Positions 1-64,000 of a DNA stretch of 64,000 bases are shown one piece after another. Below the pieces are notes generated by a model, which saw only the letters and a list, made by a program, of their open reading frames with translations, was not told the origin of the DNA and made no database searches. Positions within the stretch are counted from its first letter, which is position 1. Each line of letters begins with the position of its first letter. A program made the position numbers and the translations under genes. The stretch lies in NCBI GenBank assembly GCA_964414755.1, contig CAYPXH010000002.1:38696-102695 (forward strand), in the 5' to 3' direction. The stretch is from an uncultured Rhodospirillaceae bacterium (GTDB lineage Bacteria > Pseudomonadota > Alphaproteobacteria > JAEUKQ01).

Positions 1-1755
1 TTGCTACGTCAAAGTGGTACTTTTCGCTCAAACCAGCAGGTTGCAGAGCGGGTAATGGATTCAAACGAATTAGAGCGCGAACGGGGAATAACCATTCTGG
101 CCAAATGTACTTCTGTTATGTGGAAGGGCATTAAACTTAATATTGTTGATACGCCTGGCCATGCTGATTTTGGCGGTGAGGTTGAACGAATATTGAACAT
201 GGTCGATGGTGTGGTTGTGCTGGTTGATGCTGCTGAAGGTCCGATGCCGCAAACAAAATTTGTTACCATGAAAGCATTAAAACAAGGTCTGAAGCCTATT
301 GTAGTTATTAATAAAGTTGACAGACCCGATGCACGGCCTCAGGAAGTTCAGAATCTGGTATTTGATTTATTTGCTTTGTTAGGTGCAACTGATGAACAGC
401 TAGATTTTCCAACATTATTTGCATCATCTAAGCAGGGGTGGGCTGCACCCACACTTGATGCACCTAGGCAAGACCTACAGCCTTTGTTTGATTTAATCGT
501 CCGCCATGTGGCGCCACCAACCTGTAATCCTGACGATAAATTTACATTGTTGGCGACAATTCTGGAAGCTGATCCGTATCTGGGTCGTATTTTGACAGGG
601 CGTATTAATAGTGGTCGTGCAAAAATGAACATGCCGGTTAAGGCATTAAGTCCTAGTGGCGCGGTGATTGAGCAGGGCCGCTTAACTAAACTGCTGGCAT
701 TCCGGGGGGTAGAGCGCGTTCCTGTAGAGCAGGCTGTAGCGGGCGATATTATCGCGGTTGCAGGGTTAACCGCACCTACGGTAGCTGACACAATTTGCGA
801 TCCTACGGTTACCAGCCCAATTTCAGCGCAACCCATTGATCCACCGACCTTGTCGATTAATATCAGTGTTAATGATTCACCTTTGGCAGGGCGGGAAGGA
901 ACAAAGGTAACAAGTCGGGAAATTCGGGCAAGACTTTGGAAAGAAGCTGAAGGCAATGTGGCGATACGGGTGCGCGAATCGGAAGAAAAAGATTCTTTTG
1001 AAGTATCTGGTCGTGGCGAATTACAATTAGGCGTACTCATAGAAACCATGCGCCGTGAAGGTTTTGAATTATCAATTAGCCGTCCCAAAGTGATTTACCA
1101 GCAAGATTCTGCTTCGGGCCAACGTTTAGAGCCATTTGAAGAATTACTGGTTGATGTTGATGAAGAATTTGCCGGTGTTGTGGTTGAGAAAATGGGTAGC
1201 AGACGTGGTGAAATGACCGACATGATACCATCTGGAAATGGAAAGACACGGATTACTTTTGTTGTCCCATCACGCGGATTAATTGGTTATCATGGCGAAT
1301 TTATGACCGATACAAGAGGTACAGGTATTATGAATCGGCTGTTTCATGGCTACGCCCCATATAAGGGGACCATCGGCGGGCGACGTAATGGTGTGCTTAT
1401 TTCAACCGCTAATGGTCGGGCGGTTGCCTATGCACTTTGGTATTTGGAAGAACGTGGACAGTTAATGGTTGTTCCAGGTGTTGATGTTTATGAGGGAATG
1501 ATTATTGGAGAGCATACGCGTGATAATGATTTGGAAGTTAATCCAATTAAAGAAAAACACCTAAGCAACGTACGTACTACAGCCAAGGATGAAGCTATTC
1601 GTCTGACACCACCCATGTTGATGACCCTAGAAAAAGCTATGTCTTACATTGAAGAAGATGAATTGGTTGAGATTACGCCAAAAAGTATCCGGTTGCGGAA
1701 GAAATATCTCAATCCGCATGAACGCAAAAGGTTTAACCGACAAAATACGGAGTAA
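1..1755 (+). CDS. typA: Translational GTPase TypA/BipA (5'-truncated at window edge)
   Basis: 584-aa ORF running from position 1. GTP-binding motifs [16 protein letters not shown] and NKVDR. EF-G-like domain architecture. N-terminal ~20 aa lie outside the window. Confidence 0.9.
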
Positions 1756-1759
1756 TTGA

Positions 1760-3106
1760 TTGCACACCAAACAATCTAGCGCTGAATCTAAAAAGTCACT
1801 TTGGGGCAAGATACTTGGACTATACATCGACCGCCGCAGTTTTTCACTGCTAATTTTAGGTCTATCTGCCGGTCTACCCTTTGCCTTGCTGCATGGTTCT
1901 TTAACCGCTTGGTTACGGCAAGAAGGCATTGCCCGCGCAACTATTGGCTATATCAGCTGGATTGGTATATTTTATGGGGTAAAAGTTCTGTGGGCGCCTG
2001 TTGTTGATCATGTACGTATACCGTTGATTGGTAAAATTTTAGGCCAGCGACGCAGTTGGATTCTTTTGTCGCAACTTGCAATAATGGCTGGATTAGTATG
2101 GATGGTTGTTGAGGCGCCCGATCGTAGAAAACCAGACAGTTTGATTGATTTAACCGGATTTGTTATTGGAGCCTTATGGGTAGCTTTTTGGTCTGCGACC
2201 CAAGATATTGCAGTTGATGCCTACCGTATTGAAGTGGCAGGCGAAGAATTGCAAGGCATCATGAGCGCAAATTATATTTTTGGTTACCGTGTTGCCTTAT
2301 CATTCTTGGTTGGGGTGGGTGCCTTCTATTTAGCCGAAGATTATTCGTGGGCTGATGCGTATTTGCTGATGACGGCCTGTTTTATAGTTCCCATTGTTGT
2401 TTTATTATTTTCCCCAGAACCACCTCCAAGAACAATACAGCATTTTCACGGGATTGCTGGGTATCTTAAAAATGCAGTTGTAAAACCATTTTCTGAATTC
2501 TTTGCGCGTCAACCCTATAGTCATGCATTGTGTATTTTACTGTTTATATCTCTTTGTCGCATTAGCGATATTATTATGGGCCCTATGGCAAACCCGCTTT
2601 ATAAGGATTTGGGTTTTGCAAATGACGAGATTGCAAATATTACCAAACTTTATGGTTTTTGGGTATCCATACTGGGCGGATTTATAGCTGGGTTACTGGT
2701 TGCGCGGTATTCGGTACAGCGATTATTGCCAATTGCGGTGTTATTTTTGGCTGTCCCGAACGCAATGTTTATGATTCTAGCTGATTCTGGGAAAGATTTT
2801 CTTGTCTTTACCCTAACAATCAGTGCCGATAATTTCGGCAATGCAGTAGCTGCAACGGTTTTTGTTGCCTATTTTTCAAGCCTGGCCAATCAGGCTTATA
2901 CGGCAACGCAATATGCACTTTTTAGCTCGCTTATGAATTTGCCTGGCAATATTTTAGGTGGGTTTTCGGGCTGGGTTGTCGAAAAAGTTGGTTATGGCAA
3001 TTTCTTTTTGTCAACCGCTGTTTTTTGTATTCCAGCGCTTATTTTGGCTTTCATCATTCCGCAATTTCTTAAAAAACAAAAGACTAAGACTTTATCTTAT
3101 CAATAA
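1760..3106 (+). CDS. AmpG-family MFS muropeptide permease
   Basis: 448-aa polytopic membrane protein, ~12 TM. N-terminal region (SLLILGLSAGLPFAL...) resembles AmpG/MFS_1 permeases. TTG start immediately after the typA stop. Confidence 0.65.
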   Translation: MHTKQSSAESKKSLWGKILGLYIDRRSFSLLILGLSAGLPFALLHGSLTAWLRQEGIARATIGYISWIGIFYGVKVLWAPVVDHVRIPLIGKILGQRRSWILLSQLAIMAGLVWMVVEAPDRRKPDSLIDLTGFVIGALWVAFWSATQDIAVDAYRIEVAGEELQGIMSANYIFGYRVALSFLVGVGAFYLAEDYSWADAYLLMTACFIVPIVVLLFSPEPPPRTIQHFHGIAGYLKNAVVKPFSEFFARQPYSHALCILLFISLCRISDIIMGPMANPLYKDLGFANDEIANITKLYGFWVSILGGFIAGLLVARYSVQRLLPIAVLFLAVPNAMFMILADSGKDFLVFTLTISADNFGNAVAATVFVAYFSSLANQAYTATQYALFSSLMNLPGNILGGFSGWVVEKVGYGNFFLSTAVFCIPALILAFIIPQFLKKQKTKTLSYQ

Positions 3107-3746
3107 CATAACCAACCGAGCGAACGGTACGGACAATATCAGCACCTTTGGGATTGGTTATGTTAGATAATGCCTGGCGCAACCGACCAATGTGAACATC
3201 AACAGTACGTAAATCGACATCGCCATCATCGCCCCATACGGCGTCAAGCAATTGTTCGCGTTTTATAACGCGGCCCTGATTACACAACAAATGACGCAAT
3301 ATTTTAAATTCAGTTGGACTTAGAAAAATCAATTTATCCTGGTTATAGGCTCGGTACTGGTTAATATCTACACGTAGATCCCCATATAGAATATGGTTTA
3401 CCGGATTAAGACCCATACTGCGCCGCAACAGTGCCTTTAAACGTGCTAGCAACTCGCCGATACTGAAAGGTTTTGTTATATAATCATCAGCCCCTGTTTC
3501 CAGGCCAAGTAACTTATCATTATGTTCACCACGCGCGGTAAGTAAAACGATAGGAAGTAAATAAAATTCTGCCGATCGCCGCAAGATTCGACACAATTCA
3601 AGACCAGATATCTTTGGAACCATCCAGTCTGCGATAATTAGGTCGGGCTTTTTTTCTTTAATGCTGATTAAGGCATCTTCGCCATTAACGGCTGAGGCCA
3701 CCAGATAGCCTGCTTGCTGCAAATTATAGACCAGAACTGTGCGCAA
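3084..3746 (-). CDS. phoB: Phosphate regulon response regulator PhoB (OmpR family). Annotated start is probably too short.
   Basis: Receiver domain plus winged-helix C-terminus (VDVHIGRLRQAL). The in-frame upstream sequence encodes the conserved PYILIIEDD N-terminus with no ATG/GTG/TTG, so the true start is probably ATT or ATA near 3797-3803. Last gene of the pst-phoU-phoB operon. Confidence 0.85.
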   Translation of the reverse strand: MRTVLVYNLQQAGYLVASAVNGEDALISIKEKKPDLIIADWMVPKISGLELCRILRRSAEFYLLPIVLLTARGEHNDKLLGLETGADDYITKPFSIGELLARLKALLRRSMGLNPVNHILYGDLRVDINQYRAYNQDKLIFLSPTEFKILRHLLCNQGRVIKREQLLDAVWGDDGDVDLRTVDVHIGRLRQALSNITNPKGADIVRTVRSVGYVIDKIKS

Positions 3747-3793
3747 GGCAGCATCATCCTCGATGATAAGAATATAAGGGGTTGCAGCAACGG

Positions 3794-4534
3794 TTATGTT
3801 AATTTCTCTTTGGTTGTTGGGTTAGAATAAGTATGACTGATGGTATGGTCACTTTTGGGACGCTCACCCTGAATATGGGAACCATGTACCATAAAATAAA
3901 CTGTTTCTGCGATATTCGTGGCATGATCGCCGATTCGTTCAATGTTTTTGGCAATAAATAACAAATGAATACATCCCCCAATAGTTCTTATGTCTTCCAT
4001 CATATAGGTTAAAAGTTCGCGAAATATGCTGGTGTACAAGGCATCTACTTCCTCATCCTGACGCCAGGCTTGCAGCGCTCGGTCGGTATTTTTATTAATA
4101 TAAGAATCCAATACGTTCTTAACAATTTGTTGTACGGCTTTTCCCATCCGGCTAAGACCACTGATAATTTGCTTGTTTGTGATTATTTCTGGTAAAGCGG
4201 GAATACGTTTGGCCACATTCGCGGCATAATCGCCCATACGTTCCAAATCGCTAGAAATTTTCAATGAAGAAACCACCTCGCGCAGGTCTTGCGCCATAGG
4301 TTGACGTAAGGCCAAAATTTTTACGGCAAGCTGGCTGACATTTTGATCAAGAACGTCAATCTGATGATCTTGGTCAACAATCTGCACTGCTTGCTTAAGA
4401 TTATGGGAAATAAGCGCTTCAATCGCTTGCTGTAACTGGGATTCAACCATTGTTCCCATCTGCACTAAGATAGTGCCCAGCTGCTTTAGTTGGTCATCAA
4501 AAGATTTAACAATGTGATCGGTTAAATTCGGCAT
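3794..4534 (-). CDS. phoU: Phosphate signalling regulator PhoU
   Basis: 246 aa with two PhoU repeats. Sits between pstB and phoB. Confidence 0.9.
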   Translation of the reverse strand: MPNLTDHIVKSFDDQLKQLGTILVQMGTMVESQLQQAIEALISHNLKQAVQIVDQDHQIDVLDQNVSQLAVKILALRQPMAQDLREVVSSLKISSDLERMGDYAANVAKRIPALPEIITNKQIISGLSRMGKAVQQIVKNVLDSYINKNTDRALQAWRQDEEVDALYTSIFRELLTYMMEDIRTIGGCIHLLFIAKNIERIGDHATNIAETVYFMVHGSHIQGERPKSDHTISHTYSNPTTKEKLT

Positions 4535-4549
4535 ATGTAAATTCCCTTT

Positions 4550-5314
4550 TTAGCCAAAACGGCCTGTGATATACCCTTGTGTTCGTTGATCTTGCGGTTT
4601 TGTAAAAATGTCTTCTGTTGGCCCAGTTTCAATCAATTCACCTAAGTGGAAAAAAGCTGTTTTTTGAGAAACACGCGCAGCTTGTTGCATAGAATGGGTT
4701 ACGATAACAATCGTGAAATTAACCCGTAATTCGTCGATTAACTCTTCAACCTTGGCAGTGGCGATGGGGTCTAAAGCTGAACAGGGTTCGTCCATTAAAA
4801 TAACATCAGGATTAATGGCAATGGCGCGAGCAATGCAAAGTCGTTGTTGTTGTCCGCCTGATAATGACAAAGCAGGATCCTTTAGACGATCTTTAACTTC
4901 ACCCAATAAACCAGCTTTTTCAAGGCTTGTCATAACAATCTGATCAAGGTCATCACGCTTGTTGGCTAAACCATGCAACTTTGGTGCGTAAGCAACGTTC
5001 TCATAAATAGATTTCGGGAATGGATTGGGTTTTTGAAAAACCATCCCAACTTTTGCCCGCAACGTTACAACATCAATATCCGAATTGTAGATATTCTGAC
5101 CATCTAAAAGAATTTCGCCGTGAATCCGGCACGATTCAATTACATCGTTCATTCGGTTAAGACAACGCAGGAAGGTTGATTTACCGCATCCCGATGGTCC
5201 GATTAATGCTGTAACCTGCATAGGTAAAATTTCCAGGCTAACATTCTTTAATGCCTGTTTTGAACCATAGTAAACCTGTAACTGACGAACAGAAATTTTA
5301 GCAGTGCTTGACAT
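4550..5314 (-). CDS. pstB: Phosphate ABC transporter ATPase PstB
   Basis: Walker [13 protein letters not shown] signature LSGGQQQR, Walker B ILMDEP. 254 aa. Confidence 0.9.
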
Positions 5315-5352
5315 AAATTTTCAACCTATAGCCAACTTTTCTTTTATCTACT

Positions 5353-6579
5353 TTACCACTTTTTTTCAACCCGCTGACGAATGATGATAGCCAGCAAATT
5401 CATCATAATTAAAAATATAATTAAAACCAGAATTGCTGCGTATGTTTTTTCCACAAAAGCTGTTTCTTGTAAGTCAGACCACATAAAGATTTGTGCTGGA
5501 AGAACGGTACTTGGGTCTGTAAATCCACTTGGAATATCAACAATAAAAGCAATCATGCCAATCATCATGAGCGGTGCTGTTTCACCAAGTGCTCTTGCCA
5601 TACCAAGAATTGTACCCGTTAATATTCCTGGTAAAGCTAGGGGAAAAACATGATGCCATATGACCTGCGAATGTGAAGCCCCGACGGCTAAAGCGGCCTG
5701 CCTGATCGAAGTTGGAATCGCACGTAAAGAAGCCCGTGCTGCAATAATAATTACAGGCAATGTCATCAATGCAAGTACCATTCCACCAACCAAAGGCGAT
5801 GAACGGGGTAACCCGAATATGCCTAGAAAAAGCACAATTCCTAATAAACCAAAAATAATTGATGGAACGGCGGCCAGGTTGTTGATATTAATTTCAATTA
5901 ACCTGCTTAGAAAGTTCTTTTTAGCGAATTCTTCCAAATACAAAGCCGCAGCAGCACCAAATGGAAGTGATAGTAACAGTGTAATGATCATGGTTAGGAA
6001 ACTACCCATAACACTTCCCCAAATGCCTGCTTCTTCAGGTTCACGGCTGTCACCACTCTGCCAGAACGAAGTATCAAATGCGCGGTTAATTTTTTCTTGT
6101 GTTTCTAAGGCTGCTACCCATTGTTGTTGGTTAGCAGTTAACTTGCTGTTATCACCTGTTGTCAGATACTGGTCGATGACTGCCGACATTGGCAATGAAA
6201 CAATATAGGGCATTGCAGGGGCTGATGGTAATTTTTGTAGGGTGATTGCAAGATCATCACTTGCATGTGGCGACAGCATCCTTGGCAATTCACGTCGTTG
6301 TTGAGAGGTTGCAGTAATTTCTAAATTTTTTTCAAGCAATTGGCGGGTTAAAAGTCGGTAGTCCGGGTTACTTTCTTTGAACGACGAACTTGGTAGGTCT
6401 TCTGCGTTCATCTCAAGATCTATATAATGGTGAAAAAAAGCAGGCCATGCCTGGTAAAAAATATGTCCTACCAAAAATGTCAGGAAAGTGATAGGGATAG
6501 CTAAGCTTAAAAAGGTTACAAAACGGAACCGTTTTTCACGTGACAAGCGTTTTTTAAGATGTTTTTTGGGATTAGTCAT
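5353..6579 (-). CDS. pstA: Phosphate ABC transporter permease PstA
   Basis: 408-aa polytopic permease with an EAA-like loop (ARALGETAP), downstream of pstC. Overlaps pstC by 8 nt. Confidence 0.85.
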   Translation of the reverse strand: MTNPKKHLKKRLSREKRFRFVTFLSLAIPITFLTFLVGHIFYQAWPAFFHHYIDLEMNAEDLPSSSFKESNPDYRLLTRQLLEKNLEITATSQQRRELPRMLSPHASDDLAITLQKLPSAPAMPYIVSLPMSAVIDQYLTTGDNSKLTANQQQWVAALETQEKINRAFDTSFWQSGDSREPEEAGIWGSVMGSFLTMIITLLLSLPFGAAAALYLEEFAKKNFLSRLIEININNLAAVPSIIFGLLGIVLFLGIFGLPRSSPLVGGMVLALMTLPVIIIAARASLRAIPTSIRQAALAVGASHSQVIWHHVFPLALPGILTGTILGMARALGETAPLMMIGMIAFIVDIPSGFTDPSTVLPAQIFMWSDLQETAFVEKTYAAILVLIIFLIMMNLLAIIIRQRVEKKW

Positions 6580-7963
6580 ATTTTTGCCTGTAGCGTGCCA
6601 GAATCCATAAAGATATGATGTTTAAAACCAGGGTGATGAGAAACAAGATCAGACCCAAAGCAAATGCGGCCAGCGTTTTGGAACTATTGAATTCCTGATC
6701 CCCTGTTAACAAAGTTGTAATTTGAACTGTAACGGTTGTAACTGAATCAAGCGGGTTAATGGTTAAGTTTGCAGCTAAGCCAGCTGCCATAACCACAATC
6801 ATGGTTTCTCCGATTGCGCGTGATATAGCCAGCAATACCCCCCCAATAATTCCTGGTAGCGCTGCAGGCACCAAAACCTTACAAATTGTCTCTGATTTTG
6901 TTGCACCTAACGCATAAGATCCGTCACGCAGGGAAGAGGGCACTGCTTTTAAGGCATCATCGCTAAGTGAGGCAACAAAAGGTATAATCATCATACCCAT
7001 AACAAGAGCTGCTGCCAAGGCGCTTTCAGCCGCCACATCAATTCCTAACCAATTTCCAGTGTCTCGAAGGAGTGGGGCTACAATAATAGCTGCAAAATAG
7101 CCATAAACTACCGTGGGTATACCGGCTAGCAACTCAAGTACCGGTTTTACCAAGGAACGGTGGCGGGGTGATAAATACTCTGTCATATAAATTGCTGACA
7201 TAAGGCCAAAAGGCGCCGCAATTCCAACCGCTATTATCATAATCATAAATGTTCCAAGAATAACCGGTATTACACCAAAAGAAGCCGAGCTTCCGGTCTG
7301 ATCGGCACGAAGTGCTGTTTGTGGGCTCCATTCAAGTCCGAAAACAAAATCACTGATGGGAACACGTTCAAAGAATCGCCCTGCCTCTAATACCAGGGAG
7401 GCAACAATGCCAATAGTTATTGCAACCGCAATACTGGCACAAATTGCTAACAGCCTTTGGGTATATTTTTCGACAATGGTTCTTGCTTTAAAATGGCTAT
7501 TAATATGCCTTTTGGTGATCAGGCTGGTTAACCCAGCTGCAATTACCATGATCATTGGTGGCAGCAATAATTGAATATTTAGCCATGTTTGTAATGTTGC
7601 TTGAAGTTTTTCTAAAAGGTCGGCTGACAATATTTCGCCAAGATTTGAGACGGGTTGCTTAAGGCTTTGTTCAATCCTTAGGATTAAGGTATCCAAAGAT
7701 AATCCCGATGATTCCAAAAAGCCACTTGGTAAAGTTGCTTGGATTTTTTTATACATTAACCAAGGTAAAATGGCGTTACTAAGAAATAAACTTAGCAATG
7801 CAGCAATTATAGCCCATGTTGCAAGATATAAACCATGATATGCCGGACGTGCTATTAGTGGGGCGGTGTTGTTTTTTTGTAAGCGTACAGCTTTCTGGCT
7901 ACCCCAGTGATAGAAAACGATTGCCAAAAAAATTACTACAAACACAAATAACACGTCCGACAA
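6572..7963 (-). CDS. pstC: Phosphate ABC transporter permease PstC
   Basis: 463-aa permease with long periplasmic N-terminal region as in rhizobial PstC. EAA motif SRAIGETM. Position after pstS. Confidence 0.85.
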   Translation of the reverse strand: MSDVLFVFVVIFLAIVFYHWGSQKAVRLQKNNTAPLIARPAYHGLYLATWAIIAALLSLFLSNAILPWLMYKKIQATLPSGFLESSGLSLDTLILRIEQSLKQPVSNLGEILSADLLEKLQATLQTWLNIQLLLPPMIMVIAAGLTSLITKRHINSHFKARTIVEKYTQRLLAICASIAVAITIGIVASLVLEAGRFFERVPISDFVFGLEWSPQTALRADQTGSSASFGVIPVILGTFMIMIIAVGIAAPFGLMSAIYMTEYLSPRHRSLVKPVLELLAGIPTVVYGYFAAIIVAPLLRDTGNWLGIDVAAESALAAALVMGMMIIPFVASLSDDALKAVPSSLRDGSYALGATKSETICKVLVPAALPGIIGGVLLAISRAIGETMIVVMAAGLAANLTINPLDSVTTVTVQITTLLTGDQEFNSSKTLAAFALGLILFLITLVLNIISLWILARYRQKYD

Positions 7964-7990
7964 TATCCTTGCTATATAAAGATAATATGG

Positions 7991-9013
7991 TTAAGGCTGA
8001 TATAATTTTTGTTGCTGAATGTTATTTAATTGACGCTGATGATCAATGGTTGGGAGTGGGATAAGCCCTTTCTCGGTTAAATATCCTTCGTCACCCGTCG
8101 CACGGTCACTCGCATATTCCAACATAAAATCGCGTAAACCAGGAATAATGTCAAAATGTTTCTTCTTAACATAAACATACAAAGGACGGGCGATGTTATA
8201 TTGACCTGCGGCGATCGTATCAAAACTGGGGGTAAAGTTATCTATTGCTAATCCGTGCAAGCTGCTAGTATTTTCTTCAAGAAAACTATAACCAAAAATG
8301 CCCAAAGCCTTTGGATTCGCTTGAAGTTTACGCACAATAAGGTTATCATTCTCCCCAGCTTCGATGTAGGCGCCATCTTCCCGCATACTTTGGCAAATGC
8401 TTTGACGTTGAGCAGCGTCGGTTATTTGTACAACAACAGAAAATTTCTGGCATCCCTTATCCATGACCAATTCAACAAAAGAATCACGGGTCCCAGAAGT
8501 TGGTGGTGGACCAAAAACTTCTATTTTATCGGCGGGTAAATTTGGGTTAATTTGATTCCATGTTTTATAAGGATTAGGCACAAGTTGGCCGTTAACCGGC
8601 ACCGTTTTAGCCAATGCCAGCCATAATTCGGTTGTTGTTAAGCCAAAGGGTTTTTGCTGATTTGATTGAGCAATTACAATACCATCATATCCAATCTTCA
8701 ATTCGATAATTTCCGTAACACCATTCTGCCGGCATAAATCTAGCTCAGAAGACTTGATAGCTCTTGAGGCGTTAACAGCATCTGGGTATGATGTGCCGAT
8801 TCCTCCGCACCAAAGTTTTATACCACCGCCTGTTCCTGTTGACTCAACGATAGGTGTTCGAAATTTGCCCATGCGTCCAAAATTTTCGGCAACTGTTGTA
8901 GTGAATGGAAAAACAGTACTTGATCCAACAATCTGAATCTGTTCACGCCCATGAGCGTTTGTATGAAATATTGCTAAAGATATCCCAAGAATTACGCCAT
9001 ATTTTTTCATCAA
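7991..9013 (-). CDS. pstS: Periplasmic phosphate-binding protein PstS
   Basis: 340 aa with signal peptide. PBP superfamily protein, first gene of the pst operon, preceded by a Pho box. Confidence 0.85.
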   Translation of the reverse strand: MMKKYGVILGISLAIFHTNAHGREQIQIVGSSTVFPFTTTVAENFGRMGKFRTPIVESTGTGGGIKLWCGGIGTSYPDAVNASRAIKSSELDLCRQNGVTEIIELKIGYDGIVIAQSNQQKPFGLTTTELWLALAKTVPVNGQLVPNPYKTWNQINPNLPADKIEVFGPPPTSGTRDSFVELVMDKGCQKFSVVVQITDAAQRQSICQSMREDGAYIEAGENDNLIVRKLQANPKALGIFGYSFLEENTSSLHGLAIDNFTPSFDTIAAGQYNIARPLYVYVKKKHFDIIPGLRDFMLEYASDRATGDEGYLTEKGLIPLPTIDHQRQLNNIQQQKLYQP

Positions 9014-9069
9014 TAAACCCCATAAAATTAAAATTGATCCTAAAACATGTCTTAATGGCTACCAGATAT

Positions 9070-9090
9070 TTATGACAATTTTATGACAAA
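9070..9090 (-). promoter_or_regulatory. Pho box (PhoB binding site) upstream of pstS
   Basis: Minus-strand reading is TGTCATAAAATTGTCATAAA. This is two direct 7-bp TGTCATA repeats with a 4-bp AT spacer (11-bp periodicity), 56 bp upstream of the pstS start and directly downstream of the phoR stop. Confidence 0.6.
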
Positions 9091-9098
9091 AAATATTT

Positions 9099-10508
9099 TT
9101 ATCCAACCTTAAAGTCTTCAGGGGTTGTATCAGATTCAACAGTCGGTAATCTTACTAAAAAACAGCTACCTTGTTCGGGCTTGCTATAAATTAATAATTG
9201 GCCATGATGGTGGTATAAAATTTTTTGGACTATTGCTAAACCCAATCCAGTTCCTGTTGGGTTGTGTTCGTTTTGACATCTGTAAAATCTTTCGCCTAAT
9301 CTTGGCAGGTCATTCGGTTGAATTCCAACGCCTTCATCTATAAAAGCCACTGTTAAAGTTGCATTTTTATTTAGCTGTTGATTGGGCGATAAACTAAAGC
9401 CAATCCAGACATTTTTGCCTGATTTGCTGTAACGAATCGCATTTTCTAACAAATTTTCAAAAATAATATAAAGTTGTTGTTCGTCACCCCATAAATCAGG
9501 CAATTTTTCCAAGTCATCCAGCCATATTAAATTACTGGGAATAAAAGAAAAAAACGGCATACTTCGGGCAACATGAATCTTTACCCTTGTTTTATTAATA
9601 AGTGGCGTAAGCCCTTTGATAAGATTATCAAGCAAGCTGCGGGGTGAAACAGCTTTATATGTTGCTGTTCCTATACCCCGATCAACTTTTGCCAATAATA
9701 ATAAGCTTGAGACAAGCTGACTCATGCGCTCGGTCTGCTGCATTAAAAGAGACAGGAAATCGTGGTGTTGCATGTTATTGCTAAAATGTGTTTGCAGTGT
9801 TTCGCCAATGTTTCTAATAACAGCAAGGGGGGTTTGAAGTTGATGGCTGGCATTGGCAATAAAATCTTGACTTTCTTGAGCAACTATTTTTAGTGCTGTT
9901 TGATCACGTAGAGTAACAATTGTAACAAAATTATTGTTAAAAAACACCGGTATGCGTTCAAGGCTAATATGCCAATAGCGGGTTTCGGGAATTGCCAGTG
10001 AAAAAGCAGTCTCGAAAACTTTTTGTTTTGTATTCCGTATTTCCTGAAGAATTGCCAACAAGGAAGAATGTCTTAAAAAACCAGTTATATCTCGACCAAT
10101 AAATTGGTTGATATTTGGGTTATTTAGTAAATTAGCTGCCGTGGCGTTGATAAAAATAATGCGCTGCCGATCATCTAAGACCAGAAACCCAACAGGCATT
10201 TGACCAAAAAGCGTATGGAATAGTTCGGTTAATGAGTAATTCAAGCTGTTTTGTGAATCATAGATAAGATTTATTTGTTGTCTCTGAATATTGGATGGCT
10301 TGAAAGTTATCCTACTATCTGTTTGTGCAGTTTGCCGATAATACCAAATAAAAGAAATAAACCCACCAATAAAAATACCGGCGGCAATAAGTACAGCGCT
10401 TGTGTTATTTTGGAAACCAAGCGACCAAATTAAAAAACCCAAACTACAACTTATCAAAAAATTATAAGTGCAAAAAAGTAAAAGATTAAGATATGATTTT
10501 TTTGGCAT
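9099..10508 (-). CDS. phoR: Phosphate regulon sensor histidine kinase PhoR
   Basis: 469 aa with N-terminal TM helices and a PAS-like region. H-box ASHQLQTPL. HATPase_c with N/G1/G2 boxes (NLLENAIRYS, DEGVGI, GTGLGLAIV). Immediately upstream of pstS. Confidence 0.85.
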   Translation of the reverse strand: MPKKSYLNLLLFCTYNFLISCSLGFLIWSLGFQNNTSAVLIAAGIFIGGFISFIWYYRQTAQTDSRITFKPSNIQRQQINLIYDSQNSLNYSLTELFHTLFGQMPVGFLVLDDRQRIIFINATAANLLNNPNINQFIGRDITGFLRHSSLLAILQEIRNTKQKVFETAFSLAIPETRYWHISLERIPVFFNNNFVTIVTLRDQTALKIVAQESQDFIANASHQLQTPLAVIRNIGETLQTHFSNNMQHHDFLSLLMQQTERMSQLVSSLLLLAKVDRGIGTATYKAVSPRSLLDNLIKGLTPLINKTRVKIHVARSMPFFSFIPSNLIWLDDLEKLPDLWGDEQQLYIIFENLLENAIRYSKSGKNVWIGFSLSPNQQLNKNATLTVAFIDEGVGIQPNDLPRLGERFYRCQNEHNPTGTGLGLAIVQKILYHHHGQLLIYSKPEQGSCFLVRLPTVESDTTPEDFKVG

Positions 10509-10649
10509 TTAAGGGCACGTAAAAACAAGCGGTAATTTCTTTACAAACGATATGATATATTGTGTTACAATCGTGATCTATGGTATAATTAGCACGTTAC
10601 CAGTTAATCTCTTACATGATAAATTAAAAATTAACAAAGGATAACCCCA

Positions 10650-11552
10650 ATGAAAGTTTTATATCAGCGTTTTATGCAGGCTGTGGTCGGCGGTGCGTTG
10701 CTTCTGGCTGCCTCAACAGCCGTTGCCCAGCAATATCGCCCATGGAATGGCAGTACCAGTGATTTTCAAACGATGTTTCGCGAACTAAAAGACATGATTC
10801 GCGAAGCGGATCGCGCCAACGCAGCAGATCCAATTTTTTTGGATGACCTCAATGACTTTGTCCAGCGCTATGAACGACTAGTTTTGTCTGGTAACAACCC
10901 ACCATCTACTGCAGGTTGGTCAAGAGTCGTTTTATCAGACACTTTCCGAGATGGCAATTTTACGCAAAATCCTGCTTGGGTTGTTCGTTCAGGCGCTTGG
11001 CGTGTTGACAATGGCGGCAGTAGCGTTGGACTTCGTTCTTCGGTTTATTCCGCTTATTCTGGTAATAGTCAAGATGTCGCCCAGGCGTTGTTAGGGGCAT
11101 TATTTCAGCAGCCAGGCCAACAAAATTTTGCTGCTCAGGTTGCCCAGATTGCTGTTGCAGCAAAAATACCTAATAGTTTTCAGCTAAAGGTTGAATTTAA
11201 GTCCAGGGCTGCTGGTGGACGGCTGGATTTTATCGTCTATAATGTTCAAAGTGCTGGTTCATACGTTATATCTTATACACCTGGTTATGATAATGGGTTA
11301 CAGCTATTGCGTATTACGAATCGGGGAACAAATTTATTGGCAGGGTCCAATAACAATATTGTTCTTGAAGATGATAAATATCATACGCTTGAACTAAACA
11401 GAGATGGTAGGGGGATGATGAACCTACTGATCGATGGGCGGGTTGTTGCACGCGCCGAGGATAACAGCTTAAATCGTGGATTTGACAATTTAACGATCGC
11501 CAATGGCGGCGGAACATATTGGATCAAATCAGTAACAATTAACGGCCAGTAA
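10650..11552 (+). CDS. Secreted hypothetical protein with C-terminal concanavalin-A-like (LamG/lectin-like) beta-sandwich domain
   Basis: 300 aa with N-terminal signal peptide (AASTAVAQQ). Beta-rich C-terminal half. A sigma70-like TTGTGT-18-TATAAT lies upstream and an intrinsic terminator follows. Confidence 0.45.
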   Translation: MKVLYQRFMQAVVGGALLLAASTAVAQQYRPWNGSTSDFQTMFRELKDMIREADRANAADPIFLDDLNDFVQRYERLVLSGNNPPSTAGWSRVVLSDTFRDGNFTQNPAWVVRSGAWRVDNGGSSVGLRSSVYSAYSGNSQDVAQALLGALFQQPGQQNFAAQVAQIAVAAKIPNSFQLKVEFKSRAAGGRLDFIVYNVQSAGSYVISYTPGYDNGLQLLRITNRGTNLLAGSNNNIVLEDDKYHTLELNRDGRGMMNLLIDGRVVARAEDNSLNRGFDNLTIANGGGTYWIKSVTINGQ

Positions 11553-11575
11553 TTTATTTAAGCCAAATGTATTTT

Positions 11576-11606
11576 AAAAACCCGCCGGTCCTAGGCGGGT
11601 TTTTTA
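11576..11606 (+). terminator. Rho-independent terminator downstream of the 10650..11552 gene
   Basis: CCCGCC-ggtccta-GGCGGG hairpin followed by TTTTTT. Confidence 0.6.
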
Positions 11607-11720
11607 GTTATTTCTCGGTGATAAATAAAAAACTTGAAAAGGTTTTATTTTAGTGCTTCTTTGAGGAAAGAAGAGGGATATAGCCGTGACAATCTTTTCT
11701 TCCGATTTTACATAAGAAAC

Positions 11721-14369
11721 ATGCATAAAAACGATCAGGAATTACCTGCAACTCCAGCTCTATCGCAATATTTGCAGATCAAAAAACAGCAACAAAATAC
11801 CTTGCTGTTTTACCGCTTGGGCGATTTTTACGAGATGTTCTTTGAAGATGCTAAAAAGGCATCTGTAATTTTAGGTATAGCCCTTACCAAACGTGGCCAA
11901 TTTCAGGGTCAAGATGTGCCAATGTGTGGAGTGCCGGCACATGCAGCCGATAGTTATATTGCCAAACTTATTCAGCATGGGGAACGTGTTGCTATCTGTG
12001 AGCAGGTCGAGAACGCCGAACAGGCCAAAAAGCGTGGTAGCAAAAATATTATCGAGCGGCGTATCGTTCGTATCATAACACCTGGAACAATTACGGAAGA
12101 CAGCTTGCTAGATAACAAGCGTAATAATTATTTGGCAGCACTTATTGATAATAACGATTTATTGGCAATTGCTTGGATTGATTTGTCAACAGCGGACTTT
12201 TCGACAATTATAATTGGGAAAAATGATCTTGTATCTTGGCTTGAACGAATTAACCCAAAAGAATTATTAATTCCTGATGGGCGTGACACAATTTTACCTT
12301 CACAAATGCCAGAAAATTGGCAGAAAAATTTGGTTTACCGTCCCCAAGACCGATTTGAACAAAGATCGGCCAGGGGCCGATTGCTTAAGGCATATAATAC
12401 CCAAGCTCTTGATGGTTTTGGGGCATTTACCGATTTAGAAATTTGTGCCGCCGGTGCTTTAATCGAGTATATTGATTTAACACAACAAGGGCAATTTCCT
12501 GTTCTAAAGCCTTTAAAAAAAGTTTTAGATCATCAGGTAATGGCGATAGATGCGTTTACCTGGCGTAGTTTAGAAATTGATAAAACGCAATCAAATCGAT
12601 TTGAAGGTAGTTTGCTTCATGTTATCGATCGTAATTGTACTGCGGCCGGTGCAAGATGTCTTGCAACATGGTTAACCTACCCTCTAACAAATGTTGATCA
12701 AATTAACCAGCGCCAGTTGATTGTAGAATTTTTTGTAGCACACGAACAAATACGAGATCATGTGCGGCGGATTTTATCAAAAATGGCAGACTTACAACGT
12801 GCTTTGTCGCGGTTGATGGTCGGTCGCGGCACACCGCGCGATTTAGGTGCAATACAGGCATCCTTGCAGCATGTTATGGTTATTCGGCAAATTTTGAATG
12901 CAATAAGCCTACCCCAATCTTTACAACAGCTTGTTGGATCAATCAAAGATCATCAGGGATTAATTCAAATTCTATCGAAGGCATTGAGTGCGGTTTTACC
13001 AATAGACATAAAAGAAGGTGGTTTTATCGCGAGTGGTTATCATCCTGAACTTGATGAATGGCGCAAATTGCGTGACGGGGCAAAACAGCAGATTGTTGGA
13101 TTAGAAAACCGCTACCGTGATTTAAGCGGGGTTAACAGTTTAAAAATCAAGCACAATAACATTCTTGGTTATTATATTGAAACGACTGCACTGCAAGCCC
13201 AAAAATTGTTTGAAGATTCAGCAAAAACTTTTATACACCGGCAGACCATGGCTGGGTCTGTTCGTTTTATCACATCTGAACTTAATGATTTGCAGCAAAA
13301 AATTTTTCAATCAGCCGACAAAGTTATTGCCCTTGAAATAGAACTATTTCAAGAACTAGTTCAGCAAATAAAGAACCAGGCCGATTCTATCCAAATAACG
13401 GCTGATATTATCGCCCAATTAGATGTCTTGATATCTCTTGCCAGTTTGGCTGTTGAACAAGCTTATACCAGGCCAGTTGTTGATAATAGCCTTTATTTTG
13501 AAGTCACGGAGGGGCGGCACCCCGTTGTCGAGTTTATGTTACTCAAAAATAATCAAACTTTTATTGCTAATGATTGCCATGTTAATCCGGGGCAGCAACT
13601 GTGGCTAATAACTGGTCCAAATATGGCAGGAAAATCTACTTTTTTACGTCAGAATGCATTAATCGCTATCTTGGCTCAGATTGGCTCATTTGTGCCTGCA
13701 AAGAATGCCCGGATAGGTATTATCGACAAATTATTTAGTCGGGTTGGGGCAGCAGATGATTTAGCCCGCGGACAATCAACTTTTATGGTTGAAATGATCG
13801 AAACGGCTGCAATTCTAAACCAGGCCACAGCACGTTCTTTTGTAATATTTGATGAAATAGGCAGAGGTACATCGACCTTTGACGGCCTTTCAATTGCTTG
13901 GGCGATTTTAGAACATATGCATTCTAATGTCAAAAGCCGTTGTTTATTTGCAACCCATTATCGCGAATTGGCTAATCTTGAACAAAAACTTGCGTCATTG
14001 CGTTGTTATTGCTTTAAACTAAAGGAATGGCGTGATAACATCGTCTTTTTACATCAACTTGTGCTTGGAGTTGCTGATCGTTCATATGGTATTGACGTTG
14101 CACGATTGGCGGGTGTACCCAAAACGGTAACTGACCGCGCAAGAAATATTCTTGTGCAGTTAGAAAAAAACAATGAAAACCCCAAAAATGCTTATGTTCT
14201 GAAAGAAACATTGCCTTTATTCCAGGAAAAAGAGAAAACACCAACAGTTCACACTCAAACCCCACAGCTAACTATTATCGATGCGCTGATAGGAATGGAT
14301 TTAAACAATCTGTCACCAAAACAGGCCCTGGACAAACTTTATGAGCTGCAGAAAAAAGCGCTAGGGTAA
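11721..14369 (+). CDS. mutS: DNA mismatch repair protein MutS
   Basis: Mismatch-binding N-terminus (TPALSQYLQIKKQ, GDFYEMF). Walker A GPNMAGKST. ST-F-MVEM motif. C-terminal HTH. Start placed at ATG 11721 rather than the upstream TTG at 11634 of the six-frame ORF. Confidence 0.85.
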   Translation: MHKNDQELPATPALSQYLQIKKQQQNTLLFYRLGDFYEMFFEDAKKASVILGIALTKRGQFQGQDVPMCGVPAHAADSYIAKLIQHGERVAICEQVENAEQAKKRGSKNIIERRIVRIITPGTITEDSLLDNKRNNYLAALIDNNDLLAIAWIDLSTADFSTIIIGKNDLVSWLERINPKELLIPDGRDTILPSQMPENWQKNLVYRPQDRFEQRSARGRLLKAYNTQALDGFGAFTDLEICAAGALIEYIDLTQQGQFPVLKPLKKVLDHQVMAIDAFTWRSLEIDKTQSNRFEGSLLHVIDRNCTAAGARCLATWLTYPLTNVDQINQRQLIVEFFVAHEQIRDHVRRILSKMADLQRALSRLMVGRGTPRDLGAIQASLQHVMVIRQILNAISLPQSLQQLVGSIKDHQGLIQILSKALSAVLPIDIKEGGFIASGYHPELDEWRKLRDGAKQQIVGLENRYRDLSGVNSLKIKHNNILGYYIETTALQAQKLFEDSAKTFIHRQTMAGSVRFITSELNDLQQKIFQSADKVIALEIELFQELVQQIKNQADSIQITADIIAQLDVLISLASLAVEQAYTRPVVDNSLYFEVTEGRHPVVEFMLLKNNQTFIANDCHVNPGQQLWLITGPNMAGKSTFLRQNALIAILAQIGSFVPAKNARIGIIDKLFSRVGAADDLARGQSTFMVEMIETAAILNQATARSFVIFDEIGRGTSTFDGLSIAWAILEHMHSNVKSRCLFATHYRELANLEQKLASLRCYCFKLKEWRDNIVFLHQLVLGVADRSYGIDVARLAGVPKTVTDRARNILVQLEKNNENPKNAYVLKETLPLFQEKEKTPTVHTQTPQLTIIDALIGMDLNNLSPKQALDKLYELQKKALG

Positions 14370-14412
14370 CGAGAAAATCTGATAAAAACCTAAACTCAGT
14401 TGAAAATCCAAC

Positions 14413-14952
14413 CTAATTAGGTTGCGGTGCAGAAAGCTTACGTTTGTTCACGGTACCATCTGGGTTATCGCTGCCAAAAACAAGCTCAATTGTTAATTTC
14501 GACCACAGTTTGGAATAATCAACTTTATTAGGGATTACTATCTCAAGCACGCTTTCAACCATGCTTTTTTGACCCGAGCGTTCGGTTAATGGAACATTCA
14601 CCCCAACCCCACCACCAAATTGAACATTTCCACCGGTAAATGCCCCTACACCAACTCCAATACTCGGTACAAAGTGGCGATTGCCGGTATAAACCAGTTG
14701 TTGATGTTGTATTGTAGTTGATGATTGAAGAAAGGAAGACCCATTTTTAAGCTTAGCCTCTAAAACTGGTTGTTCATCTACAACCCTAATTAACAACGAT
14801 TTTTGATCAGAGCTAAGGCTAATATTTACGGAAGGGTTGAGCGTATATTGTGATGATGATGTGCATGCACTAAGAAAAATTAAAAGAAACAATGGTAAAA
14901 GTCTCATGCTGCTTGCTCCGATTCTAAGCTTGTTTAGAAGTGATAATAACAT
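14413..14952 (-). CDS. Putative lipoprotein (hypothetical)
   Basis: Signal peptide with lipobox FLSAC. Gly-rich beta region. True start is probably the internal Met (MRLLPLF...). Confidence 0.4.
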   Translation of the reverse strand: MLLSLLNKLRIGASSMRLLPLFLLIFLSACTSSSQYTLNPSVNISLSSDQKSLLIRVVDEQPVLEAKLKNGSSFLQSSTTIQHQQLVYTGNRHFVPSIGVGVGAFTGGNVQFGGGVGVNVPLTERSGQKSMVESVLEIVIPNKVDYSKLWSKLTIELVFGSDNPDGTVNKRKLSAPQPN

Positions 14953-15087
14953 GAATTATTAGTATAAACAACTTTTTCAACAGGATTTAACTGTATTTTT
15001 TCTCAAAGTAAGCCATAATTTTGCCATAATTCATAATTAATGCCATTTAAGTATCAGAAATAATCGGCCAAAAACTGACATAACAAC

Positions 15088-16635
15088 ATGACCCGCAAAG
15101 CAGCCACTTTATTCAAGTCAATCTTAACAATTGGCATATATACCCTTCTAAGCCGTTTTTTGGGCTTGCTGCGCGAAGTGTTGATGGCTTTTTATCTGGG
15201 TGCAAGCTGGATTACTGATGCTTTTATCGTTGCGCAGCGCTTGCCCAACATGTTTCGCAATCTAGTGTCCGAAGGTGCTTTTAACGCAGTTTTCGTTCCA
15301 AGTTTTTCGGATAATTTACATAAAAATGGCAAAGTATCTGCCAAAAAATTTGCGGAACAGATACAAAGCATTATGCTAAGCGGATTGTTTATTTTTGTTA
15401 TCTTGTTGCAATTGCTAATGCCTTGGCTTGTTCACATTATAGCTCCTGGTTATGCCGATACCCAGGAAAAAGCAACCATGGTTCAGGACTTGTCGCAAAT
15501 AACCATGCCTTATTTGCTTTTTATGTTTTTAACCGGCCTACAAAGTGCTGTTCTTGCGTCTTTGAACAAATTTGCTGCAGCTTCTGTGTCCCCTGTTATT
15601 TTAAATATTTGCCTTATTGGTGTACTTTATTTTCTTATTCCAGGTTCAAATCAACCGGGATATGTACTAGCTTGGACGCTTTTTGGTGCCGGAGCAGTAC
15701 AATTTCTTGTTACGGCTTTTTTCTGTTACAAGGCTGGCTTTCCCCTAGCTTTCATTTATCCAAGAAATAACGAAACAACGCGATTGTTTTTTAAAAAAAT
15801 GCTTCCAGGATTGATTGGGGCTAGCGTTACCCAAATTAATCTATTGGTTGGAACAATTATTGCAACTTGGCAGGATGGTGCCGTTTCGTACCTTTATTTT
15901 GCCGATCGGGTATATCAACTGCCTCTTGCTTTGCTGGGAACGGCGGCGGGTACTGCTTTACTGCCTATGTTAAGCCAGGCTCTGGCCCAAGATGATAAAC
16001 ATCAAGCCCACCAACTTCAGGGGCAGGGTATCTTTGTTGCCTTGTTGCTTGGAATTCCAGCAACTGTTATTCTTATGGCCGTGCCTTACCCCATAGTTAA
16101 TGTTCTGTTCGAGCGGGGGCAATTCACCTTAATCGATGCACAACAAACCAGTTTTGTCCTACAAATTATGGCAATGGGATTACCGGCCTATCTGTTGGTT
16201 AAAAGTTTATTACCGATTTTTTATGCTCGTCACGATACTAAAACACCTTTTCATTTTGCCCTAATATGTGTCGCTGCTAATATGGTTCTCAATATTGCCT
16301 TGTTTCCGTGGATTGGTTTTATCGGTATTGCTATTGCAACCGTTATTGCCAGTGCATTGAATGCTTGCTTGCTTTACATAGCGGCCAATAAGCGCGGGTA
16401 CCTGCAATTGCAGCGGGCAATTTGGATAGGGTTTATAAAAATGCTTATCGGCGGACTTTTTATGGGAGTTTTTCTTGTTTTGATTCCTGATTTATGGTCA
16501 TGGCCAACCACATTAATCGCAAGGGTTAGTTATTTGGTAATGGTTGTGCTGGTTGCAAGCGGTATTTATTTTGCTTGTCTTTTTCTCATGGGTGTTATTT
16601 CATGGAAAAAATTGCGTCGCAAAAGCTTTTCCTAG
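15088..16635 (+). CDS. murJ: Lipid II flippase MurJ (MviN)
   Basis: 515 aa, ~14 TM. N-terminal LSRFLGLLREVLMAFYLGAS is typical of MurJ. Conserved murJ-trpS adjacency. Confidence 0.85.
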   Translation: MTRKAATLFKSILTIGIYTLLSRFLGLLREVLMAFYLGASWITDAFIVAQRLPNMFRNLVSEGAFNAVFVPSFSDNLHKNGKVSAKKFAEQIQSIMLSGLFIFVILLQLLMPWLVHIIAPGYADTQEKATMVQDLSQITMPYLLFMFLTGLQSAVLASLNKFAAASVSPVILNICLIGVLYFLIPGSNQPGYVLAWTLFGAGAVQFLVTAFFCYKAGFPLAFIYPRNNETTRLFFKKMLPGLIGASVTQINLLVGTIIATWQDGAVSYLYFADRVYQLPLALLGTAAGTALLPMLSQALAQDDKHQAHQLQGQGIFVALLLGIPATVILMAVPYPIVNVLFERGQFTLIDAQQTSFVLQIMAMGLPAYLLVKSLLPIFYARHDTKTPFHFALICVAANMVLNIALFPWIGFIGIAIATVIASALNACLLYIAANKRGYLQLQRAIWIGFIKMLIGGLFMGVFLVLIPDLWSWPTTLIARVSYLVMVVLVASGIYFACLFLMGVISWKKLRRKSFS

Positions 16636-16665
16636 ATATTAAATTGTGTGGTTGGATAACAATAT

Positions 16666-17715
16666 ATGCAACAAAAAATTATTCTTTCTGGTGTACAGCC
16701 AACGGGTAATCTTCATTTAGGTAACTATCTTGGGGCAATTCGCAATTGGGTTGGATTGCAGGCTAAAAATCAGTGTTATTTTACTGTTGTTGATTTACAC
16801 GCCATTACTGTTTGGCAAGATCCAAAGCATTTACAACAGCAAACGCGTGAAATTGCTGCTGCCTTTATCGCGGCAGGGATTGATGTTCATCAGCATCCGG
16901 TATTTAACCAAAGTCAGGTTGAAGCCCATGCGCGGCTTGCCTGGATTTTAAGTTGTATCGCCCGGGTTGGGTGGCTTAATCGGATGATTCAGTTTCGGGA
17001 AAAAGCGGGTAAGGATCGTGAGAATGTTAGTGTTGGCCTGCTGACTTATCCAACCCTAATGGCTGCTGATATCTTGCTTTATCAGGCAACACATGTGCCG
17101 GTTGGCGAGGATCAAAAACAGCACATTGAGTTGACGCGCGATATTGCTCAAAAATTTAATAACGATTTTGGTGTGTCTTATTTTACCATGCCTGAGCCAA
17201 TGATTAATGGTCCAGCCACCCGTGTCATGAGTTTGCGTGATGGAACAAAAAAAATGAGTAAGTCTGACCCATCTGATTATAGTCGGATTAATTTATTGGA
17301 CACAACCGACCTAATTCAAGACAAAATTCGTAAAGCTAAAACCGATATATATCCAATCCCTGACCCTGGAATGCTTGACAATAATGGGCAATTTACATCG
17401 GATATAAAAGATACACGGCCTGAAGTTGTTAATTTGCTTAATATCTATAGTGCTGTTGCCGATCAACCATTGCATTTGGTTATGAATGAATTTGCTGGTC
17501 GCGAGTTTTCATTCTTCAAAAACAGGTTAACGGACTTGCTTGTGCACCATTTAACCCCAATTCAAAAGAAAATGAGCGACTTGTTAAACGATCGCAATAA
17601 TTTGGATGCCATATTGCGCGATGGCGTTGAAAAAGCCCGTAAGACTGCGAACAAAACGCTTCATGATGTTCACAAAATTGTTGGGTTTATCGAAACAGGA
17701 TACAAAAGTTTTTAA
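16666..17715 (+). CDS. trpS: Tryptophan--tRNA ligase
   Basis: Class I aaRS with HIGH-type motif ([15 protein letters not shown]) and KMSKS motif (KMSKS at aa ~195). Confidence 0.9.
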
Positions 17716-17736
17716 CTCCAGGAAAACAGACCGATT

Positions 17737-18663
17737 ATGCAAATATATCTGCCAATTGCCGAACTATCAGTTGATGTGTTTGTTTTACTGATTCTGGGGT
17801 GGCTTGTGGGGTTTATTTCCGGTATATCGGGAATAGGGGCCAGTTTTTTAATGACCCCAACCTTGATATTTTTGGGGATACCATCGCCAGTTGCGGTTGC
17901 CAGCCAGGCAAACCAAGTGGTTGCAACATCGATTTCTGGAACTCTTGCCCAGTGGTCACGCGGGAATATCGACTTTAAAATGGGTGGAATACTGCTTCTA
18001 GGAGGGTTAGCGGGATCTAGCTTTGGGGTGTGGCTTTTCGGCTTTTTGGCGCGTATAGGTCAGGGCGATTTAGTTGTTGCGATAAGTTATATTATGTGCT
18101 TGGGCTGGATTGGTTTATTAATGCTTTGGGAAAGTTTACGTAGTGTATTCAAAAAACTACAAGCGTCAGCCAAAGTTAAAATACCGTTTTATCAGCGTGC
18201 TTGGGTGCAGGGTTTGCCATTTAAACGCAACTTTCCTCGCTCTAACCTTTATATCAGTTTATGGTTACCGATCATGATTGGTTTTGGTGTTGGGGTATTG
18301 TCGGCCATTATGGGGGTCGGCGGTAGCTTTTTGTTGGTGCCGGCAATGATTTATTTGCTGGGTATGCCTGTTACAGTTGTGGTTGGCACGTCACTTTTTC
18401 AGATGGTTTTTGTTACAGCCAACGTAACATTACAGCAAGCAATTCAAAACAATTCTGTTGATATTTTACTTGCGTTAATTTTGATGATCAGCGGTGTTGC
18501 CGGGACCCAGTGGGGTACAAAAATGTCTGGCAAGGTGCGTGGGGAATATGTGCGTTTTGTTTTTGCCCTTTTAATGCTTGGCGTTTGTGTTGGGCTAATT
18601 AACGAATTTCTTGTGGAACCAAGTTCTGTTTATTCCATTCGCACTGTAGGGGAATTGCGTTGA
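17737..18663 (+). CDS. TSUP-family (TauE/SafE) anion exporter membrane protein
   Basis: 308 aa, 8 TM. Two internal repeats with Gly-rich helices (GISGIGASFLMTP, GVGGSFLLVPAM). Confidence 0.65.
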   Translation: MQIYLPIAELSVDVFVLLILGWLVGFISGISGIGASFLMTPTLIFLGIPSPVAVASQANQVVATSISGTLAQWSRGNIDFKMGGILLLGGLAGSSFGVWLFGFLARIGQGDLVVAISYIMCLGWIGLLMLWESLRSVFKKLQASAKVKIPFYQRAWVQGLPFKRNFPRSNLYISLWLPIMIGFGVGVLSAIMGVGGSFLLVPAMIYLLGMPVTVVVGTSLFQMVFVTANVTLQQAIQNNSVDILLALILMISGVAGTQWGTKMSGKVRGEYVRFVFALLMLGVCVGLINEFLVEPSSVYSIRTVGELR

Positions 18664-19412
18664 AAAAATCAGGTAAATTTTTTGTCAGAATAGTTGTTAT
18701 CTCGTTGTTGACACTGTCGGTTGCTGGGGTAAGGGCTGATACCCTAATTGCTGATCTATCGAACCGGTTTATTGCAATTACCACTGGCTTTAGTGGAACA
18801 GATTTACTGGTATTTGGAGCGATTGATGTTCCTGGCGATATTGTGGTGATTGTTCAAGGTCCACCTACAGATGTTGTGGTGCGCCGCAAGGAAAGAATCG
18901 CCGGTTTTTGGGTTAACCGTGCAAATGTCACTTTTAAAAATATTCCTAGTTTTTATGCAATAGCCGCCAGTAAGCCGATAGAAGATATTCTATCACCCGA
19001 AATCCAGCAACAGCTAAATATAGGGCTAGAATATTTGCCAATGAAAACAGATGTCACACTAACACCATCCGAGACAAAAGAATTTCGCGAAGCGCTGATT
19101 GTGAACAAAAGGCTACAGCAACTTTATTATAGCAACATTCTACGTGTTAATTTTATGGGGCGCGAACTTTTTAGAACCAATATATCTTTTCCTTCGAATG
19201 TGCCAACGGGAGACTATTTATTAGATATTATGTTGGTGCGCGATAAAAACGTGGTTAGTGCTCAACAAACGCCTTTAAGTGTTACAAAAACAGGTTTTGG
19301 CGCAGAAATTTATGATTTTGCGCACCACAATGCTTTGTTATATGGTCTAGCAGCAATTGTTCTGGGGTTGTTTGGTGGTTGGGCTGGCTACGTATTTTTC
19401 CGTCGGAGGTAG
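18660..19412 (+). CDS. Alphaproteobacterial TIGR02186-type putative transmembrane protein
   Basis: 250 aa with N-terminal signal/TM and a C-terminal TM. Conserved neighbour of the TSUP gene in Rhizobiales, recalled from genome context rather than checked. Confidence 0.45.
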   Translation: MKKSGKFFVRIVVISLLTLSVAGVRADTLIADLSNRFIAITTGFSGTDLLVFGAIDVPGDIVVIVQGPPTDVVVRRKERIAGFWVNRANVTFKNIPSFYAIAASKPIEDILSPEIQQQLNIGLEYLPMKTDVTLTPSETKEFREALIVNKRLQQLYYSNILRVNFMGRELFRTNISFPSNVPTGDYLLDIMLVRDKNVVSAQQTPLSVTKTGFGAEIYDFAHHNALLYGLAAIVLGLFGGWAGYVFFRRR

Positions 19413-19416
19413 GTAC

Positions 19417-19905
19417 ATGAGTGCTATTGCAGCTGTAGATGATCATCGTCAGGTATTTTTAGTTGTTCTTGAATCAAGTATCGATATGAATCTACCACTT
19501 TACTATGCTTGCCGTATGGCAAAAAGGGTACATGGCCGTGTTTCATTACTTTATGTTATCGAGCCTAATGATTTAACCGAATGGCAATCGGTTGGTAATT
19601 TAATGTACGAGCAGCAACGCCAAGAAGCTGAAAGAGTTCTTCAAAAAGCAGCGACCTTTGTCCACGGTAATTCAGGAATTTTTCCAGCTCTTTTTATTAG
19701 AGAGGGCGGTAAAATTGATCAAACGGTTCAGCTTGCTGGGGAGGATGAATCGATCAGTGCGCTGGTTATTGTTGTTGATGTGCAGGGCAAGGCATCTGGT
19801 ACAATTTCCGCACAATGGAACGCCAAGCTATCGGCACGGCTTAAGGTGCCCTTAATCATTGTTCCTAATAACCTAACTGAAGAAGACATTCAGCGCGTCA
19901 CCTAG
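19417..19905 (+). CDS. Universal-stress-protein-like (adenine-nucleotide alpha-hydrolase-like) protein
   Basis: Start moved to ATG 19417 (RBS GGAGGT) after the stop of the preceding gene. ~160 aa with a Usp-like alpha/beta pattern. Confidence 0.4.
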   Translation: MSAIAAVDDHRQVFLVVLESSIDMNLPLYYACRMAKRVHGRVSLLYVIEPNDLTEWQSVGNLMYEQQRQEAERVLQKAATFVHGNSGIFPALFIREGGKIDQTVQLAGEDESISALVIVVDVQGKASGTISAQWNAKLSARLKVPLIIVPNNLTEEDIQRVT

Positions 19906-19974
19906 ACAGGGACTTGAAGATAAAAATTTTTGACCTATCTTCAAAATAGTTTTTTAAAATTTAGGATAGTAACC

Positions 19975-20526
19975 ATGTTTATTCAAACTGAAACGACACC
20001 TAACCCACAAACCATGAAATTTTTACCAAACCAAACAGTAACTGGTGGTGTTGGTGTTGATTTTTGCCGTTCGGATAAGACTACCTCTTCGCCCCTCGTG
20101 ACAAGATTATTTAAGATAGAAGGAGTTGAAGGGGTTTTTCTTGGTTATGATTTTATTACCGTTACAAAAAATCATGCGAAAGAATGGCAGGTTTTAAAAC
20201 CTGTATTATTAGCAGCTATCATGGATCATTTTACCAGTGGTCAGCCCGTGATGTTGTCATCGGCTAAAATTGCTGATTCAAAACTAGACGAACATGATGA
20301 TGATATAACAAAAAAAATTAAAGAATTATTAGAAACAAGGGTTCGTCCTGCCGTAGCCCAAGATGGTGGGGATATTGTTTTTGCTGATTTTAAAGAAGGT
20401 ATTGTTTATGTGCATTTGCGCGGGTCTTGTTCTGGGTGTCCAAGTTCAACTGCAACGTTAAAAGTAGGTATTGAAAATATGTTGCGTCACTATGTTCCCG
20501 AGGTAAAGCAAGTCCGGGCGGTTTAA
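19975..20526 (+). CDS. NifU-like Fe-S cluster scaffold/carrier (Nfu: Nfu_N + NifU C-terminal CxxC domain)
   Basis: N-terminal ETTPNPQTMKF (Nfu_N). C-terminal CSGCPSS motif. Start at ATG 19975 with RBS AGGAT. Confidence 0.8.
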   Translation: MFIQTETTPNPQTMKFLPNQTVTGGVGVDFCRSDKTTSSPLVTRLFKIEGVEGVFLGYDFITVTKNHAKEWQVLKPVLLAAIMDHFTSGQPVMLSSAKIADSKLDEHDDDITKKIKELLETRVRPAVAQDGGDIVFADFKEGIVYVHLRGSCSGCPSSTATLKVGIENMLRHYVPEVKQVRAV

Positions 20527-20566
20527 GCGGTGGTTGTGGGGTGATAATCAGCTGAGGGTTGTTCTT

Positions 20567-21121
20567 TCATTCCATTAATCGATTGGGAACTGCGCGGTCG
20601 CTATAAAGCGGGTAGCGCCGTGAATTAAAAAGTTGGTAATGCCACCATTCATTGCGGTAAAAATCCCAACCTGCAGCAGTCATAATACCCATCAGCAACA
20701 TTCTATTTTCTTGAGCTTTTGCGCTTATTTCCATTGCGCCATGATGAGATAGTGGGGTAAAATCGTCAAATTTTGTTCCCATATCCAGCTCACGCTTTAG
20801 GTGGTCAATTAAAGTTAGATCAACTGCTACACCACGCGAATGAGGTGATCCTTTTCGCGGATCTGCAACAAACCCTGGATCAGGAAACTGATGCCAAAGA
20901 ATCCATTGGGCTTCGGTTGGTCGGAAAGCATCGAAAATTTTAAGCCGATAACCAATATGTTTTGCAAGCTCTGAGGCTTTTTTAAGACACTTTGCTGCGT
21001 CTGTGTGTAAATAGCAAAACGAGTGACGGTATATTTTCTTCCCAGTAACGTTGTGTGGTGTAGCGTAGGCTAAAGATATTTCCAGGTCGAATTCGGAAGG
21101 GTTAATTAGGATTAGTGTCAT
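20567..21121 (-). CDS. D-alanyl-D-alanine dipeptidase (M15D, VanX/DdpX-like)
   Basis: 184 aa with the VanX-type zinc motifs SPHSRGVAVDLT (SxHxxGxAxD) and EWWHY. Confidence 0.7.
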   Translation of the reverse strand: MTLILINPSEFDLEISLAYATPHNVTGKKIYRHSFCYLHTDAAKCLKKASELAKHIGYRLKIFDAFRPTEAQWILWHQFPDPGFVADPRKGSPHSRGVAVDLTLIDHLKRELDMGTKFDDFTPLSHHGAMEISAKAQENRMLLMGIMTAAGWDFYRNEWWHYQLFNSRRYPLYSDRAVPNRLME

Positions 21122-21232
21122 TCTAGGCTTGTTTCGCTTGATTTCGTGTAGTATTTATTGGATAGAACATAAAAAATTTCAAGCTCATACTACTACCATG
21201 AATAATGATTTTAGAAAAAACTAAAGACAAAT

Positions 21233-21922
21233 ATGCGTATTTTAGCAATTGAAACAAGTGGCAATCAGACGGCTGTTTGCTTTTTCCGCCAAGGGTTGGT
21301 TATTGACTTGTTGCAGCACCAAGGTCAGGAAGGGGGGGCTATCCTAATCAAGCAATTGCGGCATATACAAGATAATTGGCCTGAAGATTTTGCTAATATC
21401 AACTATATCGCTGTTACTGTTGGGCCTGCACCATATACTGGACTGCGTATGGGGTTAGCCGCTGTTCAGGGACTTGGTTTAGCCTTATCAAGGCCTATTT
21501 GGGGAATTAACACTCTAAAACTGGTAGCTTGGCAAACAGCACAAAAAAATGGAACAAGAAAAGACATTCTGGTTGTTTTGGACTCGAAACGGTCTGAATT
21601 TTTTGCCCAACTTTTTAACGATGATGCATACCCCTTAACTTCTGAAATTTTGGTAAAACCAGAATTATTACCCACAATCATAAGACAGCAGCCAACAATT
21701 ATTGTTGGTAACGCAATTACCCAATTGCCGCACCAATTAGTGCAGGACTATGAAGTTAAAAATACCATTCCTGACGTTTCCATGCTTGCAAAAATGGCAG
21801 TATATCAAATACAGAACCAGGAGTCGTGTTTGCCTGCTATACCAATTTATCTTAAATCGGCAGATGTTTCCGTGGCTAAAAAACAGTTTTGGTTGATCAA
21901 TGATCGTAATCCAGCAAGCTGA
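21233..21922 (+). CDS. tsaB: tRNA threonylcarbamoyladenosine biosynthesis protein TsaB (YeaZ)
   Basis: 229 aa. N-terminal MRILAIETSG. Inactive Kae1/TsaD paralog fold. Followed by rimI with overlap, the canonical tsaB-rimI pair. Confidence 0.8.
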   Translation: MRILAIETSGNQTAVCFFRQGLVIDLLQHQGQEGGAILIKQLRHIQDNWPEDFANINYIAVTVGPAPYTGLRMGLAAVQGLGLALSRPIWGINTLKLVAWQTAQKNGTRKDILVVLDSKRSEFFAQLFNDDAYPLTSEILVKPELLPTIIRQQPTIIVGNAITQLPHQLVQDYEVKNTIPDVSMLAKMAVYQIQNQESCLPAIPIYLKSADVSVAKKQFWLINDRNPAS

Positions 21923-22352
21923 TATTAATGGCGGCCAAGTTATATGTGACATTCAACAACAAAGTTTCACGAACCACTGGTCATTAAAAGATTGGCAAGA
22001 TTTATTAAAAGTTCCTGGAACTATTGTAAGATTAGCTTACGATAAGCAAAAGCCAATAGGATATGCGGTTATCCGGCATTTCGGTGATATGGCAGATGTT
22101 ATTTCTGTGGCTGTTTTACCCTCTTACCGACAGCAGGGGATAGCTAAGGCATTGATGAAAGAACTTATGAAAGAGATGCAAGATTTTGGTGTGCGCAATA
22201 TATTGTTAGAAGTGGGTTGTAATAACATGGCAGCCCAACGTCTTTATCAGATATTGGGTTTTAAACCTATTTCCATGCGATTAAATTACTATTATAGTCC
22301 GCCATCTCCACCAGAAAATGCAATTGTTATGCAGTATTTTTGTCATACATAA
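21900..22352 (+). CDS. rimI: Ribosomal-protein-alanine N-acetyltransferase RimI (GNAT)
   Basis: 150-aa GNAT with acetyl-CoA motif (QQGIAKALMKEL). Overlaps tsaB by 23 nt. Confidence 0.75.
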   Translation: MIVIQQADINGGQVICDIQQQSFTNHWSLKDWQDLLKVPGTIVRLAYDKQKPIGYAVIRHFGDMADVISVAVLPSYRQQGIAKALMKELMKEMQDFGVRNILLEVGCNNMAAQRLYQILGFKPISMRLNYYYSPPSPPENAIVMQYFCHT

Positions 22353-22425
22353 TAATAAAAACTCTGGAATATTTGATTAATATTGTTCACAATTAGTTCT
22401 TTATAAAAAAAGGAAGGTAGTTCTT

Positions 22426-22863
22426 GTGGTGAAACGTCAGGAAACGCCAATATCAAAAATTGAAAAAGCGTGTCTACAAAAAGGTATTAAATTAACTGGG
22501 GCGCGCCGTCTAATAGCACAAGTGTTATCCGAGGCAACAGATCACCCTGATGTTGAAACAGTATTTCAGCGTGTTCAGCACCTTGATGCCCGCGTTGGTA
22601 TGGCCACAGTATATCGTACAGTAAAACTTTTTGAAGAAGCACAAATAGTTGCTAGACACGATTTTTTGGATGGCCGTTCGCGGTACGAAGAGATTACGGA
22701 AGAAATCCACCATGATCATTTGATTGACATCAGAACTGGTAAAATTATCGAATTCCAGAATGAAGAAATTGAAATTTTACAAAAGAAAGTAGCAGAAAGT
22801 CTTGGTTACGAACTGATTGGACATCGCCTTGAACTTTATGCTATACCTAAGCAGAAGAAATAA
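22426..22863 (+). CDS. Fur-family transcriptional regulator, Irr-like (iron response regulator)
   Basis: 145-aa Fur fold. HHDH motif present but no C-terminal CxxC cluster, as in rhizobial Irr. Confidence 0.65.
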   Translation: MVKRQETPISKIEKACLQKGIKLTGARRLIAQVLSEATDHPDVETVFQRVQHLDARVGMATVYRTVKLFEEAQIVARHDFLDGRSRYEEITEEIHHDHLIDIRTGKIIEFQNEEIEILQKKVAESLGYELIGHRLELYAIPKQKK

Positions 22864-22900
22864 TTACACCGTGATTTATATGCACATAGGTTAAAATTTT

Positions 22901-23710
22901 ATGCACCAATTATCTACAGCAAACCAACCAGGTCCAGCACCTGTTAGGGTTCGGAACCTTGAAATAAAAATGGCCGGTAGCCGTGCTGAAATTGATGCAG
23001 CCCAAGCATTGCGTTACCAGGTATTCTACCAAGAAATGTCGGCAAAGCCAAGTGCCAACATGAAGCAACAGCAGCGTGATTTTGATCATTTTGATGCCTT
23101 TTGTGATCATTTGATTATCCTAGACCATGATCTGAAAACAAACCTCCCTCCTGTTATTGCTACCTATCGCTTCATGCGCCGCGAAGCAGCTAAAAAATGT
23201 GGTCAGTTTTATTCACAAGATGAATATAATATCGACTGTTTAATTGATCATGCCGGTGAAATTATGGAGTTAGGGCGGTCATGTGTTTCCCTTCCTTATC
23301 GTAATGGACTGGTGATGCAATTATTATGGAGGGGTGTCGTAGAGTATGTGCGTTTTTATGATGTGCAATTAATGTTTGGGTGTGCTAGCTTGCCTGGAAC
23401 AACAATCGATAATCTTGCGGTGTCTCTTTCTTATTTGCACCATTTTCATCAAGCACCTCCTGAGCTTAGGGCAAAAGCACTGGCTAAGCGTTATGTTAAT
23501 ATGAACCTTCTACCGAAAGATCAAATTGACGAAAAAAATGCAATGCTCACACTACCCCCGTTGATTAAAGGATACCTTAGATTAGGTGGATTTATTGGTG
23601 ATGGTGCCGTTATTGATGATCAGTTTAATACAACTGACGTTAATGTTGTTGTAAAAATGGCTTTGGTAACCGATAAGTATGTAAAACATTATTATGGTCG
23701 TACGGAATAA
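22901..23710 (+). CDS. olsB: Ornithine lipid N-acyltransferase OlsB (GNAT-like, hemolysin-like)
   Basis: 269 aa. N-terminal VRNLEIKMAGSRAEIDAAQALRYQVFYQEM matches the conserved OlsB signature. Followed by an overlapping PlsC-type acyltransferase (olsA), the classical olsBA arrangement. Confidence 0.7.
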   Translation: MHQLSTANQPGPAPVRVRNLEIKMAGSRAEIDAAQALRYQVFYQEMSAKPSANMKQQQRDFDHFDAFCDHLIILDHDLKTNLPPVIATYRFMRREAAKKCGQFYSQDEYNIDCLIDHAGEIMELGRSCVSLPYRNGLVMQLLWRGVVEYVRFYDVQLMFGCASLPGTTIDNLAVSLSYLHHFHQAPPELRAKALAKRYVNMNLLPKDQIDEKNAMLTLPPLIKGYLRLGGFIGDGAVIDDQFNTTDVNVVVKMALVTDKYVKHYYGRTE

Positions 23711-24632
23711 TTTGAATACAATGCAGAGCATGATAAAAGATTCCATGCAACTTTCGCAAAAAAAGCCATATCTCTTTTCATTTGGATCACGTGTTTTAGC
23801 AGCGTGGCGTTTATTTTTATATGCGCTAATTAATCTGGTTTTTATTAGCACACAACTGGTACTTCGTGCCATTAATGGCGATAAAATATCGGGATTCCCA
23901 ATTTTTTATCATCGCTTATGTTGTCGTGTTTTAGGATTAGATATTATCACCAAAGGGACGCAATCACCACACCGTCCAACCCTATATGTTGCAAACCATA
24001 CCAGCTATACCGATATTATTTCTTTTGCCACGCTGATGCCAATTTCATTTATTGGTAAACAAGAAATTGCGAATTGGCCAATTTTTGGGTTATTAGCAAA
24101 GCTTCAACGAACAGTCTTTATTGATCGTAAACGTCATAATACGGATGCACATCGTGATTCAATAACAGGTAGGTTGCAAGAAGGAGACAGCCTGATGTTA
24201 TTTCCTGAAGGAACAACCAATGATGGAAACCGGTTATTACCCTTCCGCAGCTCGTTATTTGCTGTGGCTGAAACACCATTAGTTCATGATCAACGTGTGA
24301 CATCTTCATATGTTTGGGTACAACCAGTTTCAATATCATACACCCATTTGAACGGGTTGCCATTGGGGTATAGCTGGCGTCATCTTGTTGCTTGGTATGG
24401 TGATATTGGTTTTGCCGAACATATGTGGCAATTGCTTAGATTAGGTAGAATTACTATTCGAATAGAATTTCATGAGCCGGTAAACATAACACAATTTAAG
24501 TCCCGTAAGGAGATGAGTGATTACTGTTTTAAAAAAGTTGAAAAGGGCTTTTATGATGCCATAACCGGCCGGCCCTGGACTGGTCCAGAACAGCTATTAT
24601 CTAAAGATCAGCGGAAAACAGATCAATCATGA
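23694..24632 (+). CDS. olsA: Lyso-ornithine lipid O-acyltransferase OlsA (PlsC family)
   Basis: 312 aa with N-terminal TM. HX4D acyltransferase motif NHTSYTD and FPEGT motif. Overlaps olsB. Confidence 0.65.
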   Translation: MVVRNNLNTMQSMIKDSMQLSQKKPYLFSFGSRVLAAWRLFLYALINLVFISTQLVLRAINGDKISGFPIFYHRLCCRVLGLDIITKGTQSPHRPTLYVANHTSYTDIISFATLMPISFIGKQEIANWPIFGLLAKLQRTVFIDRKRHNTDAHRDSITGRLQEGDSLMLFPEGTTNDGNRLLPFRSSLFAVAETPLVHDQRVTSSYVWVQPVSISYTHLNGLPLGYSWRHLVAWYGDIGFAEHMWQLLRLGRITIRIEFHEPVNITQFKSRKEMSDYCFKKVEKGFYDAITGRPWTGPEQLLSKDQRKTDQS

Positions 24633-26005
24633 AAAAGGTATTTATCAAAAGCTATGGCTGTCAGATGAATCATTATGACTCAGAGAGAATGCTTGAATCC
24701 CTGACCCCCCTGGCTTTTCAGCAAACCGAATCGGTTGAAGAGGCCGATATGATTATTTTAAATACCTGCCATATTCGTGAAAAAGCTGCTGATAAGCTAT
24801 TTTCTGATTTGGGGCGCTTGAATCAACTGAAAAACAGGCGTCAGCAACAAGGTCAACAAACCGTTCTAACGGTAGCGGGGTGTGTCGCTCAAGCCGAAGG
24901 GGAAGAAATACAAAAACGCGCACCTTATGTTGATATTGTTATTGGTCCGCAGGCATATCATCGCTTGCCGCAAATTCTTGAAACGCCAGCCCATCAAAAC
25001 GCTGATGAGAAAATTTCTGCTTTCGGGGTTGTTGATACCGAATTTCCGGTCGAGTCAAAATTTGATCATTTACCAAAAAACCGCAGCAAAACAAACGTTT
25101 CGGCTTTTTTAACAATTCAGGAAGGCTGCGATAAATTTTGCACATTTTGTGTGGTGCCTTATACAAGGGGTGCTGAAAGTTCGAGACCCGTTAGTGATAT
25201 TGTCAAAGAAGCACAACAGCTGGTAAGGAATGGTGCACAGGAAATAATCTTATTAGGCCAAAATGTAAATGCTTATCATGGAATATCTGAAAAAAATGCT
25301 GAAAGCTGGGGTTTAGCGCGATTACTTTATGAATTGGCAGAAATTAGTGGATTACGTCGGCTGCGCTATACAACATCACATCCACTTGATATGGGCGATG
25401 ATTTAATTAAGGCGCATGGTGAAATTGATATTTTAATGCCTTATTTGCATTTACCGGTTCAATCTGGTTCAAATCGAATATTAAAATTAATGAACAGGCG
25501 GCATAATACGAACGACTATGAGCGTGTGATTAATCAACTTAGGTTTGTTAGGCCGGATATAGCACTATCATCGGATTTTATTGTTGGCTTTCCGGGTGAA
25601 ACAGACCATGATTTTAAAGAAACCTTGGCATTTGTTAACAAGATAGGATATGCCCAAGCTTTTTCGTTTAAATATAGTGCCCGGCCAGGAACACCTGCAG
25701 CAACACATGATCAACAGGTAGACGAGGTTGTTAAGGATCATCGGTTGCAGGAACTGCAAGCATTGCTTGATCAACAGCAACATGATTTTAACCAAAAAAT
25801 GGTTGGACAAATTGTACCTGTTCTTTTTGAAAAAACGAGCCGGTATGATCACCAAATACAGGGTCGTAGTCCTTATATGCAGTTGGTGCATGTAATAGCT
25901 ACAAACGAGCTGATCGGACATATCAGAAATGTTCGTGTCGATCTTGCTCATCCACATAGCTTGGTTGGCACCTTGCAGCCAGTTTCTTCGAGATATACAG
26001 GTTAA
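24629..26005 (+). CDS. miaB: tRNA-2-methylthio-N6-dimethylallyladenosine synthase MiaB
   Basis: 458 aa. MTTase N-terminal domain, radical SAM CxxxCxxC (CDKFCTFC) and TRAM domain. ATGA overlap with olsA. Confidence 0.9.
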   Translation: MKKVFIKSYGCQMNHYDSERMLESLTPLAFQQTESVEEADMIILNTCHIREKAADKLFSDLGRLNQLKNRRQQQGQQTVLTVAGCVAQAEGEEIQKRAPYVDIVIGPQAYHRLPQILETPAHQNADEKISAFGVVDTEFPVESKFDHLPKNRSKTNVSAFLTIQEGCDKFCTFCVVPYTRGAESSRPVSDIVKEAQQLVRNGAQEIILLGQNVNAYHGISEKNAESWGLARLLYELAEISGLRRLRYTTSHPLDMGDDLIKAHGEIDILMPYLHLPVQSGSNRILKLMNRRHNTNDYERVINQLRFVRPDIALSSDFIVGFPGETDHDFKETLAFVNKIGYAQAFSFKYSARPGTPAATHDQQVDEVVKDHRLQELQALLDQQQHDFNQKMVGQIVPVLFEKTSRYDHQIQGRSPYMQLVHVIATNELIGHIRNVRVDLAHPHSLVGTLQPVSSRYTG

Positions 26006-26008
26006 AAT

Positions 26009-27046
26009 ATGGTTGAAACCTCTGACTCGTCGCTTTTACCACCTACAGTTCTATCGTTTGATGATAACCGTCTTTTACCATCATTATATGGTCAACATGA
26101 AGAGCACCTAGCACGATTGGAACAATTATTGCAGCTATCGATTGTTTCACGGGGTAATAAATTGTTGGTTTCAGGTCTACCTTCTAATGTTGAAATTGTA
26201 AAAGTGGTTCTTAACCTTTTGTATCAGCGTCTAAAGAAAGGCCAAAACGTTGATCTTGCCGAGATTGAAGGGGCGGTTCGAATTGTCAAGGACAAGAATA
26301 TTACTTCTAATGGACATGCTGATAACATGGCTTCAGGCCAATTATTATTACCCGATGAAAGCAGTGAAGCTGTTATTAAAACCATTCGCCGCCATGTTAT
26401 TCCACGCTCACCCAATCAAGTTGCCTATGTTAAGGCTTTACGACAACATCCCCTAGTTTTTGGATTAGGGCCAGCTGGTACAGGCAAAACGTATTTAGCG
26501 GTTGCAGCCGCAGTTTCAGCACTAATTAACGGTAAGATTGATCGGATTATTTTATCCAGGCCTGCTGTTGAAGCTGGGGAACGTTTGGGCTTTTTACCCG
26601 GTGATCTTAAAGAAAAGGTTGATCCTTATTTAAGGCCGCTCTACGATGCTCTTTATGATATGCTTCCGCCCGAGCAGGTAGAGCGTCGGCTAACTACCGG
26701 TGATATTGAAATTGCGCCCCTGGCGTTTATGCGTGGCAGAACTTTATCAAATTGCTTTGTTATTTTGGACGAAGCACAAAACACAACCCCTGTTCAGATG
26801 AAAATGTTTTTGACACGTCTTGGACAGAATGCCCAAATGGTTGTTACGGGTGATTTATCGCAAATTGATCTTCCAGGGGGGAGCCTTTCCGGATTGGCCG
26901 ATGCGCTGCGCATTTTGCGTGGGGTTAAAGATATTCAAGTTATTGAATTTACAAAAGATGATGTCGTACGTCATCCTTTAGTAGCGCGGATTATTGAGGC
27001 ATATGATCGACGAAACCCAAATCAAACTGAACAATCGCGTTCCTAG
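26009..27046 (+). CDS. ybeZ: PhoH-like ATPase (YbeZ)
   Basis: 345 aa. Walker A GPAGTGKT. PhoH family. Position between miaB and ybeY. Confidence 0.85.
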   Translation: MVETSDSSLLPPTVLSFDDNRLLPSLYGQHEEHLARLEQLLQLSIVSRGNKLLVSGLPSNVEIVKVVLNLLYQRLKKGQNVDLAEIEGAVRIVKDKNITSNGHADNMASGQLLLPDESSEAVIKTIRRHVIPRSPNQVAYVKALRQHPLVFGLGPAGTGKTYLAVAAAVSALINGKIDRIILSRPAVEAGERLGFLPGDLKEKVDPYLRPLYDALYDMLPPEQVERRLTTGDIEIAPLAFMRGRTLSNCFVILDEAQNTTPVQMKMFLTRLGQNAQMVVTGDLSQIDLPGGSLSGLADALRILRGVKDIQVIEFTKDDVVRHPLVARIIEAYDRRNPNQTEQSRS

Positions 27047-27047
27047 A

Positions 27048-27563
27048 ATGCGGAAAAATATAATCAGAAAATCGACAATCAAGTTGCATATTCAGGTTCT
27101 AGATAGGAATTGGCGCCGGACTTTACCCAGTTTTGGCAGATATATTAGAAAGATTGTGGCATGTCATTATCCAGGACCACGTGATCTTGCCATCCCAGAA
27201 TTTTCTGTTGTTTTAACGGATAACCAACACTTGCAGAAACTAAATGCTCAATACAGGGGGCATGACAAAGTGACCAATGTGTTATCGTTTCCGATACCAT
27301 ATTTATACCAGAATGCCAATGGTCATACCGTAAGTTTCCTTGGGGACATTTTTATGGGTCATGATCTGATTGTTGCAGAAGCGCGTGCACAACAAAAAAC
27401 AGTTCTTGATCACGCAACCCATTTATTGTTTCATGGATTGCTGCATCTACTTGGACATGATCACCAAACAACAAAAGAGGCAGAAATTATGGAACGCTTG
27501 GAAATAGATATATTGGCTTCACTTAACATTAAAAATCCATATATTATTCAATCAAAGTCTTAA
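27048..27563 (+). CDS. ybeY: rRNA maturation endoribonuclease YbeY
   Basis: Zinc motif HGLLHLLGHDH. Start reset to ATG 27048, one nt after the ybeZ stop, instead of the 26994 overlap start. Confidence 0.85.
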   Translation: MRKNIIRKSTIKLHIQVLDRNWRRTLPSFGRYIRKIVACHYPGPRDLAIPEFSVVLTDNQHLQKLNAQYRGHDKVTNVLSFPIPYLYQNANGHTVSFLGDIFMGHDLIVAEARAQQKTVLDHATHLLFHGLLHLLGHDHQTTKEAEIMERLEIDILASLNIKNPYIIQSKS

Positions 27564-27585
27564 AAATTCTTTTAACGAAAATTCA

Positions 27586-28494
27586 ATGTCAGACCAATCA
27601 TTTTCATCACATTCTGCAACATCTTCTTCTTCAAACCAAGATCCTGGAAGGCGAGGGTTTTGGCAGCGTTTATTAGGGTTTTGGCGCAAAAAAAATGGTA
27701 GCGAAGAACTACGTGAAGTTATCGAGGATTTGATTGAAGAACATGATGCAGATCCTGATTCTTCGGCTTTTGGTGCTGATGAAGGTAGTTTGCTACGTAA
27801 CATATTAAAATTACGTGATTTAACAGCCTATGATGTTATGATACCTCGTGCCGATATTGTTGCTGTTTCAAATAACTTAAGCCTACAGGAATTATTAAAA
27901 GTTTTTAGCCGTGAAGGTCATTCGCGGCTGCCTCTTTACCGCGATCATTTAGATGATGTTATTGGCTTTTTGCATATTCGTGATATATTGGCTTGTACTA
28001 TTCATGAACGTGAATATCAGCTTGACGCTTTAAAACGTGATATTTTGTTCGTTGCCCCAACTATGTCAGTATTGGATTTGTTGCTTGAAATGCGTCTTAG
28101 CCGCATTCATATGGCTGTTGTTATTGACGAGTTTGGTGGTACCGATGGGCTTATAACTATCGAGGATGTAATTGAATCGATCGTTGGTGATATCGAGGAC
28201 GAGCATGATGTTCCAGAAGCTTCCCATCTTGTACATCGTTCTGATGGTTCATGGCTTGCAGATGCCCGCCTATCAATCAACGATCTTGAGCAGCAGGTTG
28301 GTAAGGTTTTAACCGAGGAAGAAGAGAAAAAAAATATTGATACTGTTGGCGGACTAATTTTCTCGATCACTGGGCGTATTCCAAGTCGTGGTGAATTAAT
28401 AGCACATCCTTCGGGCCTGCAATTCGAGGTTATTGAGGCCGACCCGCGGCGAATTAAAAAATTGCGTATCATACGTTCAATACCGAATTACTGA
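27586..28494 (+). CDS. CorC/HlyC (TlyC) family protein with tandem CBS domains (YbeX-like Mg/Co efflux-associated)
   Basis: 302 aa. CBS pair plus C-terminal CorC_HlyC transporter-associated domain. Conserved ybeZ-ybeY-ybeX-lnt order. Confidence 0.8.
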   Translation: MSDQSFSSHSATSSSSNQDPGRRGFWQRLLGFWRKKNGSEELREVIEDLIEEHDADPDSSAFGADEGSLLRNILKLRDLTAYDVMIPRADIVAVSNNLSLQELLKVFSREGHSRLPLYRDHLDDVIGFLHIRDILACTIHEREYQLDALKRDILFVAPTMSVLDLLLEMRLSRIHMAVVIDEFGGTDGLITIEDVIESIVGDIEDEHDVPEASHLVHRSDGSWLADARLSINDLEQQVGKVLTEEEEKKNIDTVGGLIFSITGRIPSRGELIAHPSGLQFEVIEADPRRIKKLRIIRSIPNY

Positions 28495-28502
28495 AATACC
28501 TT

Positions 28503-30110
28503 ATGAAACCCAATAAAATTGCTGGTCATTTTTTTCTTTTGATTAACCAATATCCTTGGCTATTGCGCTTGGTTCTAGTCGTGTTAGGGGTTATATCTTC
28601 GTTAGCTTTTGCACCATACCATCTGGTCTTTTTATTGGTTCCAGCTTTTAGTTTTTTAATTTGGTTTCTTGATATTCAAACAAATCGCATATCTGTTTTT
28701 GCACCAATATGGTGGTTTGGTCTGGGGCATTTTGTTTTTGGTAACGCTTGGATGGCAAATGCTATTTTGGTGCGGGCTGACGAGTTTTGGTGGCTATATC
28801 CTATTGCGCTTTTTGTGCCAGGTGCCGTACTAGCTACTTTGCCGGCCTTGTTAGGTGCTGTTGTATGGTCAAAGCGCAAGTCTCCTGATATTACGGTATC
28901 AGTTATATCGGTTGCTTTTGCATGGTCTTTGTCAGAGTGGCTGCGGTGCTGGATGTTAACAGGCTATCCATGGAATCTTATTGGGTATGTTTGGTCAAAT
29001 TACATACCAGTTTTACAAAGCGTAAATATTATTGGGGTTTTGGGGCTGGGGCTACTGACATTAATAACAGCAATGCTGCCCGTATTGTTTTGGAGTCCAA
29101 CAAAAAAAACAGTCATAAATCTTAAAAACATTACTTTTTTGGCAGGTATGGTTTTTATATGGTTAGGGATTGTGATCTATGGTGTGCAGCGACTGCACTA
29201 TTTCCCTACCACTTATGTACCAGGTATTCTGCTTAGATTAGTACAGCCAGCTATTTCCCAGCAGGATAAAATTAATCCCGATAATTATCAGCGCAACTTA
29301 AATGATTATTTGCGCCTAACCCGTAATACAAGTAACTTTCACCAGGTTACCCATGTAATATGGCCTGAATCGTCTGTTAGTTACGATGTCGAGCGGTATC
29401 CAGAAGTGCGCCAGTTGTTATCAAGTGCCGTACCCGAAGGCGGAAAACTAATCTTTGGTGCTAATCGATTGCTGTGGCAGGTTGACCAAGTTATTCAAGC
29501 CTGGAACAGTCTATATGTAATTAATCAGGTTGGTGATATACTGGCGCGTTATGATAAGACTCATCTGGTACCATTTGGAGAGTATGTGCCTGGACGTTCA
29601 TGGTTTCCATGGCTTAACAAGATAACGCCGGGAGTGCTTGACTTTTCAGCCGGTTCCGGACATGTAACATTAACTTTGGAAAACGATATATTACCCCCGT
29701 TTAGTCCCCTTATATGTTACGAGGTTATTTTTCCCGGGCAGGTTAAATCCTACACAGACAGACCAACCTGGTTACTAAATATCACTAATGACGGTTGGTT
29801 TGGCCTTAGCAGTGGCCCATATCAACATTTTGAGATGGCTAAAACGCGTGCTGTCGAGGAAGGAATTCCGCTAATTCGAGTTGCGGCAACCGGAATTAGT
29901 GGTGTGGTTGATCCGTATGGTCGCGTCTTGGCCTTGATGCCCCTTAATCAGGTTGGTGTTGTTGATGCACCTTTGCCAAAACCACATCCTACACGGACAT
30001 GGTATTCCAAATTTGGTAACAGCACGTTTTTGGTCCTCTTAGGGATGTTGGCTATTTTCCTTGTTTGGAGCAGAGTGACCATAAGAAGGAAACCTGCAGG
30101 CCAATCCTAA
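28503..30110 (+). CDS. lnt: Apolipoprotein N-acyltransferase Lnt
   Basis: 535 aa. N-terminal multi-TM domain plus C-terminal CN-hydrolase (nitrilase) domain with conserved Glu-Lys-Cys region (ICYEVIFP). Confidence 0.85.
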   Translation: MKPNKIAGHFFLLINQYPWLLRLVLVVLGVISSLAFAPYHLVFLLVPAFSFLIWFLDIQTNRISVFAPIWWFGLGHFVFGNAWMANAILVRADEFWWLYPIALFVPGAVLATLPALLGAVVWSKRKSPDITVSVISVAFAWSLSEWLRCWMLTGYPWNLIGYVWSNYIPVLQSVNIIGVLGLGLLTLITAMLPVLFWSPTKKTVINLKNITFLAGMVFIWLGIVIYGVQRLHYFPTTYVPGILLRLVQPAISQQDKINPDNYQRNLNDYLRLTRNTSNFHQVTHVIWPESSVSYDVERYPEVRQLLSSAVPEGGKLIFGANRLLWQVDQVIQAWNSLYVINQVGDILARYDKTHLVPFGEYVPGRSWFPWLNKITPGVLDFSAGSGHVTLTLENDILPPFSPLICYEVIFPGQVKSYTDRPTWLLNITNDGWFGLSSGPYQHFEMAKTRAVEEGIPLIRVAATGISGVVDPYGRVLALMPLNQVGVVDAPLPKPHPTRTWYSKFGNSTFLVLLGMLAIFLVWSRVTIRRKPAGQS

Positions 30111-30207
30111 AATTTACTGATATGCATAAAATCTATTTTCTTTTTTGGAAATATAGATAGTCTAACGTTTTTGGTACAGTAATGAATATTAAAAGGATTT
30201 TTGTATC

Positions 30208-31386
30208 GTGCAAAGCAAAAAAAAGGACTATTTATTCACCAGCGAGTCTGTTTCCGAGGGGCACCCAGACAAGGTTTGTGATCGCATTTCCGACAGCATC
30301 GTAGATGCGTTTTTGTCTGTTGATCCCTATGCTCGTGTTGCTTTGGAAAGCTTGGCTACAACCAACAAAGTGGTGCTGGCTGGTGAAGTTCGTGGACCTG
30401 ATCAGATAAACCATCAAAAATTGCGGGACATTACCCGACAGGCGATTCGTGATATCGGTTATGAGCAAGAGGGGTTTAACTGGAAAACGGTTGATATTGA
30501 CGTTTATGTTCATAAACAGTCTGCCGATATTGCCATGGGTGTTGATGCCACGTCAAATAAGGAAGAAGGGGCTGGTGATCAGGGAATTATGTTTGGGTAT
30601 GCTTGTACGGAAACACCCGATTTAATGCCTGCGCCACTTTATTATGCCCACGCTATTTTGAAATCATTATCAATGGCGCGGCGCGAGAACAAAAATTTGG
30701 GCTTATTTCCCGATGCCAAAAGTCAGGTAACTTTACAATATATTAATGGCAAACCTGTTCGTGCAACCTCGATTGTTGTTTCAACCCAGCATCATGCCGA
30801 TTTAACCCAACAAGAGGTTCGCGAAATTGTGCGTCCACATGTTTTAAAAATTTTGCCGAAAGGTTGGATGTGTGATGAAAAAGAGTTTTACGTCAACCCA
30901 ACAGGACGTTTCGTAATTGGTGGGCCAGATGGTGATACAGGGTTAACCGGCCGCAAAATTATTGTTGATACTTATGGCGGGGCTGCTCCACACGGTGGGG
31001 GGGCTTTTTCTGGCAAAGATCCAACCAAGGTTGATCGTTCAGCTGCCTATGCAGCTCGATATTTAGCTAAAAATGTGGTAGCTGCAGGCTTGGCGGATGC
31101 TTGTACAATTCAACTAGCGTATGCCATAGGTGTTGCTAGGCCATTATCTGTTTATGTTAACGCCCATGGTACTGGTAAAGTGGAAGAAGAGCAGCTATCC
31201 AGAAAACTGCAACAAATGGTTAATTTGAGCCCGCGCGGCATTCGCGAAAAATTGCAACTGAATCGTCCGATTTATGCTCGGACGTCTGCTTATGGCCATT
31301 TTGGCCGGAAGCCCGATTCTGATGGCGGTTTTTCTTGGGAAAAATTGGACTTGGTTGCCGAATTGAAGTCGACTTTTGCGTGCTAA
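30208..31386 (+). CDS. metK: S-adenosylmethionine synthase MetK
   Basis: [18 protein letters not shown]-terminus. [28 protein letters not shown]. 392 aa with GTG start. Confidence 0.9.
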
Positions 31387-31395
31387 AATATTATT

Positions 31396-32091
31396 ATGGC
31401 AGATTTAATTGACCACCGCTTCTATGGTCGCCGTAAGGGACGGCGTATGCGTGTGCGGCAGCAACAGGATTTTAATCAGTTGTTGCCAAAATTTTCTTTT
31501 AATCTACCAGAAAGTAGCTTTTGCAACCCAAAGCTATTTTTTTCAAGGCCAACTAAAGATATCTGGCTTGAGATTGGATTTGGTTACGGCGAGCATTTGG
31601 CTATTTTAGCTGAATGCAATCCTGATATTGGGTTTATTGGATGTGAAGTTTTTGAAAATGGTATTGGTCATCTTCTGTCCGCGATTGCAGAAAAGAATAT
31701 GGAAAACATTCGTATTTTTCCGCAACCAGCCCAACCATTGTTACAGCGGTTGCCAGATCAATCAATAGGGCGGATATTTTTACTTTTTCCTGATCCTTGG
31801 CCTAAAAAAAGGCACGCTCGCAGGCGCTTTGTCCAACCTGAAACTATCGAATTACTGGGCCGCATCTTAAAGGATGGCGGGGAATTGCGCATGGCAAGCG
31901 ATGATCCTGGGTTGATTACCTGGATTACTGAGCACATGATGCGCAGCCAAAATTTCCGTTGGCTTGCTGACTCTGCTGGTGACTGGCTAGCTCGGCCAGC
32001 CGACTGGCCGTCAAGTCGATATGAAGAGAAGGCAATTAACAAAGGAATACAACCGGTCTATTGGCGTTTTGAACGATTATCTCGGATTTGA
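31396..32091 (+). CDS. trmB: tRNA (guanine46-N7)-methyltransferase TrmB
   Basis: 231 aa. SAM-MTase fold with FPDPWPKKRH motif diagnostic of TrmB. Confidence 0.85.
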   Translation: MADLIDHRFYGRRKGRRMRVRQQQDFNQLLPKFSFNLPESSFCNPKLFFSRPTKDIWLEIGFGYGEHLAILAECNPDIGFIGCEVFENGIGHLLSAIAEKNMENIRIFPQPAQPLLQRLPDQSIGRIFLLFPDPWPKKRHARRRFVQPETIELLGRILKDGGELRMASDDPGLITWITEHMMRSQNFRWLADSAGDWLARPADWPSSRYEEKAINKGIQPVYWRFERLSRI

Positions 32092-32159
32092 TCGCTACCC
32101 TTGTGTTAACGGCTTGCACAAGAAAAAAGCGTATTAAGGAATAGTTGTTTAGCTCAAAA

Positions 32160-32726
32160 CTAGTCTCTTGAAGAAACTGAAGTCAATACAAGGGATTGAT
32201 AGTGGGGTGGTGGAGATTTTATACCTTTGAATAAAAACTCTTTGCTTTCGTCCCAATTAACACCGCTCTCAAAATAACATATTAATCTCTTCTTTAGTTT
32301 ACCGGGATCACCAATCATTCCTGCAAGTTCTATAAGATCAAGATCCTGATTAATATTCAAGCCAGCTTTGATAACAGGTTCTGGTAAAAGACGGGACGCT
32401 GGATGATGTTCTATTAAATTAGCCCCGTAACGTCCTGGCTCAATGATGGGGCTTAGTATTTTATTAGGAAGAGGGCGTAAGTTTGGCAGAACATCTGAAG
32501 ACCGCATTCTCGCAATCATGAGGGGGCGAAATTTCTGAGGGGCAGCTACGGCACAAAAAAGCTGTTCGGTTTTGTTAAGATCAATTCCTTCAAATTTTTC
32601 AAAGGCACTTTTAATATTAAAGAACTCCATCAAAGTAGGAGTACGAAGCTGTGTTAAAGTGAAAAGATCATCTTTTAATTTTAGTGAAAGAACTAAATTA
32701 TCACGATAAACTAACCTCTTTAGCAA
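32160..32726 (-). CDS. Hypothetical protein (no recognisable family), first gene of AT-rich islet
   Basis: 188-aa ORF in a markedly AT-rich segment. No motif I can assign. Confidence 0.35.
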   Translation of the reverse strand: MLKRLVYRDNLVLSLKLKDDLFTLTQLRTPTLMEFFNIKSAFEKFEGIDLNKTEQLFCAVAAPQKFRPLMIARMRSSDVLPNLRPLPNKILSPIIEPGRYGANLIEHHPASRLLPEPVIKAGLNINQDLDLIELAGMIGDPGKLKKRLICYFESGVNWDESKEFLFKGIKSPPPHYQSLVLTSVSSRD

Positions 32727-33090
32727 GAATTACTCCTAGCTTCTGTTACGGATAGTAAAAAGAAAAACGACCTAATTCGCCACATGGTTTGTTTAAGCCC
32801 ATTAAACTTAAGGGTTATGATTCTACCCAGCAGTTCGTGCTCAATAGATAAAAATTTACAGGCTGGTTTAAAAAGGTTATACCTACCCGAATTTACACAA
32901 ATAGCTAATAAATTGATCTTCAAGCCCACTCTTGCGTGCTATCACTAGGAATACCGCTAATCAAGACAATTATAGTTTATTAGCCATTTAATCACCCAAA
33001 ACTTGTTACCACAAAATTAAATTTTTCTACCTAGAATCCCGTTGATGGAACGGAACATATTGTAATGATGGGTTCAAAACAATGTACGCA

Positions 33091-33324
33091 TCACTTAAGA
33101 TATAAATTTTGACCCACATACCAACCAGTCATCATATCCAGAATGTTTCCTAATATAGCTATTTCTTTCTCGTTATCTTGTTCAGATAAGCTATTCATAT
33201 ACTGGTAAAAATTTTGGATAATTTCTTCTTTAGGGATGCCTTTAGCGTTTAATGCTTTGACGATCATCCTAAGGCGTAGGGTAGGGTTCTTGCTTTTAAG
33301 AGCTTTAGATATTAGATCTTTCAT
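33091..33324 (-). CDS. Small hypothetical protein (77 aa), translationally coupled to upstream 224-aa gene
   Basis: ATGA 4-nt overlap with the 33321..33995 ORF. Charged helical peptide in the AT-rich islet. Confidence 0.3.
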   Translation of the reverse strand: MKDLISKALKSKNPTLRLRMIVKALNAKGIPKEEIIQNFYQYMNSLSEQDNEKEIAILGNILDMMTGWYVGQNLYLK

Positions 33325-33995
33325 GAAAAAAGATTTTCTTTAAGAGGATTCAAAAGAGAAGCCTGTTTTTTTATGTCAACCAGCATTTGATATTTTTTCG
33401 GGAACTGGGTTTGAAAAGTGAGAATACCTTTTTTTGAAAGCTTATCTTCTTCAAAAGCCCAGCTTAAAACGTATTCAGCTATAAACCTATTTCGGTTTAT
33501 ACCGCAAGGGATTAATTGTTGACAATTATACTTCTTGTCTAAGCGCTGTAATAGTTTTTTTGCTAAAACCCGCAATGGCCAGTCGATCCAATTATTATAA
33601 CCCTTGGTCACTAAAATAAGTTTTCGTGAACGAATTATTTTGATTAACGTTACTTCGTTAACATTCGGGTGGGCTACAAAATATTCTAGAAAATTTTCAA
33701 TATTAAAGCTTCTTTGTTTTCTTAGTAAAAAGATTAGATCAGAAATTTTAACAAGTGATTTCTTAATAATCACTTCAATAAAATTCTTAGCTTCAATCAA
33801 GCACCTTCTGGGTTCACTATCAGTGTATATAATGCTTATAGCATAGCAGAAAATTTCTCGAAAGGTTCGTCGTTGATTTTTCCAAATACATTCAATTGTT
33901 GAGGTATCTTTATGATATTCTACAAGATATTTGGAAAATTTAGTACAACCCATTTTGCTTTTAAATTTTTTGTAAGTTACAAGCGTGATCGACAT
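33321..33995 (-). CDS. Hypothetical protein (224 aa), AT-rich islet
   Basis: Long ORF in ~30% GC DNA, same strand as neighbours. No recognisable motifs. Confidence 0.35.
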   Translation of the reverse strand: MSITLVTYKKFKSKMGCTKFSKYLVEYHKDTSTIECIWKNQRRTFREIFCYAISIIYTDSEPRRCLIEAKNFIEVIIKKSLVKISDLIFLLRKQRSFNIENFLEYFVAHPNVNEVTLIKIIRSRKLILVTKGYNNWIDWPLRVLAKKLLQRLDKKYNCQQLIPCGINRNRFIAEYVLSWAFEEDKLSKKGILTFQTQFPKKYQMLVDIKKQASLLNPLKENLFS

Positions 33996-34235
33996 ATTAA
34001 AGAATATGTTCTTATGATGGCAAGTAAATCATATTAACTTGTTTTTTCATAAAGTTTTTTAATCTAGATAATAATAGATTATTTGGATGAGTGGCTAAAC
34101 CCATGCTTTTGGCAAGAGAGTTTGGTAAATTTTTACCAACTTTACTAATGATAGGTAAGATAATGATTGAATATCTAATTCTTCTGCACAACATGTATTC
34201 TGAATAATCTAGATGACCCCCATTTTATCAAATCG

Positions 34236-34751
34236 CTATGTCGATCGGAATAATTTTTGCATCTCTTTTAGGTTTTGCATATTAATAGATTTATCTATTC
34301 CCAAATGCTTCACTTTTAGTGACCAATTCTGATTATAAAACCTAATATCAACATCTGTAAAAAATAATCCACTTTCACCAAATACAACATGCGCGTCCGA
34401 TAAAGAAGATGCCCACTGGTTTTTAATTGCAGGGTTATTCAGAGAAACAAATTGGGTTAATAAAATCCGCTGGTTGGTAACAGAAAGAACATAATTGGTG
34501 GTGCTATGAATAAACCATAAACCCAAAAGCGAGCAAATAGAGGTAAGAAAAGCGATAATTGCTGTAAAATTTCGACTGTTCTTTACGGAAATAGCTACAA
34601 CGACGATAAATAGTATTAAAAACAAATTAACTATCGGTGGAACAGGTTGTTTGGTTGTTAATAGTGCATATTTTATCTTTTCTTCGGGCTGAAGTACCAC
34701 ATCAGATAAAACCTTTTGTGCAACAGCTGGGTATGGTAAAATCATCAACAA
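34236..34751 (-). CDS. Membrane protein with bacterial PH domain (bPH_2 / YdbS-like)
   Basis: 171 aa. Two N-terminal TM helices, then a beta-rich domain with YVLSVTNQRILL, resembling the Y-x-x-T-x-x-R core of bPH_2 domains. Confidence 0.45.
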   Translation of the reverse strand: MLMILPYPAVAQKVLSDVVLQPEEKIKYALLTTKQPVPPIVNLFLILFIVVVAISVKNSRNFTAIIAFLTSICSLLGLWFIHSTTNYVLSVTNQRILLTQFVSLNNPAIKNQWASSLSDAHVVFGESGLFFTDVDIRFYNQNWSLKVKHLGIDKSINMQNLKEMQKLFRST

Positions 34752-34860
34752 TGTTCCATTATAGCTAGTAACAGAGCTTGTAATATAAGTGCAAAGTGCA
34801 CAGACGCAATGTATTTGTTCTTGATGGAAAATGATAAATAAATGCTGAATTTAAATAAAT

Positions 34861-34947
34861 TCTTGCCAAGGCCTAACGCGTGTGATATCATCCCACACGA
34901 AATCATCCTTACCACAAAGGGTGGGCCTGGTGCCCGCCCTTTTTGTT
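34861..34947 (+). ncRNA. Candidate small RNA: 5-bp hairpin (GTGTG..CACAC) plus strong intrinsic terminator, upstream of rimP
   Basis: Hairpin at 34880-34899. Then GGGTGGGC-ctggt-GCCCGCCC stem-loop (one G.U pair) followed by TTTTTGTT at 34919-34947. No ORF on this strand. Confidence 0.25.
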
Positions 34948-35000
34948 AGGTGCTATTAGTCAAAACTTTTTGTCTTTAGTGACAGCGGAATTTGTAACGT

Positions 35001-35558
35001 TTGAGAATGAATAATATAGAGACGGTTCAAAAATTATTGGAAACCCCGTTGCAAGAACGGGGGTACGATTTGGTAATGGTCAAATGGTTGCAAGGTAATC
35101 CAGCTGTTTTGCAAATTATGGCAGAGCGCCAAAGTGGTATGTCGCTAACACTTGATGACTGTGTCTTGCTAAATAATCTTGTTTCAACCCTTTTGGATGT
35201 TCACGATACAGTACCCCACGCATATCAGCTTGAGGTTGGATCACCAGGAATTGACCGGCCATTAGTAAAGAAACAGGATTTTCAACGTTTTGTTGGCAAG
35301 GAGGCTTTTGTTGAAGTAGCCTTGCCGGAAAATAAGACAAAAAGATTGACAGGGATTTTAGCTGGAGTACATGAAGAAAAAATTTTATTAAGGGTTGATG
35401 CCCTGGAAGAAGTTCTCGAGCTGCCTTATTCGGGAATTCGTCAAGCCCATCTGCGGTTGGAAAAAAACTTGTGGTCAGCAGGTAAAAAAAATCGAGCAGC
35501 AACCAAAAGAATCAGCCGCCAACAACCAGAGAACCAAAAAAAGAAAGTTTCAAATTAG
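35001..35558 (+). CDS. rimP: Ribosome maturation factor RimP
   Basis: 185 aa. Conserved rimP-nusA-infB order. N-terminal RimP fold with basic C-terminal tail. Confidence 0.85.
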   Translation: MRMNNIETVQKLLETPLQERGYDLVMVKWLQGNPAVLQIMAERQSGMSLTLDDCVLLNNLVSTLLDVHDTVPHAYQLEVGSPGIDRPLVKKQDFQRFVGKEAFVEVALPENKTKRLTGILAGVHEEKILLRVDALEEVLELPYSGIRQAHLRLEKNLWSAGKKNRAATKRISRQQPENQKKKVSN

Positions 35559-35567
35559 GATACAAAA

Positions 35568-37091
35568 ATGCCAACGCTTTCAAATATTCAACGCCATGAA
35601 TTGTTACAAGTTGCCGATGCAGTTGCGCGGGAAAAAAATATTAACCGTGAAGAAATTTTAATGGCCATGGAAATGGCTATTCAGAAAGCTGGCAAGGCCA
35701 AGTATGGCAACGACCACGATATTCGTACAAAAATTGATCGTCGAACGGGTGAGGTGAAACTTTTCCGCTATTTACAAGTTGTTGATAATGTCGAGAATGA
35801 AGTAACGCAAATTTCGCTTCCTGAAGCAGAAAAACAACAGCCAGGGGCCAAGTTGGGTGATTTTTTAACCGAAGAGTTACCACCAATTGATTTAGGACGA
35901 ATATCTGCACAAACCGCAAAGCAGGTTATTGTTCAGAAGGTTCGTGAGGTTGAACGCCAGCATGAATACGAGGAATACAAAGATCGTAAGGGGGAAATTA
36001 TCAATGGGGTTGTGCGCCGTGTTGAGTTTGGTAATGTAACTATCGAACTTGGCAAAGCCGAAGCGATGTTGCGGCGTGACATGATGCTTCCCAGGGAAAC
36101 GTTCCGGCCTGGTGACCGCGTACGCGCCCTGATAGCTGACGTGCGATCAGACAGCAAGGGTTCGCAAATCGTTTTATCAAGGACTAGCCCAGAGTTTATG
36201 GCCAAGCTGTTTACCCAGGAAGTTCCAGAAATATACAACAAAATTATTGAAATTAAATCGGTCGCCCGTGATCCAGGTAGTCGGGCAAAGATGGCGGTTT
36301 ATTCACGCGACAGTAATATTGATCCGGTTGGTGCTTGTGTTGGGATTCGCGGCAGTCGTGTGCAAGCAATTGTTAACGAACTCCAGGGCGAGAAGGTAGA
36401 CATTGTTCCTTGGTCATCTGATCAGGCAACCTTTGTTGTCAATTCGTTGGCTCCAGCTGAGGTAAGTAAAGTTGTTTTGGATGAGGAAACAAAGAGAATT
36501 GAGGTAGTTGTTCCAGATGAACAACTAAGCCTGGCAATTGGCCGAAAAGGTCAAAATGTTAGATTAGCCAGCGAGCTTACTGGCTGGGAAATTGATATTT
36601 TAACAGAAGCCGCTGAGTCTGAACGTCGTGCCCAAGAATTCAAGAATGTTTCCCAGGTTTTTGTTGATGCGCTTGACATCGATGAGGTCATTGCGCATTT
36701 GTTGATTACGGAAGGTTTTACCAAAGTTGAAGAAGTAGCTTATGTCGGTCTTGATGAGCTGGAAAAAATAGAGGGCTTTGATCAAGATTTGGCACAACAA
36801 TTACAAGAACGCGCCAAAAACTACATTCAACAGCAGCAGCAGCAGCAAGCATCTCGTTGGCAGGATTTAGGTGTTGATAGTATGTTGGCGGATGTCCCAG
36901 GTCTTACACCAGAGTTATTGGTCACCCTAGGTGAGCAGGGTGTCAAAACTTTGCAAGATTTTGCCGACTTATCAAGTGACGAACTTATTAGTTCCGAAGA
37001 TGGGTTGTTGAGAAAGCATAAGCTTAATTTGGCAAGCGCTGATCAAATGATTATGGCGGCACGTCATATGCTTGATAAGGTGAAAAAATAG
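35568..37091 (+). CDS. nusA: Transcription termination/antitermination factor NusA
   Basis: 507 aa. N-terminal domain, S1, KH1/KH2 (GACVGIRGSRVQAIVNELQGEKVDIV), C-terminal acidic repeats. Contains a (CAG)6 poly-Gln tract. Confidence 0.95.
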   Translation: MPTLSNIQRHELLQVADAVAREKNINREEILMAMEMAIQKAGKAKYGNDHDIRTKIDRRTGEVKLFRYLQVVDNVENEVTQISLPEAEKQQPGAKLGDFLTEELPPIDLGRISAQTAKQVIVQKVREVERQHEYEEYKDRKGEIINGVVRRVEFGNVTIELGKAEAMLRRDMMLPRETFRPGDRVRALIADVRSDSKGSQIVLSRTSPEFMAKLFTQEVPEIYNKIIEIKSVARDPGSRAKMAVYSRDSNIDPVGACVGIRGSRVQAIVNELQGEKVDIVPWSSDQATFVVNSLAPAEVSKVVLDEETKRIEVVVPDEQLSLAIGRKGQNVRLASELTGWEIDILTEAAESERRAQEFKNVSQVFVDALDIDEVIAHLLITEGFTKVEEVAYVGLDELEKIEGFDQDLAQQLQERAKNYIQQQQQQQASRWQDLGVDSMLADVPGLTPELLVTLGEQGVKTLQDFADLSSDELISSEDGLLRKHKLNLASADQMIMAARHMLDKVKK

Positions 37092-37142
37092 GTTTTTATC
37101 TGAACTGTAATGAATATATGATGAACAAGGGTTTCCCACAAT

Positions 37143-39800
37143 ATGACCACGAACAACGATCCATCTTTAGGTAAAAAGACTCTTGGTTTATCCTCAGGCG
37201 GTAAGTTAGAGCTTAAAAAAACAGTTGACATGGGCCAAGTTCGCCAAAGCTTTTCTCATGGCCGCAGCAAGACGGTAACAGTGGAAGTAAAACGTCGCAG
37301 GATTTTGCCAACCGAAACTCTTGGTACACCATCAGCTACTGAAACACCAGTTAAGTTAGCCGAGCAATTGACCGATGTGGAGGGACACCATCATCTGACA
37401 GCAGAAGAGCGTGCTATACGCACCAAAGTCATCGAAGAGGCGCGTAAAGAGGAAGAAAGAAAAGCAATTGAACAGCAACGTCAACGCGAAATAGAGCAAA
37501 AACTTGCCGAAGAACAGGCAAAAGCTGCTGAACAATTGAAATTGCAGCGTGCTGAGGAAGAAAAAGCACACAAAGCCATTGCCTTAACTGAAAAACCTGC
37601 CTCTTTAGTATCTCAGACAGAGCCGGATCGTGTATTTACGGCTAAAGGCAAGGAACAACAAGTATCCGAAGTTAAGCCAGCGGTTGTTGCGCAACCAGCA
37701 AATAAATCAGTACCAGTCAGTGGAGACGTTAAAAAAACCAAAGAAAAAGAGAAGCAGCCAATTAAAGGAAATACGGCGAAATTTTCTTATGACGAAGACG
37801 GTGATGACGAGCCTGTTTCAGCTAGAAAGCCAGGAAAAGCGGTTCCATCTGCGCCGATTAGCGAACTACGTAAAAACACCCCTTCTAAATGGCGTGGGGG
37901 CAAGATAACGATTGATCAGGCCTTAGATGATGAAGAGAAGGTTCGCGTGCGCAGTCAGGCTTCTATTCGTCGGGCGCGTGAGAAAGAGAAACAAAAGTTT
38001 CTTAAGGAAAATCAACCCGAAGCTACAAAAATTATTCGGGAAGTTGTTTTACCAGAAACAATTTCGGTGCAGGAATTATCAAACCGTATGGCGGAGAGAA
38101 GCGCTGATGTTATTAAGACACTTATGAAAATGGGAATGTTAGTTACATTAAATCAGATTATTGATGCCGATACAGCCGAGCTAGTTGTTAGTGAATTTGG
38201 TCATCGTGTTAAGCGTGTTAAGGAATCAGACAGTTTCCTAGTTGATGTCTTGGCGGAAGATTCAAGCAGCCAGTTACATCCGCGTCCCCCCGTTGTAACT
38301 GTTATGGGGCATGTTGATCACGGTAAAACCTCGTTGCTTGATGCCTTGCGTTCAACCGATGTTGCCTCGGGCGAGGCGGGCGGTATCACCCAACACATCG
38401 GTGCATACCAAGTAACAAGGCCGTCTGGCCAAAAAATAACTTTTATTGACACACCTGGTCATGCTGCATTCTCTGAAATGCGCGCCCGCGGTGCCAATGT
38501 AACAGACCTTGTTGTGCTTGTTGTGGCGGCTGATGATGGGATCATGCAGCAAACAATCGAGGCTATTAACCATGCCCAGGCTGCAAAGGTGCCGATTGTT
38601 GTTGCCGTTAATAAGATTGATAAACCCCAAGCCGATCCTACGAAAGTTCGGCGTGAATTGCTTAATCATGGGCTTGTTGTTGAAGAATTAGGTGGTGAAG
38701 TACTTGCAGTGGACGTTTCAGCTAAAGCCAAACTCAATCTTGAAAAGCTGGAAGAAGCAATATTACTACAAGCTGAAATTCTTGACTTAAAATCAAATCC
38801 ACATAGACCCGCGACCGGTACGGTTATAGAAGCTAGGCTCGAGCGGGGACGTGGTTCTGTGGCAACCTTTTTGGTTCAGCGAGGTACATTAAAGGTTGGC
38901 GATATTCTTGTTGCGGGTAATGAGTGGGGGCGGGTGCGTGCTCTGCATGATCATTATGGTCATCAGTTAAAAGAAGCTGGTCCATCAACCCCGGTTGAAG
39001 TTTTAGGGTTACAGGGGACGCCAATGGCCGGTAATCAGTTTGTTGTCGTTGAAAGTGAAAATAAGGCGCGTGAGGTTAGTGAAACGCGTCAGCGCAAAAG
39101 TCGCGAAATGCAAGTTGCTGCTGCTTTGGGTAAGCGCGGTAATATCGAGCAAATGCTATCAAAGGCGGCTGACAGTAATCTGCGTGAATTAGCGGTTATT
39201 CTGAAGTCTGATGTTCAAGGGTCATTGGAGGCTTTAAGCAATAGTCTCAATAAATTAAATACAAACGAGGTTGCGGTTCGAATTCTGCACGCTGCCGTTG
39301 GTGGAATTAATGAATCGGATGTTACCTTGGCCCGTGCCTCTGGCGCGATTATTGTGGGATTTAATGTCAGAGCTAACCCCTTAGCGCGTGAAATTGCCCG
39401 TCGTGATGCTATTGATATCAAATATTATTCGATCATCTATAACGTTATTGATGATGTAAAAGCCATACTGGGCGGACTTTTGGCACCAACCTTGCAAGAA
39501 AAATTCTTGGGCTACGCCGAAATCCGCGAGGTTTTCTCGGTACCAGGTTTTGGCAAAGTTGCTGGTTGTATGGTTACCGAGGGGATCGTCAAGCGCGGCG
39601 CCAAGGTTCGTTTGTTGCGGGATAACGTTGTGATTTATCAGGGTAATTTGCAAAGCTTGCGGCGATTTAAGGATGAAGTTCGCGAGGTTAAAGAGGGCTA
39701 TGAGTGCGGTATGGCATTTGATAATTATCAAGATATTTCGAAAAGTGATGTTGTTGAGTGCTACGAAATTGAACAAATAGCCAGAACTTTGGCAAGTTGA
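37143..39800 (+). CDS. infB: Translation initiation factor IF-2
   Basis: 885 aa. Lys/Glu-rich N-terminal region. G domain ([21 protein letters not shown]). C-terminal beta-barrels. Confidence 0.95.
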
Positions 39801-39815
39801 TACAAGAGGTTCTCG

Positions 39816-40205
39816 GTGAGTGTAGTGGAATTAAGTCAACGACAATTACAAGTTGGACACGAGATTAGGCGCTTGTTGATGGATGTTTTTATAAAGCAAC
39901 AACTGCGAGACCCCGATTTGTATAATGTAAGCATAACCGTAACAGAGGTACGCGTTACACCAGATTTACGTGAAGCAACGGCCTTTGTATTGCCATTGGG
40001 TGGCAAGGATCTGGAACAGGTTCTTCGTGGGTTAAAGCGAGCATCTGGGTTTTTCAGAACATATTTGGCCCACCATTTGAAGTTGCGTGTCGCACCAATT
40101 GTTCATTTTCGGCCTGATCATTCTTTTGATTATGCTAGTCACATTCAAAAGGTTTTGACAAAAGTTCAGGAAGCAGATCGTGGTCGCGGTGATCTCCAGG
40201 GCTGA
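39816..40205 (+). CDS. rbfA: Ribosome-binding factor A
   Basis: 129 aa. KH-like RbfA signature (VTEVRVTPDLREATAF). Position after infB. Confidence 0.85.
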   Translation: MSVVELSQRQLQVGHEIRRLLMDVFIKQQLRDPDLYNVSITVTEVRVTPDLREATAFVLPLGGKDLEQVLRGLKRASGFFRTYLAHHLKLRVAPIVHFRPDHSFDYASHIQKVLTKVQEADRGRGDLQG

Positions 40206-41187
40206 AAAAATTACAAGCCAACCTAATAGCGGGTGGTTAAACCTTGATAAGCCGGCTGGATTATCTTCAGCCCAGCTGTTGACAAAGGTTAAACGGCTAT
40301 TATCAATTAAAAAACTTGGCCATGCAGGAACATTAGATCCATTCGCCAGTGGTGTATTGCCCGTTGCGGTTGGAGAAGCAACCAAATTAATGCCTTATAT
40401 CGTTGATCAGGAAAAAGAATACCGTTTTACCGTTAGTTGGGGTATTAACACAGACACGGATGATATAACCGGACGGATAATTTCCCAGCATCAATTTATG
40501 CCTTCCCAACAAGCTGTTGAAAAGGTTGTTCAACATTTTGTTGGCGATATTCAGCAAGTACCACCGATTTATAGTGCTCTTAAAATAAATGGTCAGCGGT
40601 CTTATAGGTTGGCGCGTGCCCATCAACCTATCGAATCATTAAAGTCCAGATTGGTTCGTGTGTTTAAACTTGAAATATTATCTCATACAGAGGGGGAAAC
40701 ATCATTTTTTCTGTGCTGTGGCAAGGGAACATATGTCCGTAGTTTGGCGCGTGATATGGGTAGAAATCTTGGAACAGGTGGCTGTGTAAAAAGTTTGCGG
40801 CGCTTGCGAGTTGGAATCTTTAAAGACATTGAGTCGATTTCGCTGGAAACTCTAAAAAATATCGGGCATATTATTTCATCCTCAGGGGCAGGGGTTGATT
40901 TTCTTCGGCCATTGCACACAGGTCTGGACGACATCCCGGTGGTGTGCATTACTAGCAAAGAATATCAAGATTTGCGCTGTGGGAAGCCCGTTTTGTTGAC
41001 TGCAGAACGTTATGACCATAACGTTTCCGGCTTTCGTGACGGCTTTGTGCCAACACTCCAGGCAAGGGTTCAGGATCGCCTTGTTGCGATTACATCTTTT
41101 GTTCAGGGGTATTTAAAATCAACACGTGTATTAAACATAAATTTTGAAGAAAGGAATAGGATCGATGTCGATCAATCAAGAACGTAA
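40180..41187 (+). CDS. truB: tRNA pseudouridine(55) synthase TruB
   Basis: [13 protein letters not shown]. Catalytic-Asp motif [13 protein letters not shown]. Overlaps rbfA at the start and rpsO at the end. Confidence 0.85.
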
Positions 41188-41434
41188 ACAGGAAATTATT
41201 CAGGAACATGCTCGTTCAAAGCAAGATACTGGCTCACCAGAAGTTCAGGTTGCTTTGCTTAGCGAAAGAATCAACAGTCTGACGGAACACTTAAAATCAC
41301 ATCAAAAAGATTTCAGTTCACGGCGTGGACTTCTGATTATGGTAGGGCAGCGTCGCAGGCTGCTTGATTATTTGAAAAGAAAAGACTTAGCAAAATACCA
41401 AGATATCGTTAAAAAGCTTGGGCTGCGGCGTTAG
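41165..41434 (+). CDS. rpsO: 30S ribosomal protein S15
   Basis: 89 aa from ATG 41165 ([15 protein letters not shown]...), the canonical S15 N-terminus. Confidence 0.9.
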
Positions 41435-41505
41435 GTAATTTTCCAGGTAACAGGTATGCTCGGGGCCTGTTGATTGGAGTAAATCATGAAAGGTTATAGT
41501 ACAAA

Positions 41506-43620
41506 ATGTTTAATATATTTCGTAAAGAGTTAAATTGGGGTGGAAAAAAGTTAACCCTAGAAACGGGGCGTATTGCCAGGCAGGCTGATGGAGCAGTTCT
41601 GGCAACTTATGGTGATACGGTTGTATTGTGTACCGTTTCGGCAGCAAAAGAAGTAAAACCCGAGCAAGATTTTTTTCCATTAACCGTGCATTATCAAGAG
41701 AAAAGTTTTGCAGTTGGCCGGATTCCAGGTGGTTTTTTTAAACGCGAAGGACGCCCTAGTGAGCGCGAAGTTTTGGTATCACGGTTAATTGATCGCCCAA
41801 TAAGACCTCTTTTTCCAGAGAAGTTTTTTAATGAAGTTCAGGTTATTTGCACGGTCTTAAGCCATGATTTGGAAAATGACCCAGATTTGGTTTCGATGAT
41901 TGGGGCTTCAGCAGCGTTAACAATTTCGGGTATTCCCTTTCTTGGGCCGATTGCAGCGGCACGTATTGGTTATATTGGCGGTCAGCTTGTTCTTAACCCT
42001 GGCTTATCGCAAATGTCCAAAAGTGACTTAGATTTGGTTGTGGCAGGGACTGAAGAGGGTGTTCTTATGGTTGAATCCGAAGCCAAAGAGCTTACGGAAG
42101 AAGTTATGCTTGAAGCAGTAATGTTTGGTCATCGCCATTTTCAGCCGGTTATTCAAGCTATTATTGGATTGGCTGAGCAATGTGCCAAAGATCCTTGGGA
42201 ATTACCGACGCCATCTTCGGAATTAACGTTGATGACAGACCAACTTTATCAAAAATACCACCAGCGTATTCGAGATTGCTACAAAATAGCCAACAAGCAG
42301 CAGCGTTATGCAGCTCTTGATACGTTGAAGGCTGAAATTACAGCTTCTGTTGAACAGACTAAACAGCAGCAAGCTTCCGCAATATTTAAAGAGTTGGAAT
42401 ACAAAATTGTTCGCCAAAGCGTTCTTGAAACAGGACGCCGAATTGATGGACGTGATACGGTAACTATACGACCAATCGTTTCCGAAACAAACTTTTTGTC
42501 TAAGGGGCACGGGTCAGCCTTATTTACTCGCGGTGAAACACAAGCCTTGGTGGTTGCGACTCTCGGTACGGGTGAAGACGAACAGATAGTTGACGCGTTG
42601 CAAGGAGAGTACCGGGAAAACTTTATGCTACATTATAATTTCCCACCATACTCGGTTAATGAAGTTGGTCGACTTGGCTCGCCGGGGCGGCGCGAAATTG
42701 GCCACGGTAAGCTCGCTTGGCGCGCCATTCACCCGCTTCTGCCTGCAAAAGAGTCTTTCCCCTACACCATTCGGGTTGTTTCTGAAATTACAGAATCGAA
42801 TGGATCGTCGTCGATGGCAACGGTTTGCGGAACTTCCCTGGCCTTGATGGACGCTGGTGTTCCTTTACCAAGGCCGGTTGCAGGCATTGCCATGGGTTTA
42901 ATCAAGGAACAAGAAAAGTTTGTTGTTCTTTCAGACATTCTTGGCGATGAAGATCATTTGGGTGATATGGATTTTAAGGTAGCTGGAACATCACAGGGTG
43001 TTACAGCCTTGCAGATGGATATTAAAATTACCTCAATTACTTCGGAAATTATGCGTACAGCCTTACAGCAAGCCGCAAAAGGCCGGCTACATATTTTGGC
43101 AGAAATGGCTAAAACATTGCCAATATCACGCCCTGCTGTTAGCGAAAAAGCCCCGCGGATTACAGTTATTAGTGTTCCAAAAGATAAAATACGTGAAATT
43201 ATCGGAACAGGCGGCAAAGTTATTCGTGAAATTTGTGAAGTAACCAAGGCCAAAATTGATATTGATGATGACGGAACAGTTAAGGTGGCTGCTGTTGATG
43301 CAGCTTCTTCACAGGCAGCTATTAACTGGATTCGCGGGATTGTTTCAGAACCCGAAATTGGTACTATCTATACCGGTAAAGTGGTGAAGATCATGGATTT
43401 TGGGGCTTTTGTCAATTTTCTGGGTAGTCGCGATGGTTTGGTGCATGTTAGTGAAATGGCAAATCAGCGCATTAAGCAACCAAGTGATGTTGTGGCTGTG
43501 GGTGATACCGTGCGTGTAAAAGTTTTGGGAGTTGATGATCGCGGTAAAATTAAGTTAAGCATGAAAAATATTGATCAAAAAATTGATCCTGCCTCTGAAA
43601 ACTCAAAAATGACTGTTTGA
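41506..43620 (+). CDS. pnp: Polyribonucleotide nucleotidyltransferase (PNPase)
   Basis: 704 aa. Two RNase PH domains, KH (GGKVIREI) and S1 ([13 protein letters not shown]). Confidence 0.95.
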
Positions 43621-44417
43621 TGGGGTGTGAAATGCTGTTGCCATTAGTAATTGGTCATCGAGGGGCGGCAGCTGTCGCGCCTGAAAATACACTTGAAAGT
43701 ATTAGGCAGGCTTGGCTACAGGGTGTTTCTTGGGTTGAGTTTGATGTTCAGTTAACCAGGGATGACCAAGTCGTTGTTTTTCATGACGATGATTTACGTC
43801 GAACGAGTAATGGTCAAGGTGCGATTCGGAATACCGATTGGGGACGTATCCAGCTTCTGGATGCAGGGAGTTGGTTTTCAAAGGAATGGCAGGGTATTCG
43901 TGTCCCAAATCTGCAGCAAACATTTGCTTTATTGCTAGATTTAGGGCTAAACGCCAATGTTGAAATTAAGATACCGGATGCCTATATGGAAGATCAGGTA
44001 TATATTGAAAAAACTGTTTCCAAGACTATCTCTATAATTGATCAATATTGGACAAGGAATAGGCCATTGTTGATTTCAAGTTTTTCGACATCGGCTTTGC
44101 GGGTTTTGATGGAAAAAGCTCCAAAACTTCCACGTGGATTGTTACTGTGGGGTCAGCCAGATGGTTGGCTGCTACAAGCCCGATCACTTCAATGTTTAAC
44201 GATTAATATTGCTGACCAGTTTGCGTCAGCAGAGTGGGTAAAGGCTATTCGTCATGCTGGATACGAAGCTGCTGTTTATACAATAAATAATGTAAAGCGC
44301 GCGCGTGAATTAATTGAATTAGGTGTCAACGGTTTATTCAGTGATTGTCCTGCTATGGTTCTTGCGGGACTACGTGCGCGCAATTTGTCCGGCGAGACAC
44401 CAACGGGTATTAAGTAA
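43617..44417 (+). CDS. Glycerophosphodiester phosphodiesterase (GDPD family, UgpQ-like)
   Basis: 266 aa. HRG motif ([16 protein letters not shown]) and EFDVQLTRD, typical of GDPD. Confidence 0.75.
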
Positions 44418-44443
44418 CTTTTAAATTGTTCTGCGTAGGCTAA

Positions 44444-45868
44444 GTGTTAAAAAGAAAGGGTGTTCATTTGAAAAACTTGCAGCCAATTTTGTTATCTGGA
44501 AGGGAGGTATTACCCCTGATAGAGGGTGGCAAGGGAATTTCTGTTTCAAATGGAGAGAGTTCTGGTGCATGGGCTGCATCCGGTGGGGTTGGTACATTTT
44601 CTGGAGTCAATGCTGATTCGTACGATGATCAGGGGCGGCTAATCCCCCAAGTTTATTACGGCGAGACACGGCGCGAACGACATGAAGAACTTATTCGTTT
44701 TGCCATTAAGGGTGGAATTCATCAAGCGCGTGTAGCGCATGAATTGGCTTCTGGCCAAGGCCGGATTCACATGAACATCTTATGGGAGATGGCTGCTGCC
44801 GAGCAAATTCTAGAAGGTGTTTTGGAAGGTGCAAAAGGATTAGTTCATGGTGTAACCTGTGGCGCTGGTATGCCTTATAAGATTGCCGAAATATGTTCAA
44901 AATTTGGAGTGTATTACTATCCCATAGTCTCGTCTGCTCGTGCTTTTAGGGCGCTTTGGAAAAGGGCATATTACAAATTTGGCGAACGTCTTGGGGCCGT
45001 TGTTTATGAAGATCCATGGCTGGCAGGTGGTCATAATGGATTATCCAACAATGAAGATCCACTAAAACCTCAAGACCCTTATCCCCGTGTTCTTGAACTT
45101 CGGCGCGTCATGCGAGAGGAATGTGGTTTGTCAGATACACCGATTGTCATGGCAGGTGGGGTCTGGTATCTGCGTGAGTGGGAACATTGGATCAACAACC
45201 CCGATCTTGGTCCGATAGCTTTTCAATTTGGTACAAGACCGCTCCTTACCGTTGAAAGCCCTATATCACATGCTTGGAAGAAAAGACTTTTAAACCTTAA
45301 AAAGGGCGATGTTTTTCTTAATCGCTTTAGCCCGACAGGCTTTTATTCGTCGGCGGTTAACAATCCCTTTTTGCACGAGCTTAAGGCGAGATCCGAACGC
45401 CAAATTGCCTATACACTTGATCCAGTAGGGGAACATCAAACACAATTAGCTGTTGGAATTCGTGGTCGGATTGTATATGTCACGGCACCTGATAAGGTGC
45501 GGGCTGACAGCTGGCTCAATCAAGGGTATGACGAGATTCTGCGTACCCCTGATTCGACCCTGATTTTTGTTACTTCTGAAAAAGCTAATGAAATAAGGAC
45601 GGATCAAATTAATTGCATGGGATGTCTTAGTGCGTGTGTTTTTTCAAATTGGTCTCAGAATAAAGAAGGTACAACAGGCAAGAAGGCAGACCCACGTTCA
45701 TTCTGTATTCAAAAAACCCTGCAAACCATTAGCCATTCAAATGATACAGAAAATCAGCTCATGTTTGCTGGACATAATGCATATCGATTTGCAACCGACC
45801 CGTTCTATAAAAACGGGTTTATCCCAACGGTTCAACAATTAATTGAACGGCTTTTGACGGGTGATTAG
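44444..45868 (+). CDS. NMO/FabK-like FMN-dependent oxidoreductase (nitronate monooxygenase family), putative
   Basis: 474 aa. TIM-barrel flavoprotein-like motifs (GVTCGAGMPY, PIVMAGGV). Start uncertain (GTG 44444 or TTG 44468). Confidence 0.45.
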   Translation: MLKRKGVHLKNLQPILLSGREVLPLIEGGKGISVSNGESSGAWAASGGVGTFSGVNADSYDDQGRLIPQVYYGETRRERHEELIRFAIKGGIHQARVAHELASGQGRIHMNILWEMAAAEQILEGVLEGAKGLVHGVTCGAGMPYKIAEICSKFGVYYYPIVSSARAFRALWKRAYYKFGERLGAVVYEDPWLAGGHNGLSNNEDPLKPQDPYPRVLELRRVMREECGLSDTPIVMAGGVWYLREWEHWINNPDLGPIAFQFGTRPLLTVESPISHAWKKRLLNLKKGDVFLNRFSPTGFYSSAVNNPFLHELKARSERQIAYTLDPVGEHQTQLAVGIRGRIVYVTAPDKVRADSWLNQGYDEILRTPDSTLIFVTSEKANEIRTDQINCMGCLSACVFSNWSQNKEGTTGKKADPRSFCIQKTLQTISHSNDTENQLMFAGHNAYRFATDPFYKNGFIPTVQQLIERLLTGD

Positions 45869-45946
45869 CAAGTTAAAAACAAATAATACACAATATTCTT
45901 GCTGTGTGATAGTGAGAGGAAGAATGTTGTTTTAGTCATTTCAAAA

Positions 45947-47356
45947 CTATTGAGAAATAATGAAAATGTTTTTCTTCCATTCCTTGACTTTCAAATGATC
46001 AAAACGACTGTTTAGACAAGATGATAAAAGGGCAACCTTGTCTTTAACTTGGATTTCAGTTAAGGGAGCGAACTCGTTGAGTCGGCTTGCGGGATTGACT
46101 CGACCATTTTCTTTACGCATGCGTAAAGATGATTTTAAACGGTGTCTTAAGAAGCGTATTTTGCGGTGTAAAATGGACAAGGGAGATATCTTAGGAAATC
46201 CGTGTTCTTCAATATAGTGTTCGATTAATGAAATAACCCTTTCAGCCCCCAGTTCTGGTCCATTGAAATTAGAAACAAATTTCTTAAATAAAATTTCTCG
46301 GTATAATGAGATCCGGTCATGTTGTTCGGTTGAAACTATTGCTTGGGGGTTGTTGCTTAACACTGTTATATACTTAAATAATGCATCAGGAGTAGTTACC
46401 TGGTAACTCAGATTATTTGGTAACATGGGGTCAAAATAAGCATGTGATATTGGTCTATAACTTACTGGCTGTAGGCCTAGGATAGCAGCCTCGACTGCAG
46501 TTGTGCATCCATTATGTATGAGAGCAGAACATGCTTTAAGCCAAGGAATAACATTTCCCTCGCGAATGACAACAATATTGGGGTGTTTTTTAGCTACTGC
46601 TACCCATAAGTCATAACCCTCGGCTGGGTGTGGTCTAATAATAATTCTAAAGTTGGAGAATTTTTCTGCTAACGACGGTAAAATTTGGATGAAGTGATCT
46701 AACAGTTGGTGGCGGTAAACTGCCAAATCAGGATCATAATTCTTAAGATTGGCATCAGCTGCTATGCTCCCTAATTCTTCCGGCAATGGTAGGTGCTTAT
46801 ATAATTTATTGAAGGGATTGACCTTACCAAAATTACTATTAAAAAGAATAAAACTTCCGTACTTTTTTTTAATTGAACTGACTTCGTGGTCAAAGAAGCC
46901 ACTAAACTCTGGTCGTAAAATATCAACCCGTGGATTACCGGTTATTTCAATTTGCCCGGGATTTGGGTGAAAATATTCAAGATTTTCTTTGTTGTCTTGA
47001 CCCCAAGCAAAAATAAGTTTGAAATAAGGTAAAGTGTCTTTGTGAACACGACGCTGGCGATAAAGTTCTGGTGAGTAATAAACGAGGGCTTCTTCATCCC
47101 ATCCTGTAATAATTGGTGTTATTACCCTTTGTAGGCTAGCAACCGTTTTATGGTGGCCTTCTGTTAGAGCTTTGGATATATAGATTGTGTTGAACAAATT
47201 TCCCAAGATTTTATTTCTTAATTCTATATGTTGACCAATAAAGACCCTGAAACCACGTTCGGCAGCAATACAGGATAACAACAGTTTTGCATCAAATTCG
47301 CGCACTTGCGACTCAACGGAAACAACTAGATTACCAATGGTTGTTATTGATTTCAT
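45947..47356 (-). CDS. Capsule polysaccharide biosynthesis protein, Capsule_synth family (KpsS/KpsC/LpsZ-like beta-Kdo transferase-like), paralog 2
   Basis: 469 aa. Motifs IIIRPHPAEG and VIREGNVIPWLKACSALIHNGCTTAVEAAILGLQPV resemble E. coli KpsS (IKHHPMD, VHD...LRHAKAVVTINSTAGISALI), recalled from memory. Tandem paralog of the upstream gene. Confidence 0.5.
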   Translation of the reverse strand: MKSITTIGNLVVSVESQVREFDAKLLLSCIAAERGFRVFIGQHIELRNKILGNLFNTIYISKALTEGHHKTVASLQRVITPIITGWDEEALVYYSPELYRQRRVHKDTLPYFKLIFAWGQDNKENLEYFHPNPGQIEITGNPRVDILRPEFSGFFDHEVSSIKKKYGSFILFNSNFGKVNPFNKLYKHLPLPEELGSIAADANLKNYDPDLAVYRHQLLDHFIQILPSLAEKFSNFRIIIRPHPAEGYDLWVAVAKKHPNIVVIREGNVIPWLKACSALIHNGCTTAVEAAILGLQPVSYRPISHAYFDPMLPNNLSYQVTTPDALFKYITVLSNNPQAIVSTEQHDRISLYREILFKKFVSNFNGPELGAERVISLIEHYIEEHGFPKISPLSILHRKIRFLRHRLKSSLRMRKENGRVNPASRLNEFAPLTEIQVKDKVALLSSCLNSRFDHLKVKEWKKNIFIISQ

Positions 47357-48759
47357 TATCTATCCGTTCTCAGAGAAAGATTGAAAATATTTTCTTTGTG
47401 TAGACTAATCTCTAAAGTATCAAAGCAACCATTCAGACATCTTGATAAAAGGGCTATCTTTTTTTGGATCGTCTCAAACGAGAGGGGTGGAAAATCGTTC
47501 TTACGCATGTCATCACTGTAACGGCTATTAACATCTCTCATAGCTGCCAGTTTTTGACGCTTGCGCTTAAGATAAGCCATTCTAGCCTTTAACTTTGAAA
47601 GCCAACATGTTTTCACTTGCTTTCCATTCGCATGTCTTTGAATCTCGTCGAGAATCAATTCGCTTGACAACCTACCTCTAGGATTAGTTATATAATTATC
47701 AATTATTTCCGAAAAATCTTTTTGCGTATTATAAGGTAGGCAAGAGTTATTTTGGTTAGCGTATATCAGCGATTTTAGGGTGCTTACAAGCTCATCCGCA
47801 CTGTAAGTTGGGAGACTGAGTCGAGTTGGCAAAAACGGATCAAAGCGCTCATCAACTAAGGGGTTATAAGAGATTACTGGAACATTCATAATACGCGCCT
47901 CTATGGACGTTGTACAGCCATTATGCAAAACCAGTTTACAGGCTTTCAGCCAATTAACTATGTTACCATCGCGTACAACACAAACATTTGCACAATCTTT
48001 ACTAATCTTTATCCATGGTTCGTGACTTTCTGCTGGATGAGGACGAATAACAAAACGCTGTTTAGGAAAGTTGTTGGCAAGTTGAGGTATAATTTCTAAG
48101 AACTTTTGAAATAACGCATTCTTATAAATAGCTAAATCTGCAACGTAATTTTTTTGGTTTATTTTGGAAAGAATAACTTTTTCTCCTGGCACAGGCAATT
48201 TTTTATAGAGGGTAGCAAATGGATTAACGCTACCAAAATTACTATTGAAAAGAACAAAATCCCCATATTCTTTCTTTATATTAGAGACATCTTGTTCAAA
48301 AAATGACTCAAATTCGCTCCTCAATAGATCACCACGAGGATTACCCGTAATGTAAACAGGAACATTGGTGTCATTATCCATGTTCCAGATAGCTGCACTA
48401 TCATTCCCCCAAGCAAACAAACCATCAAAAAGAGCCATGGATGGCTTATAAATGCGGCGCTTCCTATATAATTCTTGAGAATAATATACTAAAACTTCTT
48501 CATCCCAGCCAAAAATTCTAAAACCAAAACTTTTAATAAAGCTAAGAACTTTGAAACGCTGCGGTGTTATATCTTTTGCTAAGTAAGTCCCAACTGGTAA
48601 ATTACCAATCTCTAAATGAATATCGAATTGGTTGCCCAAAAATACATTAAAACCCCTAGTGGCAGCTAGGCAGGCCAGCAAAAGTTTTGCATCTAACTCG
48701 CGGATCTGTAATTCGATCGGAATAATAAGCGATGGTTTTTGTGATTGAATTGATGTCAT
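47356..48759 (-). CDS. Capsule polysaccharide biosynthesis protein, Capsule_synth family (KpsS/KpsC-like), paralog 1
   Basis: 467 aa. Collinear similarity to 45947..47356 throughout (ELDAKLLL, GWDEE-LVYYS-ELYR-RR, LFNSNFG-VNPF, RPHPAE, HNGCTT). Stop overlaps the start of the downstream paralog (TAATGA). Confidence 0.5.
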   Translation of the reverse strand: MTSIQSQKPSLIIPIELQIRELDAKLLLACLAATRGFNVFLGNQFDIHLEIGNLPVGTYLAKDITPQRFKVLSFIKSFGFRIFGWDEEVLVYYSQELYRKRRIYKPSMALFDGLFAWGNDSAAIWNMDNDTNVPVYITGNPRGDLLRSEFESFFEQDVSNIKKEYGDFVLFNSNFGSVNPFATLYKKLPVPGEKVILSKINQKNYVADLAIYKNALFQKFLEIIPQLANNFPKQRFVIRPHPAESHEPWIKISKDCANVCVVRDGNIVNWLKACKLVLHNGCTTSIEARIMNVPVISYNPLVDERFDPFLPTRLSLPTYSADELVSTLKSLIYANQNNSCLPYNTQKDFSEIIDNYITNPRGRLSSELILDEIQRHANGKQVKTCWLSKLKARMAYLKRKRQKLAAMRDVNSRYSDDMRKNDFPPLSFETIQKKIALLSRCLNGCFDTLEISLHKENIFNLSLRTDR

Positions 48760-49158
48760 TACAATTTTTGATTTGCGCCAAAGGTTAGAAAACTTAATTT
48801 TGTACTTTATATGCTAAAACTAGATTAATATAACACAATAATCAACCCACAGCTTTGATATTAGCTAAAATAATATTAGTAAAGAACAGAGCAAACGACC
48901 AGCGATGGAAAATTTTAAAACTTTTGGCAGATATTGAAATTATTTTGTTGATCGGGATATATGCGCAGCGATTTTATTTACCAATACCAGCCAAACAACC
49001 GTTGAAAAGCTTACTCTTGAAAAATGGTGTGACTACCTTCCTAAATACTGGGTTTTGCCATATCCCAGCCGGCATAACAATTATTTGTTAAAAAAAACAG
49101 TTGTTATGAAGCAATTAATTACAGGGCTTCAAGAACGCGTTCAAGGTATAATTAGCAG

Positions 49159-49557
49159 TTAGCTAATTTCTTGATCAATTTTGTCCATATCAGCATCACT
49201 ATAACCAAAATGATGACCAATTTCATGAATCAATACATGATGAATAATCTGAGCAAGAGAATGAAAAGGTTTTTCTTGCTGCCAATATCTTATAATAGGT
49301 AGGTAATAAAGAAAAATGCGTGGGTGGTCTGACCATAACATGCCGTGATGTTGTTTAGGAATTGGTATGCCATGGTATAAACCCATTAATTGGAAGGGCG
49401 ATGTTAATCCAAGTCCCTGAAGCGTTTCTATGGTTGGGGATTCTTCCACAATAACGGCAACCCCTTTTAGCTGGTCACGAAATAATTCAGGTAAGGTATG
49501 AAGCGATTGCTCGGCCAAAATTTGGAAATCAGCAATATTTGGAATCTGTGGGAACAA
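49159..49557 (-). CDS. Zincin-like metallopeptidase-family protein (DUF1025-type, HExxH)
   Basis: 132 aa with HEIGHHFG zinc-binding motif. Confidence 0.55.
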   Translation of the reverse strand: MFPQIPNIADFQILAEQSLHTLPELFRDQLKGVAVIVEESPTIETLQGLGLTSPFQLMGLYHGIPIPKQHHGMLWSDHPRIFLYYLPIIRYWQQEKPFHSLAQIIHHVLIHEIGHHFGYSDADMDKIDQEIS

Positions 49558-49704
49558 CTGAAACCTTTTTCATTTATTTAAGTGACAATTGATAGAATTT
49601 CTCAAAGACACTTGATTCTTGTTAAGCATTAACCATATTATAGCTGTGAATACTGTTACTTTAACAGAAATAGGGATGATTTTCTAAATTAAAAGGGTGA
49701 TACT

Positions 49705-50424
49705 ATGGCTTTACAACCTAATCTAAGACGAACGACAATCAGTCGCTCTGCCGCGAATGTTGATGAAGGGCTTCGCCAATACATGTTGGGCATATACACT
49801 TATATGGGTTTTGGTGTTTTGCTGACAGGCTTAGTTTCTTATTTTATTGGCACTAATGAACAGTTACTTTTATCACTGTTTAGTTCGCAGGGAATGATGT
49901 ATCTGCTGATGTTCCTACCAGTTGGCATTGCCCTATGGTTGAATTTGGGTATTAACCGCATTAAGGCCTCAACAGCCCAGCTGCTGTTCTGGGTTTATGC
50001 AGCTTTAATTGGTGTGGCTTTGGCGCCAATTTTTGTTCTTTATACCGACACATCGATCGCTAAAGCCTTCTTTATTGCCGCTGCAATGTTTGGTGGGATG
50101 AGTCTTTACGGCTATACAACTCAAAAAGACCTATCAGGAATTGGATCCTTCCTTATTATGGGTGTTTGGGGCTTGTTGGTGGCGATGATCGTTAACATAT
50201 TCTTGCGCTCCAGCGGGTTGGATTTCTTGATTTCCATTGTTGCTGTTCTGGTTTTTACAGGCCTGACAGCTTATGAAACACAGCTGGCTAAAGCTTCTTA
50301 TCAAGAAGATGAAACTGCTGAGATTACCAAAAAGAAATCAATTATCTTCGCTTTACAGCTTTATGTTAACTTCATTAACATGTTTATTCATTTGCTGCGC
50401 TTAATGAACAGCAATCGTAATTAA
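49705..50424 (+). CDS. Bax inhibitor-1/YccA family membrane protein
   Basis: 239 aa, 7 TM. Conserved BI-1 features, including a charged C-terminus. Confidence 0.8.
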   Translation: MALQPNLRRTTISRSAANVDEGLRQYMLGIYTYMGFGVLLTGLVSYFIGTNEQLLLSLFSSQGMMYLLMFLPVGIALWLNLGINRIKASTAQLLFWVYAALIGVALAPIFVLYTDTSIAKAFFIAAAMFGGMSLYGYTTQKDLSGIGSFLIMGVWGLLVAMIVNIFLRSSGLDFLISIVAVLVFTGLTAYETQLAKASYQEDETAEITKKKSIIFALQLYVNFINMFIHLLRLMNSNRN

Positions 50425-50457
50425 ATTCTTTTAGAATTTCATAATTATTTGGCTAAT

Positions 50458-50494
50458 AAACACCCAGCTCTTTCTTTAGTGCTGGGTGTTTTTT
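50458..50494 (+). terminator. Rho-independent terminator after BI-1 gene
   Basis: CACCCAGC-tctttctttagt-GCTGGGTG followed by TTTTTT. Confidence 0.6.
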
Positions 50495-50662
50495 ATGGAC
50501 TTGTTCTTTTTATAGAATGATATAATTAAGCAAATCTAATATAGACAATAATAGTTTTGGTACATTAGGTTAATAAACTAAATCTTTTGTTACTTGTTGA
50601 TATCTAGACTATAACAAACCTAATATTCATAGAATTAAGGGTTATCAAGCAAGGGTTGTTCA

Positions 50663-51718
50663 ATGCTCAAAACAAAAAATAAGTTGCTTTTATTGGCTTT
50701 AAGCCAGTTATTGTTGACACATCAGGGAATTGCCCAGGCCCCTAATGGTGCCCAAGAGAGGCCGCCAATGCCTGTTGAGGCTGTCCAGGTTGAAGTTGGT
50801 CAAGTTGTTCTGTCAATTCCAGCCGTTGGATCTTTAAAATCGGCAGAATCCGTCACGATAAGTCCGGAAATTCCAGGCCGTTTATCAGCCGTTATTGGTA
50901 AAGAAGGACAGGCAGTGCAAGCCGGCGAGGTTCTTGTAACGCTTGATTCATCGATTTATCAGGCCGAATTGGCGCAAGCAGAAGCCAGCATAGCTTTGAG
51001 TAAGGCGAATTACCAACGAGCTGCCGAACTTTTTGAAAAACGCGTTGGAACCCAACAGGCGCGCGATGAGGCAGAAGCCCGTTTCCGAGCTGATGAAGCA
51101 GCTTTAGCCCTAGCTAAAGCACGTTTAACAAAAACAACAATCAACGCCCCCTTTAATGGTATTTTGGGATTACGGCGCGCCAGTATTGGGCAATATTTAT
51201 CCCCTGGCGAAATTGTGTTTAATCTTGAATCCATCAATCCGTTAAAAGTTGATTTTCGGATTCCTGAAATTTATCTAAGCAAAATTCGTGTTGATCAGCA
51301 AATTATCATTAAAATTGATGCGTTGCCAACAAAAGAATACTCAGGAACAGTCTATGCCATTGATCCATTAATTGATCAAAACGGTCGAAGCATTCTTATT
51401 CGCGCAACTTTGGCTAATGACAGTGGTGAGTTACGCCCCGGGTTGTTTGCACGGATAAATCTAGTCTATGAAACTCGCGCAGAAGCTTTGCTAATCCCAG
51501 AACAATCTGTATTTTTTATGGGGCAGCAAAAATTTGTATACCGTATTGTTGATGGAAAAGCATCGTTAACAGCGGTTAAGACTGGCGAGAGAAGCACTGG
51601 AAAAATCGAAATTGTTGAGGGGTTGTCTTCAGGTGATATTGTGATAACAGCCGGCATGATGAAAATATTTGATCATGCTCCAGTTGCACCATTACCACAA
51701 AATCCTCGGCCACAATAA
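50663..51718 (+). CDS. RND efflux periplasmic adaptor (membrane fusion protein)
   Basis: 351 aa with signal sequence. HlyD_D23/biotin-lipoyl-like hairpin with coiled coil. Immediately upstream of the RND pump. Confidence 0.85.
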   Translation: MLKTKNKLLLLALSQLLLTHQGIAQAPNGAQERPPMPVEAVQVEVGQVVLSIPAVGSLKSAESVTISPEIPGRLSAVIGKEGQAVQAGEVLVTLDSSIYQAELAQAEASIALSKANYQRAAELFEKRVGTQQARDEAEARFRADEAALALAKARLTKTTINAPFNGILGLRRASIGQYLSPGEIVFNLESINPLKVDFRIPEIYLSKIRVDQQIIIKIDALPTKEYSGTVYAIDPLIDQNGRSILIRATLANDSGELRPGLFARINLVYETRAEALLIPEQSVFFMGQQKFVYRIVDGKASLTAVKTGERSTGKIEIVEGLSSGDIVITAGMMKIFDHAPVAPLPQNPRPQ

Positions 51719-51748
51719 TTGTGGAAATTTGATATTAAAGAGAACAAT

Positions 51749-54700
51749 ATGTCCTTATCTGATGTTTTTATCCGGCGACCGGTTTTTACCACTGTCTTAA
51801 GTATCTTGGTTATTTTAATTGGCGTTATTAGTTATGATCGACTTGTCATTCGTGAATATCCTAATATTGACCAACCTGTGGTTACGGTATCAACCAGCTA
51901 TTCTGGTGCTAATGCCGAAATTATGGAAAGCCAAGTAACAAAACCCTTAGAAGACGCTTTGTCTGGTATTGAAGGGATTGACGTGATGACATCTAATAGC
52001 CGTGCGGGTGAGAGTAATATCACCTTACGGTTTAATTTAAATAGAAATATTGATCTTGCGGCAAACGATGTGCGCCAAAAAGTTAGCCAGGCGCGTGATT
52101 TCTTGCCAGATGGTGTTGATGAGCCGGCTGTCACAAAAGCCGAAGATGACTCTGAAGCCATCATTTATATTGCTTTTTCAAGTGATCGCCATTCACCGAT
52201 CGAATTGACAGATTATGCAAGACGGGTGGTTCGTGACCGGCTACAGACAGTGTCCGGGGTTTCTGAGGTTCAGGTTTTTGGCGAGCGGCGCCAATCGATG
52301 CGCATTAATTTGCGGCGCGATTCTCTGGCTGCCTATAGCATTACAGTTCAGGAAATTGAAGAAGCCTTGCGCCGGCAGAATATTGAAATACCTGCAGGTG
52401 TTGTTGAAGGACGTTTTCGTGAATTTACTGTACGTGCCGAAACAGATTTGCAAACAGCTATACAATTTGAAAATATTATTATCAGGCGTTCGGAAAACTA
52501 TCTTGTTCGCTTAGGCGATGTTGCAGACGTAAGCATTGCACCCGAAAGTGAGCGAACAATTACCAGATATAAAGGTGATTTTGCCGTTGCTTTGGCTATT
52601 GTTAAGCAATCAACAGCCAATCCCCTAGAAGTATCACAGGGTGTGCGCACAATTTTGCCAGAAATTCAAAAGTCCTTACCAACCGGTATGGCACTTAATA
52701 TAGCTTATGATTCGGCGGTTTTTATTGATCAATCAATTCACGAGGTTTTTATTACAATTTTAGAAGCCATTTTGCTGGTTGTTTTGGTAATTTTTGTTTT
52801 CCTAAGAACCTTGCGCGCAACGATTATTCCGATTGTCACGATACCTGTTTCATTAATTGGTAGTTTTGCTTTAATGTATCTATTTGGTTTTTCCATTAAT
52901 ACCTTAACATTATTAGCCTTCGTACTGGCGATTGGTCTTGTGGTTGATGATGCTATTGTCGTTCTTGAAAATATTTATCGCTATATCGAAAAAGGTATGA
53001 AACCTGTAGAAGCTGCCTTCAAAGGTATGCGGGAAATTTCATTTGCTGTTATTGCTATGACACTAACTTTGGCTGCCGTTTTTGCCCCGATTGGCTTTGC
53101 AACAGGAACAACCGGACGTCTCTTTACCGAATTTGCACTAACCTTAGCCGGTGCTGTGTTAATTTCGGGGTTTGTTGCCCTGACTCTTTCACCCATGATG
53201 TGTGCTTTGTTATTAAAGCATAAGAAAAAACACCATCAACAGGTACCGACTGTCGAAAAACATCTAACAAACACAACCGAGGTTGCTAAAGAAATATCCG
53301 ATTCACCATCAGTAAATAAAGGTTTTTATCCACAATTTTTAAAGGCCGTTCTTAAGGCTCGGCTTTTTGTATTACCATTGATTGTGGTTTTATCATATTT
53401 AGGATACACTAATCTTACAAATTTGCCTCAGGAACTGGCACCCACAGAAGATCGTAGCATTCTGATAGGCATCACAATTGGTCCCGAAGGTTCAACCGCC
53501 GCTTATACGGATAAATACATGCGGCAAATAGAGGCCATTTATCAAAAAGTACCTGAAATGGTAAGTTATTTTATTGTGGTAGGCTTCCCAACAGTTAGCC
53601 GTGGTATTTCATTTGTCGAGTTGCAGCCAATTGATAAGCGCGTGCGCAGTGCAGAAGAAATTGTCGGCGGATTGCGCCCCATTATGTTTGGGGGGGTAGC
53701 AGGGACCATGAATTTTCCTGTAATGCCACCATCGCTGGGTCAGCAATCTACCGGTAAGCCATTATCATTAGTTGTTCAAACCACCGGGTCACACCAGGAA
53801 TTGCAAAGATTAGTTAATGCAATAATGGCAGAAGCACGTTCAAATCCCAGTATTACCGAGCTTGAAAGCGACCTGGAACTAAATAAGCCTGAATTACGTA
53901 TTACTGTAAATCGTGACAAAGCAGCGGATATGGGAATTAGTATTGATACAATCGGCCGTACATTAGAAACCATGATAGGAGGGCGCATCGTAACCCGCTT
54001 TAAATTGGATGGCGAGCAATATAACGTCATTGTACGATTGGAAAGCCAGGAGCGTGCTAATCCCCAAGATTTGTTGAATATTTACATACGTGCTGGTGAT
54101 GGCCAAATGGTTCCCCTGTCTAATATTGTTGAAGTTGTTGAAACATCAGCCGCGCGCGAATTGCGACACTTTAACAAACTGGCCTCGGTTACTTTGACGG
54201 CGAATCTTGCGGAAGGATATACCTTGCCAGAAGCCATTACATATATGGAAGGGTTGGTGCGCAAGCTTGATGTTGATAATAAAACTCAGATCGATTACTC
54301 GGGTTATACACGCGAATTTAAACAATCCAACGAAAGTGTTATTTTTATTTTCGGGTTAGCGTTGCTGTTTATTTATTTGGTATTGGCCGCCCAGTTTGAA
54401 AGTTTTATCGATCCGTTTGTTATTATGTTAACAGTCCCACTGGCCATGACAGGTGCCTTATACACCTTAGGGTGGTCGGGTGGCACATTAAATATTTATA
54501 GCCAGATAGGTCTTGTTACACTTATTGGTCTTATTACCAAGCATGGAATTTTGATTGTCGAATTTGCCAATCAGTTACGCGATACTGGTAAAACAATTAA
54601 AGAAGCAATTATAGAATCAGCTACCCTGCGGTTGCGCCCAATCTTAATGACCACTGCAGCCATGGTTTTAGGGGCATTACCATTAGCTTTAGCAGCAGGT

Positions 54701-54865
54701 CCTGGTGCTGAAAGCAGGCAGCCAATTGGTTGGGTTATCGTGGGCGGTATGACCTTTGGTACATTACTTACTTTGTTTGTTGTGCCAGCTGCGTATATGT
54801 TGTTAGCGCGCCATCATCGCCGTTCTTTAGGAGAGGGTATAAGTCCTTCGTCCCAATCTGCTTAA
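51749..54865 (+). CDS. RND efflux pump inner-membrane permease (AcrB/HAE1-like)
   Basis: ~1038 aa from ATG 51749 (MSLSDVFIRRPVF...), the canonical ACR_tran N-terminus. 12 TM with two large periplasmic loops. Confidence 0.9.
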   Translation: MSLSDVFIRRPVFTTVLSILVILIGVISYDRLVIREYPNIDQPVVTVSTSYSGANAEIMESQVTKPLEDALSGIEGIDVMTSNSRAGESNITLRFNLNRNIDLAANDVRQKVSQARDFLPDGVDEPAVTKAEDDSEAIIYIAFSSDRHSPIELTDYARRVVRDRLQTVSGVSEVQVFGERRQSMRINLRRDSLAAYSITVQEIEEALRRQNIEIPAGVVEGRFREFTVRAETDLQTAIQFENIIIRRSENYLVRLGDVADVSIAPESERTITRYKGDFAVALAIVKQSTANPLEVSQGVRTILPEIQKSLPTGMALNIAYDSAVFIDQSIHEVFITILEAILLVVLVIFVFLRTLRATIIPIVTIPVSLIGSFALMYLFGFSINTLTLLAFVLAIGLVVDDAIVVLENIYRYIEKGMKPVEAAFKGMREISFAVIAMTLTLAAVFAPIGFATGTTGRLFTEFALTLAGAVLISGFVALTLSPMMCALLLKHKKKHHQQVPTVEKHLTNTTEVAKEISDSPSVNKGFYPQFLKAVLKARLFVLPLIVVLSYLGYTNLTNLPQELAPTEDRSILIGITIGPEGSTAAYTDKYMRQIEAIYQKVPEMVSYFIVVGFPTVSRGISFVELQPIDKRVRSAEEIVGGLRPIMFGGVAGTMNFPVMPPSLGQQSTGKPLSLVVQTTGSHQELQRLVNAIMAEARSNPSITELESDLELNKPELRITVNRDKAADMGISIDTIGRTLETMIGGRIVTRFKLDGEQYNVIVRLESQERANPQDLLNIYIRAGDGQMVPLSNIVEVVETSAARELRHFNKLASVTLTANLAEGYTLPEAITYMEGLVRKLDVDNKTQIDYSGYTREFKQSNESVIFIFGLALLFIYLVLAAQFESFIDPFVIMLTVPLAMTGALYTLGWSGGTLNIYSQIGLVTLIGLITKHGILIVEFANQLRDTGKTIKEAIIESATLRLRPILMTTAAMVLGALPLALAAGPGAESRQPIGWVIVGGMTFGTLLTLFVVPAAYMLLARHHRRSLGEGISPSSQSA

Positions 54866-55404
54866 AAAAACAAGTTCTGTAATTTTAATAAAGTATCTTT
54901 GGATAGCGGGTAACCGCCTGCTATCCACCATATATAAAGGGCAAAAAACAAAAAAGACCAAGTAAAAATGTATTCAACTGGTGATTTATACGACCAGTGG
55001 AAAGGAAAACGATAGCGTTGCTGGTGTGGCCATAATAGGGGAATGCCAGACGGATTCATCATGTCACCTAACAAATGTGACAGATAGCCAATCAGAAAAG
55101 GAATAATAACAAAATGTTGCCATCCAACCAACTGGGGGTGTTGTAGCAACCACGTAAGACCGGCTAGACATATGAAAATAGCTATTAAACTATGAGTAAA
55201 GCCCCGGTGGCCAACTAAAAAACCAAGTGGGTAGGCAATAAAGGGAAAACGTTTGCCAATACTGCTTTTTGGTGTATCTAAGTCTGGAGCTAGTCCAGAA
55301 ACTGTTGCAACACCAAGATCAATTGGTGTTAGTGGAATTTTGAACAGTCCTGCGGTGATAATCCAGCAGCCAGCCGCCCAACGCAAATGATTGGGAGCGA
55401 TCAT
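54862..55404 (-). CDS. Membrane-bound metal-dependent hydrolase (YdjM/DUF457-like)
   Basis: 180-aa polytopic protein with conserved His residues (GHRGFTHS). Confidence 0.5.
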   Translation of the reverse strand: MIAPNHLRWAAGCWIITAGLFKIPLTPIDLGVATVSGLAPDLDTPKSSIGKRFPFIAYPLGFLVGHRGFTHSLIAIFICLAGLTWLLQHPQLVGWQHFVIIPFLIGYLSHLLGDMMNPSGIPLLWPHQQRYRFPFHWSYKSPVEYIFTWSFLFFALYIWWIAGGYPLSKDTLLKLQNLFF

Positions 55405-55472
55405 CTGGAAGCACCAAACATATACGGTTTAATCATATCCATCCACGCCACCACGCACCAAGACATTAAAAA

Positions 55473-55925
55473 CTATTTTTTCCAAAACAACCAGCTGCTA
55501 GAACCTTTTTTCGAGAAACTAAGCCACTGCTTGTTGATTGTTGCAGCCATCAAATCGAAATTATCCCAGGTATCTTTAACTTCATAAAGGCTTGCCAAAT
55601 TTTGCCCCAGAACTTTTTCATAATCATCTAAATAAAGATTATTTTCATAGTAAAATTTTGTAAAATCGTTGCCCATAGAGGTTAAATGATTATCTGAAAA
55701 TACACCATCACAATATTCTAGAAAAAATGCTCCAGGGGTTATTTGGCGCGATAAAAGCTTTTCAAGACCCTGGTTGCAATCTTTGGAAAATGGGGCGCTG
55801 GCAATATTATTTTGAATAGCCCAGACAATAAAAAAAGCAATATGCGTAGCAGCGCATTTTTGGGGCACATATTCCGGGAAACCATCACCACCTGCATGCC
55901 AATCGGCTTTATCGTATATGTTCAT
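55473..55925 (-). CDS. Hypothetical cytoplasmic protein (150 aa)
   Basis: ORF abutting the tRNA-Gly 3' end. No recognisable family. Confidence 0.35.
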   Translation of the reverse strand: MNIYDKADWHAGGDGFPEYVPQKCAATHIAFFIVWAIQNNIASAPFSKDCNQGLEKLLSRQITPGAFFLEYCDGVFSDNHLTSMGNDFTKFYYENNLYLDDYEKVLGQNLASLYEVKDTWDNFDLMAATINKQWLSFSKKGSSSWLFWKK

Positions 55926-55986
55926 TTCTATCTCTGCTAGAAAACAAGCAATTATTCGCGGTGGTTTTTTTACATTTTAAGGGTTT

Positions 55987-56060
55987 TGGAGCGGGTGAGG
56001 GGAATCGAACCCCCGTCGTAAGCTTGGGAAGCTTCTGCTCTACCATTGAGCTACACCCGC
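55987..56060 (-). tRNA. tRNA-Gly (anticodon CCC)
   Basis: Minus-strand sequence GCGGGTGTAGCTCAATGGTAGAGCAGAAGCTTCCCAAGCTTACGACGGGGGTTCGATTCCCCTCACCCGCTCCA folds as a cloverleaf. Anticodon loop TTCCCAA. Encoded CCA. Confidence 0.9.
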
Positions 56061-56168
56061 ACTCTGACGAGTTTTATATTATAGAACCAATTAAAACACA
56101 AGAATTATACTAAGGATATAGTAACAACAAATAACAATATGAAAATGTCAGTATATAGCCCATTGAAG

Positions 56169-56801
56169 TTATTTAGGGCGGTATTTTGTATGATAACCCG
56201 GATTATCAGTTGGCCTTAATTGGTTTGGATACTCAATATCTGTCTTAATATCATAAGAAATTTGTTTTAATTTTTTGAAAACTTCATAAGGATCGGGAAT
56301 ATGTGATATAATGAAAGGCTTGCTTGTAAATGTTTTGTATTTATCAAAAGAAAAATTGCCAGCAGTTAAAATCATAATGCTGCCGCTGTTGCCGCCTGTT
56401 ATTATGTCTGCTAATCCAACATTGACCTGGATATTGGTAATTTTATCAAAATCTATCGCATCAAAATCACGGCCGATAATCCCTCGCTGCAAAACAACTC
56501 TTTTATCGGTAATAGCATATCTAATATATTTAAAATTTAGTAATGTTATAAGAAAGGGAATTAGGAATCTTAGGGCGATGAGAATACAAAATCCAATAAT
56601 TATATAAAGCCCAAAACCAATTTTCACCTCTAGAAATTCAGCAATTTCAAAAAACCCCCAAAAAATTACAAATATTAATATTGCTGTGCCTAAGCCAAAC
56701 GAAAATTCAAAGATTTTGGCTATAAAAAATGGCATAAATTTAGGTCCGGATTGCCAGAAAATCTGCTCGTTTTTGTCGAAAATTTGCTTAAATTCTTGCA
56801 A
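56169..56801 (-). CDS. Membrane protein with bacterial PH domain (bPH_2 / YdbS-like)
   Basis: 210 aa. Two TM helices followed by YAITDKRVVLQRGIIGRDFDAIDFDKITNIQV (bPH_2 signature). Lies between the two tRNA genes. Confidence 0.5.
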   Translation of the reverse strand: MQEFKQIFDKNEQIFWQSGPKFMPFFIAKIFEFSFGLGTAILIFVIFWGFFEIAEFLEVKIGFGLYIIIGFCILIALRFLIPFLITLLNFKYIRYAITDKRVVLQRGIIGRDFDAIDFDKITNIQVNVGLADIITGGNSGSIMILTAGNFSFDKYKTFTSKPFIISHIPDPYEVFKKLKQISYDIKTDIEYPNQLRPTDNPGYHTKYRPK

Positions 56802-56852
56802 GACCAGCCCATTATTATATTTATTATTAATAAGCTATTACTTAACCAAGGA

Positions 56853-56937
56853 TGGTGCCCCTTGCCGGACTCGAACCAGCACGTCTCTCAACACCTGATT
56901 TTGAGTCAGGCGCGTCTACCAATTCCGCCAAAGGGGC
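56853..56937 (-). tRNA. tRNA-Leu (anticodon CAA)
   Basis: Minus-strand GCCCCTTTGGCGGAATTGGTAGACGCGCCTGACTCAAAATCAGGTGTTGAGAGACGTGCTGGTTCGAGTCCGGCAAGGGGCACCA. Long variable arm. Anticodon loop CTCAAAA. Encoded CCA. Confidence 0.9.
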
Positions 56938-57012
56938 TTATGGGTACCAGTTGTTTACCCTTAAACATAAAATCCGTCAACAAAAATACTTTAAGTAAAG
57001 CTATTAGTAATT

Positions 57013-57328
57013 GGGGTCGACACAGAATTCGGAAAAAATAGTACGCTAAGATTAATTATCAGCTTATTATTCCTTCTCTTAGCGTGCTTTATTTTCGTTT
57101 CCTGAGGCGATTCCAAAAAGCCAAAATAATCTTGGTTAACAATACCACGAACCATCTGCATTCAATACCCCGTGCTAATCCACAGATTGGAATCGATAAA
57201 ATAGGGGTCGTTTGACGAAAGGGAAATAAAGCACCTTAAGACGATGGGAAGGGGCGCAAAGGCCTAAACTTCCAACCTATTGCTAAAACCTTAGCGTACT
57301 ATTTTTTCCGAATTCTGCGTCGATTCCT
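57013..57328. mobile_element. Tn3-family-derived miniature inverted-repeat element (TIME-like), copy A, 316 bp
   Basis: 38-bp terminal inverted repeats. Left IR 57013-57050 GGGGTCGACACAGAATTCGGAAAAAATAGTACGCTAAG. Right IR 57291-57328 reads (reverse complement) GGAATCGACGCAGAATTCGGAAAAAATAGTACGCTAAG. Outer GGGG and inner TAAG match the Tn3-family IR signature. No ORF inside. Confidence 0.6.
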
Positions 57329-57931
57329 ATATGAATCTTTTGGATCAGAATTTTCATTTCATCTAGGACCGATAATTGAGTTTTTTTACCACCTCAGGCA
57401 AGCTACTATCTTCCCATTTCGTCATTTTTCTTCTGAGCGCTATTTCTTTCTTAAAAGGGGTTAGATTATATTTTGACTCTGGTTATTGGAATAACACTAT
57501 TCCTCAAAATACTTAAAACGAAGTTAAATAATTATTATTTTACTACATATTCCATATTACATAATAAAACGCGGGTTTCAATCTGACTTAGATTTTTTTT
57601 ATGCCCATCAATAGCGGAGAAGTTTGGCTTAGCACTGAAATCATCGAACTCAAAAAAATATAATTCGATTGTCCTTGGTAGGACTTTAAAGCAACCCAAG
57701 CATTGAAGTTCGTATTTTTGTGGAGTCTTAGAGCATATTTGGCCATAGGCAGTAATGTTAATATGGTGAAACATTCAAGATTGAGACTGGAAAATTAAAC
57801 AACATGTTGTATCCCTTAAAATTGCAGTACGTAACTGCACTTGAAAACAAGCAGATCAGAGAAAAGATCAAGGTTCTTTGTAAGCATCGTTCGATGCTAT
57901 AAACTGGGCTATTATTACAATCATTATAGCT

Positions 57932-58885
57932 TTGTATAGTGGTGGTATAGGGTTAATAATTACCGATAAACCTTTATTTCTTGTATTTGGAACGATCTCG
58001 CTCAGTTTATCAATGCTTCTTTCTTGGTATTTAAGTCATGATTGCGCTCATCTTTTAGTTTTCAAAGCCAAAAAATACAACGATTTTCTTGGAGAATTAC
58101 TGTCGTGGATTAACGGTCTCGCATATTTCAGATTTCACGAATATCGCAAAGATCATTTAAGGCATCATTTAGAACAAGTTGATCTTGCTGGAGTAAATGT
58201 TTCTAAAGTTTTGTCTAAGCTACCATACCCATGTGGCAAAATCACAATATTTCTAGAGCAATGTTATATCCCAATAATTTTTTTCATAATAAAAATTCAC
58301 AACATCATTGGTGTTATTCAGAGCAAAAATATAAGTTACATTATTCGAGTGATATTGGTAGGGTTAGTTTCTCTGTTATTTCTTTTTTGGTTAGCAATAA
58401 CTCATTGGTGGTCACCATTTCTATATTTTTTTGCTGTAATTATACGAATTCATTCTGTTAGGTTCGTAGACGCTTTCCAACATAGTTATGTGCAAATTGA
58501 TCCCTCCAATAGAAATAAACCTCAAGACAAATTGTACGAACAGAAAAATACTTTTTCATACCCTGTTGCGCGTCAGTTTAAATTCTTAAATCTTATTATA
58601 TTAAATTTTGGATTTCACAATGCCCATCATGCTGTACCCGGCTGTCCTTGGTATAATTTACCTAAAATCAATGAGATTATTCTCAACTATAAAATAACTG
58701 AGAAGGGTTCTTTAAAAATTAATGGAGAACCTCATTATGTAAGGTTCTCAGAATTAATTTATTGTTATCATAAGAAGCTAAAAGAGAGGCTTACTTCTAC
58801 AAACGAAGGAAGACCTTATAATGATGAACTTAGATTTTCAATGAAAGACTTTACGGGTGCTTTCACAGATAATCTTCTAGGATAG
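57932..58885 (+). CDS. Membrane fatty-acid desaturase/hydroxylase superfamily protein (di-iron, three His boxes)
   Basis: 317 aa, ~4 TM. His boxes HDCAH, HEYRKDHLRHH, HNAHH. Low-GC cargo gene of the composite element. Confidence 0.7.
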   Translation: MYSGGIGLIITDKPLFLVFGTISLSLSMLLSWYLSHDCAHLLVFKAKKYNDFLGELLSWINGLAYFRFHEYRKDHLRHHLEQVDLAGVNVSKVLSKLPYPCGKITIFLEQCYIPIIFFIIKIHNIIGVIQSKNISYIIRVILVGLVSLLFLFWLAITHWWSPFLYFFAVIIRIHSVRFVDAFQHSYVQIDPSNRNKPQDKLYEQKNTFSYPVARQFKFLNLIILNFGFHNAHHAVPGCPWYNLPKINEIILNYKITEKGSLKINGEPHYVRFSELIYCYHKKLKERLTSTNEGRPYNDELRFSMKDFTGAFTDNLLG

Positions 58886-58916
58886 GACAATAACAGTAAT
58901 TCAAAGGCTTTACATT

Positions 58917-59894
58917 ATGCTAAATAAAAAAATTAAAGGTGACACAGTCCCAGTTATCGATATTTCCTCACTTTTTAGTAATAAAAAGAGTGAAACTGAT
59001 AACTTAGCAAGGTCTATTGCGGCGGCCTGTAATTCAATTGGATTTTTCTATATTATTAATCATGGAGTTTCTCATACTATCTTTGATAACGTGTTTTCAG
59101 AATGCAGGGCGCTTTTTAATATGTCTGCTCAAGAAAAGGAATTAATAAATATCCACAAATCAAAGCACATGCGGGGATATTTTAGTTTTGGTGCAGATAA
59201 ATCTGATGGTATTCATGGGGATATTAAAGAGGGTTTTGATATGGCCAGTGACATTCCTTTAGATGATCCATATGTGAAAGCAGGACTAGCATTTTATGGG
59301 CCAAATGTTTGGCCGGCAAATTTGCCAAATTTCAAAAGAGTTACAACAGAGTATTATACAAGTATGTTACAAGTAGGTCGATTACTTTTAAGATCTTTTG
59401 CTCGGGGATTAGGAGTAGAAGATAATTTCTTTGACGACAAATTCCGTAAACCAATGGCCCAAATGAGACTACTACGCTATCCCCAAACCCCTAATCCAAA
59501 TAGTAAACAAATTGGTGCAGGAGAACACACAGATTTCGGTTGGATAACTATGATTGCTCAAGATGAGATAGGTGGCCTCGAAGTATTAAATAAACAGGGA
59601 GAGTGGATTGACATTCCTCCCGTTCCATCATCTTTAGTAGTCAATATCGGTGATCTTATGGCACGGTGGACAAATGATCAATACACTGCTACGTTTCATC
59701 GTGTCATCAACAAAAGCAGTCGGGATCGTTATTCTATCGCTTTTTTCATGGATCCTGATTATCATGCAAACGTTGAGTGTCTACCTAGTTGCAAATCGAA
59801 AAATCGTCCTGCTAAGTATGATCCAATTATTGCTGGAGACTATATGAATAAGAGATTCTATGAGACAACTACCTTCCGGGATTATCAGAAATAA
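58917..59894 (+). CDS. 2-oxoglutarate/Fe(II)-dependent oxygenase (IPNS/ACC-oxidase-like: DIOX_N + 2OG-FeII_Oxy)
   Basis: 325 aa. Facial triad H-x-D...H (HTDFG ... FHRV) and R-x-S (RYSIAF). Confidence 0.7.
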   Translation: MLNKKIKGDTVPVIDISSLFSNKKSETDNLARSIAAACNSIGFFYIINHGVSHTIFDNVFSECRALFNMSAQEKELINIHKSKHMRGYFSFGADKSDGIHGDIKEGFDMASDIPLDDPYVKAGLAFYGPNVWPANLPNFKRVTTEYYTSMLQVGRLLLRSFARGLGVEDNFFDDKFRKPMAQMRLLRYPQTPNPNSKQIGAGEHTDFGWITMIAQDEIGGLEVLNKQGEWIDIPPVPSSLVVNIGDLMARWTNDQYTATFHRVINKSSRDRYSIAFFMDPDYHANVECLPSCKSKNRPAKYDPIIAGDYMNKRFYETTTFRDYQK

Positions 59895-59967
59895 AACACC
59901 AATTAAAATTCTTGTTAAATCAATGTATTAATAAATCAACAGGCTAATCTTAGAGGATGCTTCTATT

Positions 59968-60417
59968 ATGCCAGAAAAAAGTAGTTTCTTGTATTATCTT
60001 TCAGCAGTTATTGCAATTATTGGTACCGTTGGGTACCACTTTTTCGTCAAAAAGATACCTTCTGGCATTCATCCTCTTGTTTCGGTTGTTGGTATTTATG
60101 TCGCAGTATTAGTCATTTGTATTCCGATTTTATTGTTAATCCCTATCCAGGGAGGACTTGCCATGCATATTAAACAATTGAATTGGGTTCAGGTGGCAGT
60201 TGCGCTAGCCATCATCTTGATGGAGCTTGGCTTTTTATTAATGTATCGGTATGGGTGGGATTTAAGTGTAGGGAATTTGGTGACCGGAGTTGCTATCAAT
60301 ATTATGTTAATGGCTATTGGGTTGCTTATTCTTCGAGAACAGTTAAGTTTTATTAATATAGTTGGTATTATCTTATCGATTGCAGGCGTAGCGATGATCA
60401 GTTACCGAAGCTCATAA
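59968..60417 (+). CDS. Small 4-TM DMT-superfamily (EamA-like half-transporter) membrane protein
   Basis: 149 aa, four hydrophobic helices. Last cargo gene before TIME copy B. Confidence 0.45.
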   Translation: MPEKSSFLYYLSAVIAIIGTVGYHFFVKKIPSGIHPLVSVVGIYVAVLVICIPILLLIPIQGGLAMHIKQLNWVQVAVALAIILMELGFLLMYRYGWDLSVGNLVTGVAINIMLMAIGLLILREQLSFINIVGIILSIAGVAMISYRSS

Positions 60418-60431
60418 AATAAACTTAGGAT

Positions 60432-60667
60432 GGGGTCGACGCAGAATTAGAAAAAAATAGTACGCTAAGGTTTTGCAATAGGTTTGAAGTTTAGGCCTTT
60501 GCCCCTCCTTCCCATCGTCTTAAGGTGCTTTATTTTCCCTTTCGTCAAAGGACACCTTAGAAGGGTTTTCTAACTCTTATAAAATTCCCAATATACTTCG
60601 CCGGGTCGCAGCAGCTCTAAGCACAAAACATTAGCCTAGTATTTTTTCCTAATTCTGCGTCGACCCC
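60432..60667. mobile_element. Tn3-family-derived miniature inverted-repeat element (TIME-like), copy B, 236 bp, inverted relative to copy A
   Basis: Left IR 60432-60469 GGGGTCGACGCAGAATTAGAAAAAAATAGTACGCTAAG. Right IR ends at 60667 (...GCGTCGACCCC). Internal 60470-60548 is the reverse complement of copy A's 57204-57290. Sits between the convergent DMT and hppD genes. Confidence 0.6.
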
Positions 60668-60670
60668 TAA

Positions 60671-61750
60671 TTAAGCTTTTAAAACCCCACGACGAATCTG
60701 GTCTTGTTCCATGGATTCAAACAATGCCCGGAAATTTCCTTCACCAAACCCCTCATCGCCCTTCCGCTGGATAATCTCAAAGAAAATAGGGCCAATAACA
60801 GTTTCCGTAAAAATTTGTAAAAGCAATCCACCAGCCGGTGATCCATCAATCAGCAAAGCATTTTTCTGCAAGCGGGCAACATCTTCACCGTGATTTGGTA
60901 ATCTTTTTTGTAACATTTCATAATATGTTGCGGGAGGAGCAGCCAAAAACTTAATTTTGCGCTGACGCAGGCTTTCAACAGTTTTATAGATATTGTCGGT
61001 GGCAAGGGCGATGTGTTGGATTCCTTCGCCTTTATAGAGTTTTAAATATTCCTCAATCTGACTTTTATCATCGGCACTTTCATTGATGGGAATGCGAATT
61101 TTACCACATGGACTGGTCATTGCTTTGGATTTAAGGCCAGTTAACTTCCCTTCAATATCAAAATAGCGAATTTCTCGGAAATTGAACAGTCGTTGATAAA
61201 AATCAGCCCATTTAGCCATATTTCCACGGTATACATTATGGGTTAAGTGGTCAATATAAGCTAATCCCATATCTGGTATGTTAGAAGGAGTTGTTTTGGT
61301 AAAAGACGATTCATAAACATTACCTTTTTTACCATAGCGATCTACAAGGTAAAGATGACTACCGCCAATGCCTTCGATGGCGGGAACATTATCTAAAAGC
61401 GTGGTGCCAGTGGCTATGGGTTTGGCGCCCAATTTTATGCTACGCTGATATGCTTTGTTGGCGTCTTTAACGCGAAATCCGATTGAGGCGCAGCATGGAC
61501 CATGCATGTTAGCAAATTTTTTTGCATGGCTTGATGGATCCTGATTTAAAATAAAATAAATATCGCCCTGTTTATACAATATTATTTTTTTGGTTTTGTG
61601 CAAACCAACACGTGAAAAACCCATCTGCTCGAAAAGGGGCTCTAGTAGTTTACTATCATTTGGTTCTGCGTATTCAACGAATTCAAAACCATCTGTTCCA
61701 GCCGGATTAATAGGGTCAAGATCATAACCGGTGGTTGGTGTTTGGTGCAT
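60671..61750 (-). CDS. hppD: 4-hydroxyphenylpyruvate dioxygenase
   Basis: 360 aa from ATG 61750 (MHQTPTTGYDLDPINPAGTDGFEFVEYA), N-terminal to the upstream-extended ORF. VOC-fold tandem domains. C-terminal FGEGNFRALFESME motif. Confidence 0.85.
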   Translation of the reverse strand: MHQTPTTGYDLDPINPAGTDGFEFVEYAEPNDSKLLEPLFEQMGFSRVGLHKTKKIILYKQGDIYFILNQDPSSHAKKFANMHGPCCASIGFRVKDANKAYQRSIKLGAKPIATGTTLLDNVPAIEGIGGSHLYLVDRYGKKGNVYESSFTKTTPSNIPDMGLAYIDHLTHNVYRGNMAKWADFYQRLFNFREIRYFDIEGKLTGLKSKAMTSPCGKIRIPINESADDKSQIEEYLKLYKGEGIQHIALATDNIYKTVESLRQRKIKFLAAPPATYYEMLQKRLPNHGEDVARLQKNALLIDGSPAGGLLLQIFTETVIGPIFFEIIQRKGDEGFGEGNFRALFESMEQDQIRRGVLKA

Positions 61751-62129
61751 GGTATCCTCAAATAATTTTTCTAGATGCTGATAAACAGGGTTAATTTTAC
61801 GAGAAACTGGATATAGATGTAAAAAGCACAGAAATTCTATAATGGCCGCAGGGTAAAGACAACTATAAAACACAAAATTACTTTATATTATTTTATAAAA
61901 ACTTTATTTTTTGTGACATTTTAGCATCAAGTCGCTAAAAAGCTTGGAAAAACTAATAAAGTCCTTTGACAAATGACTAAGGAATTCGTATATCGGAATC
62001 GCAACTTGCTTTTTTAGGCTATAGTTATAGTAAAGCGAGTTTTTAAGAGTTTGTTAATAAGTGGTTGGTTATAATTCTCGAGTGGGTAAATCAATTATAG
62101 TAGGCTTTAACTAAGAAAGAGGAATAAAC

Positions 62130-62945
62130 ATGAATCAAACTAAATTATTTTTGGCAATGGCTGCTGCTGGGCTTTTAGCCGGTTGTGCAACCAATATAGA
62201 CCAAATGAAAACTGTAAAGCCAAAAGGCGGAAATGAATTCACAGCATCTCTGACAGAAGAATATCGGCAGCTAACAGCCTTAGAGGCCGAGTATGAGCGT
62301 GACTGGATTGACGCAAACACCTGGGCACGTAAAGGCCTTGCTGCATCACGCGGTCAAGCAGTGCAGCCAGAGGAATTAAAAAATTGGCATCTGCCAGCGG
62401 ATAAGGTCAATGAATTAACCCAGGCACGTGCTCGTTTGGTAAGTGCTCTTAATGGTGGCGCAGGTCAGCGTATGCCAAAAGTTGCTGCCCGTGCTCAAGC
62501 CCGTTTCGATTGTTGGGTTGAACAACAAGAAGAGAATCATCAGCCAAAAGACATAGCTGCTTGCCGCGATGGTTTTTATCAAGCCATGGAAGCTTTGGGT
62601 GGACGCTATGTACAACCAGCAGGAAATGTGATTTACTTTCAGTTTAACAGTGCAGATTTAACAGAAGCTGCTCAGAATATCGTTGTAGCATTGGCCAGCG
62701 AAATTAAGCAGAAGAATGCTAAAAACGTAACTGTTGTTGGTCATACGGACTTAAGCGGTCCTGCCTCATACAACATGACCTTATCGCTACGTCGCGCTGA
62801 TGCCGTGCGTAGTGCATTGGTTAATGCCGGTGTGGCACCAGAACAGATTACAACATCTGGTCGTGGTGAAGAACAGCCAGCTGTTCCAACGGAAGACGGT
62901 GTTGCTGATCGTCGCAACCGTCGTGCCGAAGTCTTGATGCAGTAA
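62130..62945 (+). CDS. OmpA-family peptidoglycan-associated lipoprotein
   Basis: 271 aa. Lipobox LLAGC. C-terminal OmpA_C domain (NVTVVGHTDLSGPASYNMTLSLRRADAV). Confidence 0.75.
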   Translation: MNQTKLFLAMAAAGLLAGCATNIDQMKTVKPKGGNEFTASLTEEYRQLTALEAEYERDWIDANTWARKGLAASRGQAVQPEELKNWHLPADKVNELTQARARLVSALNGGAGQRMPKVAARAQARFDCWVEQQEENHQPKDIAACRDGFYQAMEALGGRYVQPAGNVIYFQFNSADLTEAAQNIVVALASEIKQKNAKNVTVVGHTDLSGPASYNMTLSLRRADAVRSALVNAGVAPEQITTSGRGEEQPAVPTEDGVADRRNRRAEVLMQ

Positions 62946-62972
62946 TTTGCCTTATAAGCAAAGAAACAGCAA

Positions 62973-63001
62973 GGGGTGCCACAAATCGGCACCCCTTTTT
63001 T
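62973..63001 (+). terminator. Rho-independent terminator after OmpA-family gene
   Basis: GGGGTGCC-acaaatc-GGCACCCC followed by TTTTTTTAT. Confidence 0.7.
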
Positions 63002-63030
63002 ATATAGTTTTGATCTTAATGTGAATTTCT

Positions 63031-63423
63031 ATGTATACCAAAACGACACGCGCAATTAAGATTACGGTCAAATCCATTTTTTTGGACGAGCGTTCCAGCC
63101 CAGAACAACATAAATTCTTCTGGGCGTATCAGGTGACAATTGAAAATACAGGACAAGAAACTGTAACGTTAAAGAACCGGTATTGGAAGATTATTGATGC
63201 CCATGGGCATCAGGTTGAAGTTGAAGGGGAGGGCGTTATTGGCCAACAACCTACCATAAATCCGGGAATGGTTTTTGAATACACAAGTGGTACCCCTTTA
63301 TCTACACCATCAGGATTTATGGTTGGACGATACGAAATGCATAATTCTTTGGGGGAATCTTTTTCTGTCGATATACCTGCTTTTTCACTTGATAGCCAAC
63401 ATCAACCTAAATCCATTCACTAA
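63031..63423 (+). CDS. apaG: ApaG (DUF525) protein
   Basis: 130 aa. Matches the ApaG beta-sandwich domain across its length (ITVKSIFLDERSSPEQHKFFWAYQVTIENTG, GVIGQQPTINPG). Confidence 0.8.
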   Translation: MYTKTTRAIKITVKSIFLDERSSPEQHKFFWAYQVTIENTGQETVTLKNRYWKIIDAHGHQVEVEGEGVIGQQPTINPGMVFEYTSGTPLSTPSGFMVGRYEMHNSLGESFSVDIPAFSLDSQHQPKSIH

Positions 63424-64000
63424 TGTGATCATTAAGTTTTCTACAACAGGTTTGTATATTTATGAATTTTATTATAAAAAGCTTATAAATAGACATCATC
63501 AATAATCGAGAAACTAAACAGGCTTAAATTATAGTATTTATTAAAAATACATAGAAATATTTGTAATAAATTTGGGAATTTGGTTTAGGGGCTGTTAAGA
63601 ATTAGTCAAAAGGCGTGTGCGAAAAATTAATAGCATGCCAAAGAGTAGTTTTTTGTATTCCTAAAAGAATGTGCATGGCGGTTCAATAATCCAGGCCCCC
63701 AATCGCTACTCCGTCAACTAAAGCCTTTGGTCTAAACTTCATCAACTCTAGTTATTTGATCCAGCCCTAAAAATTATTTAGGGTAGTGGGCCTAAAAAAA
63801 CCTGATCTGGTGGTTGCTACTTGTTAAAATACCGGACACAACTCGCTATAACTGAGACAATAAAGAAATGACACATCTTTTGCTGATTAGATTATAGGCA
63901 AACCCGCTGCCCGTTACCAATTCGTATCGCGTTCTCCATCACCAAGGTTTAATAGAACGTGTTATTTATGTTTTTTATTAAGGTAAAAGCCCTAAAAGAT

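What the first reader, a model, noticed from the sequence alone, without database searches (positions are those of the whole stretch)
57932..60417. Mobile cargo may encode a lipid-modification module in a genome that also carries olsBA
The window contains olsB-olsA (ornithine lipid synthesis, 22901-24632). Known ornithine-lipid tailoring enzymes are a His-box di-iron hydroxylase (OlsE-type) and a 2OG/Fe(II) hydroxylase (OlsC/LpxO-type). The TIME cargo is exactly one His-box membrane di-iron enzyme plus one 2OG-Fe(II) oxygenase. The 2OG enzyme is of the IPNS/ACC-oxidase fold rather than LpxO-like, and a small DMT exporter completes the set. This could be a horizontally acquired module that desaturates or hydroxylates membrane lipids (ornithine lipids or acyl chains), or one that makes and exports a small oxidised metabolite. 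Either way it is a functionally coherent three-gene unit of unknown product.
Basis: inference. Interest (0 to 1): 0.5.

Follow-up and report, generated by a model that had tools for sequence, protein, structure and literature searches.

The report
Transposon-borne oxygenase operon, partly decayed
A small non-autonomous transposon has dropped three genes (a membrane iron enzyme, a soluble iron enzyme and a small transporter) into this uncultured bacterium; they belong to a conserved, uncharacterised operon that more likely oxidises and exports a small amine than modifies membrane lipids, and the membrane enzyme gene is broken in this copy.

Summary
The three ORFs are at the stated coordinates and are the cargo of a confirmed mobile element. 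This is a 3,655-bp composite (57013-60667) bounded by two Tn3-derived miniature elements (a TIME-COMP). It has a 5-bp target duplication (TAATT), and ~95%-identical relatives carry an empty site.

The three genes form a real unit. Desaturase-fold enzyme, PaIPNS-like 2OG oxygenase and small transporter are syntenic in about 17 distinct loci, in Pseudomonas, Paraburkholderia, Paraherbaspirillum, Achromobacter and metagenomes. These loci usually add a dedicated LysR regulator, and about half add a SpeD-like pyruvoyl decarboxylase.

The ornithine-lipid reading is not supported. The enzymes belong to different Pfam families from OlsE and OlsC/LpxO. The olsBA-like genes lie 33 kb away. None of about 170 related loci carries olsB/olsA or other lipid genes.

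In some loci the transporter slot holds a PACE-family cation efflux protein instead. With the decarboxylase, this favours oxidation and export of a small cationic amine. The product is unknown.

Its true start is 57804, and a 1-bp deletion creates a stop after 32 codons. Sister contigs carry an intact 360-aa allele or an independent nonsense allele. The cassette also lacks the regulator and the decarboxylase.

The parts
57008..57012 (.). Left copy of the 5-bp target-site duplication, TAATT
   Evidence: Read from the sequence. The empty site in L102, L104 and L107 has one copy of the pentamer (TAGTT).
57013..57327 (.). Left Tn3-derived miniature element (TIME), 315 bp, with 38-44-bp terminal inverted repeats
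   Evidence: Inverted repeat I3, 44 nt, 89% complementary. The IR pattern gave 3 matches against 0 expected by chance.
57328..57803 (.). 476-bp spacer inside the cargo. It holds only a 79-aa antisense ORF (57535-57774) with no family, and no remnant of the SpeD-like gene.
   Evidence: Pfam found no hit. tblastn and an HMM of the cluster decarboxylases found nothing. It has no similarity to other module loci.
57804..58885 (+). Gene for an FA_desaturase-fold membrane di-iron enzyme, disrupted. ATG at 57804, 1-bp deletion at 57899/57900, stop at 57900-57902. The rest of the gene is the ORF 57932-58885.
   Evidence: tblastn of P0002 splits across two frames. The DNA alignment shows intact alleles in L007 and L008, and L011 carries the same 360-aa gene call; it shows the deletion in the window, L009 and L010, and TGG>TGA in L001 and L002. 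Pfam PF00487.
58917..59894 (+). PaIPNS-like Fe(II)/2OG oxygenase, 325 aa, intact
   Evidence: DIOX_N plus 2OG-FeII_Oxy. Best PDB matches are 9OVH (5e-63) and 6JYV (7e-54). The identical protein occurs on 14 contigs. Partners in the module loci are 51-70% identical.
59968..60417 (+). Half-size DMT (single EamA domain) transporter, 149 aa, intact
   Evidence: Pfam EamA at 26.8 bits against a 28.2 cutoff. Orthologues 50-55% identical sit in the module loci. No NCBIfam hit.
60432..60667 (.). Right TIME, 236 bp. About 120 bp of it matches the left TIME in inverted orientation.
   Evidence: Inverted repeats I1, I2 and I5. blastn of the two TIMEs against the window.
60668..60672 (.). Right copy of the target-site duplication, TAATT. 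It overlaps the stop codon of the HPPD gene on the - strand.
   Evidence: Read from the sequence. Alignment with the empty-site loci resumes at 60668.
56853..56937 (-). tRNA-Leu(CAA), the left chromosomal flank of the insertion
   Evidence: ARAGORN and Rfam.
60671..61873 (-). 4-hydroxyphenylpyruvate dioxygenase gene, the right chromosomal flank. It is not part of the cargo.
   Evidence: TIGR01263 at 411.7 bits, above the cutoff. It is present next to tRNA-Leu in the empty-site loci.
22901..24632 (+). olsB-like and olsA-like genes in the core genome, 33 kb from the cargo and unlinked to it
   Evidence: NCBIfam OlsB at 291 bits (cutoff 320) and OlsA at 260 bits (cutoff 300).

Best explanation
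The region is the cargo of a non-autonomous composite transposon (TIME-COMP). A Tn3-family transposase supplied in trans inserted it between tRNA-Leu and the HPPD gene of an uncultured bacterium whose close relatives are labelled Alphaproteobacteria.

The cargo is the three-gene core of a conserved accessory operon. In its fuller form the operon reads: a dedicated LysR regulator, a SpeD-like pyruvoyl decarboxylase, a desaturase-fold membrane di-iron oxygenase, a PaIPNS-like Fe(II)/2OG oxygenase, and a small transporter.

Inferred mechanism:
- An amino-acid-type precursor is decarboxylated to an amine. The cluster's own decarboxylase does this, or a housekeeping enzyme where that gene is absent.
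- The two iron enzymes oxidise the amine by hydroxylation and/or desaturation.
- The small transporter moves the cationic product out of the cell.

On this reading the substrate is a small metabolite, not a membrane lipid.

In this window the pathway is incomplete and probably inactive. The cassette has no regulator and no decarboxylase, and a 1-bp deletion truncates the di-iron gene.

Shown: the transposon, its insertion, the synteny, the family assignments and the frameshift. Inferred: the substrate class and the direction of transport.
For: Transposon:
- Tn3-type inverted repeats, a 5-bp TSD and empty sites.
- Cargo GC is 0.344 against 0.405 for the window.
- No Tn3 transposase among the seven longest unexamined window ORFs (all >=500 aa) that were scanned.

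Conserved unit:
- Des plus 2OG plus a small transporter are adjacent in every locus whose Des is at least 38% identical, where the contig allows it to be seen. This covers P. japonica, P. haemolytica, P. fluorescens, P. lactis, Paraherbaspirillum, Paraburkholderia, Achromobacter and several metagenome lineages.
- The partner 2OG forms its own subclade at 51-70% identity. Beyond it, identity drops to 48% or less among more than 3000 generic IPNS-family proteins.
- The adjacent LysR is orthologous across loci, at 47-77% identity.

Small cationic amine rather than lipid:
- A SpeD-like pyruvoyl proenzyme with the ESHIS motif scores 70-73 bits against TIGR03330 (cutoff 75.65). It is present in 9 distinct loci.
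- In L004 and L121 the transporter slot holds a BTP/PACE-family protein. PACE proteins are efflux pumps for cationic compounds, and short-chain diamines are reported as native AceI substrates (PMC9045395, citing Hassan 2019).
- The Achromobacter locus adds a SugE-like SMR. Amine-dehydrogenase (mau-type) genes start 33 bp downstream.
- The Pseudomonas loci add a TauD-like oxygenase and an amidohydrolase.
- More distant Des clades sit in solute-transport operons. In cyanobacteria the order is NMT1-type binding protein, Des, full-length EamA, plus an ABC ATPase and permease.
- No acyltransferase, ACP or OlsB/OlsA gene was seen in the loci inspected, and a direct search found no OlsB/OlsA homologue in any related locus.
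- There is a precedent for this fold acting on a free amino acid: NCBIfam names GntB as an arginine gamma-hydroxylase.

Decay:
- The frameshift, plus an independent nonsense allele in sister contigs.
Against: - No member of either enzyme clade has a known substrate. PaIPNS, the closest natural solved structure, is itself an orphan.
- The desaturase-fold protein is equally distant from lipid desaturases (DesA), carotenoid enzymes (CrtW, CrtR) and GntB, so sequence does not discriminate between them.
- Uptake and catabolism remain plausible. LysR control, neighbouring catabolic-type genes and binding-protein-dependent importers in the cyanobacterial clade all point that way.
- About half of the module loci lack the decarboxylase.
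- No electron-donor gene for the di-iron enzyme is in the cluster.
- No guanidine riboswitch or other informative RNA was found.
- A restart at TTG 57932 could in principle yield a truncated protein.
Confidence: 0.55

Rival explanations
1. Uptake and oxidative breakdown, or nutrient scavenging, of an environmental small polar compound such as an amine, a sulfonate or a modified amino acid. The transporter imports the compound, the two oxygenases activate or cleave it, and LysR senses it.
For: - A divergent, dedicated LysR regulator is typical of catabolic operons.
- A TauD-like oxygenase and an amidohydrolase lie directly downstream in the Pseudomonas loci.
- Amine-dehydrogenase genes lie 33 bp downstream in Achromobacter.
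- The cyanobacterial Des clade is embedded in binding-protein-dependent ABC importer operons.
- The Halieaceae clade has a TauE/SafE permease and a class-V aminotransferase nearby.
Against: - In two lineages the transporter slot is filled by a PACE-family protein. That family is known only as efflux pumps (PMC9045395).
- The SugE-like SMR in Achromobacter is also an efflux type.
- SpeD-like pyruvoyl decarboxylases are known from biosynthesis (PMC10407285).
- The core has too few enzymes to reach central metabolism.
Confidence: 0.25
2. One reading: a horizontally acquired module that desaturates or hydroxylates membrane lipids, either ornithine lipids made by OlsBA or phospholipid acyl chains. 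The half-size DMT would act as a lipid-linked flippase.
For: - The di-iron protein belongs to Pfam FA_desaturase, and its best (very weak) NCBIfam hit is the lipid desaturase DesA.
- The genome has olsB- and olsA-like genes.
- From my own knowledge, small DMT-type proteins (ArnE/ArnF) flip lipid-linked sugars.
Against: - There is no hit to the families I recall for OlsE (FA_hydroxylase) or OlsC/LpxO (Asp/Asn beta-hydroxylase).
- No lipid-synthesis gene or OlsB/OlsA homologue lies near any of about 170 related loci.
- The conserved partners are a soluble IPNS-type oxygenase, a soluble pyruvoyl decarboxylase, LysR and cation-type efflux proteins.
- The transporter gave no NCBIfam hit at all at E <= 0.01, so no ArnE/ArnF-type model matched if the library holds one.
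- The family has many invariant charged and polar residues outside the His boxes, and an invariant C-terminal FTGAFTDxLLG tail. This is weak evidence.
Confidence: 0.12
3. The cargo in this host is junk. It would be a hitch-hiking fragment of a foreign operon that is not expressed or useful here and is being lost.
For: - Two independent inactivating alleles of the first gene exist in one shallowly diverged population.
- The regulator and the decarboxylase are missing.
- Promoter-like sites are no more frequent than in shuffled sequence.
- Relatives without the insertion exist.
Against: - Intact 360-aa alleles persist in three contigs.
- The 2OG protein is identical on 14 contigs, and the transporter shows only synonymous changes. 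Diversity is too low for a real selection test.
- This rival concerns the state of the genes in this host, not the module's ancestral function, so it is compatible with the best explanation.
Confidence: 0.4

Closest known systems
[quoted passage not shown] 2014, PMC4133298; PMC13367494)
   Same: - Two short elements without a transposase, each with Tn3-type ~38-bp terminal inverted repeats.
- The whole composite is flanked by a 5-bp target duplication.
- It mobilises passenger genes.
   Different: - The cargo is a metabolic three-gene unit rather than a resistance gene.
- The host is an uncultured, low-GC, Alphaproteobacteria-labelled lineage and the site is chromosomal.
- The two TIMEs differ in length (315 and 236 bp) and share only about 120 bp of internal sequence.
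- No cognate Tn3 transposase was found among the window ORFs scanned.
PaIPNS (PA4191, PDB 6JYV) and the reconstructed ancestor Anc357 (PDB 9OVH), from the EFE-related IPNS-family 2OG oxygenases (PMC12329707)
   Same: - Full-length alignment, E 7e-54 and 5e-63.
- DIOX_N plus 2OG-FeII_Oxy architecture.
- The HxD...H iron ligands and the RxS 2OG site are aligned.
   Different: - PaIPNS has no known substrate. It binds 2OG but does not hydroxylate arginine or make ethylene.
- I did not examine whether PA4191 has a desaturase-fold partner in its own locus.
- The window protein belongs to a separate subclade that always sits next to the desaturase-fold gene.
GntB, the transmembrane L-arginine gamma-hydroxylase of guanitoxin biosynthesis (NCBIfam NF041365)
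   Same: - FA_desaturase-fold membrane di-iron enzyme with three His boxes.
- It works in a small-molecule pathway.
- It is the precedent for this fold acting on a free, charged amino acid.
   Different: - The window family scores only 22-32 bits against a 380-bit cutoff, so it is not a member.
- The partner genes are different.
- The substrate is unknown.
OlsE and OlsC/LpxO ornithine-lipid hydroxylases
   Same: One membrane di-iron enzyme and one 2OG/Fe(II)-type enzyme, in a genome that has olsBA-like genes.
   Different: - Both belong to different Pfam families: FA_hydroxylase and Asp/Asn beta-hydroxylase (family assignments from my own knowledge).
- There is no genomic linkage to olsBA, either here or in any related locus.
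Neofunctionalised SpeD/AdoMetDC homologues: pyruvoyl ornithine and arginine decarboxylases (PMC10407285)
   Same: The decarboxylase in the fuller operon form is a small SpeD-like pyruvoyl proenzyme that scores just under the AdoMetDC equivalog cutoff.
   Different: - It is clustered with oxygenases and efflux proteins, not with polyamine synthases.
- Its substrate is untested.
- The gene is absent from this window.

Membership tests
TIME-COMP (Tn3-derived miniature-element composite transposon) | Two short elements, each with Tn3-family-type terminal inverted repeats of about 38 bp (GGGG...TAAG), and no transposase | tested here: met
   Elements at 57013-57327 and 60432-60667. No Tn3 transposase among the seven long window ORFs scanned.
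TIME-COMP (Tn3-derived miniature-element composite transposon) | 5-bp target-site duplication flanking the whole composite, and an empty site in relatives | tested here: met
   TAATT at 57008-57012 and 60668-60672. L102, L104 and L107 lack the composite and have one pentamer.
TIME-COMP (Tn3-derived miniature-element composite transposon) | Mobilisation by a cognate Tn3-family transposase | not testable with these tools
   No transposase was found in the window, and the rest of the genome is not available.
FA_desaturase (PF00487) membrane di-iron enzymes | Match to the family model, and three His boxes (HxxxH, HxxHH, HxxHH) | tested here: met
   Pfam 98 bits against a 29.7 cutoff. H79/H83, H118/H121/H122 and H272/H275/H276 are invariant or nearly invariant in 35 sequences.
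FA_desaturase (PF00487) membrane di-iron enzymes | Intact full-length reading frame including the first transmembrane helix | tested here: not met
   A 1-bp deletion gives a stop after codon 32. The remaining ORF lacks residues 1-43, which include most of model helix 30-51.
OlsE-type ornithine-lipid hydroxylase | FA_hydroxylase-superfamily di-iron domain (family assignment from my own knowledge) | tested here: not met
   Only PF00487 was reported at E <= 0.01 for both the truncated and the intact protein.
OlsC/LpxO-type hydroxylase | Asp/Asn beta-hydroxylase-type 2OG domain (family assignment from my own knowledge) | tested here: not met
   Only DIOX_N and 2OG-FeII_Oxy were reported.
Ornithine-lipid tailoring module | Genomic or phyletic linkage to olsB/olsA | tested here: not met
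   The olsBA-like genes are 33 kb away. No OlsB/OlsA homologue in the flanks of about 170 related loci.
Beta-carotene ketolase CrtW | NCBIfam equivalog score of at least 350 bits | tested here: not met
   19.7-22.9 bits.
GntB arginine gamma-hydroxylase | NCBIfam equivalog score of at least 380 bits | tested here: not met
   22.5-23 bits for the window and L007 proteins, and 31.7 bits for the Pseudomonas orthologue.
IPNS/ACC-oxidase-type Fe(II)/2OG oxygenases | DIOX_N plus 2OG-FeII_Oxy domains, with the HxD...H triad and the RxS 2OG site | tested here: met
   Pfam. The aligned motifs GEHTDFG, FHRV and RDRYSIAFF match 9OVH and 6JYV.
Ethylene-forming enzyme (EFE) | Full-length similarity, including the L-arginine-binding residues | tested here: inconclusive
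   Natural EFEs align only over residues 86-223 or 86-289, at E about 5e-21. The arginine-site residues were not examined. The closer relative PaIPNS has no EFE activity.
DMT / EamA transporters | EamA domain above the Pfam gathering score | tested here: inconclusive
   26.8 bits against a 28.2 cutoff for a single domain. Orthologues in other loci are recorded as EamA, mostly weak.

The most novel reading that the evidence does not exclude
The conserved operon (LysR, a SpeD-like decarboxylase, a desaturase-fold di-iron enzyme, a PaIPNS-like 2OG oxygenase and a cation efflux protein) could be an undescribed, horizontally mobile pathway. It would make and secrete an oxidised (hydroxylated or unsaturated) small amine.

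If so, it would be a second clear case, after GntB, of a 'fatty acid desaturase' fold working on a free polar metabolite. It would also give the first physiological substrate for the orphan PaIPNS-like branch next to the ethylene-forming enzymes.
Probability: 0.35. Interest if true: 0.65.

Novelty: new variant of a known kind. Interest (0 to 1): 0.4.

Why it matters
If the inferred chemistry is right, thousands of genes annotated as 'fatty acid desaturase family protein' may not act on lipids. These genes sit in transporter operons in Pseudomonas, Burkholderiales, cyanobacteria and marine Gammaproteobacteria.

The orphan PaIPNS-like oxygenases, relatives of the ethylene-forming enzyme, would gain a testable pathway context.

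The locus also shows a Tn3-derived miniature-element composite moving a metabolic unit into the chromosome of an uncultured bacterium. The empty site is preserved, and loss-of-function alleles are already segregating.

For this particular window the practical message is more modest. The cassette is an incomplete, partly inactivated copy and has no demonstrable link to ornithine lipids.

Tried and rejected
- **SpeD-like remnant.** I looked for a remnant of the decarboxylase gene in the 476-bp spacer and across the whole window, using tblastn and a custom HMM. Nothing was found.
- **Guanidine/arginine idea.** The EFE-like oxygenase, the GntB-like enzyme, possible Arg decarboxylation and a SugE neighbour suggested it. 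No guanidine riboswitch or other informative RNA was found in nine module loci or in the window. PaIPNS does not hydroxylate arginine. I kept this only as a remote lead.
- **Predicted empty-site junction in metagenome contigs.** No exact match, because relatives differ at three bases. The empty site was instead found through the ApaG neighbour.
- **Plasmid collection searched with the intact desaturase protein.** No match.
- **Profile search of 5.8 billion proteins for named relatives.** It returned only generic 'fatty acid desaturase' names.
- **AlphaFold model of the closest intact homologue (pLDDT 89) searched against the PDB.** The only hits were non-significant matches to desaturase-like subunits of Ycf2-FtsHi complexes and to AlkB, so there is no substrate clue. 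The AFDB library was unavailable.
- **Literature searches for the gene combination.** Nothing was found. Two searches failed on syntax.
- **Legionella origin.** I suspected it at first from the GC content and the HPPD gene. I dropped it because 90%-identity cluster mates are labelled Alphaproteobacteria MAGs.
- **Phase variation at the frameshift.** Rejected, because the site is a TT dinucleotide and not a homopolymer tract.
Full report
**1. What is at the coordinates**

- 57932-58885 encodes a protein matching Pfam FA_desaturase (PF00487, E 7e-28).
- 58917-59894 encodes a protein with DIOX_N plus 2OG-FeII_Oxy domains (E 6e-30 and 7e-28).
- 59968-60417 encodes a 149-aa protein with a single EamA domain at 26.8 bits, just below the 28.2-bit gathering score.

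The right-hand neighbour on the minus strand, 60671-61873, is a 4-hydroxyphenylpyruvate dioxygenase gene (TIGR01263, 412 bits). On the left lie tRNA-Leu(CAA) at 56853-56937 and tRNA-Gly.

**2. The mobile frame is real**

- Two miniature elements bracket the genes, at 57013-57327 and 60432-60667. Each ends in Tn3-type inverted repeats of the form GGGGTCGAC...ACGCTAAG. The repeat occurs three times at up to 3 mismatches, against 0 expected by chance.
- The same pentamer, TAATT, directly abuts the outer ends at 57008-57012 and 60668-60672. The inner ends have no such repeat. This is the signature of the composite moving as one unit with a 5-bp duplication, as Tn3-family elements do.
- Contigs from relatives whose flanks are 94-96% identical (L102, L104 and L107) run straight from tRNA-Leu into the HPPD stop codon. 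They carry a single pentamer, TAGTT.
- The cargo has GC 0.344, against 0.405 for the window.
- None of the seven long window ORFs scanned (all >=500 aa) is a transposase; all are housekeeping genes.

In the terms of PMC4133298 and PMC13367494, the structure is therefore a TIME-COMP. Proteins in the same 90%-identity clusters as the window's MiaB, OlsB-like and ApaG proteins come from MAGs labelled Alphaproteobacteria.

**3. The desaturase-fold gene is broken in this window**

- Homologues are 354-361 aa long, not 317.
- The closest one, P0002 (66% identical), aligns to the window in two frames. Residues 1-32 match 57804-57899, and residues 43-359 match 57932-58882.
- Reading from the ATG at 57804 gives 32 codons and then TAA at 57900-57902.
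- Sister contigs that carry the identical 2OG protein were compared. L007 and L008 were aligned and are intact; L011 carries the same 360-aa gene call.
- The window, L009 and L010 lack one T (GCTATTAAAC becomes GCTA-TAAAC).
- L001 and L002 keep that T but carry TGG>TGA eight bases further on.
- These are two independent inactivating alleles from different samples, so a sequencing error is unlikely.
- A product restarting at TTG 57932 would lack residues 1-43. That includes most of the first long helix, residues 30-51 in the AlphaFold model of P0002 (pLDDT 89.3).
- Elsewhere the cargo differs between contigs only by one synonymous change in this gene and two in the transporter gene. Most variation lies in the miniature elements.

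**4. The three genes are a conserved unit**

Every locus whose desaturase-fold protein is at least 38% identical, on a long enough contig, also carries the 2OG oxygenase and a small transporter directly adjacent.
- Same gene order as the window: P. japonica (L014) and the closest metagenomic relatives (L098, L099).
- Permuted order: P. haemolytica, P. fluorescens and P. lactis (L015-L017, L116, L117, L119).
- With a SpeD-like gene in front: Paraherbaspirillum, Paraburkholderia, Achromobacter and several metagenome lineages (L003, L004, L093, L094, L096, L101, L113, L114, L121).

The partner oxygenases form their own subclade at 51-70% identity. Beyond it, identity falls to 48% or less among more than 3000 generic IPNS-family proteins.

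The neighbouring LysR regulator is itself orthologous across six lineages, at 47-77% identity.

The SpeD-like proteins carry the ESHIS self-cleavage motif. They score 70-73 bits on the AdoMetDC equivalog model, just under its 75.65-bit cutoff. The window contains no such gene and no LysR next to the cargo.

**5. What the unit probably does**

Sequence alone does not name a substrate.
- The di-iron protein scores 20-34 bits against the DesA, CrtW, CrtR and GntB models, whose cutoffs are 350-500.
- The oxygenase's best natural structural relative is PaIPNS (6JYV). PaIPNS binds 2OG but has no known substrate and no ethylene-forming or arginine-hydroxylating activity. The top hit, 9OVH, is a reconstructed ancestor that is equally inactive.

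Context is more informative.
- The conserved partners are a soluble pyruvoyl decarboxylase, a soluble oxygenase, a LysR regulator and a small transporter.
- The transporter slot is interchangeable. It holds a half-size EamA, a full-length EamA (L003, L101) or a BTP/PACE-family protein (L004, L121).
- PACE proteins are proton-driven efflux pumps for cationic compounds, and short-chain diamines are reported as the native substrates of AceI (PMC9045395, citing Hassan et al. 2019).
- In Achromobacter a SugE-like SMR gene precedes the operon, and mau-type amine-dehydrogenase genes follow it after 33 bp.
- In Pseudomonas a TauD-like oxygenase and an amidohydrolase follow.
- More distant clades of the same di-iron family also sit in solute-transport operons. 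In cyanobacteria the order is NMT1/THI5-type binding protein, Des, full-length EamA, with an ABC ATPase and permease. In Halieaceae the gene is paired with a TIM-barrel protein.
- No OlsB or OlsA homologue lies in the flanks of about 170 related loci.

I therefore infer that an amine-type small molecule is oxidised by the two iron enzymes and exported. Where the SpeD-like enzyme is present, it would make the amine. This is inference from context, with a confidence of about 0.55. Uptake and catabolism of such a compound is the main rival, at about 0.25. Lipid tailoring trails at about 0.12.

**6. The ornithine-lipid idea**

The olsB-like and olsA-like genes are present at 22901-24632 (E 8e-87 and 2e-77, slightly below the equivalog cutoffs). 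They lie 33 kb away in core genome, and they are also present in relatives.

From my own knowledge, OlsE belongs to the FA_hydroxylase family and OlsC/LpxO to the Asp/Asn beta-hydroxylase family. Neither family was reported for the cargo proteins. The resemblance between 'one di-iron enzyme plus one 2OG enzyme' and the ornithine-lipid hydroxylases is therefore superficial.

**7. State of the module in this host**

The copy lacks the regulator and the decarboxylase, and its first gene is truncated. Two loss-of-function alleles and an intact allele coexist in the population, and some relatives have no insertion at all. That looks like a recent acquisition that is not under strong selection, at least for the di-iron enzyme.

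The two inactivating mutations lie only 8 bp apart, which I cannot explain (note).

Promoter-like and terminator-like matches in the cassette are no more frequent than in shuffled sequence.

**8. Novelty and score**

The transposon type is known. What is new is metabolic cargo in a chromosomal site of an uncultured bacterium, with the empty site preserved in relatives. That makes it a new member of that kind.

The operon is built from known enzyme families. I did not find its combination described in the searchable literature, and no member has a known substrate.

I rate it a new variant of a known kind, with interest 0.4. The most novel reading still open is a new amine-oxidising pathway that uses a desaturase-fold enzyme on a polar metabolite. 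I give that a probability of about 0.35 and an interest of about 0.65 if true.

Noticed in passing
window 57899-57907; L001, L002, L007-L011: Two independent loss-of-function mutations of the desaturase-fold gene lie only 8 bp apart: a 1-bp deletion and a TGG>TGA change. They occur in different metagenome samples, alongside intact alleles. This could be a hotspot, selection for an N-terminally truncated form, or coincidence.
   Followed up: partly
L018-L067 and L122-L141 (cyanobacterial loci): A clade of the same di-iron family, 28-34% identical, is repeatedly arranged as NMT1/THI5-type binding protein, Des, full-length EamA. An ABC ATPase and permease of the nitrate/sulfonate/taurine type lie next to it. 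This looks like an uncharacterised solute-uptake operon that contains a 'fatty acid desaturase'.
   Followed up: partly
L071-L092 (Luminiphilus / Halieaceae loci): Another clade of the family is always followed, often with a 7-bp overlap, by a xylose-isomerase-like TIM-barrel protein. A class-V aminotransferase lies downstream, and a Na+/H+ antiporter-family gene and a TauE/SafE-type permease lie upstream.
   Followed up: partly
L093:5866-14828 (Achromobacter seleniivolatilans): Here the four-gene operon is preceded by a SugE-like SMR gene. After 33 bp it is followed by methylamine/aromatic-amine dehydrogenase-type genes (heavy and light chains, MauE), a multicopper oxidase and a cytochrome c, all on the same strand.
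   Followed up: no
L004:10651-12460; L096:11123-12892: A group II intron (Rfam D1-D4 and domain V/VI hits, with an RVT_1 ORF) lies directly downstream of the module in Paraburkholderia. A reverse-transcriptase gene lies downstream in another lineage. The module tends to sit in mobile contexts.
   Followed up: no
window 60671-61873 (- strand): The HPPD ORF is listed as 400 aa from a GTG start, but several sister contigs call it at 359 aa, so the N-terminal 41 residues are probably not translated. The right-hand target duplication overlaps its stop codon, so the insertion landed exactly at the 3' end of the gene without changing the protein.
   Followed up: partly
window 57535-57774 (- strand): A 79-aa antisense ORF in the cargo spacer is conserved in all sister contigs. 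It has no Pfam family and no homologue in any other module locus, so its origin is unknown.
   Followed up: partly
L119:2822-3870, L120: In one Pseudomonas-type module variant, about 1 kb between the transporter and the desaturase-fold gene matches none of my queries. In L094 the SpeD-like gene occupies that position.
   Followed up: no
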